Source of the DNA: Luminiphilus sp.
GTDB taxonomy: Bacteria; Pseudomonadota; Gammaproteobacteria; Pseudomonadales; Halieaceae
DNA length: 64,000 nt
Reading direction: 5' to 3'
Assembly: GCA_965658055.1 (NCBI GenBank)
Contig: CBFHQV010000004.1
Coordinates: forward strand, 609 to 64,608
Both the position numbers and the translations under genes were made by a program. How positions within the stretch are numbered: the first letter of the stretch is position 1; the number at the start of each line of letters is the position of its first letter. Under the pieces are notes generated by a model. The model had not been told where the DNA came from. It ran no database searches and worked only from the letters and a program-made list of their open reading frames with translations. Of this stretch, positions 1 to 64,000 are shown piece after piece.

Positions 1-498
1 CTGTCTGTGCGCTTTTTCCAGCTTACCCCTGATCCGCTGGCGTTTGAGGGGGGAGAGATAATCAACAAACAACTTGCCTTCAAGGTGGTCTATTTCGTGT
101 TGCAAACAGATAGCCATCAATCCCTGTAGTTCTTCTGTAAAGGTTTCGCCTTCTTGATTGAGCGCGGTGACAGCGATCCGTGTTGGTCGATTGACGGTCT
201 CGTAGAAGCCGGGTACCGATAAACAACCCTCATCATACTCTCCAAGGGTTTCATCGAGGATAACAACGGTGGGGTTGATGAAAACCCGCGGCGCTTGCTG
301 ATTGTCTGAAATATCCATGACGATTACCCGCTCATGAACATCGACTTGTGTCGCGGCCAAGCCGATGCCTGGGGCCGCGTACATTGTTTCAAACATGTCA
401 TCAATGAGTGTTTTTATGCGGCTGTCGACCTCAATGACGGGCTCCGCCACCTTGCGCAGGCGGGAATCTGGAAATTCGAGGATGGAAAGTCGCGCCAT
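1..498 (-). CDS. def: Peptide deformylase, 3' end (C-terminus) runs off the window start
   Basis: The reverse-strand translation from the ATG (rc of 496-498) reads [21 protein letters not shown]... It contains the three Def motifs [17 protein letters not shown] and QHEIDHLEG. The ORF is open to position 1 and is absent from the ORF track because it is edge-truncated. Confidence 0.93.
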
Positions 499-900
499 GG
501 GGATAATTTGCCTGTAATGGATAGGTAAGAGCAGAAGATGGCAGGATTTGTGCTTGCCTCTTCAGAATACCGCGCTCAAACTGCCATTATAACGCGGCCT
601 TGTGCCCAGCGTCTCGGTTGGCCGAGGCGCTGTGATGGCTGTGATAAGAGTCGCTTTGACGACAGGCAACCGATGCGTCCGGTACGGACCACCAAGGAAG
701 GTGAGGGGATATAAACGTGGGGATAGCAAACACGCAGCGCGCTACGAGGGGCCGTTTTCACGCCCTGTTACGTCGATACACCGGGAACTTTTTGGGTTGG
801 TGTTCTCTGGCCAAGCTTACTGGGCCGATATTTACGGCGTCGGTATTTGCAGAGGCGCGGGCAGTGCACGCGCGATTAGTGCGTCGCCCTCTGGTGGTCA

Positions 901-1946
901 TGTTTCGAGGAGCACTGTCCTTCACCGTCCTAGTCGGTTTAACCATCGGCCCTCTTGTGCACGCCGAAGAGCTTTCGCTGAGGCCTGATGTGCCTCTTTC
1001 TTACGTGGTGAAAAAGGGCGACACCCTCTGGGATATCAGTGACCTTTACCTCAAAGAGCCTTGGCGCTGGCCTGAACTCTGGGATAACAACCCTCAGGTT
1101 GATAATCCGCACCTGATATATCCCGGAGACGAGTTGGCATTGCGTTGGGATAATGGTGTGCCCCGCTTGGGTCTCGTCAGACGCGGTGATGTCAAACTGA
1201 CACCCGAACTGCGAAGCGAGCCCCTCGAAACAGCCATTCCACCCATTCCCCGGGATCAGATAGACCCCTTCTTGCGCGAAAACAAAGTGCTGGTCCCGGG
1301 CCAGTTCGACACACTTGCATATGTGATCGCGGGTGATGCCGGTCGGATTATCAGTGCTTTGGGGGATCGCATTTTTGCTCGCGGCGCCCTGGAGCCAGAG
1401 GACAAGGCATTCAATATTTTACGTCAGGGAGAAGTGATCGCTGATCCCGTGACGGGTGAAGTGCTGGGAGTTATCGCCAGCGACATCGGAAGTGCGTCAC
1501 TGCTTAGTGTGGATTCACAGGAAGCGGGTAATACGGATGTTAAAGAACTTGAAGTGACCCGGGTGGCGGAAGAGGTCAGGATTGGCGATCGACTGTTGCC
1601 TCTGGAAGAGGGCGTTTTGGACGCCTATTTTCAACCCAAGGCTCCGAGTGTTGCAGTTGAGGGCGCGTATATGATCGGTGTTGCGTCCGGCGTGACGCAA
1701 ATTGGCCAGATGAACATCGTGACGGTGAACCGCGGAGACCGTGAGGGCCTCGAGGTGGGCGATGTTCTGGCTATTTACCAAACGGGCCAGGTTGTCGAGG
1801 ATCCTGTTACCCGGGAGATGGTCGCGCTCCCCGATGTGCGCGCTGGCGTGCTCATGATTTTTGCGGTCTACGAGAAGGCGAGTTTCGGCCTGGTGCTCAC
1901 GGCCAGTCGCCCGCTGGCGGTCGGCGACAAACTCAAAAACCCCTAA
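901..1946 (+). CDS. tsaP: LysM peptidoglycan-binding domain protein, TsaP-like (type IV pilus secretin-associated protein family)
   Basis: The LysM motif reads YVVKKGDTLWDISDLYLKEPWRWPELWDNNPQVDNPHLIYPGDEL. The gene sits between def and dprA, as PA0020/TsaP does in Pseudomonas. The ATG at 901 gives a signal-peptide-like MFRGALSFTVLVGLTIGPLVHAEE. The track ORF begins at a GTG at 717, so the start is uncertain. Confidence 0.75.
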
Positions 1947-2009
1947 CAGGGATGTTGATAGCCGTTACCATCTGAAGCGGCGCGGTCTCAGTGCTCACGG
2001 AGGAGCCAA

Positions 2010-3194
2010 ATGCCGTATTTTCTTGGACAATGTCCGGTGACGGATAGTCGCTGGTTTCGATTCCTGCAATCCCCGTTGCTCAATCACGAGGCGCGCCGTT
2101 GGCTGCTCAGAAACGGTGTTGATCCGGCAAGCCCCCAAACCTTAAAAAGCGTTGAAGTCGATCCCGAGTCACCCGCAAAGACAGCGGTTTTAGATGATCT
2201 TTTTCAGGAGCTGCAGCGCCCGGGTGCCATTACCGCCCCGACCCCTGACCCCTTGGTTCGGCTTTGTTCGCTGGGTGAACCCGATTATCCGCCGCTCCTG
2301 GCCGAGCTAGCCGATGCCCCGCCAGCTCTGTTTTGTCGCGGGCAGTTGTCGAGCCTGTCGAGGCCAGGAATTGCTATCGTGGGGACGCGTCACCCTTCTA
2401 TTGCCGGCACCAAGATTGCGAGGACGTTGGCCGCGGAGCTGGTACAAGCGGGTTTTTGCGTGGTCAGTGGCTTGGCGCAAGGGATTGATACAGCGGCGCA
2501 CCAAGGCGCCGTGGATGCAGGGGGTGCAACAGTTGCGATCATGGCTACGGGGTATGACCGGGTTTACCCTCGCCGCAACCAACGGCTCGCTGGAGATATT
2601 CAGCGCAAAGGGCTTTTGATGACAGAATTTTGTGCCGGTGCCGCTCCCCACCGGTGGCATTTTCCACGGAGGAATCGAACACTTTCCGGGTTGGCGCTGG
2701 CGACAGTTGTCGTTGAGGCGGGTCGACCCAGCGGCACGTTGATTACCGCGGCAGCAGCGGGGGAGCAGGGCCGCACCGTGTTTGCTTTTCCTTGGTCAGT
2801 GCAGCATCCCGGCGGCCAAGGGTGCCTGCATTTACTGAAACAAGGCGCGACGCTTGTCACCTCAGCACGGGACGTGGTCGAGCAGCTGTCCAGCAGCCTG
2901 CGTGCTTGGTACGAGCTCACCTCATTTCCGCCGCTAGATGAGACGTGGGGTGGAAGTGTGTGTCCGGAGGATCCAGGCGCGACCGTCTTGCTGCCAGAGC
3001 ACAAAGGGCTGACACGAGACGCCCAAGATCTTTTGGTGGCCATCGGTGACTCCGCGCTGGATATAGCATCGCTATGCCGAGAGCGCGGAATGGAGCTGCC
3101 TCATATGATGATCTTGCTGACGCAGCTTGAGGTTGCAGGCCATGTCGAGCAGACTGCGCAAGGTTTTTGGCGCGCAAGGGGCGCGGGCACGTGA
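2010..3194 (+). CDS. dprA: DNA-processing protein DprA (Smf)
   Basis: The 394 aa product has the DprA Rossmann-like core IAIVGTRHPS...VVSGLAQGIDTAAHQGA...VAIMATGYDRVYPRRN. It shows conserved def-LysM-dprA-tsaC synteny. Confidence 0.9.
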   Translation: MPYFLGQCPVTDSRWFRFLQSPLLNHEARRWLLRNGVDPASPQTLKSVEVDPESPAKTAVLDDLFQELQRPGAITAPTPDPLVRLCSLGEPDYPPLLAELADAPPALFCRGQLSSLSRPGIAIVGTRHPSIAGTKIARTLAAELVQAGFCVVSGLAQGIDTAAHQGAVDAGGATVAIMATGYDRVYPRRNQRLAGDIQRKGLLMTEFCAGAAPHRWHFPRRNRTLSGLALATVVVEAGRPSGTLITAAAAGEQGRTVFAFPWSVQHPGGQGCLHLLKQGATLVTSARDVVEQLSSSLRAWYELTSFPPLDETWGGSVCPEDPGATVLLPEHKGLTRDAQDLLVAIGDSALDIASLCRERGMELPHMMILLTQLEVAGHVEQTAQGFWRARGAGT

Positions 3195-3742
3195 GTAAAT
3201 TTAGGACGCAGACATTGTCAGCTTTTGTGACAGCGGGGGAGGTCGTGGCGTGTCCTGCCGAGTCGGTGTGGGGGCTTTCATGTGATCCCTTTTCGGAGTC
3301 GGCTGTCGAGGTGTTGCTGGCATTGAAGGGGCGCGCGGTTAACAAGGGGTTAATTGTTGTTGCCGCCGATGTCGATATGTTTGGCGCCGTCTTTACGTCG
3401 CTGTCAGCGTCTGAGCGCAATGAGGTGATGTTGAGCTGGCCCGGTAACAACACGTGGGTATTGCCCAACCTAGGCTATTTCCCCGGATGGATTACTGGTG
3501 ACAGTGATCATGTTGCGGTGCGCCTAACCGCATCCCCTGCGCTTCGCGCGTTGAGCGCTGCGGTTGACGGACCTCTTGTTTCCACCTCAGCAAACCCCGC
3601 GGGCGCACTGCCTGCGCGTCATGGGTTTCAAGTCGTCAATTATTTTGGCCCGGGTTTGCCTCGGGCTGTGGGCCAGGTTGATCTTCACGGGCGCCCTTCC
3701 ACCATCCGCCAGATTGGATCTGATGAGATAATTCGGGCTTAA
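3191..3742 (+). CDS. tsaC: L-threonylcarbamoyladenylate synthase TsaC (YrdC/Sua5 family, single domain)
   Basis: YrdC-domain signatures are present: VVACPAESVWGLSCDP, KGRAVNKGLIVV and LVSTSANPAG. The GTG at 3191 overlaps the dprA TGA (GTGA coupling). The track ORF starts at 3167. Confidence 0.85.
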   Translation: MSKFRTQTLSAFVTAGEVVACPAESVWGLSCDPFSESAVEVLLALKGRAVNKGLIVVAADVDMFGAVFTSLSASERNEVMLSWPGNNTWVLPNLGYFPGWITGDSDHVAVRLTASPALRALSAAVDGPLVSTSANPAGALPARHGFQVVNYFGPGLPRAVGQVDLHGRPSTIRQIGSDEIIRA

Positions 3743-3762
3743 TTCATCTCAATCTGAAATAA

Positions 3763-4728
<966 letters not shown>

Positions 4729-4742
4729 TTAATGTTGCAGCC

Positions 4743-5603
4743 ATGACTTCCGATCGAGTCCCCCACCCCATACCCGAGACCGCGTATGCCGTGTTTGGGA
4801 ATCCCATTAAGCATTCAAAATCCCCCGCTATTCACGCCGCCTTCGCTGATCAGTGTGGCGACGATATCACTTACCGCGCTGTTCGCGTTGAGATTGACGA
4901 ATTTGAGCTCAAGGCCACCCGCTTTTTTGAGCGCGGGGGTGGCGGCTTAAATATTACGCTTCCCTTCAAGGAGCGGGCTTTTCAGCTGGCGGACGAGTCG
5001 AGCGACAGGGCGAAGCAGGCGGGCGCTGCCAACTGCCTGATACCGCTTCCCGGCGGCAAACTCCGTGCTGACAACACCGATGGCGTGGGCATGATTCGCG
5101 ATATGGTGGCCAATCATGGTTGGCAACTGTCAGGTCGGCGGGCCCTTGTTCTGGGAGCCGGCGGTGCTGCGCGCGGCGTTATACATCCGCTGTTGATGGA
5201 AAACCCGGCCGAGGTGGTCATAGCCAATCGGACTGCTGAGCGAGCACAGGCGCTGGCGGCGGAGTTTTCGGGACATAACGTATCCGTGTTGGGCGGCGGC
5301 TTTGAGTTGCTTGAGGGGCAGACTTTTGACCTAATCATCAACGGTACCAGCGCCAGCCTGGCCAATGAGATGGTTGCGCTACCTGAGATTACACTGACCG
5401 AGCGGTGCTGCTGCTACGACATGATGTATGGCGCAGAACCTACAGCTTTCATGCGCTGGGCGGCATCGAAGACCCCATGGGCCGTTTCCGACGGGCTTGG
5501 CATGCTCGTTGAACAGGCCGCAGAGAGTTACTTTCTATGGCTCGGCAAGCGACCCGACACTCGCCGAGTGATTCAAGCACTCAGGCTCCAGCTAAGTCTC
5601 TAG
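4743..5603 (+). CDS. aroE: Shikimate dehydrogenase (NADP+)
   Basis: Matching blocks are YAVFGNPIKHSKSPAIH, GLNITLPFK, NTDGVG and the NADP loop LGAGGAARG. The gene follows hemF as in Pseudomonas. The ATG at 4743 is preferred over the TTG at 4725. Confidence 0.9.
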   Translation: MTSDRVPHPIPETAYAVFGNPIKHSKSPAIHAAFADQCGDDITYRAVRVEIDEFELKATRFFERGGGGLNITLPFKERAFQLADESSDRAKQAGAANCLIPLPGGKLRADNTDGVGMIRDMVANHGWQLSGRRALVLGAGGAARGVIHPLLMENPAEVVIANRTAERAQALAAEFSGHNVSVLGGGFELLEGQTFDLIINGTSASLANEMVALPEITLTERCCCYDMMYGAEPTAFMRWAASKTPWAVSDGLGMLVEQAAESYFLWLGKRPDTRRVIQALRLQLSL

Positions 5604-6169
5604 GGCTCGACGCTATCATCGAGATATTGTTGTTTTAACTTTGCATAGTTTTGCGCGCTGTAGCCGAGAAATGTGCGCTCGCCATCCGAGATCGGACGGA
5701 CTGGACGGGCCGGGCTTCCCGCGTAGAGCATCCCGCTTTCTAAGCGCTTGCCCGGTGTTACCAAAGAGCCGCCAGCAATCATGACCTCGGTCTCTACCAC
5801 TACCCCATCCATCACGATGGCGCCCATCCCGACGAGTACGCGATCACCAATGCTGCAGCCGTGAAGAACAGCGCGATGTCCGATGGTGACGTCCGCCCCG
5901 ATAACCAATGGCCAGCCGCCGGGATTGAAGTCACTCGCATGGGTGACGTGCAGGACCGAGTTATCCTGCACGTTGGTTCGCTCGCCGATGGTGATACGGT
6001 GAACGTCTGCACGCACGGAACAGTTGGCCCAAATGCTGACGTCGTTACCAATTTCGATGTTGCCCAACACGGCGGCAGTTGGGTCAATCATAACTCGATC
6101 ACCTATCACGGGGCTGGAGGTAGCCCAGTGTCGAAGGTTATCTTCTGCTCGGTAAGACAAACGCTTCAT
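5600..6169 (-). CDS. Gamma-class carbonic anhydrase / hexapeptide-repeat (LbH) family protein (YrdA/PaaY-like)
   Basis: Left-handed beta-helix hexapeptide repeats are visible (IGNDVSIWANCSVRADV..ITIGERTNVQDNSVLH..IGADVTIGHRAVLHGCSIGDRVLVGMGAIV). The internal ATG at 6169 gives about 189 aa, typical for this family. The track ORF extends to 6265. Confidence 0.85.
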   Translation of the reverse strand: MKRLSYRAEDNLRHWATSSPVIGDRVMIDPTAAVLGNIEIGNDVSIWANCSVRADVHRITIGERTNVQDNSVLHVTHASDFNPGGWPLVIGADVTIGHRAVLHGCSIGDRVLVGMGAIVMDGVVVETEVMIAGGSLVTPGKRLESGMLYAGSPARPVRPISDGERTFLGYSAQNYAKLKQQYLDDSVEP

Positions 6170-6252
6170 AAAATTGCTGCCCCTTATCTTATAGTCTGTG
6201 CGGTGAATTGGATCGTAAAAACAGTAACAGATGTTAAGGACATAACGCGTTG

Positions 6253-6510
6253 ATGGAACCCCCAAAAAGTAATGAGCGCTTTATCGCCGGGGCGGTATGT
6301 CCAAAGTGTGCCGAGATGGACCGGACGGTGGTCAGCGCTGATGGAGAGGTACGTCGCTGTATTGCCTGTGGGTTTTCCGAGGGCCGGCCCCAAGACAACC
6401 TTCAACCGCTGCCTACGCGCGTATCAAGGCCGGCGGCCCGCCGGGTCGAAACAGCGCCTGAGGTTGTGCGCCTTCTCGATGTCAACCCGACGAAAAAAGT
6501 AGAAGATTAA
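6253..6510 (+). CDS. Small zinc-ribbon protein, YheV/DUF2387-like
   Basis: The 85 aa product has two CxxC pairs (CPKC ... CIAC) in the arrangement typical of YheV-family metal-binding proteins. Confidence 0.6.
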   Translation: MEPPKSNERFIAGAVCPKCAEMDRTVVSADGEVRRCIACGFSEGRPQDNLQPLPTRVSRPAARRVETAPEVVRLLDVNPTKKVED

Positions 6511-6873
6511 CAAAAACCGATTTTTCAAAAGAAACTCAACATATCGTGCTTTTGTTAGTTATATACCACCACATATAGTGCTCTGACCGTTATAAGCCCG
6601 GTGAATGCCTGATAACCCCCGGCTTAAGCCGTTGGGATCTGTCCATTTCCTTGCATTTCGCTATAATCCGCGCCGTCGAGCCGCAATCGATCGCGGCCGA
6701 GCGCTTGGTGCGACGTTTTCAACCGGTCAGTGCCATCGGAAGTTGGGGATAAAAAAATCAACAATACGCCAACCAGGCCCTTTTAAGGGTTTGAGTGCTT
6801 GCGCGTATGCAATTTAGTTAACGGGCTGCAGCACGGTCGGTGCAGAGGGGCAGAGATGGTAGGTGGGAACGTA

Positions 6874-7980
6874 ATGAGAAGCGCACTAATGGCCTTGATG
6901 GCTCTGCCGGCAGCGGCATTTGGAGACAATCAGGTCAACATGTCTCCGGGCGTCACGACGATTGGTGCTGAGATCTACGACCTTCATATGCTCATCATGA
7001 TCATCTGTGTCGTTATCGGTATTGGCGTATTTGGTGTGATGTTCTATTCCATCATTTATCACCGTAAATCCCGCGGAGTCGTTCCCTCGCAATTTCATGA
7101 GAGCACCAAGGTCGAAGTTGCCTGGACGGTGGTGCCTTTTTTAATTTTGATTGCAATGGCGGTGCCCGCAACCTCCACACTCCTCGAGGTGTATGACAAC
7201 GACGATGCGGAGCTCGATATTCTGGTCACGGGTTACCAGTGGAAGTGGAAATACGAATACCTCGATGAGAGTGGTGAAAACGTGTCGTTTTTCTCCAATC
7301 TCGCAACCCCTCAAGAAGAGATCTACAACACCGACCAAAAAGGCGAGCACTACCTACTGGAAGTTGACGAACCTCTGGTCATCCCGGTTGATACCAAAGT
7401 CCGCTTTCTTATCACGGCCAACGACGTCATCCACTCTTGGTGGGTCCCTGAGATTGCGGTGAAGCGCGACGCCATCCCCGGCTTTATCAATGAGACATGG
7501 ACCAAGATCACAGAAGAAGGGATCTATCGAGGTCAGTGCACGGAGCTATGCGGCGCTTATCACGGTTTTATGCCGGTGGTTGTGCATGCAGTCAGCCGCG
7601 AAGAGTTCGATGCCTGGATGGACGCTAAGCGAGCAGACGAGGCCGCGCAGGTTGCGGCCGCCGCCGTTGATTTGAGCCTGGACGAGCTTATGAGCAAGGG
7701 TGAGGCGGTATACAACGCACAATGCCTGGCTTGCCATGGTGCGCAGGGCGAGGGCGGCGTCGGCAATGCTATTGCGGGCAGTGCAATAGCCCTTGGGGAT
7801 ATTGGCACGCACCTAGATGTAGGTATCAAAGGCGTGGCGGGTACTGCCATGCAGGCCTTTGGCGGTCAGCTTAACGACGTCGACATGGCGGCGGTTATTA
7901 CCTATCAGCGTAATGCGTTTGGTAACAACACGGGGGACGTCATACAGCCCTCAGATGTTGCCAGTCACAAGCAAGGTTAA
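6874..7980 (+). CDS. coxB: Cytochrome c oxidase subunit II with a fused C-terminal monoheme cytochrome c domain (caa3-type)
   Basis: The CuA site reads HSWWVPE...CTELCGAYHGFM, and the C-terminal domain carries CLACH. The ATG at 6874 is preceded by aggtggg and gives the signal peptide MRSALMALMALPAAAFG. The track ORF starts at 6799. Confidence 0.92.
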   Translation: MRSALMALMALPAAAFGDNQVNMSPGVTTIGAEIYDLHMLIMIICVVIGIGVFGVMFYSIIYHRKSRGVVPSQFHESTKVEVAWTVVPFLILIAMAVPATSTLLEVYDNDDAELDILVTGYQWKWKYEYLDESGENVSFFSNLATPQEEIYNTDQKGEHYLLEVDEPLVIPVDTKVRFLITANDVIHSWWVPEIAVKRDAIPGFINETWTKITEEGIYRGQCTELCGAYHGFMPVVVHAVSREEFDAWMDAKRADEAAQVAAAAVDLSLDELMSKGEAVYNAQCLACHGAQGEGGVGNAIAGSAIALGDIGTHLDVGIKGVAGTAMQAFGGQLNDVDMAAVITYQRNAFGNNTGDVIQPSDVASHKQG

Positions 7981-7995
7981 AAGGGAGAAATAACG

Positions 7996-9570
7996 ATGGG
8001 AGATCATCACCACGGTCCAGCAACCGGCATAGGGCGCTGGCTTTTTACCACCAACCACAAAGATATCGGCACCATGTATCTGTGGTTCTCCTTTGCCATG
8101 TTTATCCTTGGCGGTACCTTCGCGATGATTATTCGCGCCGAGCTTTTTCAGCCCGGGATGCAGCTGGTCGAGCCAGGGTTCTTCAACCAAATGACGACCC
8201 TGCACGGCTTGGTCATGGTATTTGGGGCCATCATGCCGTCCTTCGTGGGCCTCGCCAATTGGCTAATTCCCATGATGATTGGTGCGCCTGATATGGCTCT
8301 CCCCCGAATGAATAACTGGAGCTTCTGGATCCTGCCTCCCGGGTTTTTGATGCTTGCTTCAACCTTGTTTATGGAAGGCGGCGCGCCAGCTTTTGGTTGG
8401 ACGTTCTACGCGCCACTGTCTACCACTTACGCCGCGCCCTCAGTGACGTTTTTCATCTTCGCAATCCATATCCTCGGCGTTTCGTCGATTATGGGTTCTA
8501 TTAATATTATTGCTACCGTCATGAATATGCGCGCACCCGGTATGACCTACATGAAGATGCCGCTGTTCGTTTGGACCTGGCTTATCACCGCGTTCTTGCT
8601 TGTCGCTGTGATGCCTGTGTTGGCCGGGGCGGTGACCATGATGCTGATGGATATTCATTTTGGCACCAGCTTCTTTTCTGCTGCTGGTGGCGGTGACCCT
8701 GTTCTTTTCCAGCACATCTTCTGGTTCTTTGGTCACCCCGAGGTTTACATCATTATTCTGCCCGCGTTTGGCGTGGTCTCCCAGATCATCCCCGCCTTCT
8801 CAAGAAAGCCCTTGTTTGGGTATGCATCGATGGTTTACGCAACGGCATCAATTGCCTTTCTGTCGTTCATCGTTTGGGCGCACCATATGTACACCGTGGG
8901 CATGCCAGTCGCCGGTGAGCTCTTCTTTATGTACGCCACGATGCTGATTGCGGTGCCCACCGGGGTGAAGGTTTTCAACTGGATCACAACGATGTGGCGT
9001 GGCGCGTTATCTTTCGAAACTCCAATGCTATTCTGTATCGGCTTCCTGGTGCTGTTCACCATCGGTGGCTTTACCGGCTTGATGCTCTCCATCGCGCCGG
9101 CAGACTTCCAGTATCACGATACGTATTTTGTGGTGGCGCACTTTCACTACGTCATGGTGGCCGGCGCGGTATTCTCAATGACCGCCGCGGTTTACTACTG
9201 GCTGCCGAAGTGGTCAGGGCGGATGTACAACGAGACCATGGGCAAAGTCCACTTCTGGATTTCTTTTGTCGGTTTCAACATCACATTCTTCCCACAGCAC
9301 TTTGTTGGTCTGGCCGGAATGCCTCGCCGAATCCCCGACTACGCACTGCAGTTTGCGGATTTCAACATGATGTCATCGATCGGCGCATTTATTTACGGCG
9401 CCTCACAAATTCTATTCCTGTACAACGTGCTGGCCACGATTATCGCGGGCGAGAAAGTCACTGATGACAAGGTTTGGGATGGTGCGGAAGGCTTGGAGTG
9501 GACGATACCGACGCCGGCTCCATACCACACCTTTGAAGTACCCCCGAAGCTCGACGCTGCGCACGCGTAA
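7996..9570 (+). CDS. ctaD: Cytochrome c oxidase subunit I
   Basis: The 524 aa product begins WLFTTNHKDIGTMYL and carries WFFGHPEVYI and HHMYTVG, the canonical heme-copper oxidase subunit I blocks. The RBS gggag lies upstream. Confidence 0.97.
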   Translation: MGDHHHGPATGIGRWLFTTNHKDIGTMYLWFSFAMFILGGTFAMIIRAELFQPGMQLVEPGFFNQMTTLHGLVMVFGAIMPSFVGLANWLIPMMIGAPDMALPRMNNWSFWILPPGFLMLASTLFMEGGAPAFGWTFYAPLSTTYAAPSVTFFIFAIHILGVSSIMGSINIIATVMNMRAPGMTYMKMPLFVWTWLITAFLLVAVMPVLAGAVTMMLMDIHFGTSFFSAAGGGDPVLFQHIFWFFGHPEVYIIILPAFGVVSQIIPAFSRKPLFGYASMVYATASIAFLSFIVWAHHMYTVGMPVAGELFFMYATMLIAVPTGVKVFNWITTMWRGALSFETPMLFCIGFLVLFTIGGFTGLMLSIAPADFQYHDTYFVVAHFHYVMVAGAVFSMTAAVYYWLPKWSGRMYNETMGKVHFWISFVGFNITFFPQHFVGLAGMPRRIPDYALQFADFNMMSSIGAFIYGASQILFLYNVLATIIAGEKVTDDKVWDGAEGLEWTIPTPAPYHTFEVPPKLDAAHA

Positions 9571-9588
9571 AAAGAGAATAGCGGAGCA

Positions 9589-10146
9589 ATGAGACTAAGT
9601 GCGAATCCAACCACCGACACGGTGCTCAAGCTAGTCACCGTCTCGGTGGCCATGTTCGCTTTTGTTTTTGTGGTGATGGTGCCGCTCTACAACGTGCTGT
9701 GTGATGCACTAGGTATTAACGGGAAAACTTCGGCACAAGCTTACACAGCGGTCGACGCCGCGGTGGATACCGAGCGGTCAATCACCGTGCAGTTCATTGC
9801 TACAAATAACGATGGCATGCCTTGGGAGTTCCGCCCGCAGGTAACGGCTATGGCCGTTCATCCCGGTGCCGCTAACGATACGGTTTTTTTTGCGGCTAAC
9901 CCAACGGCTCAGCATATGGTTGCTCAGGCCATCCCAAGTGTTTCGCCTTCTCGCGCAGCAGAATACTTCCACAAGACGGAATGTTTTTGTTTCAACCAGC
10001 AGCCGCTCGAGGGAGAAAGTGATACGTTGATGCCGCTGCAATTTATAGTCGATCAAGATTTACCCAAAGACATCAAGACAATCACCTTGTCTTACACATT
10101 ATTTGATGTGACAGCACGCGTCAGCGAGCAGATTGCTGCGCGATAG
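9589..10146 (+). CDS. ctaG: Cytochrome c oxidase assembly protein CtaG/Cox11
   Basis: The 185 aa product has an N-terminal TM helix and the Cox11 copper motif CFCF (KTECFCFNQQ). It lies between subunits I and III. Confidence 0.9.
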   Translation: MRLSANPTTDTVLKLVTVSVAMFAFVFVVMVPLYNVLCDALGINGKTSAQAYTAVDAAVDTERSITVQFIATNNDGMPWEFRPQVTAMAVHPGAANDTVFFAANPTAQHMVAQAIPSVSPSRAAEYFHKTECFCFNQQPLEGESDTLMPLQFIVDQDLPKDIKTITLSYTLFDVTARVSEQIAAR

Positions 10147-10185
10147 GCCGATGTTGCAACCGGCTAGAATAAAACGGAGATAACC

Positions 10186-11166
10186 ATGGCAACGACAGAA
10201 CAGGCACCGGCAGGCTTCGAGAAGTATTACGTCCCAGAAAGCTCGAGCCTCGCAGTGCGCGCTACCATTGGCTTGCTGGCAACGGTGTTTGGTGCCGGCC
10301 TGCTACTCAATGATATGACATTTGGCGAGCCTGGTGCCGCCAGCCTGTCTAAGTGGGTGCTGATTGCGGGCCTTGTCTTCTTTATTTTCACCTTGGCGAG
10401 TTGGTTTAGAACAGCCATCCGCGAGAATTTGCAGGGAATGAACAGCGCGCAGCTCGGACACAGCTATGTGTTGGGTATGTTCTGGTTTATTTTTTCAGAG
10501 GTTATGTTCTTTGCGGCGTTCTTCGGCGCCTTGTTTTACGTTCGACAGCTGGCGGGGCCTTGGTTGGCGGGTGAAGGCGAAGCGGGGCGAATGAACGAAC
10601 TGCTTTGGCCAGGCTTTGATTTCACTTGGCCCCCAATGATTACGCCACAGGAGGCAGTGGGCGGTGTTGATAGTCAGCCGATCGCAAACAATGGTGCGTT
10701 CCTCACCCAAGACCGGTCGATGGCCTTTGCTGACGCACATCATTGGTACCAATGGCTACCCATGTGGAACACGATCATCCTGCTTTCTTCGAGTTTTACG
10801 GTGCACGTCGCACATACAGCCCTGCTCAAGGATCAGCGCTCCAAATTTAACTTATGGCTCGGTATCACCGTGGCACTCGGCATTATTTTTCTTGGGTTGC
10901 AGGCAGCCGAATATTACGAAGCCTATGCATTGTTTGGATTGACCTTGAATTCAGGCATCTACGGATCCACGTTCTTTATGTTGACCGGCTTCCACGGGTT
11001 CCACGTCGCCATGGGGATGACCATGCTGCTCATTCAGCTCATCCGATCCATGAAAAACCACCATTTCACCGCCACCGACCACTTTGGGTTTGAGGCATCC
11101 ACGTGGTATTGGCATTTTGTGGATGTGGTGTGGGTTTTCCTCTTCCTTTTCGTCTATATTCTTTAG
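10186..11166 (+). CDS. coxC: Cytochrome c oxidase subunit III
   Basis: The 326 aa polytopic membrane protein has a C-terminal region typical of CoIII: GFHGFHV...HFGFEASTWYWHFVDVVWVFLF. Confidence 0.93.
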   Translation: MATTEQAPAGFEKYYVPESSSLAVRATIGLLATVFGAGLLLNDMTFGEPGAASLSKWVLIAGLVFFIFTLASWFRTAIRENLQGMNSAQLGHSYVLGMFWFIFSEVMFFAAFFGALFYVRQLAGPWLAGEGEAGRMNELLWPGFDFTWPPMITPQEAVGGVDSQPIANNGAFLTQDRSMAFADAHHWYQWLPMWNTIILLSSSFTVHVAHTALLKDQRSKFNLWLGITVALGIIFLGLQAAEYYEAYALFGLTLNSGIYGSTFFMLTGFHGFHVAMGMTMLLIQLIRSMKNHHFTATDHFGFEASTWYWHFVDVVWVFLFLFVYIL

Positions 11167-11185
11167 GCGAGATTGGGGTCTGATG

Positions 11186-11210
11186 GGGGCGCGCAGGCGC
11201 CCCTTTTTAT
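11186..11210 (+). terminator. Rho-independent terminator after coxC
   Basis: A perfect 7 bp GC stem (ggggcgc 11186-11192, gcgcccc 11197-11203) encloses the 4 nt loop gcag and is followed by TTTTTAT. It starts 20 nt after the coxC stop. Confidence 0.65.
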
Positions 11211-11270
11211 TGCGTCTTTGCGGTGTGAGGGCACAGTGTCCCCCAAGCAATGTGTTGTTTTTTCCTGGCA

Positions 11271-11531
11271 TTACTTGGGTGAGCTCTGTTCTTTGAACTC
11301 TTGTGACTCGACGGTGCCTGAATCCCAGGGGTTGCGGTTGCCAAGCTGTCCTGTCGCGACGCCAAAGATGATGACCGTGATGAGACCGGTGGCCAGAGCA
11401 AGCCGGATGCCAAGCGAGGTAAACAGGCGCTTTTTGGTTGGATCTCCCTGATCCGTCATTAAAAAGAAAAGCCCAGATCCCAAACTGACAACCAGAGCAA
11501 GCATGAAAAATCCAATCAACACTTTGAGCAA
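11271..11531 (-). CDS. Small two-TM membrane protein, DUF2909-like, associated with the cytochrome oxidase cluster
   Basis: The 86 aa product has two hydrophobic helices (VLIGFFMLALVVSLGSGLFFLM and LALATGLITVIIFGVATG). From memory, a similar small gene sits between coxC and SURF1 in other gammaproteobacteria. It lies on the opposite strand to the rest of the locus. Confidence 0.6.
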   Translation of the reverse strand: MLKVLIGFFMLALVVSLGSGLFFLMTDQGDPTKKRLFTSLGIRLALATGLITVIIFGVATGQLGNRNPWDSGTVESQEFKEQSSPK

Positions 11532-11573
11532 AATAGATATCCTTCTCGGGCTTGGCCCGTGGGTGATTCGGCA

Positions 11574-12365
11574 ATGAGCTCCAGAGAGTTTAACGCGAAG
11601 GTCGGCTTTCTGGCTTTTTCCCTCGAATGGCGTCTGACGTTATTTACGCTTCTGCTTACGCCGGCCTTGATAACGCTTGGATTCTGGCAGCTGGAGCGGG
11701 CTGAGCAGAAGCAGACGCTGTCTGAGCAGCACGCCTTTCGCGCTACCCTGCCGCCAATAACGCTGGATGAGGCGGTACAACTTTCCAAGCAAAACCTTGC
11801 CGAATTGCGCGATCGTCGTATTGCGTTTAGTGGTACAGCGGTCGCCCAAGACTATCTACTGCTTGATAATCGTTTGAATAATGGCCAGTTCGGCTATGAA
11901 GTCATCGCGCTCATTCAGGCAGGCAACTACCGAGTTCCCGTTAATTTGGGTTGGCTGCCCGGGGACCCCGCCAGACGGGCCTTGCCGACGGTGACGCTAC
12001 CCATCGGTGAGCAGCAGTGGATCGGCAGGGTGTATGCGCCTGAAGACAGGGCGTACACCCTGGGCGAGCAACCGCCCCCGGATTCGCTACCAACAGTTAT
12101 CCAATCTTATGAAGCTGCAGAATATGCGGGGGTCTTGAGCGCCATTACCGCTGCGCCGATACCGGCGTTCATGGTTCGCGTGGATAGTGCGCACCCCGCT
12201 GCATGGGTCGCCGATTGGCCCGTGATTAACCAAACCCCGGAAAAGCACACGGCCTATGCGGTGCAATGGTTTATGATGGCCGCCGTATTGTTTTGTGCTT
12301 TTGTGCTTCGGTCGTCAAATATTGGGTCGCTGTTGCTGGGTCGAAGCCCGTCGAAATTACCGTAA
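11574..12365 (+). CDS. SURF1 family cytochrome oxidase biogenesis protein
   Basis: The N-terminal TM is followed by GFWQLERAEQK, which is the SURF1 signature W-Q-L-x-R. There is a C-terminal TM plus HxxYAVQWF. The gene is located in the cox cluster. The ATG at 11574 is preferred and the track start is 11559. Confidence 0.85.
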   Translation: MSSREFNAKVGFLAFSLEWRLTLFTLLLTPALITLGFWQLERAEQKQTLSEQHAFRATLPPITLDEAVQLSKQNLAELRDRRIAFSGTAVAQDYLLLDNRLNNGQFGYEVIALIQAGNYRVPVNLGWLPGDPARRALPTVTLPIGEQQWIGRVYAPEDRAYTLGEQPPPDSLPTVIQSYEAAEYAGVLSAITAAPIPAFMVRVDSAHPAAWVADWPVINQTPEKHTAYAVQWFMMAAVLFCAFVLRSSNIGSLLLGRSPSKLP

Positions 12366-12374
12366 GGACACACC

Positions 12375-13022
12375 ATGTCTTCATCCCCCGCGGCGGGTAC
12401 TAGCCGATTACCGCTGTTACTTATTGTCGGCACCCCCGTCATTATCATTTTGGCCGCCTCCTGGCTGTGGTACTTCGTGGCTCAGGGACAGCTCGACTTG
12501 GTCGCGGCGCTAGGCACCTCGAACAACGGCACGCTTATTACGCCCCCGCGGCAGATAAAAGATGCGGAGTTTATAGACGACGCTGGCGCTGCTTTTCGCT
12601 GGCAAGACATGGATCCTCGATGGACGATGGTCGTCGTGAACCGGGGATCGATCTGCGGAGCCTCTTGTATAGATCGACTCTATCTAACGCGTCAGCTGCA
12701 TATCGCCTTGGGCAAAGAGTTCAATCGGATAAGGCGTGTCATGATTAGTGACGCGGGCATATCGGAGGTGTCAATCCAGGCTCCAGAGATGTCGCAGTCG
12801 ACGCTGCTAACGGATTATCTTGCCGAAAATCACAAGGGACTGGTGCCTTTGGCGGTGGCTGCGGGCCGGCTAGAGCAAAGTTTTGCGGAGCTTACCGATC
12901 AACCAAACCAGTGGTTTTTAGTGGACCCAGCCGGCTGGATCATGATGCGGTTTGATGATGACCTTGACTACAAGGCGGCGATTTCAGATTTGAAATTCCT
13001 CCTCAAGAATTCGGCGGGTTGA
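12375..13022 (+). CDS. Membrane-anchored Sco-like / thioredoxin-fold-like protein of the cox cluster (function unknown)
   Basis: The 215 aa product has one N-terminal TM (LPLLLIVGTPVIIILAASWLWYFV) and a CxxxC motif CGASC (12654-12668). The motif sits in a context that parallels the bona fide Sco at 13941 (CPDVC). The C-terminal WFLVDPAGWIMMRF parallels [14 protein letters not shown] of Sco. Confidence 0.55.
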   Translation: MSSSPAAGTSRLPLLLIVGTPVIIILAASWLWYFVAQGQLDLVAALGTSNNGTLITPPRQIKDAEFIDDAGAAFRWQDMDPRWTMVVVNRGSICGASCIDRLYLTRQLHIALGKEFNRIRRVMISDAGISEVSIQAPEMSQSTLLTDYLAENHKGLVPLAVAAGRLEQSFAELTDQPNQWFLVDPAGWIMMRFDDDLDYKAAISDLKFLLKNSAG

Positions 13023-13033
13023 GCGTGGATCCA

Positions 13034-13921
13034 ATGGTCAACCCTCCGAGAGCCACGTGGCGTGATTATCTTGAGCTAACCAAACCACGCGTGGTCGCGC
13101 TCATGATTCTTACGGCGCTTATCGGCATGTGTATGGCTGTTCCAGGCTTCGTGCCCTGGCAGCCGTTATTGCTTGGAAATTTGGGTATTGCACTTTGTGC
13201 TGGAGCGGCAGCGGCGATCAATCACCTGGTTGATGAGCGAATCGATCAACAGATGTCTCGCACCCGGTCGCGCCCTGTGGCGACGGGGACGGTCAGTCCG
13301 CGCGCTGCAGCGATGTTTGCCGCATGCCTCGCCCTGGCGGGCATTACGGTTCTCGTCGTTTGGGTTAATACGCTGACCGCCGTACTCACCGTTGCCAGTC
13401 TTATTGGCTATGCCTTTGTGTACACCATGTTTTTGAAGCGTGCGACGCCACAAAATATCGTGATTGGGGGTCTGGCGGGCGCTGCACCGCCGCTGCTGGG
13501 GTGGACCGCTGTCACCGGTGAGATCCATGGTCACGCCCTGTTGCTGGTGCTGATTATTTTTGCCTGGACGCCACCACACTTCTGGGCCTTGGCGATTCAC
13601 CGGCGCGAGGAATACGCATCGGTCGGGATTCCGATGTTACCTGTTACGCACGGCGTGGGGTTTACTGCACTGCATATCTTTCTTTATACGATAATCATGT
13701 TCCTGATCACGCTATTACCCTTTGCGACGTTGCTGAGCGGATGGCTCTATCTCTTGGGCGCCATCGTGTTGGGCGCGATTTTTATCTACTGGTCTATTGA
13801 GATCTTGCGCGGCAAAAACCCGAAGGCGCCCATGGAAACCTTCAAATTTTCGATCACGTATTTATTGGTGCTATTTGTCGTTATGTTGGCGGATCATTGG
13901 TTGATCGATCTGGGTGTTTAA
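13034..13921 (+). CDS. cyoE: Protoheme IX farnesyltransferase (heme O synthase)
   Basis: WRDYLELTKPRVV is the typical CtaB/CyoE N-terminus, and the UbiA-family polytopic membrane profile includes NHLVDERIDQQMSRT. Alternative starts are at 13019 and 13025. Confidence 0.93.
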   Translation: MVNPPRATWRDYLELTKPRVVALMILTALIGMCMAVPGFVPWQPLLLGNLGIALCAGAAAAINHLVDERIDQQMSRTRSRPVATGTVSPRAAAMFAACLALAGITVLVVWVNTLTAVLTVASLIGYAFVYTMFLKRATPQNIVIGGLAGAAPPLLGWTAVTGEIHGHALLLVLIIFAWTPPHFWALAIHRREEYASVGIPMLPVTHGVGFTALHIFLYTIIMFLITLLPFATLLSGWLYLLGAIVLGAIFIYWSIEILRGKNPKAPMETFKFSITYLLVLFVVMLADHWLIDLGV

Positions 13922-13940
13922 AGGAGCGGCTTAGGAGGCT

Positions 13941-14597
13941 ATGGCAGCGGTGTTAACAACGCGAAACAAGGTATGGATCACCGTGGGTGCGGTGCTCTTG
14001 TTTATGGCGCTCGTTGTCATGAGCTTCGTGCATCGGATCCAGCAGCCGCGCGTGATGACCACCGCGGAGATGCAGGTCAATGGCTTGTATTTGTTTGAGA
14101 CGCCCCGTGATCCCGGACAGTTTGCGTTGCAAAGCCATCGAGGCAAGCCGTTCACAGCATCCGATTTGCAGGGCAAGTGGACCATGATCTTTTTTGGTTT
14201 CACTCATTGCCCGGATGTCTGCCCAACGACGCTCTCCTTTTTGTCACAGCTCATATCACAGTTGGAGTCCACCGAGGTAGGCGATACGGCGGTGGTGATG
14301 GTGTCAGTTGATCCAGCTCGAGATACCGCGGCAGTGCTGCAAGATTATGTACCCTACTTTAATCAGGAATTTACCGGCGTAACCGGTGAGTTTGTCGATA
14401 TTTTAAAATTTGCGCGCACCTTTAATGCGCCGTTTCGCAAGGTTACCGCCGAGGATGGGAGTTACCAGGTTGACCATAGCGCTAACATTGTTTTGGTGAA
14501 TCCGCGCGGCCACTACCATGGATTCTTTAAGGCACCGCTGGATTTGGCAAAAATGAAGGTGACCTACCGCTCCGCCCGTTACCTGTGGGAGAACTGA
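13941..14597 (+). CDS. SCO family copper chaperone (Sco1/SenC/PrrC)
   Basis: The product has an N-terminal TM, the CxxxC copper motif FTHCPDVCP and the downstream ligand His in VDHS. A strong RBS aggagg lies upstream. Confidence 0.9.
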
Positions 14598-14601
14598 GCC
14601 T

Positions 14602-17328
14602 ATGGCAAATCTGCTAATTCTCGTTGATGGATCCTCATATCTTTTTCGGGCCTATCACGCGCTGCCGGCGCTGACCAACTCGAAGGGCTTGAACACGGGC
14701 GCTGTGAAAGGCGTCATCGGCATGATTAAAAAACTGGTGGCCGATTACCCCGATGGAGAGGTGGTGGTGATCTTTGATGCAAAGGGCCCCACGTTTCGCA
14801 ATGAGATGTATGCGGACTACAAAGCTAACCGGCCGCCTATGCCCGAGGAGCTTCGCGAACAGATAGAGCCGATCCACGAAATAATCCGCGCTATGGGTCT
14901 GCCGCTTGTATGTGTCTCCGGTGTAGAAGCTGATGACGTTATCGGCACGCTCGCAAAGCAGGCATCAGAACGAGGTCAGCCGGTGCTCATCTCAACCGGC
15001 GATAAAGACATGGCGCAGTTGGTTAACGAGCACGTGACACTGGTTAACACCATGACCAACACCCTGATGGATCGTGATGGGGTGGTCGCTAAGTTTGGTA
15101 TTCCACCCGAGCTGATTATTGATTTCCTGGCGCTGCAGGGAGACAAGGTCGACAACATCCCGGGGGTTCCCGGGGTGGGTGAGAAAACAGCACTTGCGCT
15201 GCTGACCGGGCTTGGTGGTCTCGACGAAATCTTTGCCAACCTTGATCGAGTAGCGGATCTCGATGTTCGTGGGGCCAAGAATCTGGGAGCTAAATTAGAG
15301 GCCAATCGTGAGTCGGCGCAGTTGTCTTACCAGCTCGCGACGATCAAAACGGACTGTGAGTTAGCGCTTGCAGCCGATGACCTGAAGGCAAAACCGGCAA
15401 ATGATGATCAACTCGTTCAGTGGTTTCGTGAAATGGAGTTTAAGAGCTGGCTGTCAGATGCTTTGGCAGGAGAGCCACTCCCGACAGACAAGCAGGAAGT
15501 GGCGGCCGGCTCAGCACCGCCCCTGCAGGTAGAAACAGTACTTGACGAGGTGTCCTGGCAGCGCTGGCTTGAGTTGTTGAACAAAGCCGAACTTTTTTCT
15601 TTTGATACGGAAACCACGAGCCTCAACTATATGGAGGCTGAAATCGTTGGCGTCTCCTTTGCGGTGGAGGCTGATAGGGCGGCATACGTGCCGCTCGCCC
15701 ATGATTATCCGGGCGCACCCCCCCAACTAGATCGCCAGCTGGTGCTGGCGGATCTCAAACCGCTGCTTGAAAATCCCGAGGCAAAAAAGGTTGGCCAGAA
15801 TCTGAAATACGACGCCAATGTCCTAGCAAATTATGGAATCACCTTGGCGGGCATTGCCCATGATTCAATGCTGGAGTCATACGTACTCGACTCCATTGGC
15901 ACGCGGCACGATATGGATTCCCTGGCCTTAAAATATCTTGGAGAGAAGACGATTACCTTCGAAGAGGTGGCCGGCAAGGGCGCCAAGCAGCTCACTTTTA
16001 ATCAGGTTGCCATCGAGCAGGCGGCCCCCTACGCCGCTGAGGATGCTGCGATCACACTGAGACTGCATAATGCGCTGTGGCCAAAGTTGACCGCAGAGCC
16101 TGCCTTGTCAGGACTTTATGAGAACCTTGAGCTGCCATTGATATCCGTGCTGTCGAGGATTGAGCGCAACGGTGCACGTATTGATCGTCAGCGATTGGCA
16201 GAACAAAGCCACGAATTAAGCGGACGTTTGGATACCTTGGAGGCGCGCGCCCACGAGTTGGCAGGGGAGGCGTTTAATCTGGGGTCACCCAAGCAGCTTG
16301 GGCAAATACTGTTTGAAAAACTTGAACTGCCCGTTCTCAAAAAAACCCCAAAAGGTGCGCCCTCTACGGCGGAGGATGTTCTCACGGAGCTCGCCCTCGA
16401 TTACCCGCTACCCGCCGTGCTTATGGAATACAGGAGCTTGTCCAAGCTGAAGTCCACCTATACCGACAAGCTTCCTGAGATGATTAGCCCGGTCACGGGT
16501 CGCGTGCACACCTCTTACCATCAAGCCGTGACCGCGACAGGGCGTCTGTCTTCCTCGGACCCTAACTTACAAAATATCCCGATTCGAACCGAGGAAGGCC
16601 GCCGGATCCGCCAAGCCTTTTGTGCGTCTCAAGGCTATCGAATCGTAGCCGCGGATTACTCGCAGATAGAGCTTCGCATCATGGCGCATCTCTCCCAAGA
16701 CCCGGGACTTTTGGGGGCCTTTAAAGACAACCTAGATGTTCACAGCGCGACCGCCGCCGAGGTATTTGATACCCCCCTTGAGGCCGTTTCGGGGGATCAG
16801 CGTCGCAAAGCCAAAGCGATCAATTTTGGTTTGATTTATGGCATGTCAGCGTTTGGGTTGGCCAAGCAGCTGCATCTTGGCCGGCATGAGGCCCAGGAGT
16901 ACATAGACCGTTACTTCGATCGTTATCCCGGCGTTGCGCGCTACATGGATGACACTCGGGCTGTGGCTCATGAGCAAGGGTACGTTGAAACCCTGTTTGG
17001 CCGTCGTCTCTACCTGCCTGAAATAAACGCCCGCAATAAGCAGCGCCAGCAGGCCGCAGAGCGCACTGCAATTAATGCCCCAATGCAGGGAACGGCTGCT
17101 GACATTATCAAGCGCGCAATGATTGCTGTTGATACATGGCTTGCGTCGGATGGCATCGACGCCAAGATGATTATGCAGGTGCATGACGAGCTGGTATTTG
17201 AGGTGAAGGACACCGAGACCGATCGGCTCCTGACGACCTTGCCCGCGCTGATGGCAGATGTAGCCACCCTCGACGTGCCGTTATTGGTGGAGGCGGGTAT
17301 GGGTGATAACTGGGATCAAGCGCACTGA
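14602..17328 (+). CDS. polA: DNA polymerase I
   Basis: The 908 aa product has a 5' nuclease domain ([16 protein letters not shown]), a 3'-5' exonuclease domain ([10 protein letters not shown]) and polymerase motifs A ([15 protein letters not shown]), B ([16 protein letters not shown]) and C ([10 protein letters not shown]). Confidence 0.98.
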
Positions 17329-17343
17329 AAGCGATAGCCCGTT

Positions 17344-17364
17344 AGCCACTGGCAGCGGCTTTTT
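17344..17364 (+). terminator. Weak candidate intrinsic terminator after polA
   Basis: The imperfect hairpin agccactggcagcggct (17344-17360, one mismatch) is followed by TTTT. It lies in the 38 nt gap between the convergent polA and engB genes. Confidence 0.3.
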
Positions 17365-17366
17365 AA

Positions 17367-18041
17367 TCAGGGGTCTTCGGGTTCGAGCTCGGTTTCGGGT
17401 GTCAGTACAGAATCGTCGGTGAGCCACGCTGTTAGTTTCTTCTCGAGTTCTTTGAGCCCATCTCGCTTCAGCGAGGAAAACAGCTGTGCGCTCGCAAGGT
17501 CACCGAATTCTAGCAGGCGTGCCTGCACGCCAAGCAGGCTACTCTTCGCGGGCCCTTTTTTTAACTTGTCAGCTTTTGTGAGGAGCACATGGACCGGCAT
17601 TGTTGCTGCAGATGCCCAGGCAATCATCTGCTCGTCTTGGTCGGTCAGGGGGTGGCGCACATCCATGAGCAAAATGAGACCGCGTAAGCTTTGGCGATGT
17701 TGCAGGTAGTTTTCCATGTGCCGGTTCCACTCCCGTTTCATTTTCAACGGCACCTTTGCATAGCCATAACCGGGCAAATCCACGATTCGTTGGGTCTCAC
17801 TCAGGCTAAAGAAGTTAATTAGCTGGGTTCGGCCAGGGGTCCTGCTTGTCCTGGCCAGCTTGGAGTTTTCCGTTAAGGTATTGATAGCACTTGATTTTCC
17901 GGCATTTGAGCGGCCCGCGAAGGCCACTTCTGAGCCGCTGTCCGGGGGTGCATTACTGAGCTGGCTGGCGCTCTGCAGGAAAGTCGCGCTCCGAAAATTC
18001 AGGGCTTTCAGGTGCAGTATTTGTTCATCTTCTGTGGACAT
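17367..18041 (-). CDS. engB: Ribosome biogenesis GTP-binding protein YihA/EngB
   Basis: G1 reads [10 protein letters not shown]3 reads DLPGYG and G4 reads TKADK. The polA-engB-cytochrome c synteny matches Pseudomonas. Confidence 0.93.
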
Positions 18042-18050
18042 AGTTGGGTT

Positions 18051-18078
18051 TTGTGCTCTGCGCCGGATTGTCTATAAT
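18051..18078 (+). promoter_or_regulatory. Candidate sigma70 promoter for the cytochrome c5/c4 genes
   Basis: TTGTGC (18051-18056), a 16 nt spacer and a perfect TATAAT (18073-18078) lie about 80 nt upstream of the c5 start. This is a sequence match only. Confidence 0.3.
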
Positions 18079-18159
18079 ACCGCGCGTTTTGCCGGAGACG
18101 CAGGTCTCTCCGAAATTAACTCATCACTAGCCGGAAACGCCGGGATCAAGGAAATAGAA

Positions 18160-18462
18160 ATGATTAAATCTGTCGCCGCCAGCTTTGCCCTGGCTAGCCT
18201 AGTCGTCGCTGCTCCTGCACTGTCGGAACCCAACATGGACAAATACAACCGCGCCTGCGCAGCCTGTCACGTCAGTGGGGTCGCTGGTGCGCCAAAGTCG
18301 CATGATGTTGCCGCTTGGGAAGCTCGAATGAGCAAAGGGATGGATGCGTTGGTTGCGTCTGTCAAAAATGGTCTGAACGCGATGCCGCCGACGGGTTTGT
18401 GTGCTGATTGTACTGATGAGGAGTATCAAGAGCTCATCACCTACATGTCGACAGCCAAGTAA
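18160..18462 (+). CDS. Cytochrome c5 family monoheme cytochrome
   Basis: The internal ATG at 18160 gives the signal peptide MIKSVAASFALASLVVAAPALS, the heme motif CAACH and the late Cys pair CADC typical of c5. The upstream part of the track ORF (17860-18159) is antisense to engB. Confidence 0.85.
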   Translation: MIKSVAASFALASLVVAAPALSEPNMDKYNRACAACHVSGVAGAPKSHDVAAWEARMSKGMDALVASVKNGLNAMPPTGLCADCTDEEYQELITYMSTAK

Positions 18463-18483
18463 CACCTCTAACGGGAACACACC

Positions 18484-19131
18484 ATGTTGGTACATAACAC
18501 ACTACGCACCCTTCTCTTTGTTCTGAGTTTTGGCCTCGTGGCTACGGTTCAGGCTGCCGGAATCATTAAAGGTGATGCGGCTGCAGGTGAAGGCAAGACG
18601 GTGACATGCTCGGCGTGTCATGGCGCTGATGGCAACAGTGCTGTTCCCACTTTCCCAAAGCTGGCCGGACTCGGTGAAAAATATCTGCTGAAGCAGATGA
18701 AGGACATCCGCGACGGCCGCCGGCCGGTCGCTGTCATGGCGGGGCAGGTCGATAATATGACCGACCAGGATCTCGCCGACATTGCGGCGTTTTATGATGC
18801 CCAGGAGCGCACCAGCGAGATGGCTGATGAAGAGCTTGTTGAGCTTGGTCGCAAGGTTTACATGTCAGGCATTATGGAGCGTAAGGTGGCCGCATGTTCC
18901 GGGTGCCACAGTCCTTCCGGGAAGGGTAACGGGCCTGCTGGCTTCCCCGGCTTGGCGGGGCAGCACGCCGACTACATAGCCGCGCAGCTAAAAATGTTCC
19001 GCACGGGTTACGAAAGCCCAGAGGGGCGCACCAACGATGGCGATTCTAAAATCATGCGCACAACCGCGTTTGAGTTGAGTGATCTCGAAATTAAAGCGGT
19101 AGCCAGCTACGCGTCGGGGCTCAGGCAGTAA
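18484..19131 (+). CDS. Diheme cytochrome c4
   Basis: A signal peptide is followed by two CxxCH motifs (CSACH and CSGCH), each with a downstream Met region. The two-domain repeat is about 200 aa. Confidence 0.9.
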   Translation: MLVHNTLRTLLFVLSFGLVATVQAAGIIKGDAAAGEGKTVTCSACHGADGNSAVPTFPKLAGLGEKYLLKQMKDIRDGRRPVAVMAGQVDNMTDQDLADIAAFYDAQERTSEMADEELVELGRKVYMSGIMERKVAACSGCHSPSGKGNGPAGFPGLAGQHADYIAAQLKMFRTGYESPEGRTNDGDSKIMRTTAFELSDLEIKAVASYASGLRQ

Positions 19132-19266
19132 CCACTGCCATCACGGCTGCCCGGAACATCTGCCACCGAATAAGGTCAAACCCTTGTGTCGCCTGGGACA
19201 GCTGAAGAGCGTTGTGCAGGCGTGTTATGGTTGTTGCAAGTACCTAAGCATTCTTTGGAGGCGGTC

Positions 19267-19911
19267 TTGAAAGTCGTTTTTACTCGGTCTTTTCTTTTTC
19301 TGACTATGCTCTTGACGCTCGGCGGCCAGTCTGTCTTTGCGCAGGAGTCGTGGGAAGTGGGTACTCACTACACGGCGATCAACCCCGCCATAAGAGTGGG
19401 TCCGTCGGACCAAGTCGTTGTCACCGAATTTTTTTGGTACGGCTGCGGCCATTGCTACACCTTTGAGCCCATGCTCGAAAGCTGGAAAAAAAACCTGCCC
19501 GAGGGGGCTCGCTTTCAACCATCTCCAGCGGTCTGGAATGACATGATGAAGCTTCACGCCAAGGCGTATTTTGTGGCAGAGACCCTTGGGGTAGTTGATG
19601 TGATGCACAGCGCTATTTTTAAGGCAATGCATGTCGACAGAAATCGCCTTGGATCGGTCAGTGCCGTGAGGGATTTGTTTGTCGCCAACGGCATCTCCGG
19701 TGCTGACTTTGACAAGGCGTTTAATGCCTTCGGCGTCAACAGCCTAGTCAATCAGGCAGAGGCCCGCGCCAAGTCCGCCAAAATCTCGGGTACGCCCTCG
19801 GTGATGGTCAACGGAAAATATTTGATCGAGGCGAGGAAGGCGGGCAGTCAGGCAAACATGCTAAAGATAGCGGACTTCCTTGTGCAGAAAGAGCTCGCAG
19901 CGGGCGCCTAA
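19267..19911 (+). CDS. dsbA: Thiol:disulfide interchange protein DsbA
   Basis: The active site reads FFWYGCGHCY (CxxC), there is a signal-like LFLTMLLTLGGQSVFAQE, and GTPSVMVNGKY carries the cis-Pro loop. The start is uncertain: the track ORF begins at 19186 and an in-frame TTG at 19267 gives about 214 aa. Confidence 0.85.
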   Translation: MKVVFTRSFLFLTMLLTLGGQSVFAQESWEVGTHYTAINPAIRVGPSDQVVVTEFFWYGCGHCYTFEPMLESWKKNLPEGARFQPSPAVWNDMMKLHAKAYFVAETLGVVDVMHSAIFKAMHVDRNRLGSVSAVRDLFVANGISGADFDKAFNAFGVNSLVNQAEARAKSAKISGTPSVMVNGKYLIEARKAGSQANMLKIADFLVQKELAAGA

Positions 19912-20405
19912 GGGCTGGAGCTTTTTGCCGTTCCGGCGCTTTGTGACAGGGGCAGTGCCGTTCGTGAGACCACTTTTCTCAGCTCAAAACTTGAGTGGAC
20001 GCCCGTTACCCCAGCAATTCGCGTGAGGCGGCCCAACAAAAACTGCTCATAATGGGCCATGTCGACAACTACCACCTTAATTAAGTAATCGGCGCTTTGC
20101 CCGGTGACAACGCAACACTCAATCACCTCGGGGTAGGCGCTGATAGCGGCCTCGAATGCTTCGAAGCGCTCGGGGGTGTGCCGGTCCATGGTGACCCCGA
20201 TATGGGCCGTTAGCGTCAGCCCCAAGCGTGATTGATCGAGCAGGGTGACTCGCGATTTGATGATGCCCTCAGATTCCAGTCGTTTAACCCGGCGGGCGCA
20301 GGGTGTTGGGCTTAATCCGACACGGTCGGCCAGTTCGAGGTTACTTAGTCCCCCTTGCTCCTGGAGCAATCCCAAGATCTTAATATCGGTTCTGTCTAAC
20401 GTCAC
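19908..20405 (-). CDS. Lrp/AsnC family transcriptional regulator
   Basis: The N-terminal HTH reads LDRTDIKILGLLQEQGGLSNLELADRVGLSPTPCARRVKRLE and is followed by an AsnC/RAM domain. The GTG at 20405 is preceded by GGAG. The track ORF extends to 20426. The gene is divergent from leuA. Confidence 0.88.
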   Translation of the reverse strand: MTLDRTDIKILGLLQEQGGLSNLELADRVGLSPTPCARRVKRLESEGIIKSRVTLLDQSRLGLTLTAHIGVTMDRHTPERFEAFEAAISAYPEVIECCVVTGQSADYLIKVVVVDMAHYEQFLLGRLTRIAGVTGVHSSFELRKVVSRTALPLSQSAGTAKSSSP

Positions 20406-20565
20406 GTTATAACTCCAGGCGGCCACATTGGTAGCGATAAAAATTAAAATTACTTGGAAAATAGAATAATACCCCTACGATAATGCAAAAATACGGCTAA
20501 TTTGGTGAAAAAAGCCCGTATCAAGCCGCTAAACTGACTGCCCTGTCTATTGGGAGAAGCTCACC

Positions 20566-22254
20566 ATGAGCCATGTAAACAGCCACGGTGCTTTCAGCCA
20601 TGCCAAATATCGGCGTTTTAACCCCGTGCAGAAGCCAGATCGTCGATGGCCCGATAAGGTCATTGAAAGAGCGCCCCACTGGTGCTCGGTTGATTTGCGA
20701 GATGGCAATCAGGCGCTGGTAGAACCCATGAATGCCGCCCAAAAATTGCGGCTTTGGGAGCAGCTTGTCGCCGTGGGCTTTAAAACCATAGAGGTGGGAT
20801 TCCCCTCCGCATCGAGCCACGATTTTGATTTTCTTCGAAAACTGATCGAGGAGGATCGGATACCCGACGATGTTACCGTTCAGGTATTGGTACAGGCGCG
20901 CGCCGAACTCATTACCAAAACCTATGAGGCGCTGCGGGGCGTCAAAAAAGCGGTTGTTCACTTTTACAACTCAACGTCTACGGTTCAACGCCGCGACGTG
21001 TTCAAACTCGATCGCAAGGGCATCATTGATATCGCGGTCGCTGGCGCCAAACTTGTTAAAGCGGAGGCCGCCCGCTATCCAGACACCCAGTGGACCTTTG
21101 AGTACAGCCCTGAGAGTTTTACAGGCACCGAACTCGATTTTGCGGTGGAGATCTGTGATGCAGTGAATGAAGTGCTTGAGCCCACCCCTGATGCCCCGGT
21201 GATTATCAACCTGCCCGCCACGGTGGAGATGAGCACGCCGAATATTTATGCGGATCAGATTGAGTGGTTTTGCGATCACGTGGCCCGGCGTGAGGCACTG
21301 CTTATTTCGCTCCATACTCATAATGACCGTGGTTGTGCTGTGGCTGCCGGCGAGCTTGGCGTGATGGCTGGGGCCGATCGGGTCGAGGGAACCCTAATGG
21401 GCAACGGCGAGCGAACCGGCAACATGGACATCGTCACCATGGCGATGAACCTGTATAGCCAAGGCATCGACCCCATGCTGAATTTTGAACACATGGACGA
21501 GCTCATTGCCGTGGTCAGGGAGTGCACCCAGATTCCCGTTCACCCACGACATCCCTATGCGGGGGACCTGGTGTTCACCGCTTTCTCGGGTAGCCATCAG
21601 GATGCCATCAACAAATGTCTGTCGCTTCGGGCGCCAGATGACCCATGGGATGTGGCCTATCTGCCTATCGACCCGCGTGATATTGGTCGAACCTATCAGG
21701 AGGTTATTCGGATCAATAGTCAGTCCGGAAAGGGGGGCGTGGCGTACGTCCTGCAGCGCGACTACGGCTATGAATTACCGCGATGGCTGCAAGTGGATTT
21801 TAGCCAGGCGGTCCAAAAGCTTGCGGAGCAAAGTGAGTCGGAGGTGGCATCCCAAGACATTCATCGGCTGTTCGAAGCCACGTATTTACGCGGCGGTGCC
21901 GATTGGGAGCTGGGAAGTTATCAGCTGGCGCGGGACGAGGGTGAAGATGCCCTAACAGCCACACTGAAAACGCCTACAGGTGAGACCAGCTTATCGGGGC
22001 GGGGCAACGGCGTAATCGACGCTTTCGTAAATGGCCTCGAAGCGCATTTTGGCCGTCGAATAGTGGTCGTTGAGTACAGCGAGCACACCCTGGGTCAGAG
22101 CGCTGATGCCGAGGCAGTGTGCTATGTACAACTTAATGTTGATGGCGAGCGCCCCTGCGGCGTGGGCCGCAGTCATGACATTGTCCAGGCAACCGTGAAT
22201 GCTATTTTGTCGGCGCTGGTGGCGGTCGATGTGGGTGCCTCTGCGGCGGCGTAG
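20566..22254 (+). CDS. leuA: 2-isopropylmalate synthase (long form, about 560 aa)
   Basis: The N-terminus PDRRWPDKVIERAPHWCSVDLRDGNQAL is typical of the long LeuA type. The HxH metal site reads SLHTHNDRG, and a C-terminal LeuA dimerisation/regulatory domain is present. Confidence 0.95.
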   Translation: MSHVNSHGAFSHAKYRRFNPVQKPDRRWPDKVIERAPHWCSVDLRDGNQALVEPMNAAQKLRLWEQLVAVGFKTIEVGFPSASSHDFDFLRKLIEEDRIPDDVTVQVLVQARAELITKTYEALRGVKKAVVHFYNSTSTVQRRDVFKLDRKGIIDIAVAGAKLVKAEAARYPDTQWTFEYSPESFTGTELDFAVEICDAVNEVLEPTPDAPVIINLPATVEMSTPNIYADQIEWFCDHVARREALLISLHTHNDRGCAVAAGELGVMAGADRVEGTLMGNGERTGNMDIVTMAMNLYSQGIDPMLNFEHMDELIAVVRECTQIPVHPRHPYAGDLVFTAFSGSHQDAINKCLSLRAPDDPWDVAYLPIDPRDIGRTYQEVIRINSQSGKGGVAYVLQRDYGYELPRWLQVDFSQAVQKLAEQSESEVASQDIHRLFEATYLRGGADWELGSYQLARDEGEDALTATLKTPTGETSLSGRGNGVIDAFVNGLEAHFGRRIVVVEYSEHTLGQSADAEAVCYVQLNVDGERPCGVGRSHDIVQATVNAILSALVAVDVGASAAA

Positions 22255-22363
22255 TGTTCTGCTGACCGGCATACACCACTGACGGTGCCGACGGGACTGG
22301 TGGCGGCGGAGAGCAGCTGTGTCACAATAGCCACGTCCCTAAACCGGTATCGGGTGGCGAGCG

Positions 22364-23503
22364 ATGGCCGCAGAAAACCCCTTAAAGCGGCATAACAGCG
22401 TATCAGGTAAATTCTCCTGGGCGGCCGTTCGCAGGGAGCTTTTGCAATCGACGCTGGTTGCGCCCAATGACGTTGATCCAAGAGATATCGAGTTCTCCAG
22501 ACGGTTAACGGTCTATCGTTTAATGCTGTTGGTGATGCTTGCCTCTTTGGTCGTCGTCATCATCGAATCAATTGCCGCGTTGCCGGGGTCACTTGCCCTG
22601 TTGGTCACCGCTGTGGTGCTAGGTTTTATGGTGGCTGCTACCAGCCTGTGGGTTTTCTGGCGCGGTACTTTTTTGTTACCCCCGATCATACCGCTGTTCG
22701 CAACCCTTGGAGTTACCTTATGGTCGATAGCCGGCGGTAACGCGCAACATTATTTTTGGCTGTTTCCCTTGATGATTGCCTTGGCTGGACTGATGCCTAT
22801 GATTATCGGTGCGGCACTGGGCGCGGTCGTTATCGTTTCATTAGTCGTGATGCAGCGGGCGGAGATGCACCCTTGGCCCGTCGCGAATGATTTGATTCTT
22901 GTGGTCACCCTTATCGTTTCCCTTGGCGTGATGCGACTGATGACCCGCCAGTCCGAGGAGCTTGCCGATCTCGCGTTAACAGACCCTTTGACGGGCGCCT
23001 ACAATCGACGGTATCTGACGCCGCAAACACAGCGAAATCTAGCGGACTACGAGCGCTACGCGCGCCTGTCATCGCTCCTGCTTATTGACATCGATCATTT
23101 TAAATCCATTAACGACCATCACGGTCACGCTGCGGGTGATCGAGTATTGCAGAGCGTGGTGAATCTCATCAGCGACCGTATCCGAGGGGTCGATATGTTG
23201 TTTCGTCTCGGTGGAGAGGAGTTTGTTATTTTGCTCAGTGAGGTAGCTTCCTCGTCAGCCGGCAAAATTGCCGAAGAGCTTCGAGTGACTATTAAGGCAC
23301 TGGAGCTCCTGCCCGATCGACCGGTGACCGTGAGCATTGGGGTGTGCGACGTGTCACAGGCTTCATCACCTGCTGATTGGCTAGCGCAAGTCGACTCGGC
23401 GATGTACCGTGCGAAACAGAGTGGACGTGATCGAGTCGAAGTTATTGAGTCCTCCTTGGGAGCTGTAGCCGGTGAATTGGTTGATATCACGGTCTGGCGC
23501 TAG
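22364..23503 (+). CDS. Membrane-bound diguanylate cyclase (GGDEF domain)
   Basis: About 5 predicted N-terminal TM helices precede a GGDEF domain. The active site reads GGEEF, and a canonical RxxD I-site (RGVD) lies five residues upstream. Confidence 0.88.
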   Translation: MAAENPLKRHNSVSGKFSWAAVRRELLQSTLVAPNDVDPRDIEFSRRLTVYRLMLLVMLASLVVVIIESIAALPGSLALLVTAVVLGFMVAATSLWVFWRGTFLLPPIIPLFATLGVTLWSIAGGNAQHYFWLFPLMIALAGLMPMIIGAALGAVVIVSLVVMQRAEMHPWPVANDLILVVTLIVSLGVMRLMTRQSEELADLALTDPLTGAYNRRYLTPQTQRNLADYERYARLSSLLLIDIDHFKSINDHHGHAAGDRVLQSVVNLISDRIRGVDMLFRLGGEEFVILLSEVASSSAGKIAEELRVTIKALELLPDRPVTVSIGVCDVSQASSPADWLAQVDSAMYRAKQSGRDRVEVIESSLGAVAGELVDITVWR

Positions 23504-24362
23504 CCGATGGTTGCTGTTGGGTTTGTTGCTGATTCAGGTCGGTTGTTCAAGTACCACGTTCCTCTACAATCGACTGGATACGCTCATCGGTTGGTACCTT
23601 CGCGACTATGTGACTCTCAGTCGCGAGCAACGCAAGGATTTTGATGGCCGTGTCAACGAGCTCCTTGACTGGCATCGCACTGAAGAACTACCCCGGTATG
23701 TTGTCTGGCTAACGGCGTTTGAGGCCAGTCTCGAGGACGGTCTCTCAGAGATTGAACTCGATAATTTAATCGATCAGGTTGAAGCAGCCGCAGATCGTTT
23801 GCAGGAGCGTGTCCTTGATTTACTCCTCGATTTCGGTGTGACCTTGTCAGTGGAACAACGCCTCGAGTTTGTGCAAACGCTCCAGTCAGACCAGGCCGAT
23901 CTGGAAGAAAAATACCTAAATAGGTCAGATGAGGAATACATAGGAGCCATCGAGAAGCAATTTCAGAAAAACCTAGGTCGCTTCTTGGGCAGCTTATCTG
24001 AAACGCAAAAAGGCACGATCCGCACCAGCAGCGAGACGTACATCAGGCTCGACTTTTTATGGGTTGAAGACCGTGCGCGCTGGGTTGCGCAGCTTGATGC
24101 TCTCCTGAGAAGTGATGACCCGGCATGGCCAGAGCAAGCGCGAAGGATTTATCAAGAGCGTCGCGCTAATCATGGGTCTGACTACGAGCAGGCGTTTGTT
24201 CACAACACGGATGTGTCACGACGGTTGGTGCGCGCGGTCATTAATCAGCGCACACCCAAGCAGGATCGAAGACTTCGGCGAGAGATAAATCAGTATCGCG
24301 CCGATTTCGAAGATCTTATTTCCCGGGGAGAGCCCCTCAGTCGAGAAGCGTTAGGTCTCTGA
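23472..24362 (+). CDS. Putative lipoprotein (resembles DUF6279 family), function unknown
   Basis: The GTG start gives [25 protein letters not shown] with a lipobox-like VGC. The rest is helical and charged. The start overlaps the cyclase gene by 32 nt. The family assignment is from memory only. Confidence 0.55.
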
Positions 24363-26178
24363 CGGCACCTTTATCGGCGCTGGTCACCATTTTGGCGTAG
24401 ACCTTCAGTGCGGGACTTACCTGACGTGGTCGTGTCTTCGCCGGTTGCCAGGGTTTTTCGGCATGATCCATGGCCTCGCGACGCGCTGCTAATTCTGCGT
24501 CATCAATATCCACATTAATGCGCCGGTTCGGAATGTCGATGGAGATGGGATCCCCTTGTTGTACCAGTGCTATAGCGCCGCCGGCCGCGGCTTCAGGAGA
24601 GACGTGCCCGATGGAGAGCCCCGACGTGCCACCCGAGAAGCGCCCATCGGTGATCAATGCGCAGGCTTTTCCTAGGCCCTTCGATTTCAGGTAGCTCGTT
24701 GGGTATAGCATTTCCTGCATGCCGGGGCCTCCTCGAGGGCCCTCATAGCGCACGATGACGACGTCACCCGGGCTGACTCGATCCTCCAGAATGTCGGCAA
24801 CGGCATCTTCCTGACTCTCGCAAATATGGGCCGGACCGGTGAAGGTTAAGTTGTCGTCGTCGACCCCGGCGGTCTTCACAACGCATCCATCCTCGGCGAT
24901 GTTGCCAAAGAGAACGGCAAGTCCTCCCTCCAGAGAATAGGCATGTTCGAGTGCGCGAATACAGCCACCCTCGCGATCAAGATCTAGGCTGGGCCAGCGG
25001 GTGTCCTGACTAAACGCAGTTTGGGTCGGTATGCCGGCGGGTCCGGCAGAGTACATTTTTCTCACAGCCTCACTTTGCGTTGTCGCGATATCCCACTCGG
25101 CCAGTGCCTCAGCCATTGTGTCGCTGTGAACCGTATGGGTTTCGGTATTTACGAGACCTGCCCGATTTAATTCACCCAGAATTGCCATGACACCGCCCGC
25201 GCGATGAACGTCTTCCATATGATACAGCTGGGTGCTTGGCGCCACTTTGCAGAGCTGGGGAATACGGCGACTCAAGGAGTCGATATCCGCCATGGAAAAC
25301 GCCACCTCGGCCTCCTGGGCGGCGGCAAGAAGGTGGAGAATGGTATTGGTTGAGCCGCCCATGGCGATGTCGAGCGCCATGGCATTCTCAAAAGCGGTGC
25401 GATTGGCGATGTTCCTTGGGAGCACCGTGGCATCATCTTGTTCGTAGTAACGCTTGGCGAGCTCGACAATACGCTGACCTGCCTTGCGGAACAGCGCTTC
25501 TCTGTCAGCATGGGTGGCGAGCAGCGAGCCGTTGCCCGGCAGACTCAATCCAAGCGCTTCCGTCAGGCAGTTCATGGAGTTGGCGGTGAACATGCCAGAG
25601 CAGGAGCCACAGGTAGGGCACGCTGAGCGTTCGTATTCCTCCACGGTGGCATCGTCCACCGAGCTGTCTGCAGCGATGACCATCGCATCCACCAGATCGA
25701 GCTTGGTCTCGGAAAGCCTGGTCTTGCCGGCTTCCATGGGGCCGCCCGATACAAAGATGCAGGGTATGTTCAAGCGCATTGCCGCGTTGAGCATTCCGGG
25801 TGTGATTTTGTCGCAGTTTGAAATACACACCATGGCATCTGCACAGTGTGCGTTGACCATATATTCAACTGAGTCAGAAATGATATCCCGGGAGGGCAGG
25901 CTGTAGAGCATGCCATCATGGCCCATTGCAATGCCGTCATCCACAGCGATCGTGTTGAATTCTTTGGCCACGCCACCGGCCGCCTCAATTTCTCTGGCGA
26001 CTAATTGTCCCAGGTCTTTGAGATGGACATGCCCAGGAACAAACTGGGTGAACGAATTAACGACGGCGATGATGGGCTTATTGAAATCGCCGTCTGTCAT
26101 GCCCGTAGCCCGCCAAAGTGCGCGGGCACCTGCTTGGTTGCGGCCGGCGGTTGAGGTTTTTGAACGATACTGTGGCAT
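24337..26178 (-). CDS. ilvD: Dihydroxy-acid dehydratase
   Basis: The 613 aa product begins [26 protein letters not shown] and carries CDKITPGML and the GRFSGGTSG block, all canonical IlvD. Confidence 0.97.
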
Positions 26179-26291
26179 GACAATCTCTCGGAGCGAGTGT
26201 TTCGATGGGGGTTTCGTCGTGGGCGAGAGTTTACCACTCTCAGTCCTTACAGAGCGCTGTCCTCCTACCGGTGTTGCCGATAAGGAGTCCG

Positions 26292-27596
26292 TTAGCCAAT
26301 CTGGTGGATCAACACCTTTGAGTTTCGCTGCAGATTGTAGAGCGCCCGACGTTCTGTGGGTAGTTGATCGAGGCTGGTCTCGCTGAAGCCCTGCTCCAGA
26401 AACCAGTGGGTGCTTTGGGTGGTCAGGACAAACAGGGACTGGATGTTCAAGCCCTTCGCCTCTTCCTCGAGCAGTGATAGCAAGTGCTGGCCTCGCCCAC
26501 CGCCTCGATAATCTTCGTGTGTCGCCACACAGGCGATCTCCGCTGTGTTTGAGTCACTAAACGGGTAGAGAGCCGCGCAGGCGATGATCCGCCCGTCCCG
26601 CTCGAGCACGCGAAAATTATCGATCTCTTGCTCTAACCGCTCCCGCGAGCGGCGCACCAGAATGCCTTTATCCTCAAGCGGCCGAATCAGATCCAGGACA
26701 CCGGCGATATCGTCGGCGTGGGCCCGCCGGACCTGCTCGTAAACGTCTTGGCTGATCAATGTGCCCCCACCATCATGGGTAAACAGTTCTTCTATCAGCG
26801 CTCCGTTGCGCTCATAACTGATGATATGTGCACGATGAACGCCCTGGTCACAGGCTCGACAGGCGGCGTCCCGATGCTCGTTTTGGACGGGGTGGTCCAG
26901 CAGCATCTGCCGGGCATCATCGACTGTCAGCTGACGCATAAGGTCGCCTGCCTTGTCCAGCAGGCCGGCCGCTTTATCCATAATAATGAGCTTGTCTGCT
27001 CCCAGCGCGATCGCTGCGGCAGTGGCCAGTTCGTTGGCACTTATGTTGAACACCTCGCCGGTGAGCGAAAAGCCGAGAGGCGATAACAGCAAGATGCCTT
27101 CGTTTTCTAAGACCCCCGACATGCCCACTGCGTCCAGTCGGCGAACTGCACCCGTAAACTGGAAATCGACGCCGTCGACAATTCCCAGGGGTCGCGCGGT
27201 GACGAAGTTTCCGCTGACGACGCGCAGCTTGGAGCCATGCATGGGTGAGTCTGGAAGGCCGGTGGACAGCTGGCTCTCGAGCTGGAGTCGCTGACTCGCG
27301 ACGACATCACGCACGACACCCAGCACCTCTTCGGTCGTAACCCGCACCCCGCGGTGGAGCGTGCCTTCTATATCAAGAGCCTCCAGTGCAAGTTCGATTT
27401 CGCCGCGGGTGGCATGAACCAGCACTAACTTAACCCCAAGCAGGTGCAGCAGGGCGAGGTCGTGAATCAGATGGGGAAAGGAAGGGCTGTCGAGGGCGCC
27501 ACTGCCCAAATAAATGACAAAGGTACGCCCCCGGTGAGACCGGATGTAGGGACTGGTATGTCGAAACCAGTCGATGTGATCGAGGGATGTGGGCAC
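26292..27596 (-). CDS. argA: Amino-acid N-acetyltransferase (N-acetylglutamate synthase)
   Basis: The 434 aa product has an N-terminal amino-acid kinase fold ([16 protein letters not shown]) and a C-terminal GNAT domain ([11 protein letters not shown]). Confidence 0.93.
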
Positions 27597-27839
27597 GACG
27601 TTAGGCTCGAAAAATACGCTTGCAACAGATGGTGTTCAGGAAAAAGCCGCCTAGCCTAACGGAAAAGTGATCAATAAGTCTCGGCAATTGTTGGCTTAGA
27701 GATGGGGTCCCATAGCCGTTGGTGAGAAGCTTGGGGTCAGGCCCGACCCTCAAAAAAGAACGGGTGACGGCGAGAAACGGCGGGGTGGAGAGACGTGATA
27801 AATCGGTGACAAGTGGCCCATAGTCCGTAAACTGCAGCC

Positions 27840-29603
27840 ATGGACACAGCGTTGACACTCCCAGCAGAAACACGGCTCGACGTTACGGCACTCGCCGAGG
27901 CGATGGTCCGCCACGATCGTTTGTCAGCCAAGGATCTATTGCGGCTGCGTGGAATGCGTCAAACCACAATCCATCCTTTGGTGTTTATTGCCGAGCAAAA
28001 GCTTGCGGACCCCTCGCTCAACGATACCTTGTGGGATATGCCGTCCTTATTGCAGTTTCTTTCCGAGCAGACCAACCAGCCAGTCGTCGAAATTGACCCG
28101 CTCAAAGTGGATGTAAAAGCCGTTGCCGAGGTTATGTCAGAAGCCTTCGCAGAGCGCCATCGTATTCTCGCGGTAGCAGTATCCGGTGATGAGGTCACAA
28201 TCGCGAGCGCGGAACCCTGGGTTGCGGCATGGGAGAAAGATCTCGAACACGTTATTCGAAGACCTATCAAACGGGTGTTGGCAGATCCACGTGACATCAG
28301 TCGGTATACCCGGGAATTCTATGCCATGGCGCGCTCCGTCGAGGGCGCTCGGCACCGCGCTCAGGGCGGAAGTGATTTATCGAACCTCGAGGCGATGGTT
28401 CAGCTCGGCAGCGGTGAGCCCGATGCTAACGATCAACATATTGTTCGGGTTGTTGATTGGCTGCTGCAGTACGCGTTTGAACAGCGGGCCAGCGATATCC
28501 ACGTCGAGCCACGGCGGGATGTGGGGAATGTCCGTTTCCGCATCGATGGTGTGTTACACAAAGTTTATGAGCTGCCCAGTGCCGTGGCGGCAGCGGTCAC
28601 AAGCCGGTTAAAAATACTGGCCAGATTGGACGTGGCGGAAAAGCGCAGGCCTCAGGATGGTCGATTGAAAACCCGTTCACCAGCTGGTGGTGAAATTGAG
28701 CTACGGCTGTCAACGCTTCCCACGGCATTTGGTGAGAAGCTGGTGATGCGAATTTTTGATCCTGAAGTGCTGCTGAAATCATTCGATGATCTCGGCCTGC
28801 GTGGTGACGACTATAAGCGTTGGCAGGGCATGATCGCCCAGGGCACCGGCATTGTGCTGGTCACTGGACCCACAGGGTCGGGTAAAACAACGACGCTTTA
28901 TTCCACCTTGCGACAGCTGGCGACCCCTGACGTAAATGTCTGCACCATTGAAGACCCGATTGAAATGATGGAGCCCTCCTTTAACCAAATGCAGGTCAAT
29001 CAAACCATTGATTTGGATTTTGCGACAGGGGTGCGCGCGTTGATGCGGCAGGACCCAGACATCATTATGGTTGGAGAAATTCGCGACCTTGAAACCGCGA
29101 ACATGGCTATTCAAGCAGCGCTGACGGGACACCTAGTTCTAAGCACCCTGCACACCAACGATTCTCCCGGTGCTATATCGCGGCTCATTGAATTGGGTGT
29201 GCCTCCCTTTTTACTGCGTGCAACGGTGCGTGGTGTCATGTCCCAGCGATTGGTGCGCAGGCTTTGTGAGTCTTGTAAACAGCCTGAGCCAGTCGACGCC
29301 GCTATTTGGTCTTCCTTGGTAGATGCCGAGGCAACGCCACCACCCGCTAACAGTTACCGCCCCATTGGGTGTAAGCAGTGTCGAGATACCGGTTATCGCG
29401 GCCGTGAAGGCGTTTACGAAGTGTTAGTCGCGGATGAGGCGGTGCAATCTCACATCGTCAACAACCACAACATGGGCGATCTCCGAGAGGCGGCCAGGCA
29501 AGGTGGCATGGTTCCGCTTCGGACCGCTGGCGCAGAGAAAGTGGCTCGAGGAGAAACGACCATCGAAGAGGTCCTGCGAGTAACCCCCGCCTTTGAGGAC
29601 TGA
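27840..29603 (+). CDS. GspE/PulE/PilB-family secretion ATPase, with no other secretion genes nearby
   Basis: The product has a T2SSE_N-like N-domain. Walker A reads GPTGSGKTTT, the Asp box EDPIE, Walker B IIMVGEIRD and the His box STLHTN. A tetracysteine cluster is present (CESC...CKQC). Confidence 0.9.
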   Translation: MDTALTLPAETRLDVTALAEAMVRHDRLSAKDLLRLRGMRQTTIHPLVFIAEQKLADPSLNDTLWDMPSLLQFLSEQTNQPVVEIDPLKVDVKAVAEVMSEAFAERHRILAVAVSGDEVTIASAEPWVAAWEKDLEHVIRRPIKRVLADPRDISRYTREFYAMARSVEGARHRAQGGSDLSNLEAMVQLGSGEPDANDQHIVRVVDWLLQYAFEQRASDIHVEPRRDVGNVRFRIDGVLHKVYELPSAVAAAVTSRLKILARLDVAEKRRPQDGRLKTRSPAGGEIELRLSTLPTAFGEKLVMRIFDPEVLLKSFDDLGLRGDDYKRWQGMIAQGTGIVLVTGPTGSGKTTTLYSTLRQLATPDVNVCTIEDPIEMMEPSFNQMQVNQTIDLDFATGVRALMRQDPDIIMVGEIRDLETANMAIQAALTGHLVLSTLHTNDSPGAISRLIELGVPPFLLRATVRGVMSQRLVRRLCESCKQPEPVDAAIWSSLVDAEATPPPANSYRPIGCKQCRDTGYRGREGVYEVLVADEAVQSHIVNNHNMGDLREAARQGGMVPLRTAGAEKVARGETTIEEVLRVTPAFED

Positions 29604-29606
29604 GTA

Positions 29607-32501
29607 TTGTCGTTTCCCGCAATCCTAGCGCCAACCTGCAACACGGCGTGGCAACGAATTCGTGATCAGCTTGAGCCGGAGCCCCTCGCCGAGCTGGAAG
29701 CTTTTCTTGCGCAAGGGGGGCATCACGAGGCGTTTAACAAGCTGCTTGCCACCAGCGACTTTTTTCTAGAGCAATTCTTACGGCATCACAGCTGGTTTAT
29801 CGACCAGCTTGCCAACCACCAGCTGCTGGAGGCCTCCGTTGTTACAGCGGATCTTATGCAAGACGAGCTATCAATTGCATTGTCCGGTCACAATGGTGAG
29901 CCCGAGGTCATGGCGGGGTTACGCCGATTCAGAAATCAGCAAATGCTGCGGATTGTTGCCCGAGAATTTCTGGGCATTGCGGAGCTTGATGAGACTTTTC
30001 GTGCACTGACAGCTCTTGCCGAGGTGTCTATTCAACACGCCGTGGTATGGGCAACGTCCCATTGGCAGGCGCGATATGGCATACCAACAGGTGAATGGTC
30101 GGGTGAGCCACAAGAGTTGGTCGTGCTCGGTATGGGAAAACTCGGCGGAGGGGAACTTAACCTGTCTTCGGATATCGATCTGATTTTTCTGTATCCGGAG
30201 TCTGGCGTAACAGAGGGACAAAGGAAGTCGGTTAGCAATCAGGAGTTTTTCATTCGTGTTGGCCAAACGGTGATCAAACTGCTCGACAGCCAGACTGTGG
30301 ACGGGTTTTGTTTTCGGGTTGATATGCGGTTAAGGCCATTTGGCAGCAGCGGTGCACTCGTTGCTAACTACAGCGCGATGGAGCTCTATTTGCAGGAACA
30401 TGGCCGTGAGTGGGAGCGTTATGCCATGGTGAAAGCGCGTCCGGTGACGGGAACCGTCAAATCGACTGCGCCGCTGGAACAGTTACTCGGGGCTTTTGTT
30501 TATCGGCGCTACACTGACTTTGGCGTCATCGAGTCCCTGCGAACTCTCAAGCAAACTATCGAGGCGGAGACCCGTCGACTGCAGTTGCAACACAATATCA
30601 AGCGCGGCGCCGGGGGGATCAGAGAGGTTGAGTTCATTGTTCAATGCAAGCAGCTTATCCACGGCGGCCGCCACGACGCGTTGCGGGTGAGGCCGTTAAA
30701 TCATGCTCTGCAGATACTGGCGGATTTAGATCTTATTTCTCGGGATGATCGTGACGGGCTGAGTGCAAGCTATCGATTTTTAAGGCGACTGGAAAATGCG
30801 CTGCAGGGTATTGCCGATGAGCAAACCCAAGCTCTGCCCGAAGATGACGTGGCGCGAGCTAGGCTGGCTTGGATAATGGGGGCCAAAAATTGGGCGCAGC
30901 TAAACGGCGAGATAGAAGCGGCTCGTGCCAAGATAAGCTGCTATTTCAGCGAGCTAATCAATCTGGGTGAAAGCGAGGACAAGACATCCCGGCCCACGCC
31001 TAAATGGGAGCAAATCTCAGCGTTGACCTTAAGTGAGAGGGGGTTTGCGGCGCCTGAAGCCACCTGGGATGCGCTTGAGTCTCTGATGGGAAGCACCAAA
31101 GTTGTGACGCTGCAGAAAGATGGCCGCGATAGATTAGAGCAGTTTTTGCCCCAGCTGATTGAGGCGGCCAGCCATCTTGAGAGCCCAGATTTAGGGGTGC
31201 TACGAACGCTTCCCTTTGTTACTGCCGTCCTTCGTCGCAGTGCGTACCTCTCACTGATGAATGAAAACCCGGCGGCGCTAACTCAGTTGGCATGGTTAAA
31301 CGCGGGGAGTCTTTGGATTTCCAAAAAGCTCGAGCAGCGACCTGAGTTGGTCGAGGAGCTGCTGCATGAGGAGAGGCTCTACAGCGCCCCGTCCCGGGAA
31401 GAGATGGCCGCACTCGTGAGAGAGCAGCTGCTCCGTATTCCCGAGGATGATCTCGAGCAGCAGATGCAGCTGATGGCAACGATCAAGGACGGGGTGGTTT
31501 TGCGAGTGGCCGCGAGTGAGTTGAGCGGTCGGCTGGATATTATGAAGGCCAGTGACAACCTCACTTTCTTGGCTGAGGTCATCATCCAGCAGGCCATTGA
31601 TGTGGCGCGGGCAGAGTTGGTGTCTCGGCATGGCGTGCCAGGGGGCGAAAACCCCGGATTTGCAGTGATGGGCTATGGCAAGCTCGGCGGCATTGAGTTG
31701 GGTTACGGGTCGGACTTGGACTTGGTCTTTGTCTACAGCGGCGCTGAGGGAGAGACATCGGGGCCTCGCCAGATCGACAATGCCCGTTTTTTTGCCAGAC
31801 TGGCTCAGCGCGTTGTTCATATTTTGGGTACCAATGTTGCATCGGGGCAGCTTTATGAGGTGGATATGCGCCTGCGCCCCAACGGCCAGTCCGGTTTGCC
31901 ATGCGTTAATTTGGCGGGGTTTTTGCGCTATCAGGCTGAGTCTGCCTGGACATGGGAGCATCAGGCGCTGGTCAGGGCGCGGCCGGTGGCGGGGGATCCG
32001 GGGCTATGTGAGGCACTGAAAGAGGCTAGACGCTCGGTTCTCTGTCAGCCACGGGATGCCCAGCAGCTACTCGCTGATGTGGTCTCCATGAGACGCAAGA
32101 TGTGGACCGAGGGGGAAACCCAGCTCGCGGACGGCCCCGACCAATTTGATATCAAACGAGCTCCCGGTGGCATCATTGATATTGAATTTGTGGTGCAATA
32201 TTTGGTTTTACGGGAGGCGCCGCATTATCCATCACTCCCCGAAGACACAGATGTTGTAAACTTGTTGGGTTCCTTGGCGACCCACGGCATCTTAACGGCT
32301 GCTCAGGGAGAAACGCTTAGGCGCGCCTATCTTGATTATCGCGCCCGGGTTCATCGCGCGGTGCTTGAGGGGGTGGAGCTCCTCGGGCAGGTGGAAGAGT
32401 TTAAAGAGACGCTGACCGCCGTTGTCGAAATCCGTAACGCTATTCTGCCCGGTTTATCCGAATCCCCGGAGCGGGCAGGTGGCAACATTGAAGAGAAGTA
32501 A
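29607..32501 (+). CDS. glnE: Bifunctional glutamine synthetase adenylyltransferase / adenylyl-removing enzyme
   Basis: The 964 aa product has two nucleotidyltransferase domains (GMGKLGGGELNLSSDIDLIF and GYGKLGGIELGYGSDLDLVF). A TTG start is inferred. Confidence 0.95.
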   Translation: MSFPAILAPTCNTAWQRIRDQLEPEPLAELEAFLAQGGHHEAFNKLLATSDFFLEQFLRHHSWFIDQLANHQLLEASVVTADLMQDELSIALSGHNGEPEVMAGLRRFRNQQMLRIVAREFLGIAELDETFRALTALAEVSIQHAVVWATSHWQARYGIPTGEWSGEPQELVVLGMGKLGGGELNLSSDIDLIFLYPESGVTEGQRKSVSNQEFFIRVGQTVIKLLDSQTVDGFCFRVDMRLRPFGSSGALVANYSAMELYLQEHGREWERYAMVKARPVTGTVKSTAPLEQLLGAFVYRRYTDFGVIESLRTLKQTIEAETRRLQLQHNIKRGAGGIREVEFIVQCKQLIHGGRHDALRVRPLNHALQILADLDLISRDDRDGLSASYRFLRRLENALQGIADEQTQALPEDDVARARLAWIMGAKNWAQLNGEIEAARAKISCYFSELINLGESEDKTSRPTPKWEQISALTLSERGFAAPEATWDALESLMGSTKVVTLQKDGRDRLEQFLPQLIEAASHLESPDLGVLRTLPFVTAVLRRSAYLSLMNENPAALTQLAWLNAGSLWISKKLEQRPELVEELLHEERLYSAPSREEMAALVREQLLRIPEDDLEQQMQLMATIKDGVVLRVAASELSGRLDIMKASDNLTFLAEVIIQQAIDVARAELVSRHGVPGGENPGFAVMGYGKLGGIELGYGSDLDLVFVYSGAEGETSGPRQIDNARFFARLAQRVVHILGTNVASGQLYEVDMRLRPNGQSGLPCVNLAGFLRYQAESAWTWEHQALVRARPVAGDPGLCEALKEARRSVLCQPRDAQQLLADVVSMRRKMWTEGETQLADGPDQFDIKRAPGGIIDIEFVVQYLVLREAPHYPSLPEDTDVVNLLGSLATHGILTAAQGETLRRAYLDYRARVHRAVLEGVELLGQVEEFKETLTAVVEIRNAILPGLSESPERAGGNIEEK

Positions 32502-32512
32502 GAGGGCACACT

Positions 32513-33445
32513 ATGGATCTGTCCAAGCTCAGCGGGCAAATTTGGCTAGACGGCGAGCTCGTCCCCTGGGAGGAGGCGCGTGTCCACGTATTAACCCACA
32601 CGTTCCACTATGGCCTCGGGGTGTTTGAAGGCGTCAGGGCGTATAAGACAGAAAGTCAGGGTACGTGCATTTTCAGGTTACGCGAACACACAGACCGGCT
32701 TTTCCGTTCGGCAAAAATTCTTCAGATGGACATGCCCTGGGACAAGCAAGCGCTCAACAAGGCACAGTGTGAGGTTGTCCGCGTTAATCAACTGGAAGAG
32801 GGTTACTTGCGCCCGATGTGCTTTCTCGGATCAGAGGGAATGGGCTTGAGGGCGGATAATTTAAAAACCCACGTCATGGTCGCGGCGTGGCCATGGCCCT
32901 CTTACATGGATCCAGAGGCGCGAGATCGCGGCATCGCTGTGCGCACCTCAAGCTACACTCGGCATCATGTCAACATCACGATGTGTAAGGCCAAAGCGAA
33001 TGGCAATTACATTAACTCCATCATGGCGTTGCGCGAGGCACTGGACAGCGGTTGTGAGGAAGCTTTGCTGTTAGATAACGAAGGCTATGTGGCCGAGGGC
33101 AGCGGCGAAAACTTTTTTATGGTGCGAGACGGTGTGATTTACACCCCCGATTTGACCTCCTGTCTCGATGGCATCACCCGAAATGCGATTTTCAAAATAG
33201 CGGCGGATGAGGGTTATCAAGTCCGTGAAAAGAGAATTACCCGTGATGAAGTCTATATTTGTGACGAGGCTTTTTTTACGGGAACGGCGGCAGAGGTTGT
33301 CCCCATTAGAGAGCTTGATCGGCGTCAAATTGGTGAGGGACGCCGAGGGCCGGTCACTGAAAAATTTCAGGGCATTTACTTCGATGCGGTGCGAGGCCGC
33401 TCGAGTCGGTATGCCGAATGGCTAACACCGGTCGACGGTCGTTGA
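32513..33445 (+). CDS. ilvE: Branched-chain amino acid aminotransferase
   Basis: The 310 aa product has class IV aminotransferase blocks: HYGLGVFEGVRAY, KANGNYINS (the PLP lysine region) and EGSGENFF. Confidence 0.95.
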   Translation: MDLSKLSGQIWLDGELVPWEEARVHVLTHTFHYGLGVFEGVRAYKTESQGTCIFRLREHTDRLFRSAKILQMDMPWDKQALNKAQCEVVRVNQLEEGYLRPMCFLGSEGMGLRADNLKTHVMVAAWPWPSYMDPEARDRGIAVRTSSYTRHHVNITMCKAKANGNYINSIMALREALDSGCEEALLLDNEGYVAEGSGENFFMVRDGVIYTPDLTSCLDGITRNAIFKIAADEGYQVREKRITRDEVYICDEAFFTGTAAEVVPIRELDRRQIGEGRRGPVTEKFQGIYFDAVRGRSSRYAEWLTPVDGR

Positions 33446-33471
33446 CCCACAAGTAAGACCAAGGACCTGTC

Positions 33472-34299
33472 ATGTTGACGCCCACCTGCCACACGCTTCC
33501 CTCAGGACTTTTTTGTCGCTATTGGAGTCCCGAGAACGAGGTGCGGGGCGCGGTGATCGTTGTTCACGGCCTAGGCGAGCACAGCGGTCGCTATCAGGCA
33601 TTGGCGGAGGTGCTTACGGCACGCGGCTTGGTGGTTATGGCGCTCGATCATCCCGGCCATGGAGAGTCTCCCGGCCACCGTGTTTTTATCCGCCATTTCG
33701 ATGAATTTTTGACCGGTGTGCGCGAGTGCCGAGAGCACCTCTTGAGCATGCAGCCGGACGCCCCTTGTTTCATTCTGGGCCACAGCATGGGTGGGCTGAT
33801 CGTGTCGCGGCTCTTGCTCGAAGACCAGCACCACTACCGCGGTGCTCTATTAAGTGGCCCTGCGTTTGAGGCGGGGGAGCCGCCATCTCCCATATTGCTC
33901 AAGTTAGTGGGACTCCTGGCCAAACTTTTGCCGCGGTTGGGTGTCATGGCGCTGGACTCCCGGGGAGTCAGTCGTGACCCCCGCGTTGTAGAAGCTTACG
34001 ACAACGACCCACTGGTCAATCACGGTAAGGTGACGGCGGGCCTCGCCCATGCGTTGCTTACCACCATGGCGGTGGTACTGGAGCGAGCAGAGGAGATCAC
34101 TCTGCCGCTACTGGTCATGCACGGCGCCGCTGATTCCATGGCAGCACCGGCAGGGGCGGAAAAATTTGTTGCCCAGGTCGGGTCCCAAGACCTCACCTTT
34201 ACACTCCTCCCCGAGTTGTATCACGAAATTTTTAACGAACCCGAGGGCCCGCAAATCATGGGCGCTTTTGCGGACTGGATAGAGGCCCGACTGCCATGA
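33472..34299 (+). CDS. Alpha/beta hydrolase (lysophospholipase / monoacylglycerol lipase-like)
   Basis: HGLGEHSGRY forms the oxyanion region, GHSMGG is the nucleophile elbow, and a C-terminal HE pair occurs in YHEIFNE. The stop overlaps the rfbD start (ATGA). Confidence 0.8.
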   Translation: MLTPTCHTLPSGLFCRYWSPENEVRGAVIVVHGLGEHSGRYQALAEVLTARGLVVMALDHPGHGESPGHRVFIRHFDEFLTGVRECREHLLSMQPDAPCFILGHSMGGLIVSRLLLEDQHHYRGALLSGPAFEAGEPPSPILLKLVGLLAKLLPRLGVMALDSRGVSRDPRVVEAYDNDPLVNHGKVTAGLAHALLTTMAVVLERAEEITLPLLVMHGAADSMAAPAGAEKFVAQVGSQDLTFTLLPELYHEIFNEPEGPQIMGAFADWIEARLP

Positions 34300-35168
34300 C
34301 CAAGGTCGCTGTTTTCGGCGCTCACGGTCAGCTGGGTTGCGAACTTCAGCTTACCCAGCCGGACGGTCTGGAAGTCACCTATCTAACCCGTGCTCAGGTC
34401 GATATTGCCAGCATTGATCAGGTCGCTGATTGTCTTAATACCCTGAACCCCGCCGCCATTATTAACGCGGCGGCCTACACGGCGGTTGATCGCGCCGAAC
34501 AAGAGCCACACCTTGCTGAGGCAGCTAATGCCGTGGGCCCGGGGAATCTGGCCGAGTGGGCCGGACAGCGGGGCGCTCGGCTGCTTCACGTATCAACAGA
34601 TTTTGTTTTCGATGGCCTCAGTGCCACGCCTTATAAAGTTAGCGACCCGCCAAATCCCCTCGGAGTCTACGGCCAAACAAAGCTGGCCGGGGAGGGGCGG
34701 GTATTGGCTACCGATGGAGCTCATCTTGTACTGCGAACAGGCTGGGTCTACTCACGCCACGGCGGCAACTTCGTGAAAACCATGCTCAGATTGATGAGCG
34801 AGCGGGAACAGATAGCGGTGGTGGAGGACCAGACCGGAACACCCACCTGGGCCCGAGGGCTGGCCAGCACCTGTTGGGCGCTGGCGTCGAACCCCGATAC
34901 TCGAGGCTTGTATCATTGGAGCGACAAGGGTTCCTGCAGCTGGTTTGAATTTGCCCTGGCTATTCAGGAGGCGGCCTTACCGCTTGGCCTGCTCGACCGT
35001 AAAATCGAAGTGCTGCCTATCTCTACCACAGCGTACCCAACGCCGGCGAGGCGGCCTGCCTATAGTGTGCTGGATAAGACGGAGACCTGGCGCGCAATCG
35101 GTGATGAAGGCCAGCCATGGCGTGAGGCATTGCAGGCCATGCTTCGTGATCTTGCGAGCAGTCTGTAA
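34296..35168 (+). CDS. rfbD: dTDP-4-dehydrorhamnose reductase
   Basis: The N-terminal GAHGQLG is a Rossmann motif, and further blocks are INAAAYTAVD, STDFVFDG and YGQTK (YxxxK). Confidence 0.9.
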   Translation: MTKVAVFGAHGQLGCELQLTQPDGLEVTYLTRAQVDIASIDQVADCLNTLNPAAIINAAAYTAVDRAEQEPHLAEAANAVGPGNLAEWAGQRGARLLHVSTDFVFDGLSATPYKVSDPPNPLGVYGQTKLAGEGRVLATDGAHLVLRTGWVYSRHGGNFVKTMLRLMSEREQIAVVEDQTGTPTWARGLASTCWALASNPDTRGLYHWSDKGSCSWFEFALAIQEAALPLGLLDRKIEVLPISTTAYPTPARRPAYSVLDKTETWRAIGDEGQPWREALQAMLRDLASSL

Positions 35169-35226
35169 ATTCGGGCGCGATAGACAGCACGCCGCGGTGT
35201 CATTCAGGAACGAGGAATAGTAGGAA

Positions 35227-36288
35227 ATGAGTCGAGCATTACTTGTGACAGGAGGCGCCGGTTTTATCGGCGCCAACTTCGTCTACTATTGGTGTCAGCG
35301 CTATCCGGAGGATCGGGTGGTGGTATACGACGCACTCACCTACGCGGGTAACCGTTCAAGCCTGAGCACGCTCGAAGAGCAAGGCCGCATTGTCTTTGTG
35401 GAGGGGGATATTTGTGACGGCGCCAGGGTGAGGAAAGCCCTGGCGGAGCACGAAATAGACACGCTGGTGCATTTTGCTGCCGAGAGCCATGTCGACCGCT
35501 CCATCACCGGCCCCGATGCGTTTATTCAGACCAATTTGATCGGAACCTATACGTTGTTGGCCGCTGCCAAAGAAGTTTGGCTGAAGGGCTCCGGTCGGCC
35601 GCATCGTTTTCACCACGTATCGACCGATGAGGTGTTCGGCTCACTGGGGGCCGAGGATCCGGCTTTCACCGAGACCCTGCGCTATGAGCCCAACTCGCCT
35701 TACTCCGCCAGCAAGGCAGGGAGCGATCATTTGGTCCGCGCCTACCATCACACCTATGGTCTCGAGGTGACGACCAGTAACTGTTCGAACAACTATGGGC
35801 CCTTTCATTTTCCGGAAAAACTGATTCCGCTGTGCCTCACCAATATCTTGGATGGACGGCCACTTCCGGTCTATGGCGATGGCACTAATATCCGTGATTG
35901 GCTGTACGTGGAAGATCACGCTCGCGGTATCGATCGCGTTATCACCGATGGACAGCCGGGAGAGACCTACAATATTGGCGGCAATAATGAGTGGGCCAAT
36001 ATCGATATTGTAAACCTGCTGTGTGTCGCTTTAGATCAGCGATTCTCCGTTGACTCAACCCTCGCTGAGCGCTTCCCCGATTCCCCGGCCGCGGGTGGTG
36101 ACTCTGCGTCGTTGATCACCTACGTTGATGATCGTGCGGGGCACGATTGGCGCTATGCGATTGACGCGGACAAGATAGAGCGTACGCTGGGCTTTTCGCC
36201 CGTCGAGACCTTTGAAACGGGTATCGCCAAAACACTTGATTGGTATCTCGCGAACGAGGCGTGGTGGCGGCCGCTCCTTAAGCGCTAG
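35227..36288 (+). CDS. rfbB: dTDP-glucose 4,6-dehydratase
   Basis: Blocks are TGGAGFIG, HFAAESHVDRS, STDEVFG and YSASKAGSDHLVRAY, all canonical RmlB. Confidence 0.96.
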   Translation: MSRALLVTGGAGFIGANFVYYWCQRYPEDRVVVYDALTYAGNRSSLSTLEEQGRIVFVEGDICDGARVRKALAEHEIDTLVHFAAESHVDRSITGPDAFIQTNLIGTYTLLAAAKEVWLKGSGRPHRFHHVSTDEVFGSLGAEDPAFTETLRYEPNSPYSASKAGSDHLVRAYHHTYGLEVTTSNCSNNYGPFHFPEKLIPLCLTNILDGRPLPVYGDGTNIRDWLYVEDHARGIDRVITDGQPGETYNIGGNNEWANIDIVNLLCVALDQRFSVDSTLAERFPDSPAAGGDSASLITYVDDRAGHDWRYAIDADKIERTLGFSPVETFETGIAKTLDWYLANEAWWRPLLKR

Positions 36289-36836
36289 ACTCGAAATTTA
36301 GGCACTTCGGTATACGCCAGGCCGCACTGATCTTTTTCCGAGAGCAGTGGCGGTTGGCCGTCGAGAATGGGCCAGTCGATACCCACCTCGGGATCATCCC
36401 ACGCCAGCGTCAGTTCGCTTTCAGGGTGATAGTACTCGGTGCATTTGTAGAGAAAGTCAGCGCTCTCGGAGAGTACATAAAAGCCATGGGCAAAGCCCGG
36501 GGGCACCCATAGCATCTCACCACCTTCTTCGGTCAGGGTGTAACCCACCCACTGGCCACAAGTTGGGGAGTCAGCCCGGAGATCAACTGCCACGTCAAAG
36601 ACGGCGCCGGAGGTCACCCGAACCAGCTTTCCCTGGGGCTGTTCTGTTTGAAAGTGCAGGCCTCGCAGAATGCCCTGCCGAGATCGGGAGTGGTTATCCT
36701 GAACGAAGTCCTCGCGGATGCCGAGCTCGGCAAATACCCGTCGGTTCCAGCTCTCCAGAAAAAATCCCCGGCGGTCACCGAAGATTTTGGGTTTGATTAC
36801 TACCACCCCCTGGAGCGGAGTCGGTTCAAGGTCCAT
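36285..36836 (-). CDS. rfbC: dTDP-4-dehydrorhamnose 3,5-epimerase
   Basis: The 183 aa product has RmlC cupin blocks: [14 protein letters not shown] and PPGFAHGF. Confidence 0.95.
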
Positions 36837-37731
36837 CCCAATACACCCCGCGCTCGTTTAACAATCCCTCAAGGTAAACACCGTAACCACTTTTCAAAAG
36901 TGGCTTGGCGAGAGCTTGGAGTTGCTCTGCGGAGATATAGCCCATGCGATAAGCGATTTCTTCGGGGCAGGCGATCTTCAAGCCCTGGCGTTCTTCAACG
37001 ACCCGAATAAAATTCGCCGCGTCTAATAATGAGTTATGGGTGCCCGTATCGAGCCACGCCATGCCGCGAGACATGACCTCAACACGTAGGTCTCCGCGTT
37101 CAAGATAGACTTTGTTAACGTCGGTAATTTCTAACTCTCCGCGGGGTGAGGGCTTTATGTCTCGGGCGATAGACACCACGTCGTTGTCGTAAAAATAAAG
37201 ACCGGTTACCGCGTAGTTTGATCGAGGCTCCGGCGGTTTTTCTTCGATACCCACCGCCATTCCTTGGGCATCAAACTCAACGACGCCGTAGCGCTCAGGG
37301 TCCTGCACGTAGTATGCGAACACCGAGGCACCCTGTTGTTGTTGCGCAGAGCGCTGCAGCCTTTGGGTGAGGCCATCCCCGTAAAAAATATTGTCACCCA
37401 ACACCAGAGCGACCGGGCTATCACCGATAAAGTCGGCGCCGAGAATAAAGGCTTGCGCCAGGCCATCGGGACTGGGCTGTACGGTATACGACAAATTTAA
37501 TCCCCACTGGGCGCCGCTGCCGAGCAGGTTCTGAAACGCCGCTTGGTCTTGGGGCGTGGTGATAATCAAAATGTCCTGAATCCCGGCGCGCATCAGTGTC
37601 GCAAGCGGGTAGTAAATCATGGGCTTGTCGTAAACAGGCATGAGCTGCTTGCTAACGGTGCTGGTTAGGGGGTGCAAACGCGTTCCCGACCCACCGGCTA
37701 GGACGATCCCTTTAAAGCGTGTTTCAGACAT
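36826..37731 (-). CDS. rfbA: Glucose-1-phosphate thymidylyltransferase
   Basis: The internal ATG at 37731 gives [23 protein letters not shown] (the G-x-G-T-R motif), and the rest is RmlA-like. The track ORF extends to 37827. Confidence 0.95.
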
Positions 37732-37896
37732 GCAAGAACCCAGTAAAAGCGGACAGCTCGCAGTATATCGCGTGCGGGTAATAGTTGGCGAACCCGAATA
37801 GCCGCGTTTGCGGATGCCCTGATACACTGGGGCTTCCTAATCGGTGGGGACCGCCACATTAACGCACCCGTCACAACAGCCGGGCACGCTCTGTCC

Positions 37897-39192
37897 GTGC
37901 TCGAAAAATCTGCGCTTGCGGAGGTATCTCCGCGCTTGCGAATAGCCCTGCTTGGCTATCGTTCGGCACCCTTCTCGGGTGGGCAGGGAGTTTATTTGAA
38001 ATATCTGAGCCGGGCTTTGGCCTCACTGGGCCATTCGGTTTCGGTTGTGTCGGGGCCGCCCTATCCGCACCTGGATGCCAATATTACCCTGCATAAATTG
38101 CCTAGCTTGGACCTTTATACCAAGGGTCTGTCTTCGGTCACCTGGCGACAGATCTGGCAAGACCCCCTCGCGCGCCGTGAGTGGTGGAGTAAGTTAACAG
38201 GGGGGTTTGTCGAGCCTTGGACGTTCGGCGAGCGCGCGCGCCAGTGGCTGCTGGAACACGCCGATAGTTTTGACGTTATTCACGATAACCAAACCTTATC
38301 GGATGGCATCTTGACCCTGCAAGACGCTGGGTTACCGCTGGTTACGACTATCCATCACCCCATTACTCGGGATCGCAAACTGGCTTGTGAGGCGGAAACC
38401 CGCTGGTATAACAAGCTACTCGTGTTGCGTTGGTATGACTTTCTAACCATGCAGCAGCGGGTAGCCAAGAAGCTTGATCATATTGTCACCGTATCAGGCG
38501 TAAGCCGCCGGGATATTGTGGCAGATTTTGGCGTCGACCCCCGGCGGGTTGCGGTCATGTACAACGGCGTTGATGTCGATCTGTTCACGCCCCGACCCGA
38601 TCAGGCACGCAAGCCGAATCAAATTATGGCTACGGCGTCGGCGGATACGCCCACCAAAGGTTTGCACATTTTATTGCCGGCGGTGGCCGATCTGATTGCG
38701 GCGGGCAGGGACATCAATGTCGTTCTTATCGGCAAGCCCAGGCAGGGGGGTGATACTGAGCAACTTATACGCCGGCTTGGGCTGGAACCGCATATTCGCT
38801 GGTATCACGATCTTGAGCAGGAACGCATTGTTGATCTTTATGCCGAAAGTACGCTCGCGGTTGTCCCCTCGCTGTACGAGGGCTTTGGTTTGCCTGCGGT
38901 GGAGGCTATGGCCTGTGGTATACCGCTCGTTTGCAGTGATGGAGGCGCCTTGGCGGAGGTCGTCGGGGATGCAGCGCGCGTGGTACCTGCTGGCAATATA
39001 AGTGCTTTGACCGCAGCGCTCGCTGACTTGTTGGACAACGTTGCCGCCCGAGAGGAGCTCGGTCAGCGCGGGCGATCGCGAGCGCAGAGCGAGTTTAGCT
39101 GGCAGGTGTGCGCCCAGAGACTGACTGCTTATTATCAAAGCGTGATCAGTCTTGGCGCGCATACCGCTGACCGGTTGGAGACGGGCGCTTAA
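37897..39192 (+). CDS. Glycosyltransferase family 4 (GT-B, group 1)
   Basis: The N-terminus reads GGQGVYLKYLSRALASLGHSV. The C-terminal GT1 motif is SLYEGFGLPAVEAMACGIPLVCSDGGALAEVV (E-x7-E). A GTG start is inferred. Confidence 0.85.
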   Translation: MLEKSALAEVSPRLRIALLGYRSAPFSGGQGVYLKYLSRALASLGHSVSVVSGPPYPHLDANITLHKLPSLDLYTKGLSSVTWRQIWQDPLARREWWSKLTGGFVEPWTFGERARQWLLEHADSFDVIHDNQTLSDGILTLQDAGLPLVTTIHHPITRDRKLACEAETRWYNKLLVLRWYDFLTMQQRVAKKLDHIVTVSGVSRRDIVADFGVDPRRVAVMYNGVDVDLFTPRPDQARKPNQIMATASADTPTKGLHILLPAVADLIAAGRDINVVLIGKPRQGGDTEQLIRRLGLEPHIRWYHDLEQERIVDLYAESTLAVVPSLYEGFGLPAVEAMACGIPLVCSDGGALAEVVGDAARVVPAGNISALTAALADLLDNVAAREELGQRGRSRAQSEFSWQVCAQRLTAYYQSVISLGAHTADRLETGA

Positions 39193-39194
39193 GG

Positions 39195-39914
39195 ATGTTG
39201 ACGGTAGATTTTAGTTGGCTACCTCTGGCAGCAGGCGAGCGGCTTCTGGACGTAGGCTGTGGCGAGGGAAGGCACTCCCTGGCGGCTTATTTAACCCCTG
39301 GCGTCAGCGTGGTTGGATTAGATTTGTCAGCAAAAGATTTGAGTACGGCCAAGGGTCGGATCGATGATATGGCGCCCTATGATCCCAAGGGCAGCATTCA
39401 ATTTTGCCGGGGTGACGCCACACGGCTGCCATTTTCGGATGACGCGTTTGACCGGGTAATTTGTAGCGAGGTATTGGAGCATATTCCAAACTTCGTGGCG
39501 GTGTTGGGTGAGCTTTATCGAGTGCTCAAGCCCGGTGGGCGGCTTTGTGTCAGCGTACCGAGGGCTTGGCCTGAAAAAATCTGCTGGTGGTTGAGTCGTG
39601 ATTATCACAACACTCCCGGTGGGCATATCCGCATTTTCAGCCGCGAATTTCTTCAACGTGAGATAAGCCTACAGGGATTGCGTCCTTACCACAGTCACGG
39701 TGCACATGCCTTGCACGTACCTTACTGGTGGCTGCGCTGCCTGTTCTGGCATCGGGGCGAGAACTCGCGTGTGGTGGCGGCTTATCATCGCTTATTGGTG
39801 TGGGATTTAATGAACAAGCCGGCAATAACCGCCTGGTTTGATCGATTGTGTAATCCGTGGATGGGCAAAAGCGTTGTGCTTTATTTCAACAAGCCTGACG
39901 AGGAGCCTGTATGA
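39195..39914 (+). CDS. Class I SAM-dependent methyltransferase (Methyltransf_11-like)
   Basis: SAM motif I reads LLDVGCGEGRH, the post-I acidic residue is in GLDLS, and the motif II/III region reads FDRVICSEVLEHI...LKPGGRL. The gene starts 3 nt after the GT4 stop. Confidence 0.85.
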   Translation: MLTVDFSWLPLAAGERLLDVGCGEGRHSLAAYLTPGVSVVGLDLSAKDLSTAKGRIDDMAPYDPKGSIQFCRGDATRLPFSDDAFDRVICSEVLEHIPNFVAVLGELYRVLKPGGRLCVSVPRAWPEKICWWLSRDYHNTPGGHIRIFSREFLQREISLQGLRPYHSHGAHALHVPYWWLRCLFWHRGENSRVVAAYHRLLVWDLMNKPAITAWFDRLCNPWMGKSVVLYFNKPDEEPV

Positions 39915-40984
39915 GTGGTTTGTATTTGAGCCGCGGGCTCTACCCCCAAGAATACTTGCAGGCAACGGCGGCCTATATTTTAAAGGTGCAGCGCCCCTGG
40001 GGTGAGATACCGTGGTTCGAAGGAGGGCATACCGACCCTTGGGATCATGTAGAAGCCGCCATGGGTCTTTCGATTGCAGGGGAGCATGAGGCGGCTCACC
40101 TGGCATATCGCTGGCTTGCTGGAAACCAGCTGGGTGATGGCAGTTGGTGGCGGGGCTACCGAGACAACGAGCCCGATAACCCCGATCGGCGCGAGACGAA
40201 TTATGTCGCCTACATTGCAACGGGCGTTTGGCATCACTACCTCGTGACCCGAGATGAGCAGTTTCTTCGAGATATGTTCCCTGTGGTTCGCGACGCGGTG
40301 GAGTTTGTGATCCGTCTTCAGGGCGTGCATGGAGAAATTGATTGGGCGGTGGACGCTGACGGCGTTCCTTTAGGCGATGCGTTGGTCACAGGCTGTAGCT
40401 CTATTTTCAAAAGCCTTGAATGTGCCTGTCACATAGCGGCGGAACTTGGTGTGACCTTTGATCCGTGGTTAGACGCGCGGCGAAGGTTGAAGGCCGCGTT
40501 AACCAGCAAACCTCAGCGCTTTGATCGTACTTGGGCCAGCAAAGCGCGCTATGCCATGGATTGGTTCTACCCAATTATTACCGGCTGGGTCTCTGGTCAT
40601 GCCGCCAAAGAGAGGATTCAGGCACGGTGGCCCGAGTTTATTGAACCGGGTTTTGGTTGCCGATGTGAAACCCAGGAACCCTGGGTCACAGTGGCCGAGA
40701 CCTGTGAGCTGACCCTGGCGCTCCTTGCCGCCGGAGATCGGGCCAAGGCGGTGGAGGTGTTCTCCTGGTTGACCCAATGGCGGGACCGGGATGGTGCATG
40801 GTGGACGGGTTATCAGCTGGTTGAAGATGTGCTGTGGCCGAATGAAAAGCCAACCTGGACCGCGGGTGCCATTTTACTCGCCGCTGACGCGTTGACGGGC
40901 CATACGCGGGCATCTGAATTGTTTTTGCGCCCGGTTGAGCCAGGCCAGGTCAAATCAAAACAGGTCGCCGCTGCAAACCGTTAG
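39911..40984 (+). CDS. Prenyltransferase / squalene-cyclase-like alpha/alpha-toroid repeat protein (function unknown)
   Basis: The 357 aa product has repeated QW-like elements (GDGSWWRGY, RDGAWWTGY, and QRPWGEIPW early). Its ATGA start overlaps the methyltransferase stop. The fold assignment is inferred from motifs only. Confidence 0.5.
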   Translation: MSGLYLSRGLYPQEYLQATAAYILKVQRPWGEIPWFEGGHTDPWDHVEAAMGLSIAGEHEAAHLAYRWLAGNQLGDGSWWRGYRDNEPDNPDRRETNYVAYIATGVWHHYLVTRDEQFLRDMFPVVRDAVEFVIRLQGVHGEIDWAVDADGVPLGDALVTGCSSIFKSLECACHIAAELGVTFDPWLDARRRLKAALTSKPQRFDRTWASKARYAMDWFYPIITGWVSGHAAKERIQARWPEFIEPGFGCRCETQEPWVTVAETCELTLALLAAGDRAKAVEVFSWLTQWRDRDGAWWTGYQLVEDVLWPNEKPTWTAGAILLAADALTGHTRASELFLRPVEPGQVKSKQVAAANR

Positions 40985-40996
40985 CCGCCGGCACCC

Positions 40997-41611
40997 TTAG
41001 CTTGCCGGGAGGCGTCGCAAGGCCCACAGGGTGTCGGTACGAGTATGTTCTTCAAACAAACCCGAAGCGAGGGCGAGGCGCCAGATGGTGAAGGGCGCCT
41101 GTCCGCCTGTGGCGACATCGGGATAGATATCGTGGATGGCCAGAATGCCCCCGGGCGCCACCTTGGGACCGAAATGACGCCAGTCTGTTAGGGCTGCCTC
41201 GAGGCTGTGCCCACCATCAATGAATACCATGCCGAAGGAGCCCTGCCACCAGCGCGAAAAAGACCCGCTGTCTGTGACCACCGGAATGACGACATCTTCC
41301 ACCTGAGCAGTGGCTAGGTTGTGTCGAAAAATTGACAGCGTGTCGACCCGCCCGTGGCCATCGACTAACGCGTCATCATGAAAAAATTCTCCCGGCTGGT
41401 GTTCCTCAGACCCTCTGTGATGATCAAGCGCAACCACTACACTCCCCGTCGCTTTGGCCGCGTGTGCGAGCCATATGGTAGAGCGACCACACCAGCTGCC
41501 TATTTCCAGCAGAGGCCCCAGTGGTCCTGCCAAAAGGCCCAACTGGTGGAGTGCCTCCCCCTCGTGATCAGGAAGAAAGCCCACAACTTCAGGGGGGGGT
41601 GGTAGGGTCAT
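40997..41611 (-). CDS. Class I SAM-dependent methyltransferase (Methyltransf_24 / O-methyltransferase-like)
   Basis: LLEIGSWCGRST is a glycine-rich SAM loop, VVALDHH follows, and the acidic motif reads MVFIDGGHS. The ATG at 41611 gives about 204 aa. The track ORF extends to a TTG at 41743. Confidence 0.7.
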   Translation of the reverse strand: MTLPPPPEVVGFLPDHEGEALHQLGLLAGPLGPLLEIGSWCGRSTIWLAHAAKATGSVVVALDHHRGSEEHQPGEFFHDDALVDGHGRVDTLSIFRHNLATAQVEDVVIPVVTDSGSFSRWWQGSFGMVFIDGGHSLEAALTDWRHFGPKVAPGGILAIHDIYPDVATGGQAPFTIWRLALASGLFEEHTRTDTLWALRRLPAS

Positions 41612-42017
41612 GAAGGCGGCCTCTCCTCGTGCGCCGTGAAGGTATTTTCCCCAGCGACTATGTGAGGGCTCGTTTGTCAGCACCCTCATGCTCCTTGCAA
41701 AACCCGTAAGTAAAATATCGGTCGATCTCAGTGGGGCTGGCAAGCTTGGTTCGCTGATCCTATTATGTGGTCTTGACTTAGGGGTATCACTATAAACGCA
41801 GCACTGGAGTTTTGGTACACGCAGTCGAGAAGCCCTGGCGCTCCGCTTGAAGCGCCAGTCGCGATGTCCAACCCGCTGACATTGGTGGCGGTGAAGCGAC
41901 GCCTCATAGAGAGCGGCGGTTCACATTGAGCAGTGGGTCAGAGAATGCGGCGATTCTCCAAGTCGCTGTAAGGTTGATGGCGGCAGAGCAATTCCACCTT
42001 ATCTTTTCGGGACCTTT

Positions 42018-42920
42018 ATGAAACTTGATGGCATCCTGCCCTTAAAAGTCAGCGGCAGCTACGGTACAGAGGATCTCGCTCGGGCCGATATTTTGATGGC
42101 TTCACTGTCTGCTTTTGGCGATAAACAGCTGTTCGGAACGTTTCTAGTAGTTACTCCCAATGAGGAAGTAGAGCAGGTTAGAGCGCATCTCTCGACGTGG
42201 AAAACCCTGCCTATCCATGTCACGAGCGAATCCGTCCTGGCACCAGAGCTGCAAAATTACCCCCGGCTAAGAGGCTGGAGGAAGCAACAGATCCTGAAGT
42301 TGGCGGCCCCCAGAATGTTGGCAAACCCTTTTTTCATCACCTTTGATGCCGATGTGTTTTGTACCAGACCTGTTACTGTCAGCGACCTGTGCCCTGGTGA
42401 AAAAGCGCTTATCCAATACGAAAACCGAAGCTTGCATCCAAAGTGGTGGGCCTCGTCGGCCAGAATTCTTGGCGTGTCGCCCCAGGTGGGTGACACGGTG
42501 CGGGGTATGTCGATTACTCCGGCGATTCTCTCCAGAGAAATTTGCAAGTCCTTGACGTCGGAACTCACGCCTCGACGGGGCACCTGGATCGATCGCCTGT
42601 GTCGTTTGCACCGCCCCACACACCCCAGCAATTGGACGCTTGGCCGGCTGCTCCGCTCAAAATGGACCGAGTACTCTTTGTACTACCTACACGGCGCTTC
42701 GACGGGGATGATCGATGAATTCCACGTGGAGTGCGGCACCAGCCAATGTACACAGACCCTGCTGGGTCACGAAGCCCATCCATTTGAGCACTGGCAGCCA
42801 GCGTTCACGTTTGGTCGTGACAATCCGGCCCTGTTTTGCTTGGTTGGCAGTAAAACGGGACTTCCTGCCAGCGCTGTTTGGGATAAAGTGCAGCAGTTTT
42901 TACCCTCGGGTTTGGAGTAG
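42018..42920 (+). CDS. Hypothetical protein in the LPS locus, possibly a GT-A-like nucleotide-sugar transferase (DUF6492-like from memory)
   Basis: The 300 aa product has no TM helix or signal peptide. It contains GWRKQQILKLAAP and a DxD-like FDADVF. No family could be confirmed without a search. Confidence 0.45.
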   Translation: MKLDGILPLKVSGSYGTEDLARADILMASLSAFGDKQLFGTFLVVTPNEEVEQVRAHLSTWKTLPIHVTSESVLAPELQNYPRLRGWRKQQILKLAAPRMLANPFFITFDADVFCTRPVTVSDLCPGEKALIQYENRSLHPKWWASSARILGVSPQVGDTVRGMSITPAILSREICKSLTSELTPRRGTWIDRLCRLHRPTHPSNWTLGRLLRSKWTEYSLYYLHGASTGMIDEFHVECGTSQCTQTLLGHEAHPFEHWQPAFTFGRDNPALFCLVGSKTGLPASAVWDKVQQFLPSGLE

Positions 42921-42927
42921 CGAGGTC

Positions 42928-43710
42928 ATGCGGCGAAAGCTTTCCTGTTTTGTCATCGTCTGTAACGAAGCCGATCGCATCGACGCTTGTTTAAAATCTC
43001 TAGCCTCCTGGGTCGACCAGCTGGTTATTCTCGATAGCGGCAGCACCGATGGCACCCTTGAGATATGCCAGAGTTATTCCAGCGAGGTTTTTTCTACGGA
43101 CTGGCCTGGGTTTGGTGCCCAGCGTAATCGAGCACTTGAAAAATGCCGGCATGACTGGGTGCTTAACATCGATGCTGATGAAGAAGTCAGCCCTGCGCTC
43201 AGACAAGAAATAGAGGCCTTTTTGGCCGGTCCACCCAGTGACGTCACGCTCGTAAAATTTCCTTGGCGAACTCTGCTGTTCGGTAAGCCGCTACGATTTG
43301 GCCGTTACTCGACGCCTCAAGGGAAGCTATTTCTGAAAACAGGGGCCAGCTTTAAGCAGCGGTCGGTACATGAAACCCTCGTGCTGCCAAAAGAAAAGAG
43401 TATGACCGCCCGTCAGCCGCTCACCCACCACAGCTGGCGAAGTTATCGCCATTTAATCGACAAGCACACGAGCTATGCCGTGTTAAGTGCGCAGGACAAG
43501 TTTAAGGCTGGGAAGAAAGCGTCTTTACCCTATGCGTACCTCCGGTTGCTCACGGATTTTATCCATCAGGCTATTTTTCGCCTGGGCATCTTCGACGGTT
43601 GGCGCGGACTGCTTATGGCTGGGGTGCTCGCCCAGTACGCGTTTCACAAATATGCGTGTCTGTGGTCGATGCGCCAGACGGACGAAGGAAAGAGCGCCAG
43701 CCTCGATTAG
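42928..43710 (+). CDS. Glycosyltransferase family 2 (WaaE/KdtX-like LPS core glycosyltransferase)
   Basis: The ATG at 42928 gives LSCFVIVCNEADRIDACLKS...ILDSGSTDGT...NIDADE (DxD). The upstream part of the track ORF lies in another gene's tail region. Confidence 0.85.
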   Translation: MRRKLSCFVIVCNEADRIDACLKSLASWVDQLVILDSGSTDGTLEICQSYSSEVFSTDWPGFGAQRNRALEKCRHDWVLNIDADEEVSPALRQEIEAFLAGPPSDVTLVKFPWRTLLFGKPLRFGRYSTPQGKLFLKTGASFKQRSVHETLVLPKEKSMTARQPLTHHSWRSYRHLIDKHTSYAVLSAQDKFKAGKKASLPYAYLRLLTDFIHQAIFRLGIFDGWRGLLMAGVLAQYAFHKYACLWSMRQTDEGKSASLD

Positions 43711-43773
43711 CGGAATTGTTTGAGCCGTTAGTGGCGCCACTGGTACCCTTGCTTTTTTGTTTTAGTGAAATCA

Positions 43774-44535
43774 ATGAGCAGAACCGCAATCAGCGCTTTT
43801 TTGGTGACCCTTAACGAAGCGGAGCATATCTCCGCCGTGATCGATAGCCTTAGCTGTTTCGAGGAAGTCGTAGTCGTTGATTCGGGCTCTACTGACGGCA
43901 CAGCAGAGATTGCCCGGAGAATGGGCGCTACCGTTTATCAGCGAGACTGGCTTGGCTATTCCAAGCAAAAGGCGCTAGCGGCCGGTTTGTGCAAACACGA
44001 CTGGCTCTTTAACGTTGACGGTGACGAGGTGGTGCCCCCTGCGTTAGCTGAGGAGCTCGTTAAATTGGCGGCACGGGAAGATATTTCAGCAATCAAGATA
44101 CCCATCAACGATTTCATCTTGGGTGAGCCTCTTCATCGATTATCGAGAAAAAGAAAAATCATTCGTATGTTTAAGCGAGGCTTTGCCCGTTATCCAGAGG
44201 ATCGCACCGTGCATGAAAACCTAGAGGTTGACGGCGCGGTTGTCACCGCACACGGCGAAATACATCATTTTGGTTACAGCGCACCGGACGTATTTTTTGC
44301 GAAACAGCTGAAATATGCCGTGCTGCGTGCTCAGGATAAGTATCGATGCGGCAAACGAGGGAGCATTGCGAAGTTATCGTTCATTTTCCCGTTCACCTTC
44401 ATCAAGGTTTTTCTAATCCGAGGCCTTGTTTTTTCCGGTTATCGGGGGCTGGTCGTGGCCATGGCCGAATCTGTCTACGCCTTTTCGAAGGAACTTCAGT
44501 TACTAAGCTTGCGGGTGAGTAAAACCCATGAATGA
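43774..44535 (+). CDS. Glycosyltransferase family 2, tandem paralogue of the preceding gene
   Basis: ISAFLVTLNEAEHISAVIDS...VVDSGSTDGT...NVDGDE is collinear with 42928-43710. The C-terminal YAVLRAQDKYRCGKRGS matches YAVLSAQDKFKAGKKAS in that gene. Confidence 0.85.
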   Translation: MSRTAISAFLVTLNEAEHISAVIDSLSCFEEVVVVDSGSTDGTAEIARRMGATVYQRDWLGYSKQKALAAGLCKHDWLFNVDGDEVVPPALAEELVKLAAREDISAIKIPINDFILGEPLHRLSRKRKIIRMFKRGFARYPEDRTVHENLEVDGAVVTAHGEIHHFGYSAPDVFFAKQLKYAVLRAQDKYRCGKRGSIAKLSFIFPFTFIKVFLIRGLVFSGYRGLVVAMAESVYAFSKELQLLSLRVSKTHE

Positions 44536-45835
44536 CGGGCTGTTCGCCCCTAACGGGTTACACCGCGCCTGTTACTGGCTTGCGTTGTTATTGCCTGGAT
44601 CGTTGCTTGTTTCATTGTCGATAGCCGAACTGCTCTCCGTGATCACTGTTGTTGTCATGGTTGGTGCGCTATTCAAAGGTGATATGAATCTCCCACGCCA
44701 AAGTTTTGGTATTAGCATCAAGTGGCCCTTTTTCTTGGCGATGGTTTTTTCGGCGCTGTGTGTTTTGCCGCTTGTTACCGAGCAATATTTGACAACCGAT
44801 TTCATTGATGAAGTTAGAAGTTTGCGTTGGATGCTGTTTTGGCTGTGTTTGGTATTTGTATTTCAACGTGCTGGCGATGCAGCTATCAGGTCAGGGCTCG
44901 CATTGATGGCCGGTTTACTTTGTCTGATATCACTCTACGGGGCGCTACAGTTCTGGTGCGGCATCGATTTTTCAGGGCGGGAAACCGGTTTACATATGAG
45001 TGGAGAGCGTTACCGTGCACAGGGAACTTATAGTTTGCCCCAGTCCTATGCCGGGGTCGTAGGCATGTTCGCTTTTTTGCTGTTCCCGCTTTCAGTCGGC
45101 CGTCTTACCGGCTGTAGGGAGCCGGGTCAGCATGCAACATGGTTGCTTCCGGTAGCGACGTTAGCGGGGATTGTTGCCGTGCTTTACAGTGGAACAAGAG
45201 GAGCGTATCTGGGCCTTTTCTGGAGCGTTCTGCTGGGGCTTATGATGATGGAGAGGGCGGGTGATCTAGGTCGACGAGCGGCGATAGGCGTAGTCGTGCT
45301 CACCCTCGGCTTGGCTGCAATGACTTTATTGCCGACAGGCAGTGGATTTATTGACAAAATTGCTTTTGCTGGCGAGGAGCCCGATCAATCTCTGAGTGTT
45401 CGCTTGCCGCTTTGGCAGGCTTATCTGGCTATGATTACCGATAGTCCCTGGTTCGGCTATGGAGCTGGGGTGAGCTCTTCGCACCTACCCGCTTACTACG
45501 ACGTAATTGGCGCGAACGATGCTGACTTTATTAGCCACGCTCACAGTAATTATTTACAGGCCTGGGTAGATGGGGGTGCAGCGGCGTTTGCCGCCTACAA
45601 CGGCTTGATCATCACTATGCTGATCATCACCTTTCGGGGCGTTAAGGCCACCGCACACTCAGAGCAACGATTGCTCTTCATCGGTTTGTTTATCGCACAG
45701 ATATACTTTCATCTGTTTGGTCTCACAGAAAGTAACTTTCTGGATATCAAGGTAAATCATGCGCTTATCGTTATATGGAGCCTGGCGTTGGCAGGACCTA
45801 CATTGGCCAGTCCCGCTGCTCAATCACGATTATAG
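44528..45835 (+). CDS. O-antigen ligase family protein (WaaL/Wzy_C domain)
   Basis: The 435 aa product has about 10-12 TM helices and Wzy_C-type motifs SGTRGAYLGL and SHAHSNYLQAWVDGG. Its start overlaps the preceding GT2 stop by 8 nt. Confidence 0.85.
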   Translation: MNDGLFAPNGLHRACYWLALLLPGSLLVSLSIAELLSVITVVVMVGALFKGDMNLPRQSFGISIKWPFFLAMVFSALCVLPLVTEQYLTTDFIDEVRSLRWMLFWLCLVFVFQRAGDAAIRSGLALMAGLLCLISLYGALQFWCGIDFSGRETGLHMSGERYRAQGTYSLPQSYAGVVGMFAFLLFPLSVGRLTGCREPGQHATWLLPVATLAGIVAVLYSGTRGAYLGLFWSVLLGLMMMERAGDLGRRAAIGVVVLTLGLAAMTLLPTGSGFIDKIAFAGEEPDQSLSVRLPLWQAYLAMITDSPWFGYGAGVSSSHLPAYYDVIGANDADFISHAHSNYLQAWVDGGAAAFAAYNGLIITMLIITFRGVKATAHSEQRLLFIGLFIAQIYFHLFGLTESNFLDIKVNHALIVIWSLALAGPTLASPAAQSRL

Positions 45836-46875
45836 GCTATTAGCAACGCGTCGAGCCTTTCGAGCACCATCTTTACTGAAATGGCGCGCATCAGCTCGCT
45901 GCCTTTGAGCCGCAATCCCCATCGGCGCTCTGCTGAGGGTATCCCTAATGCGTCTAAACTGGTTGTGTAGACGTCAACGACGTTGTTCAGAGAAAGATAA
46001 GGCCCTGTACGCTGTGGATTGCTATGTGCGTATAGTCCGATGACCGGCGTGCCTTGTGTAGTGGCCATGTGAAGCGTGCCCGAATCCGGGCCTATCACGA
46101 CTTGGGCACGTCCGCAGATGGCGAGCAACTCTTGTAGCGTGGTATGTCCGGCAACATTAACCACGCGGACTTTTGCCAGGTCACAGATAGCCTTGGCCAT
46201 GCCGATATCACTATCGGCGGGGCTACCGGTAACCAACACGTCAAATCCTCTATCACCACAAAAATCAGCGACCTGTGCGTATCGCTCTGGGAGCCAGTTT
46301 CGCTCAGGGTTACTCGCAGAGGGAGCAATCACTACGGCGCCTTTGTTCTGGGGGATGAGGCTAACTGCTCTCTGCACCGCCGCATCGGAAACCGGAATAT
46401 TCCAGCGTGCTTCAAACGGCTGAACATTCAGCGCATCGGCAAAGCCCCTGAAGACATCGAGAACATGAAAATCGACCTGATCTTCAATGCGCTCGTTGAC
46501 CACGACACTGTGCAGCTCTTTGCTTTTTGTCTTTGGAAAACCGATCTTTCTTTTTGCGTTGACAATCCACGCCAGAGCATTGGCCCTGAGCGAGGTTTGC
46601 ATATGCAGCAGTAGATCGAACTGCCCCAGTGGGACGAGGGTTTTTCGGACGTCCCGGTACGCCCTGATCCCGAGGCTCTTATTGAAAACGACAAACTGTA
46701 TGCCCGGCAGACCTTTGAGTAATTCGTATTCCACGCGGCCGATGATCCAGGTGATACTCGCCGCGGGGTAGGCGGCCTGAATAGCCTGCACAATGGCTGT
46801 CACGTGGCAGACATCACCAATAGCTGAAAGGCGAATGATGCAAATCGATTTTGGTGTGCATGTGGTATCTTTCAT
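45820..46875 (-). CDS. Glycosyltransferase family 9 (LPS heptosyltransferase-like)
   Basis: The ATG at 46875 gives ...ICIIRLSAIGDVCHV, the GT9 N-terminal motif. The C-terminal block reads GPDSGTLHMATTQGTPVIGLY. The track ORF extends to 46962. Confidence 0.85.
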   Translation of the reverse strand: MKDTTCTPKSICIIRLSAIGDVCHVTAIVQAIQAAYPAASITWIIGRVEYELLKGLPGIQFVVFNKSLGIRAYRDVRKTLVPLGQFDLLLHMQTSLRANALAWIVNAKRKIGFPKTKSKELHSVVVNERIEDQVDFHVLDVFRGFADALNVQPFEARWNIPVSDAAVQRAVSLIPQNKGAVVIAPSASNPERNWLPERYAQVADFCGDRGFDVLVTGSPADSDIGMAKAICDLAKVRVVNVAGHTTLQELLAICGRAQVVIGPDSGTLHMATTQGTPVIGLYAHSNPQRTGPYLSLNNVVDVYTTSLDALGIPSAERRWGLRLKGSELMRAISVKMVLERLDALLIAYNRD

Positions 46876-46929
46876 TGACGATCCCGACACAGTGCCTCTA
46901 AAAACCAAAGTCATTTCAGAGCGGTCGCC

Positions 46930-47661
46930 ATGAAACCCACTATCGAGCGTGCAATACAACACCAGCGCGACCAGTGCATAGTGTACGACAGTTGTCTTGT
47001 GCAGGATGCCAAGGCGGCTCTATTTGATCCCCTGTTCTGGGGCGACAAAGCCTCTCACCATCGTGAGGGTCGCGGTGCGGTGTGGTTTTTGTCTGCTCCC
47101 GAGGGTCAATGGGTGTTGAAGCGGTATGTGCGTGGGGGCATGATGCAACACCTTCTCACCGACGCTTATTTATTTACCGGCTTTACGCGCACACGCATGG
47201 TTCGGGAATTTAATCTGCTTTGTCAGATGCGCACCTTGGGACTGCCTGTGCCGACTCCGGTGGCTGCTTATGCAGTGAAAGTAGGGCCGTTGTTTTACCG
47301 GGGCAGTTTGATCACTGAGCGCATTACCGAAAGTGCCTCCCTGGCGTCCTTGGTTATCGAGGGCGCCATGTCAGAGGAGTGCTGGCTGTCGGTGGGGAGC
47401 ACGATTGCTCAATTTCATCGGGCTGGAGTTTTTCATCACGACTTGAACGTAACCAATGTGCTCAATAGACAAGACCAGTGGTTTCTCATCGATTTCGATA
47501 AGTGTCGATTTATGTCGACTACATCGGCGGGCACATGGCAGCGTGCCAACCTTCAACGCTTTCAGCGATCACTGTGCAAAATAAGCCCAGAAAGTGCAAA
47601 CCCTGAGAGCCCCGCGTGGAAATCGCTCATGCGGGGTTACGAAACTGAATTCGACCGTTAA
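46930..47661 (+). CDS. kdkA: 3-deoxy-D-manno-octulosonic acid (Kdo) kinase
   Basis: The 243 aa product has RGAVWF, VLKRYVRGG and the kinase catalytic loop FHHDLNVTNVL plus IDFDK, which is the KdkA pattern. It lies next to waaA. Confidence 0.85.
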   Translation: MKPTIERAIQHQRDQCIVYDSCLVQDAKAALFDPLFWGDKASHHREGRGAVWFLSAPEGQWVLKRYVRGGMMQHLLTDAYLFTGFTRTRMVREFNLLCQMRTLGLPVPTPVAAYAVKVGPLFYRGSLITERITESASLASLVIEGAMSEECWLSVGSTIAQFHRAGVFHHDLNVTNVLNRQDQWFLIDFDKCRFMSTTSAGTWQRANLQRFQRSLCKISPESANPESPAWKSLMRGYETEFDR

Positions 47662-47723
47662 AAGTTAGCTGCAGGATTGAGTCCATCGCAGGTCCAAGTT
47701 AACCGTGGAGAGCTACGTGCTGG

Positions 47724-48974
47724 CTAGTCGACCAGCTTGCTAATGTGATCGCGATAAAGCTGAATTCTGTCCGGAAGTTTATCGACGGCGCGTTTGGCAG
47801 AGGCTTCCAGCTGGTGGCGCCATTCGTTGTCGGTTGATAGCTTTTGCCACAGCGAGGCCAGCTCGTCCTCCCGGGCGGCGATGACGATGGCGCTGTTCTC
47901 CGATAAATAACCTACCGCGGTCTCCTGCGTGTGAGTATGAGGTCCGGTGATGACTGCCTTGCCGAGCATCGCCGGCTCCATCACGTTATGGCCGCCTACG
48001 GGGACAAGCGAGCCACCGACAAAAACGAACTCGCTTTGTGCACAAAAGCCTGCCACCTCGCCGATAGTGTCGACTATGTAAATGTCGATCGCATTGGGGG
48101 GGGTGGGTGACTCACTTCGCCGGTGACAAATGAACCCTTTCTCCGTTAATTCCTTGGCGATACTTGCCGCTCTTGGGGGGTGCCTTGGAATAATGACGAG
48201 CAGGTTGGCTTTGCCTGCGGCCATCCAGGCGCGAGCAATTTTTTGCTCTTCGTCATGGTGGGTTGAGATGGCCAGTGAATAGGGCGTCGATAGCAGTGGA
48301 CTGGTCGGCAGCTCTGCATTCGCCGGGCGCGATAGCTTGATGTCACCGACAGTACTGATGCGCTCCTCCGAGCAACCGAGGGCGATAAATCGTTGCTGAT
48401 CAATCGGCTCTCTGGCCCACACATAAGTAACCTGAGCCAGTGCCTGTCGATAGAGCTGCCTGATAAGGCGCGGTGATGCCGCCGTCTTGTGACCGACCCG
48501 ACCGTTGATAATGTAGATTCCGATGCTGCGTCGGTGAGCGGCGGCGAATAGCCTAGGCCATAGCTCGGTCTCAATGACGAAAAGGGCACGCGGTTGATAG
48601 TGTGATAGCAGCCGGTTTACCGCCCAGCCAAAATCAAGTGGACAAAAATGGACTTGGACGTCGGCGCTAAGCTGCTTTTTTGCCAGACGAAATGCCTCGG
48701 GGGTATTGCAGGTGAGCAACACACCTTTGCTGCTAAAGGCGGTCATAAGAGGCAGTGCCAGTTGGACTTCGCCAATCGACGCAGCATGAAACCACAGCCT
48801 GGTGTTGGCCGGGCTTCTCCTAAAACAACCAAAGCGTTCTCTAATATAAGCGAAACCACCCCCCCTTCGTTTGGCGTCAATCAGCGTTAACAGAAGAAGG
48901 AGTGGTGATAGCAGGTGCAACAGCAGGTCGTAGAGTAACAACCCGCCTCGTCTATTTGGTTGGGTATTTGACAA
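47724..48974 (-). CDS. waaA: 3-deoxy-D-manno-octulosonic acid transferase
   Basis: The N-terminal anchor reads LLLYDLLLHLLSPLLLL, followed by WFHAASIGEV and GGSLVPVGGHNVMEPA, which are canonical KdtA blocks. The start is uncertain. A TTG at 48974 avoids overlap with tolC, whereas the track ATG at 49145 would overlap tolC by 77 nt. Confidence 0.88.
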   Translation of the reverse strand: MSNTQPNRRGGLLLYDLLLHLLSPLLLLLTLIDAKRRGGGFAYIRERFGCFRRSPANTRLWFHAASIGEVQLALPLMTAFSSKGVLLTCNTPEAFRLAKKQLSADVQVHFCPLDFGWAVNRLLSHYQPRALFVIETELWPRLFAAAHRRSIGIYIINGRVGHKTAASPRLIRQLYRQALAQVTYVWAREPIDQQRFIALGCSEERISTVGDIKLSRPANAELPTSPLLSTPYSLAISTHHDEEQKIARAWMAAGKANLLVIIPRHPPRAASIAKELTEKGFICHRRSESPTPPNAIDIYIVDTIGEVAGFCAQSEFVFVGGSLVPVGGHNVMEPAMLGKAVITGPHTHTQETAVGYLSENSAIVIAAREDELASLWQKLSTDNEWRHQLEASAKRAVDKLPDRIQLYRDHISKLVD

Positions 48975-49068
48975 GGGCCTTACCCAAATGTGCCGCCGTG
49001 GGGCGGCCGCGGCAGAAATATCGACAGGCTCAGCAAACGCTTGGGCGCGATGACCGCGGCAGACATGT

Positions 49069-50511
49069 TTAGGGTGACGCGGCTCCGCCCCCTGCAGTGG
49101 GCGCGGGTGGTGGCACGAGTGCGCTGTTGAGCATCGCGACATCATCTGGTGACAGTGACCCTGCGTTTTCTTTCAGTCTCAACAGGCTGATGACGTAGTC
49201 ATAGCGGGCGTTTGCGTAGTCCCGCAAAGAGGTATAGAGCAAGTTTTGTGCATTGAGGACATCAACGATATTACGTGTACCTACCTCATACCCTGCCTCG
49301 GTAGCGTCTAGTGCGCTTTCCGCGGAGCGAATCGATTGTTTGCGCGCCTTGACGCGCGCTGAATTAGAGGCAACGGTCATGTGCAAAGAGCGTGCATTGG
49401 TAATCGTTGTTCTCTCGAGGTTAATACGCGACTCCATCGCCGCTACGTGTTGCTGAGCTGACTGGCGTCTTTGGGCGTGTAACCTGCCCCCTAGGAATAA
49501 GGGCATATCAACCCGCACCTGCCACACTTCCCGCTGATCGTCGGATTGGGGTTGAACGAGAAAGATAGGTGTGGGATCGGCGGTTCGTGTGCCCTCTGTC
49601 TCGGTATCTGAGTACTGATAGGACGCGGTAACGGTTGGGGCGTGCTGGGACGCACTGGCTTTGGCCGATTGGCGAGCGGATTCTTCGGCATACCGGGCCG
49701 CCGCAAGGTCGTAGTTATTATCGAGCGCCATCTTGACCCACTCAGCCCTGTCTGCAGGGGTTGGCGGGTTGGCCTCAAACTCCTCGCTCAGCAAGTACAA
49801 GGGGCCGTGATCCTGACCTGTCAGTATCGAGAGCCGCTCTTTGGCTACCGCTACATTGTTCTCTTCGACGATGCGCTGGACTTCGGCTAAATCCCTCGCC
49901 GCCTCCGACTCATAGACGTCGGTAATGGCAATCAGGCCCACTTCAAATCGCTGCTGGGTTTGCTCGAGTTGCCGGCTGAAGGCGCGTTCGGCAGCCTCAG
50001 CAGCGGCAAGATTGTCCTGGGCCCGCAAAACGCCGAGGTAGGCCTCGACCGTACGAACAATTAAATTTTGTGTCGCAGAAGCAAATTCGGCTTCTGCTTG
50101 CTTACTGAACTCCTGACCTGCGCGCAGGCTGTACCACGCACCGAGATCAAACAGGGGTTGGGCCAGCGCAAAATCCCACCCATCAGTTTTTACATCGGTT
50201 CTGTTATAGCCATCATCAATCGTGGGCTGTCCGGCGGGGGTGAACCCAACGATCTGCCGGCTTACCGATTCGGCGTCCGTCCCCGTGATGCCATATCCCG
50301 CCCGCACTTGCGGCAGTAGCGCGGACAACGCCACATTCTTATTCTCAACATTTGCAAGAAACTGCGCTTCCTGCGCTTTGAGCTGCGCATCATTTTCTAG
50401 CGCCAACTCATAGATATCCAGTAACGTCTCTGCGCTTACCGAGAGCGCAGAACAAGAAAACGTAAGGGCTGTTAGTGCGATTCCCCAGGGTTTAAGGTAC
50501 TTGCGGGGCAT
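49069..50511 (-). CDS. tolC: Outer membrane channel TolC
   Basis: The ATG at 50511 gives the signal peptide MPRKYLKPWGIALTALTFSCSALSVSAETLLDIYELA, a typical TolC mature N-terminus. Two OEP repeats follow. The position next to yqiB-cpdA-parE matches E. coli. Confidence 0.92.
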   Translation of the reverse strand: MPRKYLKPWGIALTALTFSCSALSVSAETLLDIYELALENDAQLKAQEAQFLANVENKNVALSALLPQVRAGYGITGTDAESVSRQIVGFTPAGQPTIDDGYNRTDVKTDGWDFALAQPLFDLGAWYSLRAGQEFSKQAEAEFASATQNLIVRTVEAYLGVLRAQDNLAAAEAAERAFSRQLEQTQQRFEVGLIAITDVYESEAARDLAEVQRIVEENNVAVAKERLSILTGQDHGPLYLLSEEFEANPPTPADRAEWVKMALDNNYDLAAARYAEESARQSAKASASQHAPTVTASYQYSDTETEGTRTADPTPIFLVQPQSDDQREVWQVRVDMPLFLGGRLHAQRRQSAQQHVAAMESRINLERTTITNARSLHMTVASNSARVKARKQSIRSAESALDATEAGYEVGTRNIVDVLNAQNLLYTSLRDYANARYDYVISLLRLKENAGSLSPDDVAMLNSALVPPPAPTAGGGAASP

Positions 50512-50646
50512 AGTGGGCTCCTTGGAACAGCGTGCAAAAAACCCGATAGAGTATACAGCCTGCACACCTGAAAATGCTCGTGATATTTTGGACTGCTAAG
50601 GGGCCTCGGTGTTGTTACACTCACAGGAGCATGGGGAGGAAAGACC

Positions 50647-51111
50647 ATGGCCTACTCGGCCAGTGACCTTGAGTCGCGATACAGCGTAAATCTGGGTGAT
50701 CTTCACAGTATCTGTGAGGCCAACTACTTGCGCCTGACGAAAGTCTTTCCCGGCTACGAAAATGTCAACCGGACGGAAGTGGTGTCAGGCGCACTCTCCG
50801 TAACAATCGACGTCGTTGAGCGCTGCCGTTACACCACGACGCTGAGACTGACGCAGCGTGGCCCTGCGGGCTTGCCAAGAGCGGGAATTCGCCTCGACGT
50901 CAGGCTCTATCACGACGCCAAAATGGCCGAGGTTGTCGCGCTACAACGACACAACCAGTTAAAAGGGCGATACGAGTATCCCAATCCCGCCATGTATCAG
51001 CGTGATGAGAAGCTTCAGCAGAACCGGTATGTCGCAGAGATACTCGCCATTATTTTAGCGTCGGGATATGTGCCCGAGCCGTCATCCCTATCTGTTATTG
51101 ATGACTTCTGA
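50647..51111 (+). CDS. DUF1249 family protein (YqiB-like)
   Basis: The 154 aa product sits immediately upstream of cpdA and parE, as yqiB does in E. coli. The N-terminal LHSICEANYLRL pattern fits the family as remembered. Confidence 0.7.
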   Translation: MAYSASDLESRYSVNLGDLHSICEANYLRLTKVFPGYENVNRTEVVSGALSVTIDVVERCRYTTTLRLTQRGPAGLPRAGIRLDVRLYHDAKMAEVVALQRHNQLKGRYEYPNPAMYQRDEKLQQNRYVAEILAIILASGYVPEPSSLSVIDDF

Positions 51112-51946
51112 CGCCGTGTCCCGCGACCCAGTAGCATTATCGATTGAAGGTGCTGTCCGCCTTCTGCAGATCTCCGACACTCACTTGGGTGCCGCAGACG
51201 GAGACGCATTACTGGGCATCAATACGGACCAGTCGTTACAGGCGGTGCTCTCCTTGGCGGCATCTGATGGGCGGTCAGCAGATCTGTTGCTGGTAACGGG
51301 TGACATTGCTGCGGATGGTGACGCAGCAGCCTATCAGCGGCTTGAGCATTATCTTGAGGGTTTCACTGCAGATGATGGCCCGCCTGCTTTCTGGCTGCCG
51401 GGTAATCACGACAGCTCCGATGTTTCGACTCGGTACCCGAGGCGATTTGTCAGGGCGATTGAGGCGGGGGCTTGGCACATTGTGATGTTGCACTCACAGC
51501 AGCCGGGCAAGGTTAGCGGTTTTCTGAGCGACGAGGAGCTCGCCATCCTCAACTCGGCGGTGGCGCGAGCCAATCGCGAAGCCAGGCATTTGCTGGTGGC
51601 GCTTCATCATCCGTTACAGCCTATCGGCTGTGATTGGCTGGATGAACAGCGGGTCGCGAACGCCGAACAGCTTTTATCAGCCGTAGCTGACTGTAACAAG
51701 TCAGTAGTAGTGGTGTCGGGCCATGTCCATCAGGCAACCGACCAGGTTTTTGACAAGGTTCGCCTGTTAACCGCGCCCTCAACCTGCGTACAGTTCGCGC
51801 CGAATCAGGTAGAGTTCAAAGTCGACCAGGTTGGACCGGGCTATCGTTGGTTAGAGCTGTTGCCAAATGGCGAGGTGTTAACGGATATTTGTCGAGTGGA
51901 CGCTCGATTGTTTCCCGCGAACACAGAACGACAGGGTTATCAGTAG
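51101..51946 (+). CDS. cpdA: 3',5'-cyclic-AMP phosphodiesterase
   Basis: Calcineurin-like metallophosphoesterase motifs are LLQISDTHLG, VTGDIAADG, LPGNHD, ALHHP and SGHVH. The ATG at 51101 is preferred and the track start is 51068. Confidence 0.85.
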   Translation: MTSDAVSRDPVALSIEGAVRLLQISDTHLGAADGDALLGINTDQSLQAVLSLAASDGRSADLLLVTGDIAADGDAAAYQRLEHYLEGFTADDGPPAFWLPGNHDSSDVSTRYPRRFVRAIEAGAWHIVMLHSQQPGKVSGFLSDEELAILNSAVARANREARHLLVALHHPLQPIGCDWLDEQRVANAEQLLSAVADCNKSVVVVSGHVHQATDQVFDKVRLLTAPSTCVQFAPNQVEFKVDQVGPGYRWLELLPNGEVLTDICRVDARLFPANTERQGYQ

Positions 51947-52082
51947 TCAGAACAACGACAGCTGTAGCGCTAAAGCAATAACGCAGTTGGCCAAACACGC
52001 GAAACCGCTGGGGAATCTTGGTCGTGCTGCGGGACATGGCAACAAAGTCACACATTATCGCTAGGGAGATTGGGCTTTATCC

Positions 52083-53972
52083 ATGAGCCAATATAACGCT
52101 GATGCAATTGAGGTATTGACCGGACTGGAGCCAGTGCGCAAGCGGCCTGGTATGTACACTGACACCACCCGGCCCAATCACCTCGCCCAGGAGGTTATTG
52201 ATAACTCGGTAGATGAAGCTCTCGGTGGTCATGCCGACAAGATTGACGTGACGCTCCATGGGGATGGTGCAATCAGCATCGTGGACAACGGGCGGGGCAT
52301 GCCGGTGGACATGCATCCGGTTCAGAATAAGCCGGGGGTTGAGGTTATTTTGTCGACCCTCCACGCGGGCGGCAAATTCTCCGATAAAAATTACCAGTTT
52401 AGCGGCGGCCTACACGGGGTCGGTGTTTCAGTGGTCAATGCCTTGTCAACGCGTCTCGAGGTCACGATCCGCCGAGAGGGTGAAGTGTATGAAATGGCTT
52501 TTGAGAACGGAGAGAAGGCTTCGGATCTGAAGGTGGTTGATACCTGTGGCAAGCGCAACACCGGAACCGGCATTCGTTTTATACCCGACCCGCAATATTT
52601 CGATTCCGCCAATTTCTCCCTGTCACGGCTTTCACACGTGCTACGGGCAAAGGCCGTACTCTGCCCCGGCCTAAGAGTCACCTTGCTCGATGAAAAGAAA
52701 AAAGAAAAGACCGAATGGTATTACGAGGACGGTATAGCTGATTATTTGGCCGACGCGACCATTGATTTTCCTGTCATTCCCGAAGCGCCCTTTACCTGCA
52801 ACTTTCAGGGGGAGACCGAGGCGGTGGACTGGGCAATTCAGTGGCTTCCCGAGGGCGGCGACTTGATCACCGAGTCCTATGTCAACCTGATTCCGACGGC
52901 TCAAGGGGGAACCCATGTCAATGGCCTCCGCTCGGGTTTGCTCGAGGCGATACGAGAATTCTGTGAGCTTCGAAGCTTGCTCCCTCGAGGGGTTAAATTG
53001 ACAGCAGAGGACATCTGGGATCGATGTGCTTATGTGTTGTCTTCGAAACTTCAGGATCCGCAGTTCTCGGGTCAAACCAAAGAGCGGCTCTCCTCGCGAG
53101 AGGCCGCGGGATTTGTGTCAGGGGTAGCTAAAGATGCTTTTGGCCTTTGGCTTAACCAGCACACAAGTGAAGCGGAGCTTTTGGCTGAGATGTGTATCAA
53201 CCGTGCTCAGGCCAGGCTGCGATCGGCGAAAAAAGTCGTGCGTAAAAAGGTCGCGTCGGGTCCCGCCTTGCCGGGTAAACTTGCCGACTGCACAACCGAG
53301 GACCCCGACCAGGGGGAGTTATTTTTGGTGGAGGGCGACTCCGCCGGCGGCTCCGCCAAGCAGGCTCGAAATCGTGAATTTCAGGCCATCCTTCCGTTGA
53401 GGGGCAAGATTTTAAACACCTGGGAGGTCGACTCGCAGGAGATATTGGCGTCGGCAGAAGTGCATAATATTTCAGTTGCACTCGGGATTGATCCCGGTAG
53501 CGATGACTTGTCTGGCCTGCGCTATAAAAAAGTCTGCATCCTTGCGGATGCAGACTCTGATGGCCTCCATATTGCCACCCTGATTTGCGCCTTGTTTTTG
53601 CGCCATTTTCGCCCCTTAGTCCGCGCCGGGCATGTGTTTGTTGCTATGCCACCGCTGTATCGCATCGACGTGGGCAAAGAAGTCTATTACGCGCTGGATG
53701 ACGCCGAGCGCAATGGTATTCTGGAGCGACTCGCTGCGGAAAATAAGCGAGCCAAGCCCAACGTACAGCGGTTTAAGGGATTGGGGGAGATGAATCCCTC
53801 TCAGCTCCGCGAGACGACGATGGACCCCGATACCCGCCGGTTAGTGCAGCTGGTGTTGGATGCCGATGACGATACCGATAGCATGTTCGACATGCTTTTA
53901 GCGAAAAAGCGGGCGGGAGACCGGAAAACATGGCTCGAGTCCAAGGGTAACTTGGCCGAGGTCGCGCTCTAG
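52083..53972 (+). CDS. parE: DNA topoisomerase IV subunit B
   Basis: The 629 aa product has a GHKL ATPase domain (LEPVRKRPGMYT, DNGRGMPVD, GGLHGVG) and a Toprim domain (ELFLVEGDSAGGSA, DADSDGLHI). Its length and the cpdA synteny favour ParE over GyrB. Confidence 0.96.
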   Translation: MSQYNADAIEVLTGLEPVRKRPGMYTDTTRPNHLAQEVIDNSVDEALGGHADKIDVTLHGDGAISIVDNGRGMPVDMHPVQNKPGVEVILSTLHAGGKFSDKNYQFSGGLHGVGVSVVNALSTRLEVTIRREGEVYEMAFENGEKASDLKVVDTCGKRNTGTGIRFIPDPQYFDSANFSLSRLSHVLRAKAVLCPGLRVTLLDEKKKEKTEWYYEDGIADYLADATIDFPVIPEAPFTCNFQGETEAVDWAIQWLPEGGDLITESYVNLIPTAQGGTHVNGLRSGLLEAIREFCELRSLLPRGVKLTAEDIWDRCAYVLSSKLQDPQFSGQTKERLSSREAAGFVSGVAKDAFGLWLNQHTSEAELLAEMCINRAQARLRSAKKVVRKKVASGPALPGKLADCTTEDPDQGELFLVEGDSAGGSAKQARNREFQAILPLRGKILNTWEVDSQEILASAEVHNISVALGIDPGSDDLSGLRYKKVCILADADSDGLHIATLICALFLRHFRPLVRAGHVFVAMPPLYRIDVGKEVYYALDDAERNGILERLAAENKRAKPNVQRFKGLGEMNPSQLRETTMDPDTRRLVQLVLDADDDTDSMFDMLLAKKRAGDRKTWLESKGNLAEVAL

Positions 53973-53991
53973 CAAAGCAATTGGAGGAAAC

Positions 53992-54573
53992 ATGAAGAGA
54001 TGTTGGCAAATCCTGGCGCTGTTACTGGCACCATTGGCGACTGTTTCGGTTGAAGCAGCTGAGTGGCAGACCTTGTCAACGTCGTCGGTGAGCTATGTCT
54101 CAATAAAAAATAATGTCGTCGCAGAAAATAATCGTTTTACCTCGGTGACCGGCAGCATTACGTCGAAAGGTGAGGCGACGTTGAGCATCGATTTGAGCTC
54201 GGTAGAAACTCAAGTAGACATTCGCAATCAGCGGATGCGTGAGGTTTTCTTTGAGGTCGACCAGTATCCAGAAGCGCGGATTACCGGGCAGCTATCGCCA
54301 CAGGATATGGCACAGATCGAGTCTGGTGCTCCGTTGGAAATCGATTTACCTCTCTCGCTTTCGCTGCATGGGGTCAGCGCTGATGTCATCGCAAAATTGC
54401 GAGCAGCCAAGGTGGGCCAGCGGCTTTGGGTAACAACCCGAGAGCCGGTGCTTATTTCCGCCGAGGACTTTGGGTTGGGCGCGGGTGTTACGGCACTGCA
54501 GGAGTTGGCTGGACTCTCCGCGATTGCGAGCACAGTGCCGGTGACTATCGATATCCGTTTTCAGGCAAAATAA
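53992..54573 (+). CDS. YceI family periplasmic protein
   Basis: The product has a signal peptide (ILALLLAPLATVSVEAA) and a YceI-like lipocalin pattern (FEVDQYPEARITG..., LSLHGVS). The RBS ggagga lies upstream. Confidence 0.82.
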   Translation: MKRCWQILALLLAPLATVSVEAAEWQTLSTSSVSYVSIKNNVVAENNRFTSVTGSITSKGEATLSIDLSSVETQVDIRNQRMREVFFEVDQYPEARITGQLSPQDMAQIESGAPLEIDLPLSLSLHGVSADVIAKLRAAKVGQRLWVTTREPVLISAEDFGLGAGVTALQELAGLSAIASTVPVTIDIRFQAK

Positions 54574-54578
54574 CGGCG

Positions 54579-56819
54579 CTAGCGCGAACTTAAGGTTCGA
54601 GAAAGCGCTTGCAGTTGCGCTTGGTAGCGGCCTTCTTCAGCGCGATTTCCCAGCTCGCCGTGGTAGCTAATCAGCGCGTACAGTAACTGGGGCTGACCCG
54701 GAAACTCGGTGTTAAGACGCTCCAGGAGTTGAACTGCCTCGGTCGGTGATCCGGTGTCATGGAGTGCTACGGCGTAGACGTATCGATGACGGGTTGATTC
54801 CGACTCCATTGCGGCAGCGCGAGCGAGCAGGGGCAGGGCTTGGTCCGTGTTGCCCTCACGAATTTCCAGTAGCCCCAGTGCATGAAGTAGTGTGCCCGGA
54901 TTCGGGATACTTTCGATACCGCGCGTGAGCAGCTCTTTTGCCTCTTTTTCTCGGTGGCTCGCTCTCAGTAAATCAGCGAGATTTATGTAGGCGGCTTCCA
55001 TCTGGTTATTGAGCACCAGCGCCTCGCGCAGGGCCTTCTCGGCCTGCGGGAAATCGCCTCGCAGTCGCCAGTAATTTCCCAGTTGAAGCTGCACCGACGG
55101 CATATCCAGATGCTGTGATTGAACCCGCTCATACTCTTCGAACAGGGGCGCCAGCCCCGCAATATCCTGTGGCCTTAGCTCCTCAACAGGCGTGTCGGCA
55201 AGCTGTTCTGCAACCGCCATCCTGACCGCCAGGACGGGATCGTCAATGAGAGCCCTCAGCATTAAATACCGCTGCTGGGACCCCAAGCGCGCTAATGCTC
55301 GTACCGCCGAGACTCGTATCAAGCTGTCTTTAGCACCCAAAAGGACGGCTACAGATTGGGCGAGATCGGGACTCCCAAGCTGACCAAACTGATTGAGTGC
55401 TGACGCTCGCAGGATGGCCGGTTCGCCCGTTTCTGCCATGATTTTTTTAAGGGAGGGAATGCTTCTCATATCTCCCCGCTGGCTGGTATGGAGTGCCATC
55501 GCCGGGTGATTGCGGAGTGAGGCGAACTTAACCCCCCAGTCGCGGACGCGATCTAGAGCCCATGTTTGTGCCTTGTCGGTATGGCACTGGGTGCACGCGC
55601 TGGGCGCGCCAAGCTGAAGAGACAGATCGGGCCTGGGGATGCGCATGCTGTGATCCCGTCGTGCATCCACACCCATATAGACCTGCTCAGGCATATGACA
55701 GTTCACACACTGCGCACCCGCTGAGTCCGCCGGGTGGTGGTGATGGGCCGTCGTATCAAACACTGTGGGTTGGTGACATTGCGCACACAGCGCGTTTCCT
55801 TCGGCGACCAGCTTGTTGCTATGGGGATTGTGGCAATTCGTGCACACCACGCCCGCCTGGTGCATTTTGCTCTGTATGAACGACCCATACACGTAGACCT
55901 CATCCCTTATCTGCCCATCGGCCCTGTAAAGCGGATTTTCGATCAGCGCAAGACGGTGGGTGTCTAGAAGGTCAGCACCATAGTGATAATCGCCAAGCGT
56001 GCTACGCCGGGCATGGCAGCGCGCGCAGTTGGTTATCTGATGGTTTGAGGTGCTTTGGGTGGCGGGGGTCGCTATTGCCGCACCCTCAGACCACGCCCAT
56101 GTCGTCGTGTTCTTGAGAGACATTTCAAAACCGGCAAGTGGCGCCGTTATTTTTCCCTGTTGGGCAAGCGACACATGTTGCCCTCCCGGTCCGTGGCAGG
56201 CCTCGCACCCAACATCGATCTGATCGAACTCAGTGCTGAAGGTTCGATCGGTGGCCGAGTAGTTCTTGCGTAGGTTGGTGCTGTGGCACTCGGCACAGCG
56301 GGTATTCCAGTTCTGATAGGGGCCGGTCCAGTGCAGCGGGTCCCCCGCTTCGACGACTTCATCCGGATAGAGATGGTACCAGCGCTGTCCGCCCTCGGAG
56401 GCTGGGCGGGCATCCCATGCTATTGTCAATGCTTGAAGGCGACCACCTGCGAGAGGTAGCAAGTACTGTTGTAAGGGATAAACCCCAAAGACGTAGGCGA
56501 CTTCGTAGCGCTCCAGCGCGCCTTTCTCGTTATCTGTGCTAATCCAGTATTTGCCGTCTTCACGATAAAAGGTCGATGTGATGTCACCATAGGTGAAAGT
56601 GGCATTATCAAAGTCACCAAGCACGGTCTTCTCGCTGACTTCTTGCATCGCAAGATCGTGATGGGAGCCCAGCCAGTCCGCGGTCTCTTGTTGGTGGCAA
56701 TCGACACAGGCTGTATTTCCCACGTAGGTGTTGTTTTCTTGGGCTACTGCAAGCGAAGAGATTATTAGAATCGGGACTGCCAATAACGACTTAAAAACAC
56801 ATGTAAGCACCGGGTGCAT
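54579..56819 (-). CDS. Octaheme c-type cytochrome fused to HEAT-like and TPR repeats
   Basis: A signal peptide starts at the ATG at 56819. There are eight CxxCH motifs: CVDCH, CAECH, CEACH, CARCH, CTNCH, CAQCH, CVNCH and CTQCH. The C-terminal roughly 300 aa are helical repeats, for example GNYWRLRGDFPQAEKALREAL. The track ORF extends to 56843. Confidence 0.85.
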   Translation of the reverse strand: MHPVLTCVFKSLLAVPILIISSLAVAQENNTYVGNTACVDCHQQETADWLGSHHDLAMQEVSEKTVLGDFDNATFTYGDITSTFYREDGKYWISTDNEKGALERYEVAYVFGVYPLQQYLLPLAGGRLQALTIAWDARPASEGGQRWYHLYPDEVVEAGDPLHWTGPYQNWNTRCAECHSTNLRKNYSATDRTFSTEFDQIDVGCEACHGPGGQHVSLAQQGKITAPLAGFEMSLKNTTTWAWSEGAAIATPATQSTSNHQITNCARCHARRSTLGDYHYGADLLDTHRLALIENPLYRADGQIRDEVYVYGSFIQSKMHQAGVVCTNCHNPHSNKLVAEGNALCAQCHQPTVFDTTAHHHHPADSAGAQCVNCHMPEQVYMGVDARRDHSMRIPRPDLSLQLGAPSACTQCHTDKAQTWALDRVRDWGVKFASLRNHPAMALHTSQRGDMRSIPSLKKIMAETGEPAILRASALNQFGQLGSPDLAQSVAVLLGAKDSLIRVSAVRALARLGSQQRYLMLRALIDDPVLAVRMAVAEQLADTPVEELRPQDIAGLAPLFEEYERVQSQHLDMPSVQLQLGNYWRLRGDFPQAEKALREALVLNNQMEAAYINLADLLRASHREKEAKELLTRGIESIPNPGTLLHALGLLEIREGNTDQALPLLARAAAMESESTRHRYVYAVALHDTGSPTEAVQLLERLNTEFPGQPQLLYALISYHGELGNRAEEGRYQAQLQALSRTLSSR

Positions 56820-57119
56820 AGAGTCATCCCAAATGTTGCGCACAGGTCTATTCTCAAAGGCAAGCGAGCTTGCTGCCAGATGAACCCGTTTGGTATTTGG
56901 CTGACTGCCGTCAGCACGGCAACCCTAAACAAGGGTTATGCCCGTCCGACAGTAGCACAATCAAGGAATGCTCGGCCAAAAGTCGTAGGTTTGCTTCTGG
57001 CGTAATGGGCCGTAAGCCGTCCTTGGTCAGACGTGTAAATCCGATCTCAATTGTCCCCAAACGGGTAGGTTACATTTCGCTGTGGGGGCGTAAAATAAAG
57101 CCATGACGCGGGGGCCTCT

Positions 57120-57833
57120 ATGAAAATTGGTATTTTAAAAACAGACACAGTGCGTCCCGAGTGGGTGGCGGAATTCGGTGAATACCCCGATATGTTTGAG
57201 CGTCTGTTGCTTTCCGAGGATCCCTCCCTCGAGTTTCAAACTTGGGATGTCGAGAGCGGGGAGCTACCCACTGATCTAGATGCGGCGGATGGATTTATCA
57301 TTACCGGCTCAAAAAGTAGCGCTTATGACGATAAAGAGTGGATTCGAGCCCTCGAAAATTTTATTCAGCGCATCCATGCGAGTCGTCGCAAGCTAATTGG
57401 CATTTGTTTTGGCCATCAAGTTATCGCTAAGGCACTTGGAGCCATCGTGGATAAATCCCCCAAGGGGTGGGGCTGTGGTATTCAGACGTATCAGCTCAAA
57501 GATGCTGAATTAGCTGCCGACGGGATTGGCGAGGACCTGCGGCTGATTGCCTCCCATCAAGATCAGGTCATAACTGTACCGGCAGGGGCGGTAATCATTG
57601 CCGCCAGCGATCATTGCAATATTGCGGGCTTCAGAATAGACGATCATATTCTTACATTTCAGGGGCACCCGGAATTTATCCCCGCCTATTCGCGAGAAAT
57701 TATGCATTTCCGAAGAGAGATGATTGGTGACTCCCGGGTCGCGACGGGCTTGGCATCCCTCGATTCAGAACAGCATCAGGGGGCCCGGGTGGCTCGCTGG
57801 ATGCTCGATTTTCTCTCGAGCAAACAGGATTAG
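57120..57833 (+). CDS. Class I glutamine amidotransferase family protein (GuaA-N-like)
   Basis: The nucleophile elbow reads GICFGHQ and the His-Glu pair is in FQGHPEF. The 237 aa product is a single domain. Confidence 0.85.
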   Translation: MKIGILKTDTVRPEWVAEFGEYPDMFERLLLSEDPSLEFQTWDVESGELPTDLDAADGFIITGSKSSAYDDKEWIRALENFIQRIHASRRKLIGICFGHQVIAKALGAIVDKSPKGWGCGIQTYQLKDAELAADGIGEDLRLIASHQDQVITVPAGAVIIAASDHCNIAGFRIDDHILTFQGHPEFIPAYSREIMHFRREMIGDSRVATGLASLDSEQHQGARVARWMLDFLSSKQD

Positions 57834-57855
57834 CGCCGCCTCTGAGCGGCCAGTG

Positions 57856-58296
57856 CTACCAAACTCCAGTATTTTCCATCGACGCCCAGGGCTCCTTGGG
57901 CTCTAGAGCCTGCCCGGCTTGCAGTAACTCAACGGAAATACCGTCGGGTGAACGGACAAACGCCATGCGTCCATCCCTTGGCGGCCGGTTGATGGTCACT
58001 CCCGCGTTCATCAGACGTTCGCAGAGGGCGTAAATATCGTCTACACGATAGGCGAGGTGGCCAAAGTTGCGACCTCCGTCGTACTCCTCGGGGTCCCAGT
58101 TGTGGGTAATTTCAACCAGCGGCGCCTGGTGTTCAGCAGCGCTCTCCAAATCCTTGGGTGCCGCCAAAAAAACCAGGGTGAAACGACCCTGTTCGCTGTC
58201 ATAGCGATTGACCTCAACCAGTCCCAGGTGGTCGCAAAAGAAGGAGAGGGTATCAGCCAGATTGGCCGCCCGAATCATGGTATGAAGAAACTGCAT
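57856..58296 (-). CDS. gloA: Lactoylglutathione lyase (glyoxalase I)
   Basis: The ATG at 58296 gives MQFLHTMIRAANLADTLSFF...VEITHNWD...FGHLAYRVDD...DPDGISVELL, collinear with E. coli GloA. The track ORF extends to 58353. Confidence 0.9.
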   Translation of the reverse strand: MQFLHTMIRAANLADTLSFFCDHLGLVEVNRYDSEQGRFTLVFLAAPKDLESAAEHQAPLVEITHNWDPEEYDGGRNFGHLAYRVDDIYALCERLMNAGVTINRPPRDGRMAFVRSPDGISVELLQAGQALEPKEPWASMENTGVW

Positions 58297-58504
58297 GGGT
58301 TCACTCCAATAGCGTATGGCGTCAGTGTACGTTTTTTTATCATCAGCTTCCAAAACTACCCGCTATCCGTTGGCGCAAGGTACACTTGCCTTCTCAGAAA
58401 AGCCCACCCATGAGTGGCGCTCCTGTAACGTCAGTGACCGAGTGTTGTGCAGATTCCCCGAGTGGCTGCCTAGCCTTCTAAAGCTTCAAACGAGTGTGAC
58501 TACT

Positions 58505-59407
58505 ATGTGGTTTAAAAACGTCCGTCCTTACCGACTCTCTGATCGACTGGGTTTGGATGCCGACGCCCTAGCGCAACGGCTAGCGTCCCGCCCCTTTGTT
58601 CCCTGTCGTCCAGCACAGCCGCAAAGCACTGGATGGGTGCCGGCGTTGGCTGATTCGGCCGAGGCGCTGGTGCATGCGGCGAGCGCTTTTTGGATGGTAA
58701 GACTGAAACGAGAAGATCGCTTGTTACCCGCTACAGTGGTCCGCGAGGAGGTCGCTAATCGGATCAATCAGATTCAGGCCGCGGAATCGAGAAAGGTTTA
58801 CCGCAAGGAAAAGTTACAAATCACCGACGAGGTAACCCAGGATCTGCTACCCCGAGCCTTCACCCGAAGTCAGGGCATTGAGGCACTCCTGATGGAGCGT
58901 GATGGCTGGTTGTGGGTTAACCATGCAAGCCCAGCAAAGGGCGAGGAGTTGCTTTCGTTTTTGCGGGAAGCCATCGGTGGACTGCCAGCAGCCCTGCCTA
59001 TAACCCGTAAAAATCCAGCTGTTGTTATGAGCGATTGGTTGCTGCATAACGCGCTTCCGAAAGGGTTTGAATTTGGCACCGAGGCAGATCTTGCCGAGCC
59101 TGGGGAAGAGGGCGGTGTTGTTCGCTTGAGGAACATGATGATTGATTGTGACGAAGTGCGTGCTCATCTCGAGTCGGGAAAACAGGTGCAGCGCATGGCT
59201 CTGGAGTGGCAGGGTAGACTGAGTTTCGTGCTGGGTGCTGATCTAGTACTCAGACGCCTGCGCTTTGCTGACGAGCTCGTCAATTCTCATGAGGACCTCA
59301 AGGAAGACGCCCTTGCCCGCCGGGATGCGGACTTTTTGTTGATGTCTGAGACCCTTGCCGAGCTTTGGCCGGAGCTCCTCAGTGCGTTCGGGGGTTTGGA
59401 GGAATAG
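58505..59407 (+). CDS. rdgC: Recombination-associated protein RdgC
   Basis: The ATG at 58505 gives MWFKNVRPYRL, the hallmark RdgC N-terminus, and a length of about 300 aa. The track ORF starts earlier, at 58316. Confidence 0.92.
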   Translation: MWFKNVRPYRLSDRLGLDADALAQRLASRPFVPCRPAQPQSTGWVPALADSAEALVHAASAFWMVRLKREDRLLPATVVREEVANRINQIQAAESRKVYRKEKLQITDEVTQDLLPRAFTRSQGIEALLMERDGWLWVNHASPAKGEELLSFLREAIGGLPAALPITRKNPAVVMSDWLLHNALPKGFEFGTEADLAEPGEEGGVVRLRNMMIDCDEVRAHLESGKQVQRMALEWQGRLSFVLGADLVLRRLRFADELVNSHEDLKEDALARRDADFLLMSETLAELWPELLSAFGGLEE

Positions 59408-59409
59408 CG

Positions 59410-59625
59410 ATGTTACCGTTGGGCCTTTATCGCCACTATAAAGGGGGTGAGTACCGCGTGATGGGCGTCGCGCGCCATTCGGAGACCGAAGAGCTATTGG
59501 TGGTATATCAGCCTCAATACGGCGAGCGTGACTGGTGGGTCAGGCCCCTTAGTATGTTTACCGAGCAAGTAGAGATTGAAGGAAGACTCATTCCCCGGTT
59601 TCAACACATTGAGGAATCAACATAG
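59410..59625 (+). CDS. DUF1653 domain protein
   Basis: The 71 aa product contains YRHYKGGEYRVMGVARHSETEELLVVYQP, the typical DUF1653 core. It starts 3 nt after the rdgC stop. Confidence 0.8.
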   Translation: MLPLGLYRHYKGGEYRVMGVARHSETEELLVVYQPQYGERDWWVRPLSMFTEQVEIEGRLIPRFQHIEEST

Positions 59626-59626
59626 G

Positions 59627-59647
59627 AAAAAAGACGGGTTAGCCCGT
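59627..59647 (-). terminator. Candidate intrinsic terminator of the ABC-HlyD-TolC operon
   Basis: On the minus strand the sequence is acgggCTAAcccgt followed by cTTTTTT. The 5 bp stem is weak, and the loop contains the stop codon of the TolC-like gene. Confidence 0.35.
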
Positions 59648-61030
59648 TAACTTCGCCAGCGTCGCATGCACCATCAGCTCATTACGAAACCTGTCGATGG
59701 TGGCATCAATCCGTTTCAGCTGAGCCTCCAGCGCGACTTTTTCTCGACTGATGAGAACAAACTGGGTTGATTCTCCCTCTTTGAACCTAGTCTGCTCTTG
59801 AGCTAGGAGCTCGAGTGCAAGCACCTCCTGCTCTTGGCTGCTGACCAGAATGTTTTGGTTGAAAGCCAGCGCGGTGAGGGATACCTGTAGGTCACGAAAC
59901 AACTGCGCGGCAAGCGCTTGGCGTTGATACTCCACCTCCCGTGTGGCCGCTGCTGCCATCGCCGCTCTACCCTTCGCTGCACGAACCCCGAGAGGAACCT
60001 CAAAGGAGAGTGCAATAATCGATTCAGTGCCATCGAGGGCTTCCGGCCCCGTACCAAAATCCTGAGCAACCTTCATTTCCAGATCAAGCTCTGGGAGCAG
60101 TTCATTACGGGCGATACGCTCATCGACGTTGAGTTGCTTAGCCTTGGCCGTTAGCGCTTGCAGTGCTGGATGGCGCTCAATGTCTGCAGACCATTCTTCT
60201 TGGGTTTGGTTGGTAACGACCCGAAAGGGCCAGGCAATATCAGCTGGCACCGTCAGCTTGCCGGTATCAGCTGACGCCGGTTCGTTAGTCGGCGTCAAAA
60301 AGTACTTCAGCTGTTCCTGTGCCTGAACCTCAATGCGCTCAGCTTCCTGGGCGAGAATTTGCCGTTGCGTTAAGGTGGTTCGATACTCTGTGAGGGTAAT
60401 AGCCGCCAGATCACCGCTTTCCACGCGTTGCTGAATAGCTGCGAGGCGGTCTTGGGTGAGTAACAGTAAACTGGTGACCACCTCCCGCTTGAGTGCGCTC
60501 TGGTACCAGTCTAGCCAGGCACTGACGCCACGATAGAGCAGTTTGTTGACGTCTAATAGCTGGCTGGAAGCTGCTTCCTGATAGCGCCAGGCCGCGTTTT
60601 CCAGTGCCAGACGGCGTGGGTCAGTATCCCTGTTTTGTAGCAGAGAAAGCTTTACGCCAAGACTTACTTCACCGACATCCAGGGTTTGCAGCTCCTGCTC
60701 ATAGACCGGAAAGGTCCCGTCAGACAATCGATAACCGCCGAAAACCTCGGCGTTGAAAGCCTTCAGCGGCTGCACAAGCCGTTGATCTGCAACCCGGCCA
60801 TCGTAATAGCCAGAGGGACGAATATCCGTGGACTGGGTGACGCGCAAGTCAAAAGCAGCGTCCGCGACTTGCTGCCGGCCAAGGGCGCGATCGGTTCTTG
60901 ACTGCGCGGCGAGCGCTTCAGGATGGCGTGCGGTCAACTGCGCAACCAGTACTTCGACACTTGGTGCAAACGACCCCCAAGCTGACTGCGCACAGGTAGC
61001 CAGAAGAGCACAGAGAAGTACAGATCTCAT
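59639..61030 (-). CDS. TolC-family outer membrane factor of a tripartite exporter
   Basis: The 463 aa product has a signal peptide (MRSVLLCALLATCAQSAWG) and two long coiled-coil/OEP repeats. Its ATGA start overlaps the HlyD stop. Confidence 0.85.
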   Translation of the reverse strand: MRSVLLCALLATCAQSAWGSFAPSVEVLVAQLTARHPEALAAQSRTDRALGRQQVADAAFDLRVTQSTDIRPSGYYDGRVADQRLVQPLKAFNAEVFGGYRLSDGTFPVYEQELQTLDVGEVSLGVKLSLLQNRDTDPRRLALENAAWRYQEAASSQLLDVNKLLYRGVSAWLDWYQSALKREVVTSLLLLTQDRLAAIQQRVESGDLAAITLTEYRTTLTQRQILAQEAERIEVQAQEQLKYFLTPTNEPASADTGKLTVPADIAWPFRVVTNQTQEEWSADIERHPALQALTAKAKQLNVDERIARNELLPELDLEMKVAQDFGTGPEALDGTESIIALSFEVPLGVRAAKGRAAMAAAATREVEYQRQALAAQLFRDLQVSLTALAFNQNILVSSQEQEVLALELLAQEQTRFKEGESTQFVLISREKVALEAQLKRIDATIDRFRNELMVHATLAKLTG

Positions 61031-62046
61031 GGCGTCGCGTTGGGCCTTTGCTGTGGCGGGAAGTTATTGAGCTGCCGCCACAGTTCATAACCCAGACGGA
61101 CCTCTTCTAACAAAATCCAGCCTTTCACGCGGCTGCCGAGCCGAGCATATTTTGACTCGGGCCATGGGTTGTCCGCGGGATCAGGCTTGATCCAGACATT
61201 GAAGCGTCCCTGAGCATTTGCTACGGGTTCTATGAAGTCGACAATGCCACCAAAAGTGCCGATGCCGTTGTCCGGCCAGCCGCTAAATTGAAATACCGGC
61301 CAACCCTCGAACTGCAGCCGAACGCGGCGCCCGGGATAAACGAGCGGAGCGTCCAAACCAGACACAGCCAACACGACATTGCGGGCTTTACCCTCGGGAA
61401 TAAAAGAGGCAAGCACGTCGCCCGGTGTCACGTAAGTGGCGCTGCCCGAAGGCTTGAGACGCAAAATGGTGCCATCCGAAGGTGCGACCTTGGTTTGTAA
61501 GGACTGTCTCGCCTTGTCCACACCGAGCCGATTGATTTCTGCTTCGATTTTGGCGGCCTCTGCGCGCAGCTTTTGAATGTCCAATTGCGCCTTCTCAATA
61601 TCCCGCTGTGACTTGAGGCCCTGCTCCTGTAAGCGCTGTTGGCGCAGGAGATTCTGCTCTTCGGTGGTTGTCGCTTGTTGAATAGCAGCCATTTGCTGGT
61701 TGGCCGCGGCGAGCTGATTTTCCAACCGCTGAATCAGCTCGGGATCGCTGTCGACCAACGAGACAATCGGATCGCCTGCCTTGACCGCTTGCCCCTCAGT
61801 CACATGCCAGGTCTGTATTTGACCGGGGACCAGGGCAGAAATGGCCTGGATGCGCTCGGCGGGGAGGGGCGTATTGACCTCGCCGTCACCAAAAGCGGTT
61901 TGTGTCCAAGGAATAAACCAAAGGAGGGCTATGAGGAGGCAGATGCCCCCTATCAGGATGGCGCTAAAGACCTGGTGCCACTTTGGTAAGGGCACCTCAT
62001 TAAGCGCATTGATCTGGCTTAGATAGCGCTGGCGCAGGTCACTCAT
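61027..62046 (-). CDS. HlyD-family periplasmic adaptor (membrane fusion protein)
   Basis: The product has an N-terminal TM (VFSAILIGGICLLIALLWFIPW), a lipoyl-like hairpin (VTEGQAVKAGDPIVSL ... APSDGTILRL) and a Q/A-rich coiled coil between them. Confidence 0.88.
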   Translation of the reverse strand: MSDLRQRYLSQINALNEVPLPKWHQVFSAILIGGICLLIALLWFIPWTQTAFGDGEVNTPLPAERIQAISALVPGQIQTWHVTEGQAVKAGDPIVSLVDSDPELIQRLENQLAAANQQMAAIQQATTTEEQNLLRQQRLQEQGLKSQRDIEKAQLDIQKLRAEAAKIEAEINRLGVDKARQSLQTKVAPSDGTILRLKPSGSATYVTPGDVLASFIPEGKARNVVLAVSGLDAPLVYPGRRVRLQFEGWPVFQFSGWPDNGIGTFGGIVDFIEPVANAQGRFNVWIKPDPADNPWPESKYARLGSRVKGWILLEEVRLGYELWRQLNNFPPQQRPNATP

Positions 62047-63691
62047 CGCCGGCTCCCTCAGATGCGGTAAGCACTTTCTGCTCTGTAAAAGCTGGGTGCG
62101 GCGGTTGACTGCTGAAGTAAAGAACGGTCATCGGTTGTTCCGAAAGCATCTCCAGAACCCCATCCCGGACTGAGGGGAGTAGCTGATCGAAGAGCTGGTT
62201 TAACACCAGTACCGAGGGCTTGCCCAGCAGAGCACCCGCCAGCTTTAGTAGCAGCATCTCGGCGCCCTGAAGGGGCGATCCCGTCGCTGACAGTTGGGTA
62301 TTCAGTCCTTCAGGAAATGATTCGATAAGTGGCCACAGGTACACCTTTTGGAGCACCGTGATGAGCGTCTCGGTATCCGCTTCTGCACTGTGTAAGGCCA
62401 GAAAATCCCGGATGCTACATTCAAGAATGAGAGAGCGGTCAACACCCAGAATCGCCTGCCTCAGTTCAAGGAGGTCAAAATCTTCTAGATTGATGTTGCC
62501 TAAATTGATACGTCCGCCGTTGACTGGACGGTGTGCACGCAGTACGGAGAGCACAGCCGGTTGAATCCAGGCTTCTTCCGTCCTGACGCACACTTTAGCG
62601 CCCGCGGGTATCGACCACGCTAGTTGGCACTGTCGATTGCCGCGACGGATTTTGGCGTCGATAAAATCAAGGCTGGCTGCTACCGGGGCACTCGCCACTC
62701 CGCGCGGGTTTTCCTCCGGTAACGACAGCACCTCGCTGAGCTTATCCGCAGACCCATAGAGCTCGTAGTAATATTTTAAATAGCTTGAGAAGCGAGAGAG
62801 GCCCAAGAAAATGGCGGCCATTACAAGCTCTGCGGCTACCAACTGCCCGATAGAGAGCTCGCCAAGTGTCACCAGCCATCCGCCTAACGCTAACAGGGCT
62901 GCGCTACCCACGGCGTAGAGCAATAAAAAGCTAATGGTTTGACTAAAGGTTTGACCAAACAGGCGCTTATGCTCATCAAGGTAAGCGGTTGTGAGATCGT
63001 TAGTTTTACTCGCGGCAAGCGTGAGGTGCCGCTTCGATTTAAAGAAGTCATGGGCGACCTCCATATCGGACAGCCACCGTGCCATCGCATATTTTTGTTT
63101 GGAAAGCGCGACTGCCGCCCGTCGTGCGCCGGGGGACCATAATGTCCAAATGAGCATGACGATCAGCAAGGTGAGAGCGTTGAAGAGAAAAAGCCAGGGG
63201 TGGTAAAAAGACACCAACGTAAAGCCCACCGCGGTTTGCAAAATAAGCGCAAAACCATCGGCAAAAAGCCGGGGTACATTTTTCTGCAGAATCATGATGT
63301 CGAAATAACGGTGGGTCATGCCGGTATTCCGCCGCCCCTCAAACACCCAGTGTGGCGCCCGAACCACGCTGTAGCTAATTTCTGCGGATAAGCGGGCAAA
63401 GATTCGCCGTCGGTATATTTCCACAACCCAGACGCGGGCTGCGCTCAACGCGCCATAACCGAGCAGGATGATCAATAGGGTGAGGGCCAAAAAGTAGACG
63501 GCGCGCAAGGAGCCGATATTTGCGATGCTGTTGATCAGGGTTTGCACGGCGATTGGCACCGCAAGGGTCATGACGCTAATGGCCGCGCCATAGATGACGA
63601 TAACCCATAAAAAATTGGATTCAGGTGCCAAAAGCGCCCATAGCTGGCGGCGCAGTGCGGCTAAATCAATGGGGGTAGGAGTGCTTGCCAT
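62039..63691 (-). CDS. ABC exporter-like protein with an intact type-I exporter membrane domain but a degenerate, motif-less nucleotide-binding domain
   Basis: The 550 aa product has six predicted TM helices within aa 25-300, with ABC_membrane-like spacing. The C-terminal domain aligns in order with an NBD, but Walker A is VRTEEAWIQP, the signature is LSATGSPLQ, Walker B is VLVLNQ and there is no H-loop His. Confidence 0.8.
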   Translation of the reverse strand: MASTPTPIDLAALRRQLWALLAPESNFLWVIVIYGAAISVMTLAVPIAVQTLINSIANIGSLRAVYFLALTLLIILLGYGALSAARVWVVEIYRRRIFARLSAEISYSVVRAPHWVFEGRRNTGMTHRYFDIMILQKNVPRLFADGFALILQTAVGFTLVSFYHPWLFLFNALTLLIVMLIWTLWSPGARRAAVALSKQKYAMARWLSDMEVAHDFFKSKRHLTLAASKTNDLTTAYLDEHKRLFGQTFSQTISFLLLYAVGSAALLALGGWLVTLGELSIGQLVAAELVMAAIFLGLSRFSSYLKYYYELYGSADKLSEVLSLPEENPRGVASAPVAASLDFIDAKIRRGNRQCQLAWSIPAGAKVCVRTEEAWIQPAVLSVLRAHRPVNGGRINLGNINLEDFDLLELRQAILGVDRSLILECSIRDFLALHSAEADTETLITVLQKVYLWPLIESFPEGLNTQLSATGSPLQGAEMLLLKLAGALLGKPSVLVLNQLFDQLLPSVRDGVLEMLSEQPMTVLYFSSQPPHPAFTEQKVLTASEGAGDE

Positions 63692-63815
63692 GAGCTTTTA
63701 TGTCACCAACATCCTTGTTGACCCGGATTCCAATGTTGTCTCGTAATGATTACGTTTGGGCCACAGAAAAGGATTACGGTAATCTTTACGCAGACCGTCA
63801 GTTCAAAGGTTGCTA

Positions 63816-64000
63816 ATGAAAGCTCTCAGGGAGCAAAATTCGGCCCTCGGGGACAGCAAACAGGGCGGTCAGAGCCTTCTCAGGGGGCTTGCCTTGCCCC
63901 TGACGCTGAGCCTGTTGGTGGGCTGCGCCAGCGCCCCCCAGGTCATGGAAAAATCGCCAAGTTATGTCGCGGACAGGGCCCCTGTGGGGTCACCCCTCGA
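63816..64000 (+). CDS. Putative lipoprotein, 5' fragment that continues beyond the window
   Basis: The ATG at 63816 gives ...LALPLTLSLLVGCASAP (lipobox LVGC). The ORF is open to the window end, and no family was recognised. Confidence 0.4.
   Translation, partial: MKALREQNSALGDSKQGGQSLLRGLALPLTLSLLVGCASAPQVMEKSPSYVADRAPVGSPL

Follow-up and report, generated by a model that had tools for sequence, protein, structure and literature searches.

Each ATP site of an ABC dimer is composite, and a subunit without Walker A and signature cripples both sites. Type IV exporter membrane domains can also run without an ATPase, on the proton gradient, as in the engineered MsbA-MD and LmrA-MD (PMC4979069; cited in PMC8442886): MsbA lacking its NBDs shows delta-pH-dependent efflux, and the membrane domain of LmrA has been reported to do likewise (PMC4979069). 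SbmA and BacA, proton-driven peptide importers of the SLiPT fold, energize an ABC-like membrane domain via conserved glutamates and have been proposed as an evolutionary bridge between primary and secondary transport (PMC8442886, PMC13316013). Here, we analysed a tripartite locus with an ATPase-dead ABC-like subunit, found in a 64,000-nucleotide window (the whole stretch of DNA under study). No description of this family was found in the literature searched.

Results

The locus comprises three translationally coupled minus-strand ORFs (Table 1). The ABC-like and adaptor genes overlap by 8 nt (62039-62046), and the adaptor and outer-membrane factor (OMF) genes by a 4-nt ATGA (61027-61030). The hairpin at the OMF stop codon likely marks the 3' end of the transcription unit, albeit on weak evidence. 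A DUF1653 gene (59365-59625, Pfam search) lies downstream, and upstream a divergent plus-strand ORF starting at 63816 bears a lipoprotein-type signal (LLVGC); both neighbours reflect local Halieaceae synteny only. The window further encodes a canonical TolC (49069-50565; TIGR01844, 315 bits vs a cutoff of 225). A preceding sequence-only reading had proposed a tripartite ABC-adaptor-OMF operon, flanked by these two genes and with a canonical TolC elsewhere, all of which was borne out, including both overlaps and the domain content.

Table 1. Positions of the trio and of its sequence features within the window.
Feature	Description	Coordinates	Strand	Basis
ABC-exporter-like inner-membrane protein	550 aa	62039..63691	-	ORF; PF00664 only; AF2 model; Foldseek
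Membrane domain	aa 1-325, six long helices, very short periplasmic turns	62717..63691	-	DSSP
Y163-H164-P165 hallmark	periplasmic TM3/TM4 turn	63197..63205	-	family conservation
TM6 hallmark	G282-QLVAAE-L289 incl. invariant membrane-embedded Glu288	62825..62848	-	family conservation
Pseudo-NBD	aa 335-540, NBD fold kept, nucleotide-contacting residues replaced	62072..62689	-	HMM, AF2, dN/dS
Walker A (GxxGxGKST) equivalent	T371-EEAWIQPA-379; catalytic Lys position = Q377	62555..62581	-	
Q-loop equivalent	D418-R419, Arg at Gln position	62435..62440	-	alignments
LSGGQ equivalent	P473-LQGAE-478 (L474-QGAE-478); family consensus PL[SQ]xxE	62258..62275	-	alignments
Walker B + D-loop equivalent	SVLVLNQLFD	62186..62215	-	alignments
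H-loop equivalent	T522-VLYFS-527, no His; family consensus [IL]YF[ST]	62111..62128	-	alignments
Periplasmic adaptor (MFP)	339 aa	61027..62046	-	Pfam, TIGR01730, AF2, Foldseek
Outer-membrane factor	463 aa, signal peptide	59639..61030	-	PF02321; always after adaptor, 85/85 loci
Terminator-like hairpin + T-run	at OMF stop codon	59634..59647	-	consensus scan only, weak evidence

The adaptor matches HlyD_3, Biotin_lipoyl_2 and HlyD_D23 in Pfam and is built from an N-terminal TM helix, a lipoyl domain, an alpha-hairpin of ~40+36 residues and a beta-barrel (AF2 model, pLDDT 82). It stays below the cutoffs of both TIGR01730 (71 bits vs 94.9) and TIGR01843 (41 bits vs 209), and its best Foldseek matches are MacA, ZneB, AcrA/MexA and EmrA. 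It resembles efflux-pump adaptors (MacA, AcrA, EmrA) more than the HlyD of T1SS. The OMF matches PF02321 (OEP) in two stretches (51 bits) and nothing in NCBIfam, and diverges from both TolC and NodT.

The ABC-like protein consists of a six-helix type IV exporter membrane domain and an ATPase-dead pseudo-NBD. Its sole Pfam match is PF00664, which at 27.5 bits falls just below the cutoff of 28, while PF00005 gave no match even at E<=1. The AF2 model (pLDDT 83) superposes at full length on PCAT1, TM287/288, HlyB and TmrAB (Foldseek, TM 0.80-0.86), and the predicted NBD fold is intact. Full-length HlyB, PrtD, MsbA and CydC models align up to residue ~500-517, which identifies the C-terminal domain as an NBD that has diverged, not as an unrelated fold. 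Besides, this domain matches an HMM of the NBDs of ATPase-competent ('live') cousins at 92 bits, is modelled with a pLDDT of 84-93 and evolves under purifying selection (dN/dS 0.03-0.08).

With the register set by family alignments and by aligning the protein to ABCB10 with phmmer, no ATPase motif proved intact, as the sequence-only reading had claimed. At the Lys position of Walker A, Gln377 is found in 85% of 85 orthologues, and both W375 and Q377 are invariant within the marine gammaproteobacterial subclade. The Walker B hhhhDE aligns with V494-LVLNQ-499, placing Asn-Gln where Asp-Glu would be, and the D-loop Asp502 is kept. For the signature, the earlier claim of loss stood, yet its placement at 'LSATG' did not: the true equivalent is LQGAE (aa 474-478), seven residues further C-terminal. 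In the pseudo-NBD, the Q-loop and X-loop regions, which face the membrane domain, and the D-loop and signature helix, which face the partner NBD, are conserved, and all nucleotide-contacting residues are replaced. The former NBD persists purely as a structural pseudo-NBD.

That these replacements are conserved and not random (W375, Q377, D418-R419, E478, N498-Q499, Y525-F526) and that the domain is under purifying selection would also suit a ligand-gated switch, in which the pseudo-NBD binds ATP, another nucleotide or a metabolite non-canonically and without hydrolysis, acting as a regulatory gate loosely like CFTR or SUR. We regard this as a long shot: nothing is left of the glycine-rich P-loop, its Lys or the Walker B Asp, the family consensus holds no conserved aromatic at the A-loop place (alignment read by eye, without a separate test), and several lineages drop the whole domain while keeping the remaining system. 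Such regulation is therefore non-essential and not the energy source.

The membrane domain follows DSSP helices 10-58, 62-111, 125-161, 165-216, 220-275 and 281-322. It begins directly at the N-terminus, without a C39 or CLD domain, in agreement with the earlier annotation. The TM6 hallmark is conserved in 100% of the 85 orthologues and of distant dead relatives and in 96% of ATPase-competent cousins; Y163-H164-P165 reaches 97-100% across dead and live clades. At a dN/dS of 0.01-0.03 and an entropy of 1.41 bits, pathway-lining TM6 included, the membrane domain is the conserved working part, and its hallmark residues are the same as in the ATPase-competent cousins.

It is conceivable, if unlikely, that the ABC-like protein does not cycle at all and just anchors and gates the adaptor-OMF tube, which would then be a facilitated-diffusion exit for a compound produced at a high concentration inside the cell or in the periplasm, or a structural envelope tether. 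All catalytic residues are gone and the interface surfaces retained, and the invariant polar residues (Q50, N54, Y163, H164, Q283, E288) are grouped towards the helices' periplasmic end. The monomer model, too, is nearest to NBD-closed, outward-facing or occluded structures (TmrAB 6rai, TM 0.86; PCAT1-ATP/Vi, 0.84; HlyB-ATP, 0.85) and matches inward-facing ones less well (TM 0.65-0.76). However, a conformational preference of AF2 does not prove a locked state, the conservation of the membrane domain exceeds the needs of an anchor, and simpler anchors, as well as a canonical TolC, are already available to the cell.

Relatives are encoded in at least 561 species genomes. Among Gamma- and Alphaproteobacteria, all 85 loci that were examined have the trio in the same order and tightly coupled, and the replacement motifs are common to all 85 orthologues. 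In a sister group (Myxococcota, Planctomycetota), the same trio retains intact ATPase motifs; this ATPase-competent clade has an N-terminal extension and carries the NCBI name 'peptidase domain-containing ABC transporter'. Thus, the machine was already working when it lost its motor. The strongest new evidence comes from natural NBD-less forms nested inside the dead clade, which retain the hallmark residues (the TM6 hallmark in every variant, as well as Y163-H164-P165) and the downstream genes. In one form (P0248/P0517, at least 24 contigs), a gene for a 340-aa protein with only the membrane domain precedes those for a 339-aa MFP and a 461-aa OMF; in two others (P0293, P0297), the TMD is fused to the MFP and the OMF comes next.

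Decay or an assembly artefact has nothing but the missing motifs to recommend it, and its probability is negligible. It was ruled out by the intact ORF, a 99%-identical copy, hundreds of full-length orthologues, and the shared motif states and purifying selection described above; the degenerate state runs through the whole family, which excludes a frameshift artefact. The first supposition, that the gene is no pseudogene, is hence upheld, and a decaying copy amid relatives with intact motifs was not seen.

Nor did a partner or cargo emerge, in line with the initial annotation: apart from this one, no ABC NBD is present in the 64-kb window, ABC genes with a Walker A do not recur within 10 kb to either side across the 85 loci, and no RTX or GG-leader cargo gene was found at trio loci. 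The only recurrent neighbour, an NhaR-like regulator directly upstream in 28 of the 85 loci, fits weakly with a cation- or salt-responsive system. A partner far off in the genome is not excluded, and the dead subunit might be energized in trans by pairing with, or recruiting, an ATPase-competent ABC half-transporter or an orphan NBD from another part of the genome; it is common for heterodimeric exporters to have one degenerate site, the structural matches include TM287/288 and TmrAB, and some Halieaceae have a second, divergent trio copy. Still, this is improbable. Loss of Walker A and signature in one subunit cripples both composite sites, no ABC ATPase is co-localized across the 85 loci or in the window, the second Halieaceae copy is equally dead, the docking site of an orphan NBD is taken up by the pseudo-NBD, and no ATPase gene lies near the NBD-less or fusion variants.

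Discussion

A disabled motor has been kept, or deleted in relatives, over hundreds of bacterial species, so this family must be powered other than by its own ATP hydrolysis. We favour, tentatively and short of conviction, an ATP-independent, probably ion-gradient-driven tripartite exporter, of which energy source and cargo are inferred without experiment. The trio would form a dedicated envelope-spanning exporter whose inner-membrane ABC type IV component, presumably a homodimer, no longer uses ATP. By analogy with SbmA/BacA and with NBD-less MsbA and LmrA, transport may draw its energy from an ion gradient (H+, possibly Na+) or from the membrane potential, with Glu288 as the candidate coupling site, and the substrate would enter the adaptor tube and then the dedicated outer-membrane duct. 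Given an adaptor of efflux-pump type and the lack of a linked cargo gene, the cargo is inferred to be a small molecule, lipid or short peptide more likely than a large unfolded protein.

Ion coupling as such is pure inference. Glu288, the only invariant acidic membrane residue, is shared with ATPase-competent cousins and was hence not acquired with the loss of the motor; it may serve in substrate binding instead. Retained under selection in most lineages, the pseudo-NBD must do something, e.g. in dimerization, regulation or ligand binding.

Among known systems, T1SS-type and peptidase-containing ABC exporters that work with an adaptor and OMF (PCAT1, HlyB-HlyD-TolC, LssB, NHLM ABC1/ABC2) supply both the nearest sequence models (TIGR03796, TIGR01846, TIGR03375) and the nearest structures (PCAT1, HlyB). 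The trio shares its ABC-adaptor-OMF gene order with these T1SS and peptidase-type exporters, yet the ABC-like protein reaches only ~10% of their family cutoffs, the N-terminal C39/CLD, every ATPase motif and the RTX or GG-leader cargo gene are lacking, and the adaptor, a short one of 339 aa, belongs to the efflux type instead of the HlyD type. TM287/288, TmrAB, BmrCD and PatAB share the fold (TM 0.83-0.86) and tolerate ATP-site degeneration; in them, however, degeneration is confined to one of the two composite sites, both chains have an intact Walker A and transport is still driven by hydrolysis, whereas here both halves of both sites are lost. With MacAB-TolC and EmrAB-TolC, the trio has in common an adaptor that is anchored by an N-terminal TM helix and bears a MacA/EmrA-like hairpin, and an OMF that is dedicated or shared. 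EmrAB sets a precedent for a PMF-driven non-RND tripartite pump. The inner-membrane component here is neither MacB (type VII ABC fold, active ATPase) nor MFS, but has a type IV ABC fold and no ATPase.

SbmA/BacA resemble the ABC-like protein in their ABC-exporter-like membrane fold, absent ATPase activity and conserved membrane glutamates. Homology was not detected, PF00664 being the only Pfam match at E<=1, and SbmA differs in its extra TM0, its lack of coupling helices and of any NBD remnant, its import function, the absence of an adaptor and OMF, and a ladder of glutamates in place of a single invariant Glu. The 340-aa TMD-only relatives are the direct natural counterpart of MsbA-MD and LmrA-MD. 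Whereas the latter were made in the laboratory by truncating ATP-driven pumps and do not match the efficiency of the wild type, the trio family is natural, ancient, widespread and tripartite, mostly keeps its pseudo-NBD, and would represent a natural equivalent of these engineered proteins.

Results

Gene trio and fold of the ABC-like protein

The three genes examined here encode an ABC-like protein, an adaptor and an outer-membrane factor (OMF). Neighbouring genes overlap by 8 nt (ABC-like/adaptor) and by 4 nt (ATGA; adaptor/OMF), and the last stop codon, that of the OMF gene, carries a terminator-like hairpin. Upstream of the trio, Rfam returned no match, and scanning the 124-nt gap for sigma-70 promoters gave none; a weak match to an Rfam miRNA family inside the OMF gene was judged to be noise. 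Pfam recognised only ABC_membrane in the first product, HlyD/biotin-lipoyl families in the second and OEP in the third, and an ABC-adaptor-OMF gene set resembling that of a type I secretion system (T1SS) is thus present. Since a canonical TolC is encoded 10 kb away in the window, the OMF of the trio is a dedicated one.

Positions of the trio and of other genes mentioned in the text
Feature	Position	Strand	Length	Remark
ABC-like protein gene	62039-63691	-	550 aa	
Adaptor gene	61027-62046	-	339 aa	
OMF gene	59639-61030	-	463 aa	
Divergent upstream ORF	63816-64000	+		runs off the window; lipoprotein signal LLVGC
Cytochrome/TPR gene	54579-56843	-	754 aa	
TfpB/PilB-type type IV pilus assembly ATPase gene	27840-29603	+		

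On the ABC-like protein, PF00664 scored 27.5 bits, slightly below its cutoff of 28, and Pfam gave no PF00005 (ABC_tran) match even at E<=1. Alignments of full-length NCBIfam models (HlyB, PrtD, MsbA, CydC) reach residue ~500-517, with scores of some tenth of their cutoffs, and the full-length NCBIfam and PDB alignments taken together extend through aa ~500-546. The AlphaFold model (pLDDT 83; 84-93 in the C-terminal domain) combines six long type IV exporter helices with a C-terminal nucleotide-binding domain (NBD) fold, and full-length Foldseek superposition on PCAT1, TM287/288, HlyB and TmrAB gave TM values of 0.80-0.86. Besides, the C-terminal domain (pseudo-NBD, aa 335-540) scored 92 bits against an HMM made solely from the NBDs of ATPase-competent cousins. 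Because of the model, the superposition and this match, we conclude that the domain is a genuine NBD descendant whose chemistry has been lost. The protein accordingly possesses both a six-helix exporter membrane domain (PF00664/type IV fold) and an ABC-ATPase-homologous NBD fold.

With the motif register set by a phmmer alignment to ABCB10 and by family alignments, the catalytic elements turned out to be replaced, the D-loop Asp being retained. The sequence-only reading had proposed a loss of every ATPase motif, and the alignments bear this out except for its placement of the signature, which was seven residues off (LQGAE is correct). As shown by these alignments, and in the absence of ATP binding or hydrolysis data, the ABC-like protein can supply no Walker A, signature or catalytic base to any ATP site.

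ATPase motif positions in the ABC-like protein
Motif	Residues found	Basis
Walker A, GxxGxGK[ST]	T371-EEAWIQPA; Lys position is Q377	missing in 85/85 orthologues
Q-loop Gln	R419 (Arg)	alignments
Signature, LSGGQ	L474-QGAE; family consensus PL[SQ]xxE	alignments
Walker B, hhhhDE	VLVLNQ	alignments
H-loop	TVLYFS, without His	alignments
D-loop Asp	D502, retained	alignments

Family-wide conservation and selection

A word-indexed search with the ABC-like protein gave 738 matches, the top ones being full-length relatives of ~555 aa with 47-81% identity and PF00664 as their only precomputed Pfam family, and an exhaustive search yielded 1,050 cluster representatives at E<1e-30. When species-representative genomes were scanned, at least 561 encoded a relative, among them Alteromonas, Paraglaciecola, Halioxenophilus, Woeseiaceae, Sphingomonas, Novosphingobium, Erythrobacter, Parvularcula and Kordiimonas; the nearest named relative (81% identical) comes from a Halieaceae MAG. 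The window itself derives from a marine gammaproteobacterium of Halieaceae type. ABC-like, adaptor and OMF genes follow one another in this order, on one strand and overlapping or abutting, in all 85 gamma- and alphaproteobacterial loci examined. Catalytic residues are missing from every one of the 85 orthologues, which instead share a replacement consensus (xQ[RK], [LV]DR[PS], G[WA]PL[SQ]xxE, VL[NS]Q.[FY]D, [IL]YF[ST]).

Most pairs were saturated at synonymous sites, with pN far below pS. In the three pairs with usable dS, the pseudo-NBD had dN/dS values (Nei-Gojobori) of 0.028, 0.044 and 0.077, and by the same measure constraint on the membrane domain was two to three times stronger. Conserved within the pseudo-NBD are the fold-determining glycines and those regions that face the coupling helices or the partner NBD in real NBDs, namely the Q-loop area, T465 and G471 before the signature, the signature helix and D502 of the D-loop. 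The nucleotide-touching positions that are ~100% conserved in ATPase-competent cousins (G371, G374, G376, K377, N430, Q478, R486, D498) have all been replaced. A ligand-gated pseudo-NBD cannot be excluded for a domain so constrained. The trio encodes a conserved family and is not a product of decay: the ABC-like protein is shown to be under selection, and adaptor and OMF always accompany it. No curated family in Pfam or NCBIfam was found above cutoff for this ATPase-dead clade, its adaptor, its OMF or the ATPase-competent cousins, and the current label of the dead-clade proteins, 'ABC transporter ATP-binding protein', is misleading.

Some Halieaceae (Chromatocurvus, L059; Congregibacter, L076 and L081) contain a second type of dead trio with a 'GWPLS' signature variant. 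Its protein is only ~38-40% identical to that of the window and nearer to the proteins of Alphaproteobacteria, an indication of old paralogy or horizontal transfer.

ATPase-competent cousins and natural loss of the NBD

The same exhaustive search retrieved cousins from Polyangium, Hyalangium, Archangium, Schlesneria, Gemmataceae and Bryobacterales. These proteins, 700-780 aa or in some cases ~560 aa long, carry a clear PF00005 match together with GxxGSGKST, (P)LSxGQ and LLLDE, and most have a T-H H-loop. Their NCBI name is 'peptidase domain-containing ABC transporter', yet Pfam recognises nothing in their N-terminal extension and finds no C39 domain, so that the 'peptidase domain' is a matter of NCBI naming only. 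In Polyangium aurulentum and Schlesneria, they belong to the same trio of ABC, adaptor and OMF genes; here too, no obvious cargo gene lies beside it. Dead and ATPase-competent clades have several membrane-domain hallmarks in common, i.e. Y163-H164-P165, K200, Q251 and G282-QLVAAE-L289 with Glu288 in TM6. A neighbour-joining tree built on the membrane domain separates the ATPase-competent clade from the dead proteobacterial one, which has not a single Walker A member. From this sharing of hallmarks and separation of clades we conclude that the translocation domain is ancestral and that only the motor was lost.

The ATPase-competent cousins (P0283-P0389) are themselves atypical in having Arg in place of Gln at the Q-loop and (P)LSxGQ in place of LSGGQ. 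Partial motif loss in some members (P0283, P0288, P0295, P0330, P0366) suggests that the motor has eroded repeatedly within the lineage.

Inside the dead clade, there are three kinds of protein from which the NBD is physically absent. One is a membrane-domain-only gene (P0248/P0517), with 57% identity to the window's membrane domain. Its cluster comprises 75 sequences, of which the 15 listed are each 340 aa long. Across numerous samples, the gene occurs on at least 24 contigs; downstream come a 339-aa adaptor gene, with which it shares a 4-nt overlap, and a 461-aa OMF gene. The second kind are fusions of membrane domain and adaptor (P0293, in two assemblies; P0297, on a 420-kb contig), each with an OMF gene downstream and with a coherent topology, as the end of TM6 is cytoplasmic and the adaptor begins there with its own TM helix. 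The third are shorter matches confined to the membrane domain (P0298, P0307, P0350), which could be fragments. None of the NBD-less variants has lost a hallmark residue, Glu288 included; dead-NBD proteins are their nearest neighbours, and there is no ABC ATPase gene near the NBD-less and fusion variants. The most economical reading is that the dead motor rendered the NBD dispensable and that it was then lost several times; in an evolutionary sense, relatives of the window's protein are shown to function without an NBD.

As a separate observation, DabA and Proton_antipo_M genes (DAB-type inorganic-carbon pump genes) and a DUF6671 gene adjoin the trio at two loci (L093, 14564-18159, Schlesneria; L097, 11848-16055). 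These two loci are very different, an ATPase-competent cousin versus a membrane domain-adaptor fusion, and the linkage could be coincidence.

Partners, cargo and neighbours

We searched for a partner ABC protein with the HMM of the cousins' NBDs and a Walker A regular expression, within 10 kb on each side of the trio in the 85 loci and throughout the window. No Walker A-bearing ABC gene recurs within 10 kb (unrelated ones lie in seven loci) and the 64-kb window has none; two regex matches inside a trio gene are out of register and due to chance. Energisation in trans nevertheless cannot be excluded. The Walker A screen also met the pilus assembly ATPase (NF053534, 890 bits).

Clustering of flanking ORFs (>=70 aa) and small ORFs (20-90 aa) revealed no cargo candidate that travels with the trio. 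No linked secreted substrate (RTX or C-terminal signal protein) recurs in the 85 loci, which does not exclude a substrate encoded elsewhere, and no broadly conserved ORF of 20-90 aa that might represent a GG-leader peptide lies within 1.2 kb. The adaptor model (pLDDT 82) comprises an N-terminal TM helix, a lipoyl domain, a hairpin of ~40+36 residues and a beta-barrel, and its best structural matches are MacA, ZneB, AcrA/MexA and EmrA. HlyD is not among the top 50, and the HlyD-type model TIGR01843 reached only 41 bits against a cutoff of 209. As a weak inference from predicted structure and sequence, this adaptor type would favour efflux of small or amphipathic cargo over secretion of long unfolded proteins.

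The only neighbour recurring across lineages in the 85 loci is an NhaR-like LysR regulator (best match NF008284 NhaR, 192 bits; cutoff 219), which in 28 of them (e.g. L007-L049; Alteromonadaceae and several Alphaproteobacteria) lies immediately upstream of the ABC-like gene, usually in divergent orientation. Absent from the window, it hints at cation- or salt-responsive control. The downstream DUF1653, RdgC, glyoxalase and GATase genes were set aside, their synteny being confined to Halieaceae. At the position of the divergent upstream ORF, the 81%-identical relative (L004) encodes a PLD-family (PLDc_2) protein of 526 aa; it might provide a link to envelope lipids, but other lineages do not conserve it. 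The 754-aa protein, with weak multihaem-cytochrome matches in its N-terminal half and TPR repeats in its C-terminal part, is encoded at the same position in two Halieaceae relatives (L001, L004) and forms no part of the trio finding.

Discussion

Tripartite pumps and ABC exporters are ATP- or proton motive force-driven, each inner-membrane family being bound to one energy source. The architecture of the trio is familiar, its energetics are not: a widespread and selected family (at least 561 species genomes) has an ABC exporter without ATPase chemistry, and in some lineages the NBD is gone altogether. The literature searched, including a comprehensive review of tripartite systems from 2021, describes no ATPase-dead or NBD-less ABC component of a tripartite pump. 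The initial sequence-only reading, which saw an ABC subunit devoid of its motor and an unexplained energy source, is supported in both observation and interpretation; family-wide conservation, purifying selection, the ATPase-competent sister clade and the natural NBD deletions make its case considerably stronger.

What drives the machine can only be inferred. It would have to be powered by something other than ATP hydrolysis at the ABC-like subunit, and an ion gradient is the best-documented alternative for the ABC-exporter fold. The obvious candidate for a coupling residue would be Glu288, an invariant, membrane-embedded Glu of TM6, some seven residues down from the periplasmic start of that helix. 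A TM6 carboxylate of LmrA, E314, was reportedly found by Shilling et al. in 2005 to be critical for proton conduction. We reject Glu288 as a newly gained coupling residue, as it is equally conserved in the ATPase-competent cousins, and for the same reason it may bind substrate or be a coupling residue shared by both clades. SbmA/BacA is proton-driven through conserved glutamates (PMC8442886, PMC13316013). Ethidium efflux by MsbA without its NBD depends on delta-pH, as was also reported for LmrA (PMC4979069). A locked scaffold or a passive duct cannot be excluded. Our own, tentative reading, which we consider possible rather than probable, is that of a fourth energetic class of tripartite efflux pump beside ABC-ATPase, RND and MFS, a natural exporter based on an ABC membrane domain and driven by an ion gradient. 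As part of it, a shift from primary to secondary transport would have been kept in living stages: the ATPase-competent sister clade, the clade with a dead pseudo-NBD, and the NBD-deleted or adaptor-fused forms.

If true, this would lend in vivo support to a long-disputed view of ABC exporters, in which their membrane domains are secondary-active translocators by nature, a claim that so far stems mainly from engineered LmrA and MsbA truncations and from the distant SbmA. The family offers a natural system for testing it, including culturable members (Alteromonas, Sphingomonas, Novosphingobium, Erythrobacter, Parvularcula), and lets the role of the pseudo-NBD be studied. Besides, the cargo, not identified here, could bear on the envelope physiology of abundant marine heterotrophs.

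Compared with known systems, the ABC-like protein fails the T1SS permease/ATPase models TIGR01846, TIGR01842 and TIGR03375 (75, 57 and 55 bits against cutoffs of 726, 510 and 693). PCAT/bacteriocin exporters have an N-terminal C39 domain, whereas the ABC-like protein starts with its membrane domain and has no C39 according to Pfam. SbmA/BacA (SLiPT) proteins belong to PF05992, with an extra TM0 and no NBD, in contrast to the ABC-like protein, which matches PF00664 only (at E<=1) and has a pseudo-NBD; any resemblance would be functional and remains hypothetical, resting on analogy. Finally, MacB combines a type VII fold and a large periplasmic domain with an NBD at the N-terminus, while the ABC-like protein is a type IV exporter whose NBD is C-terminal.
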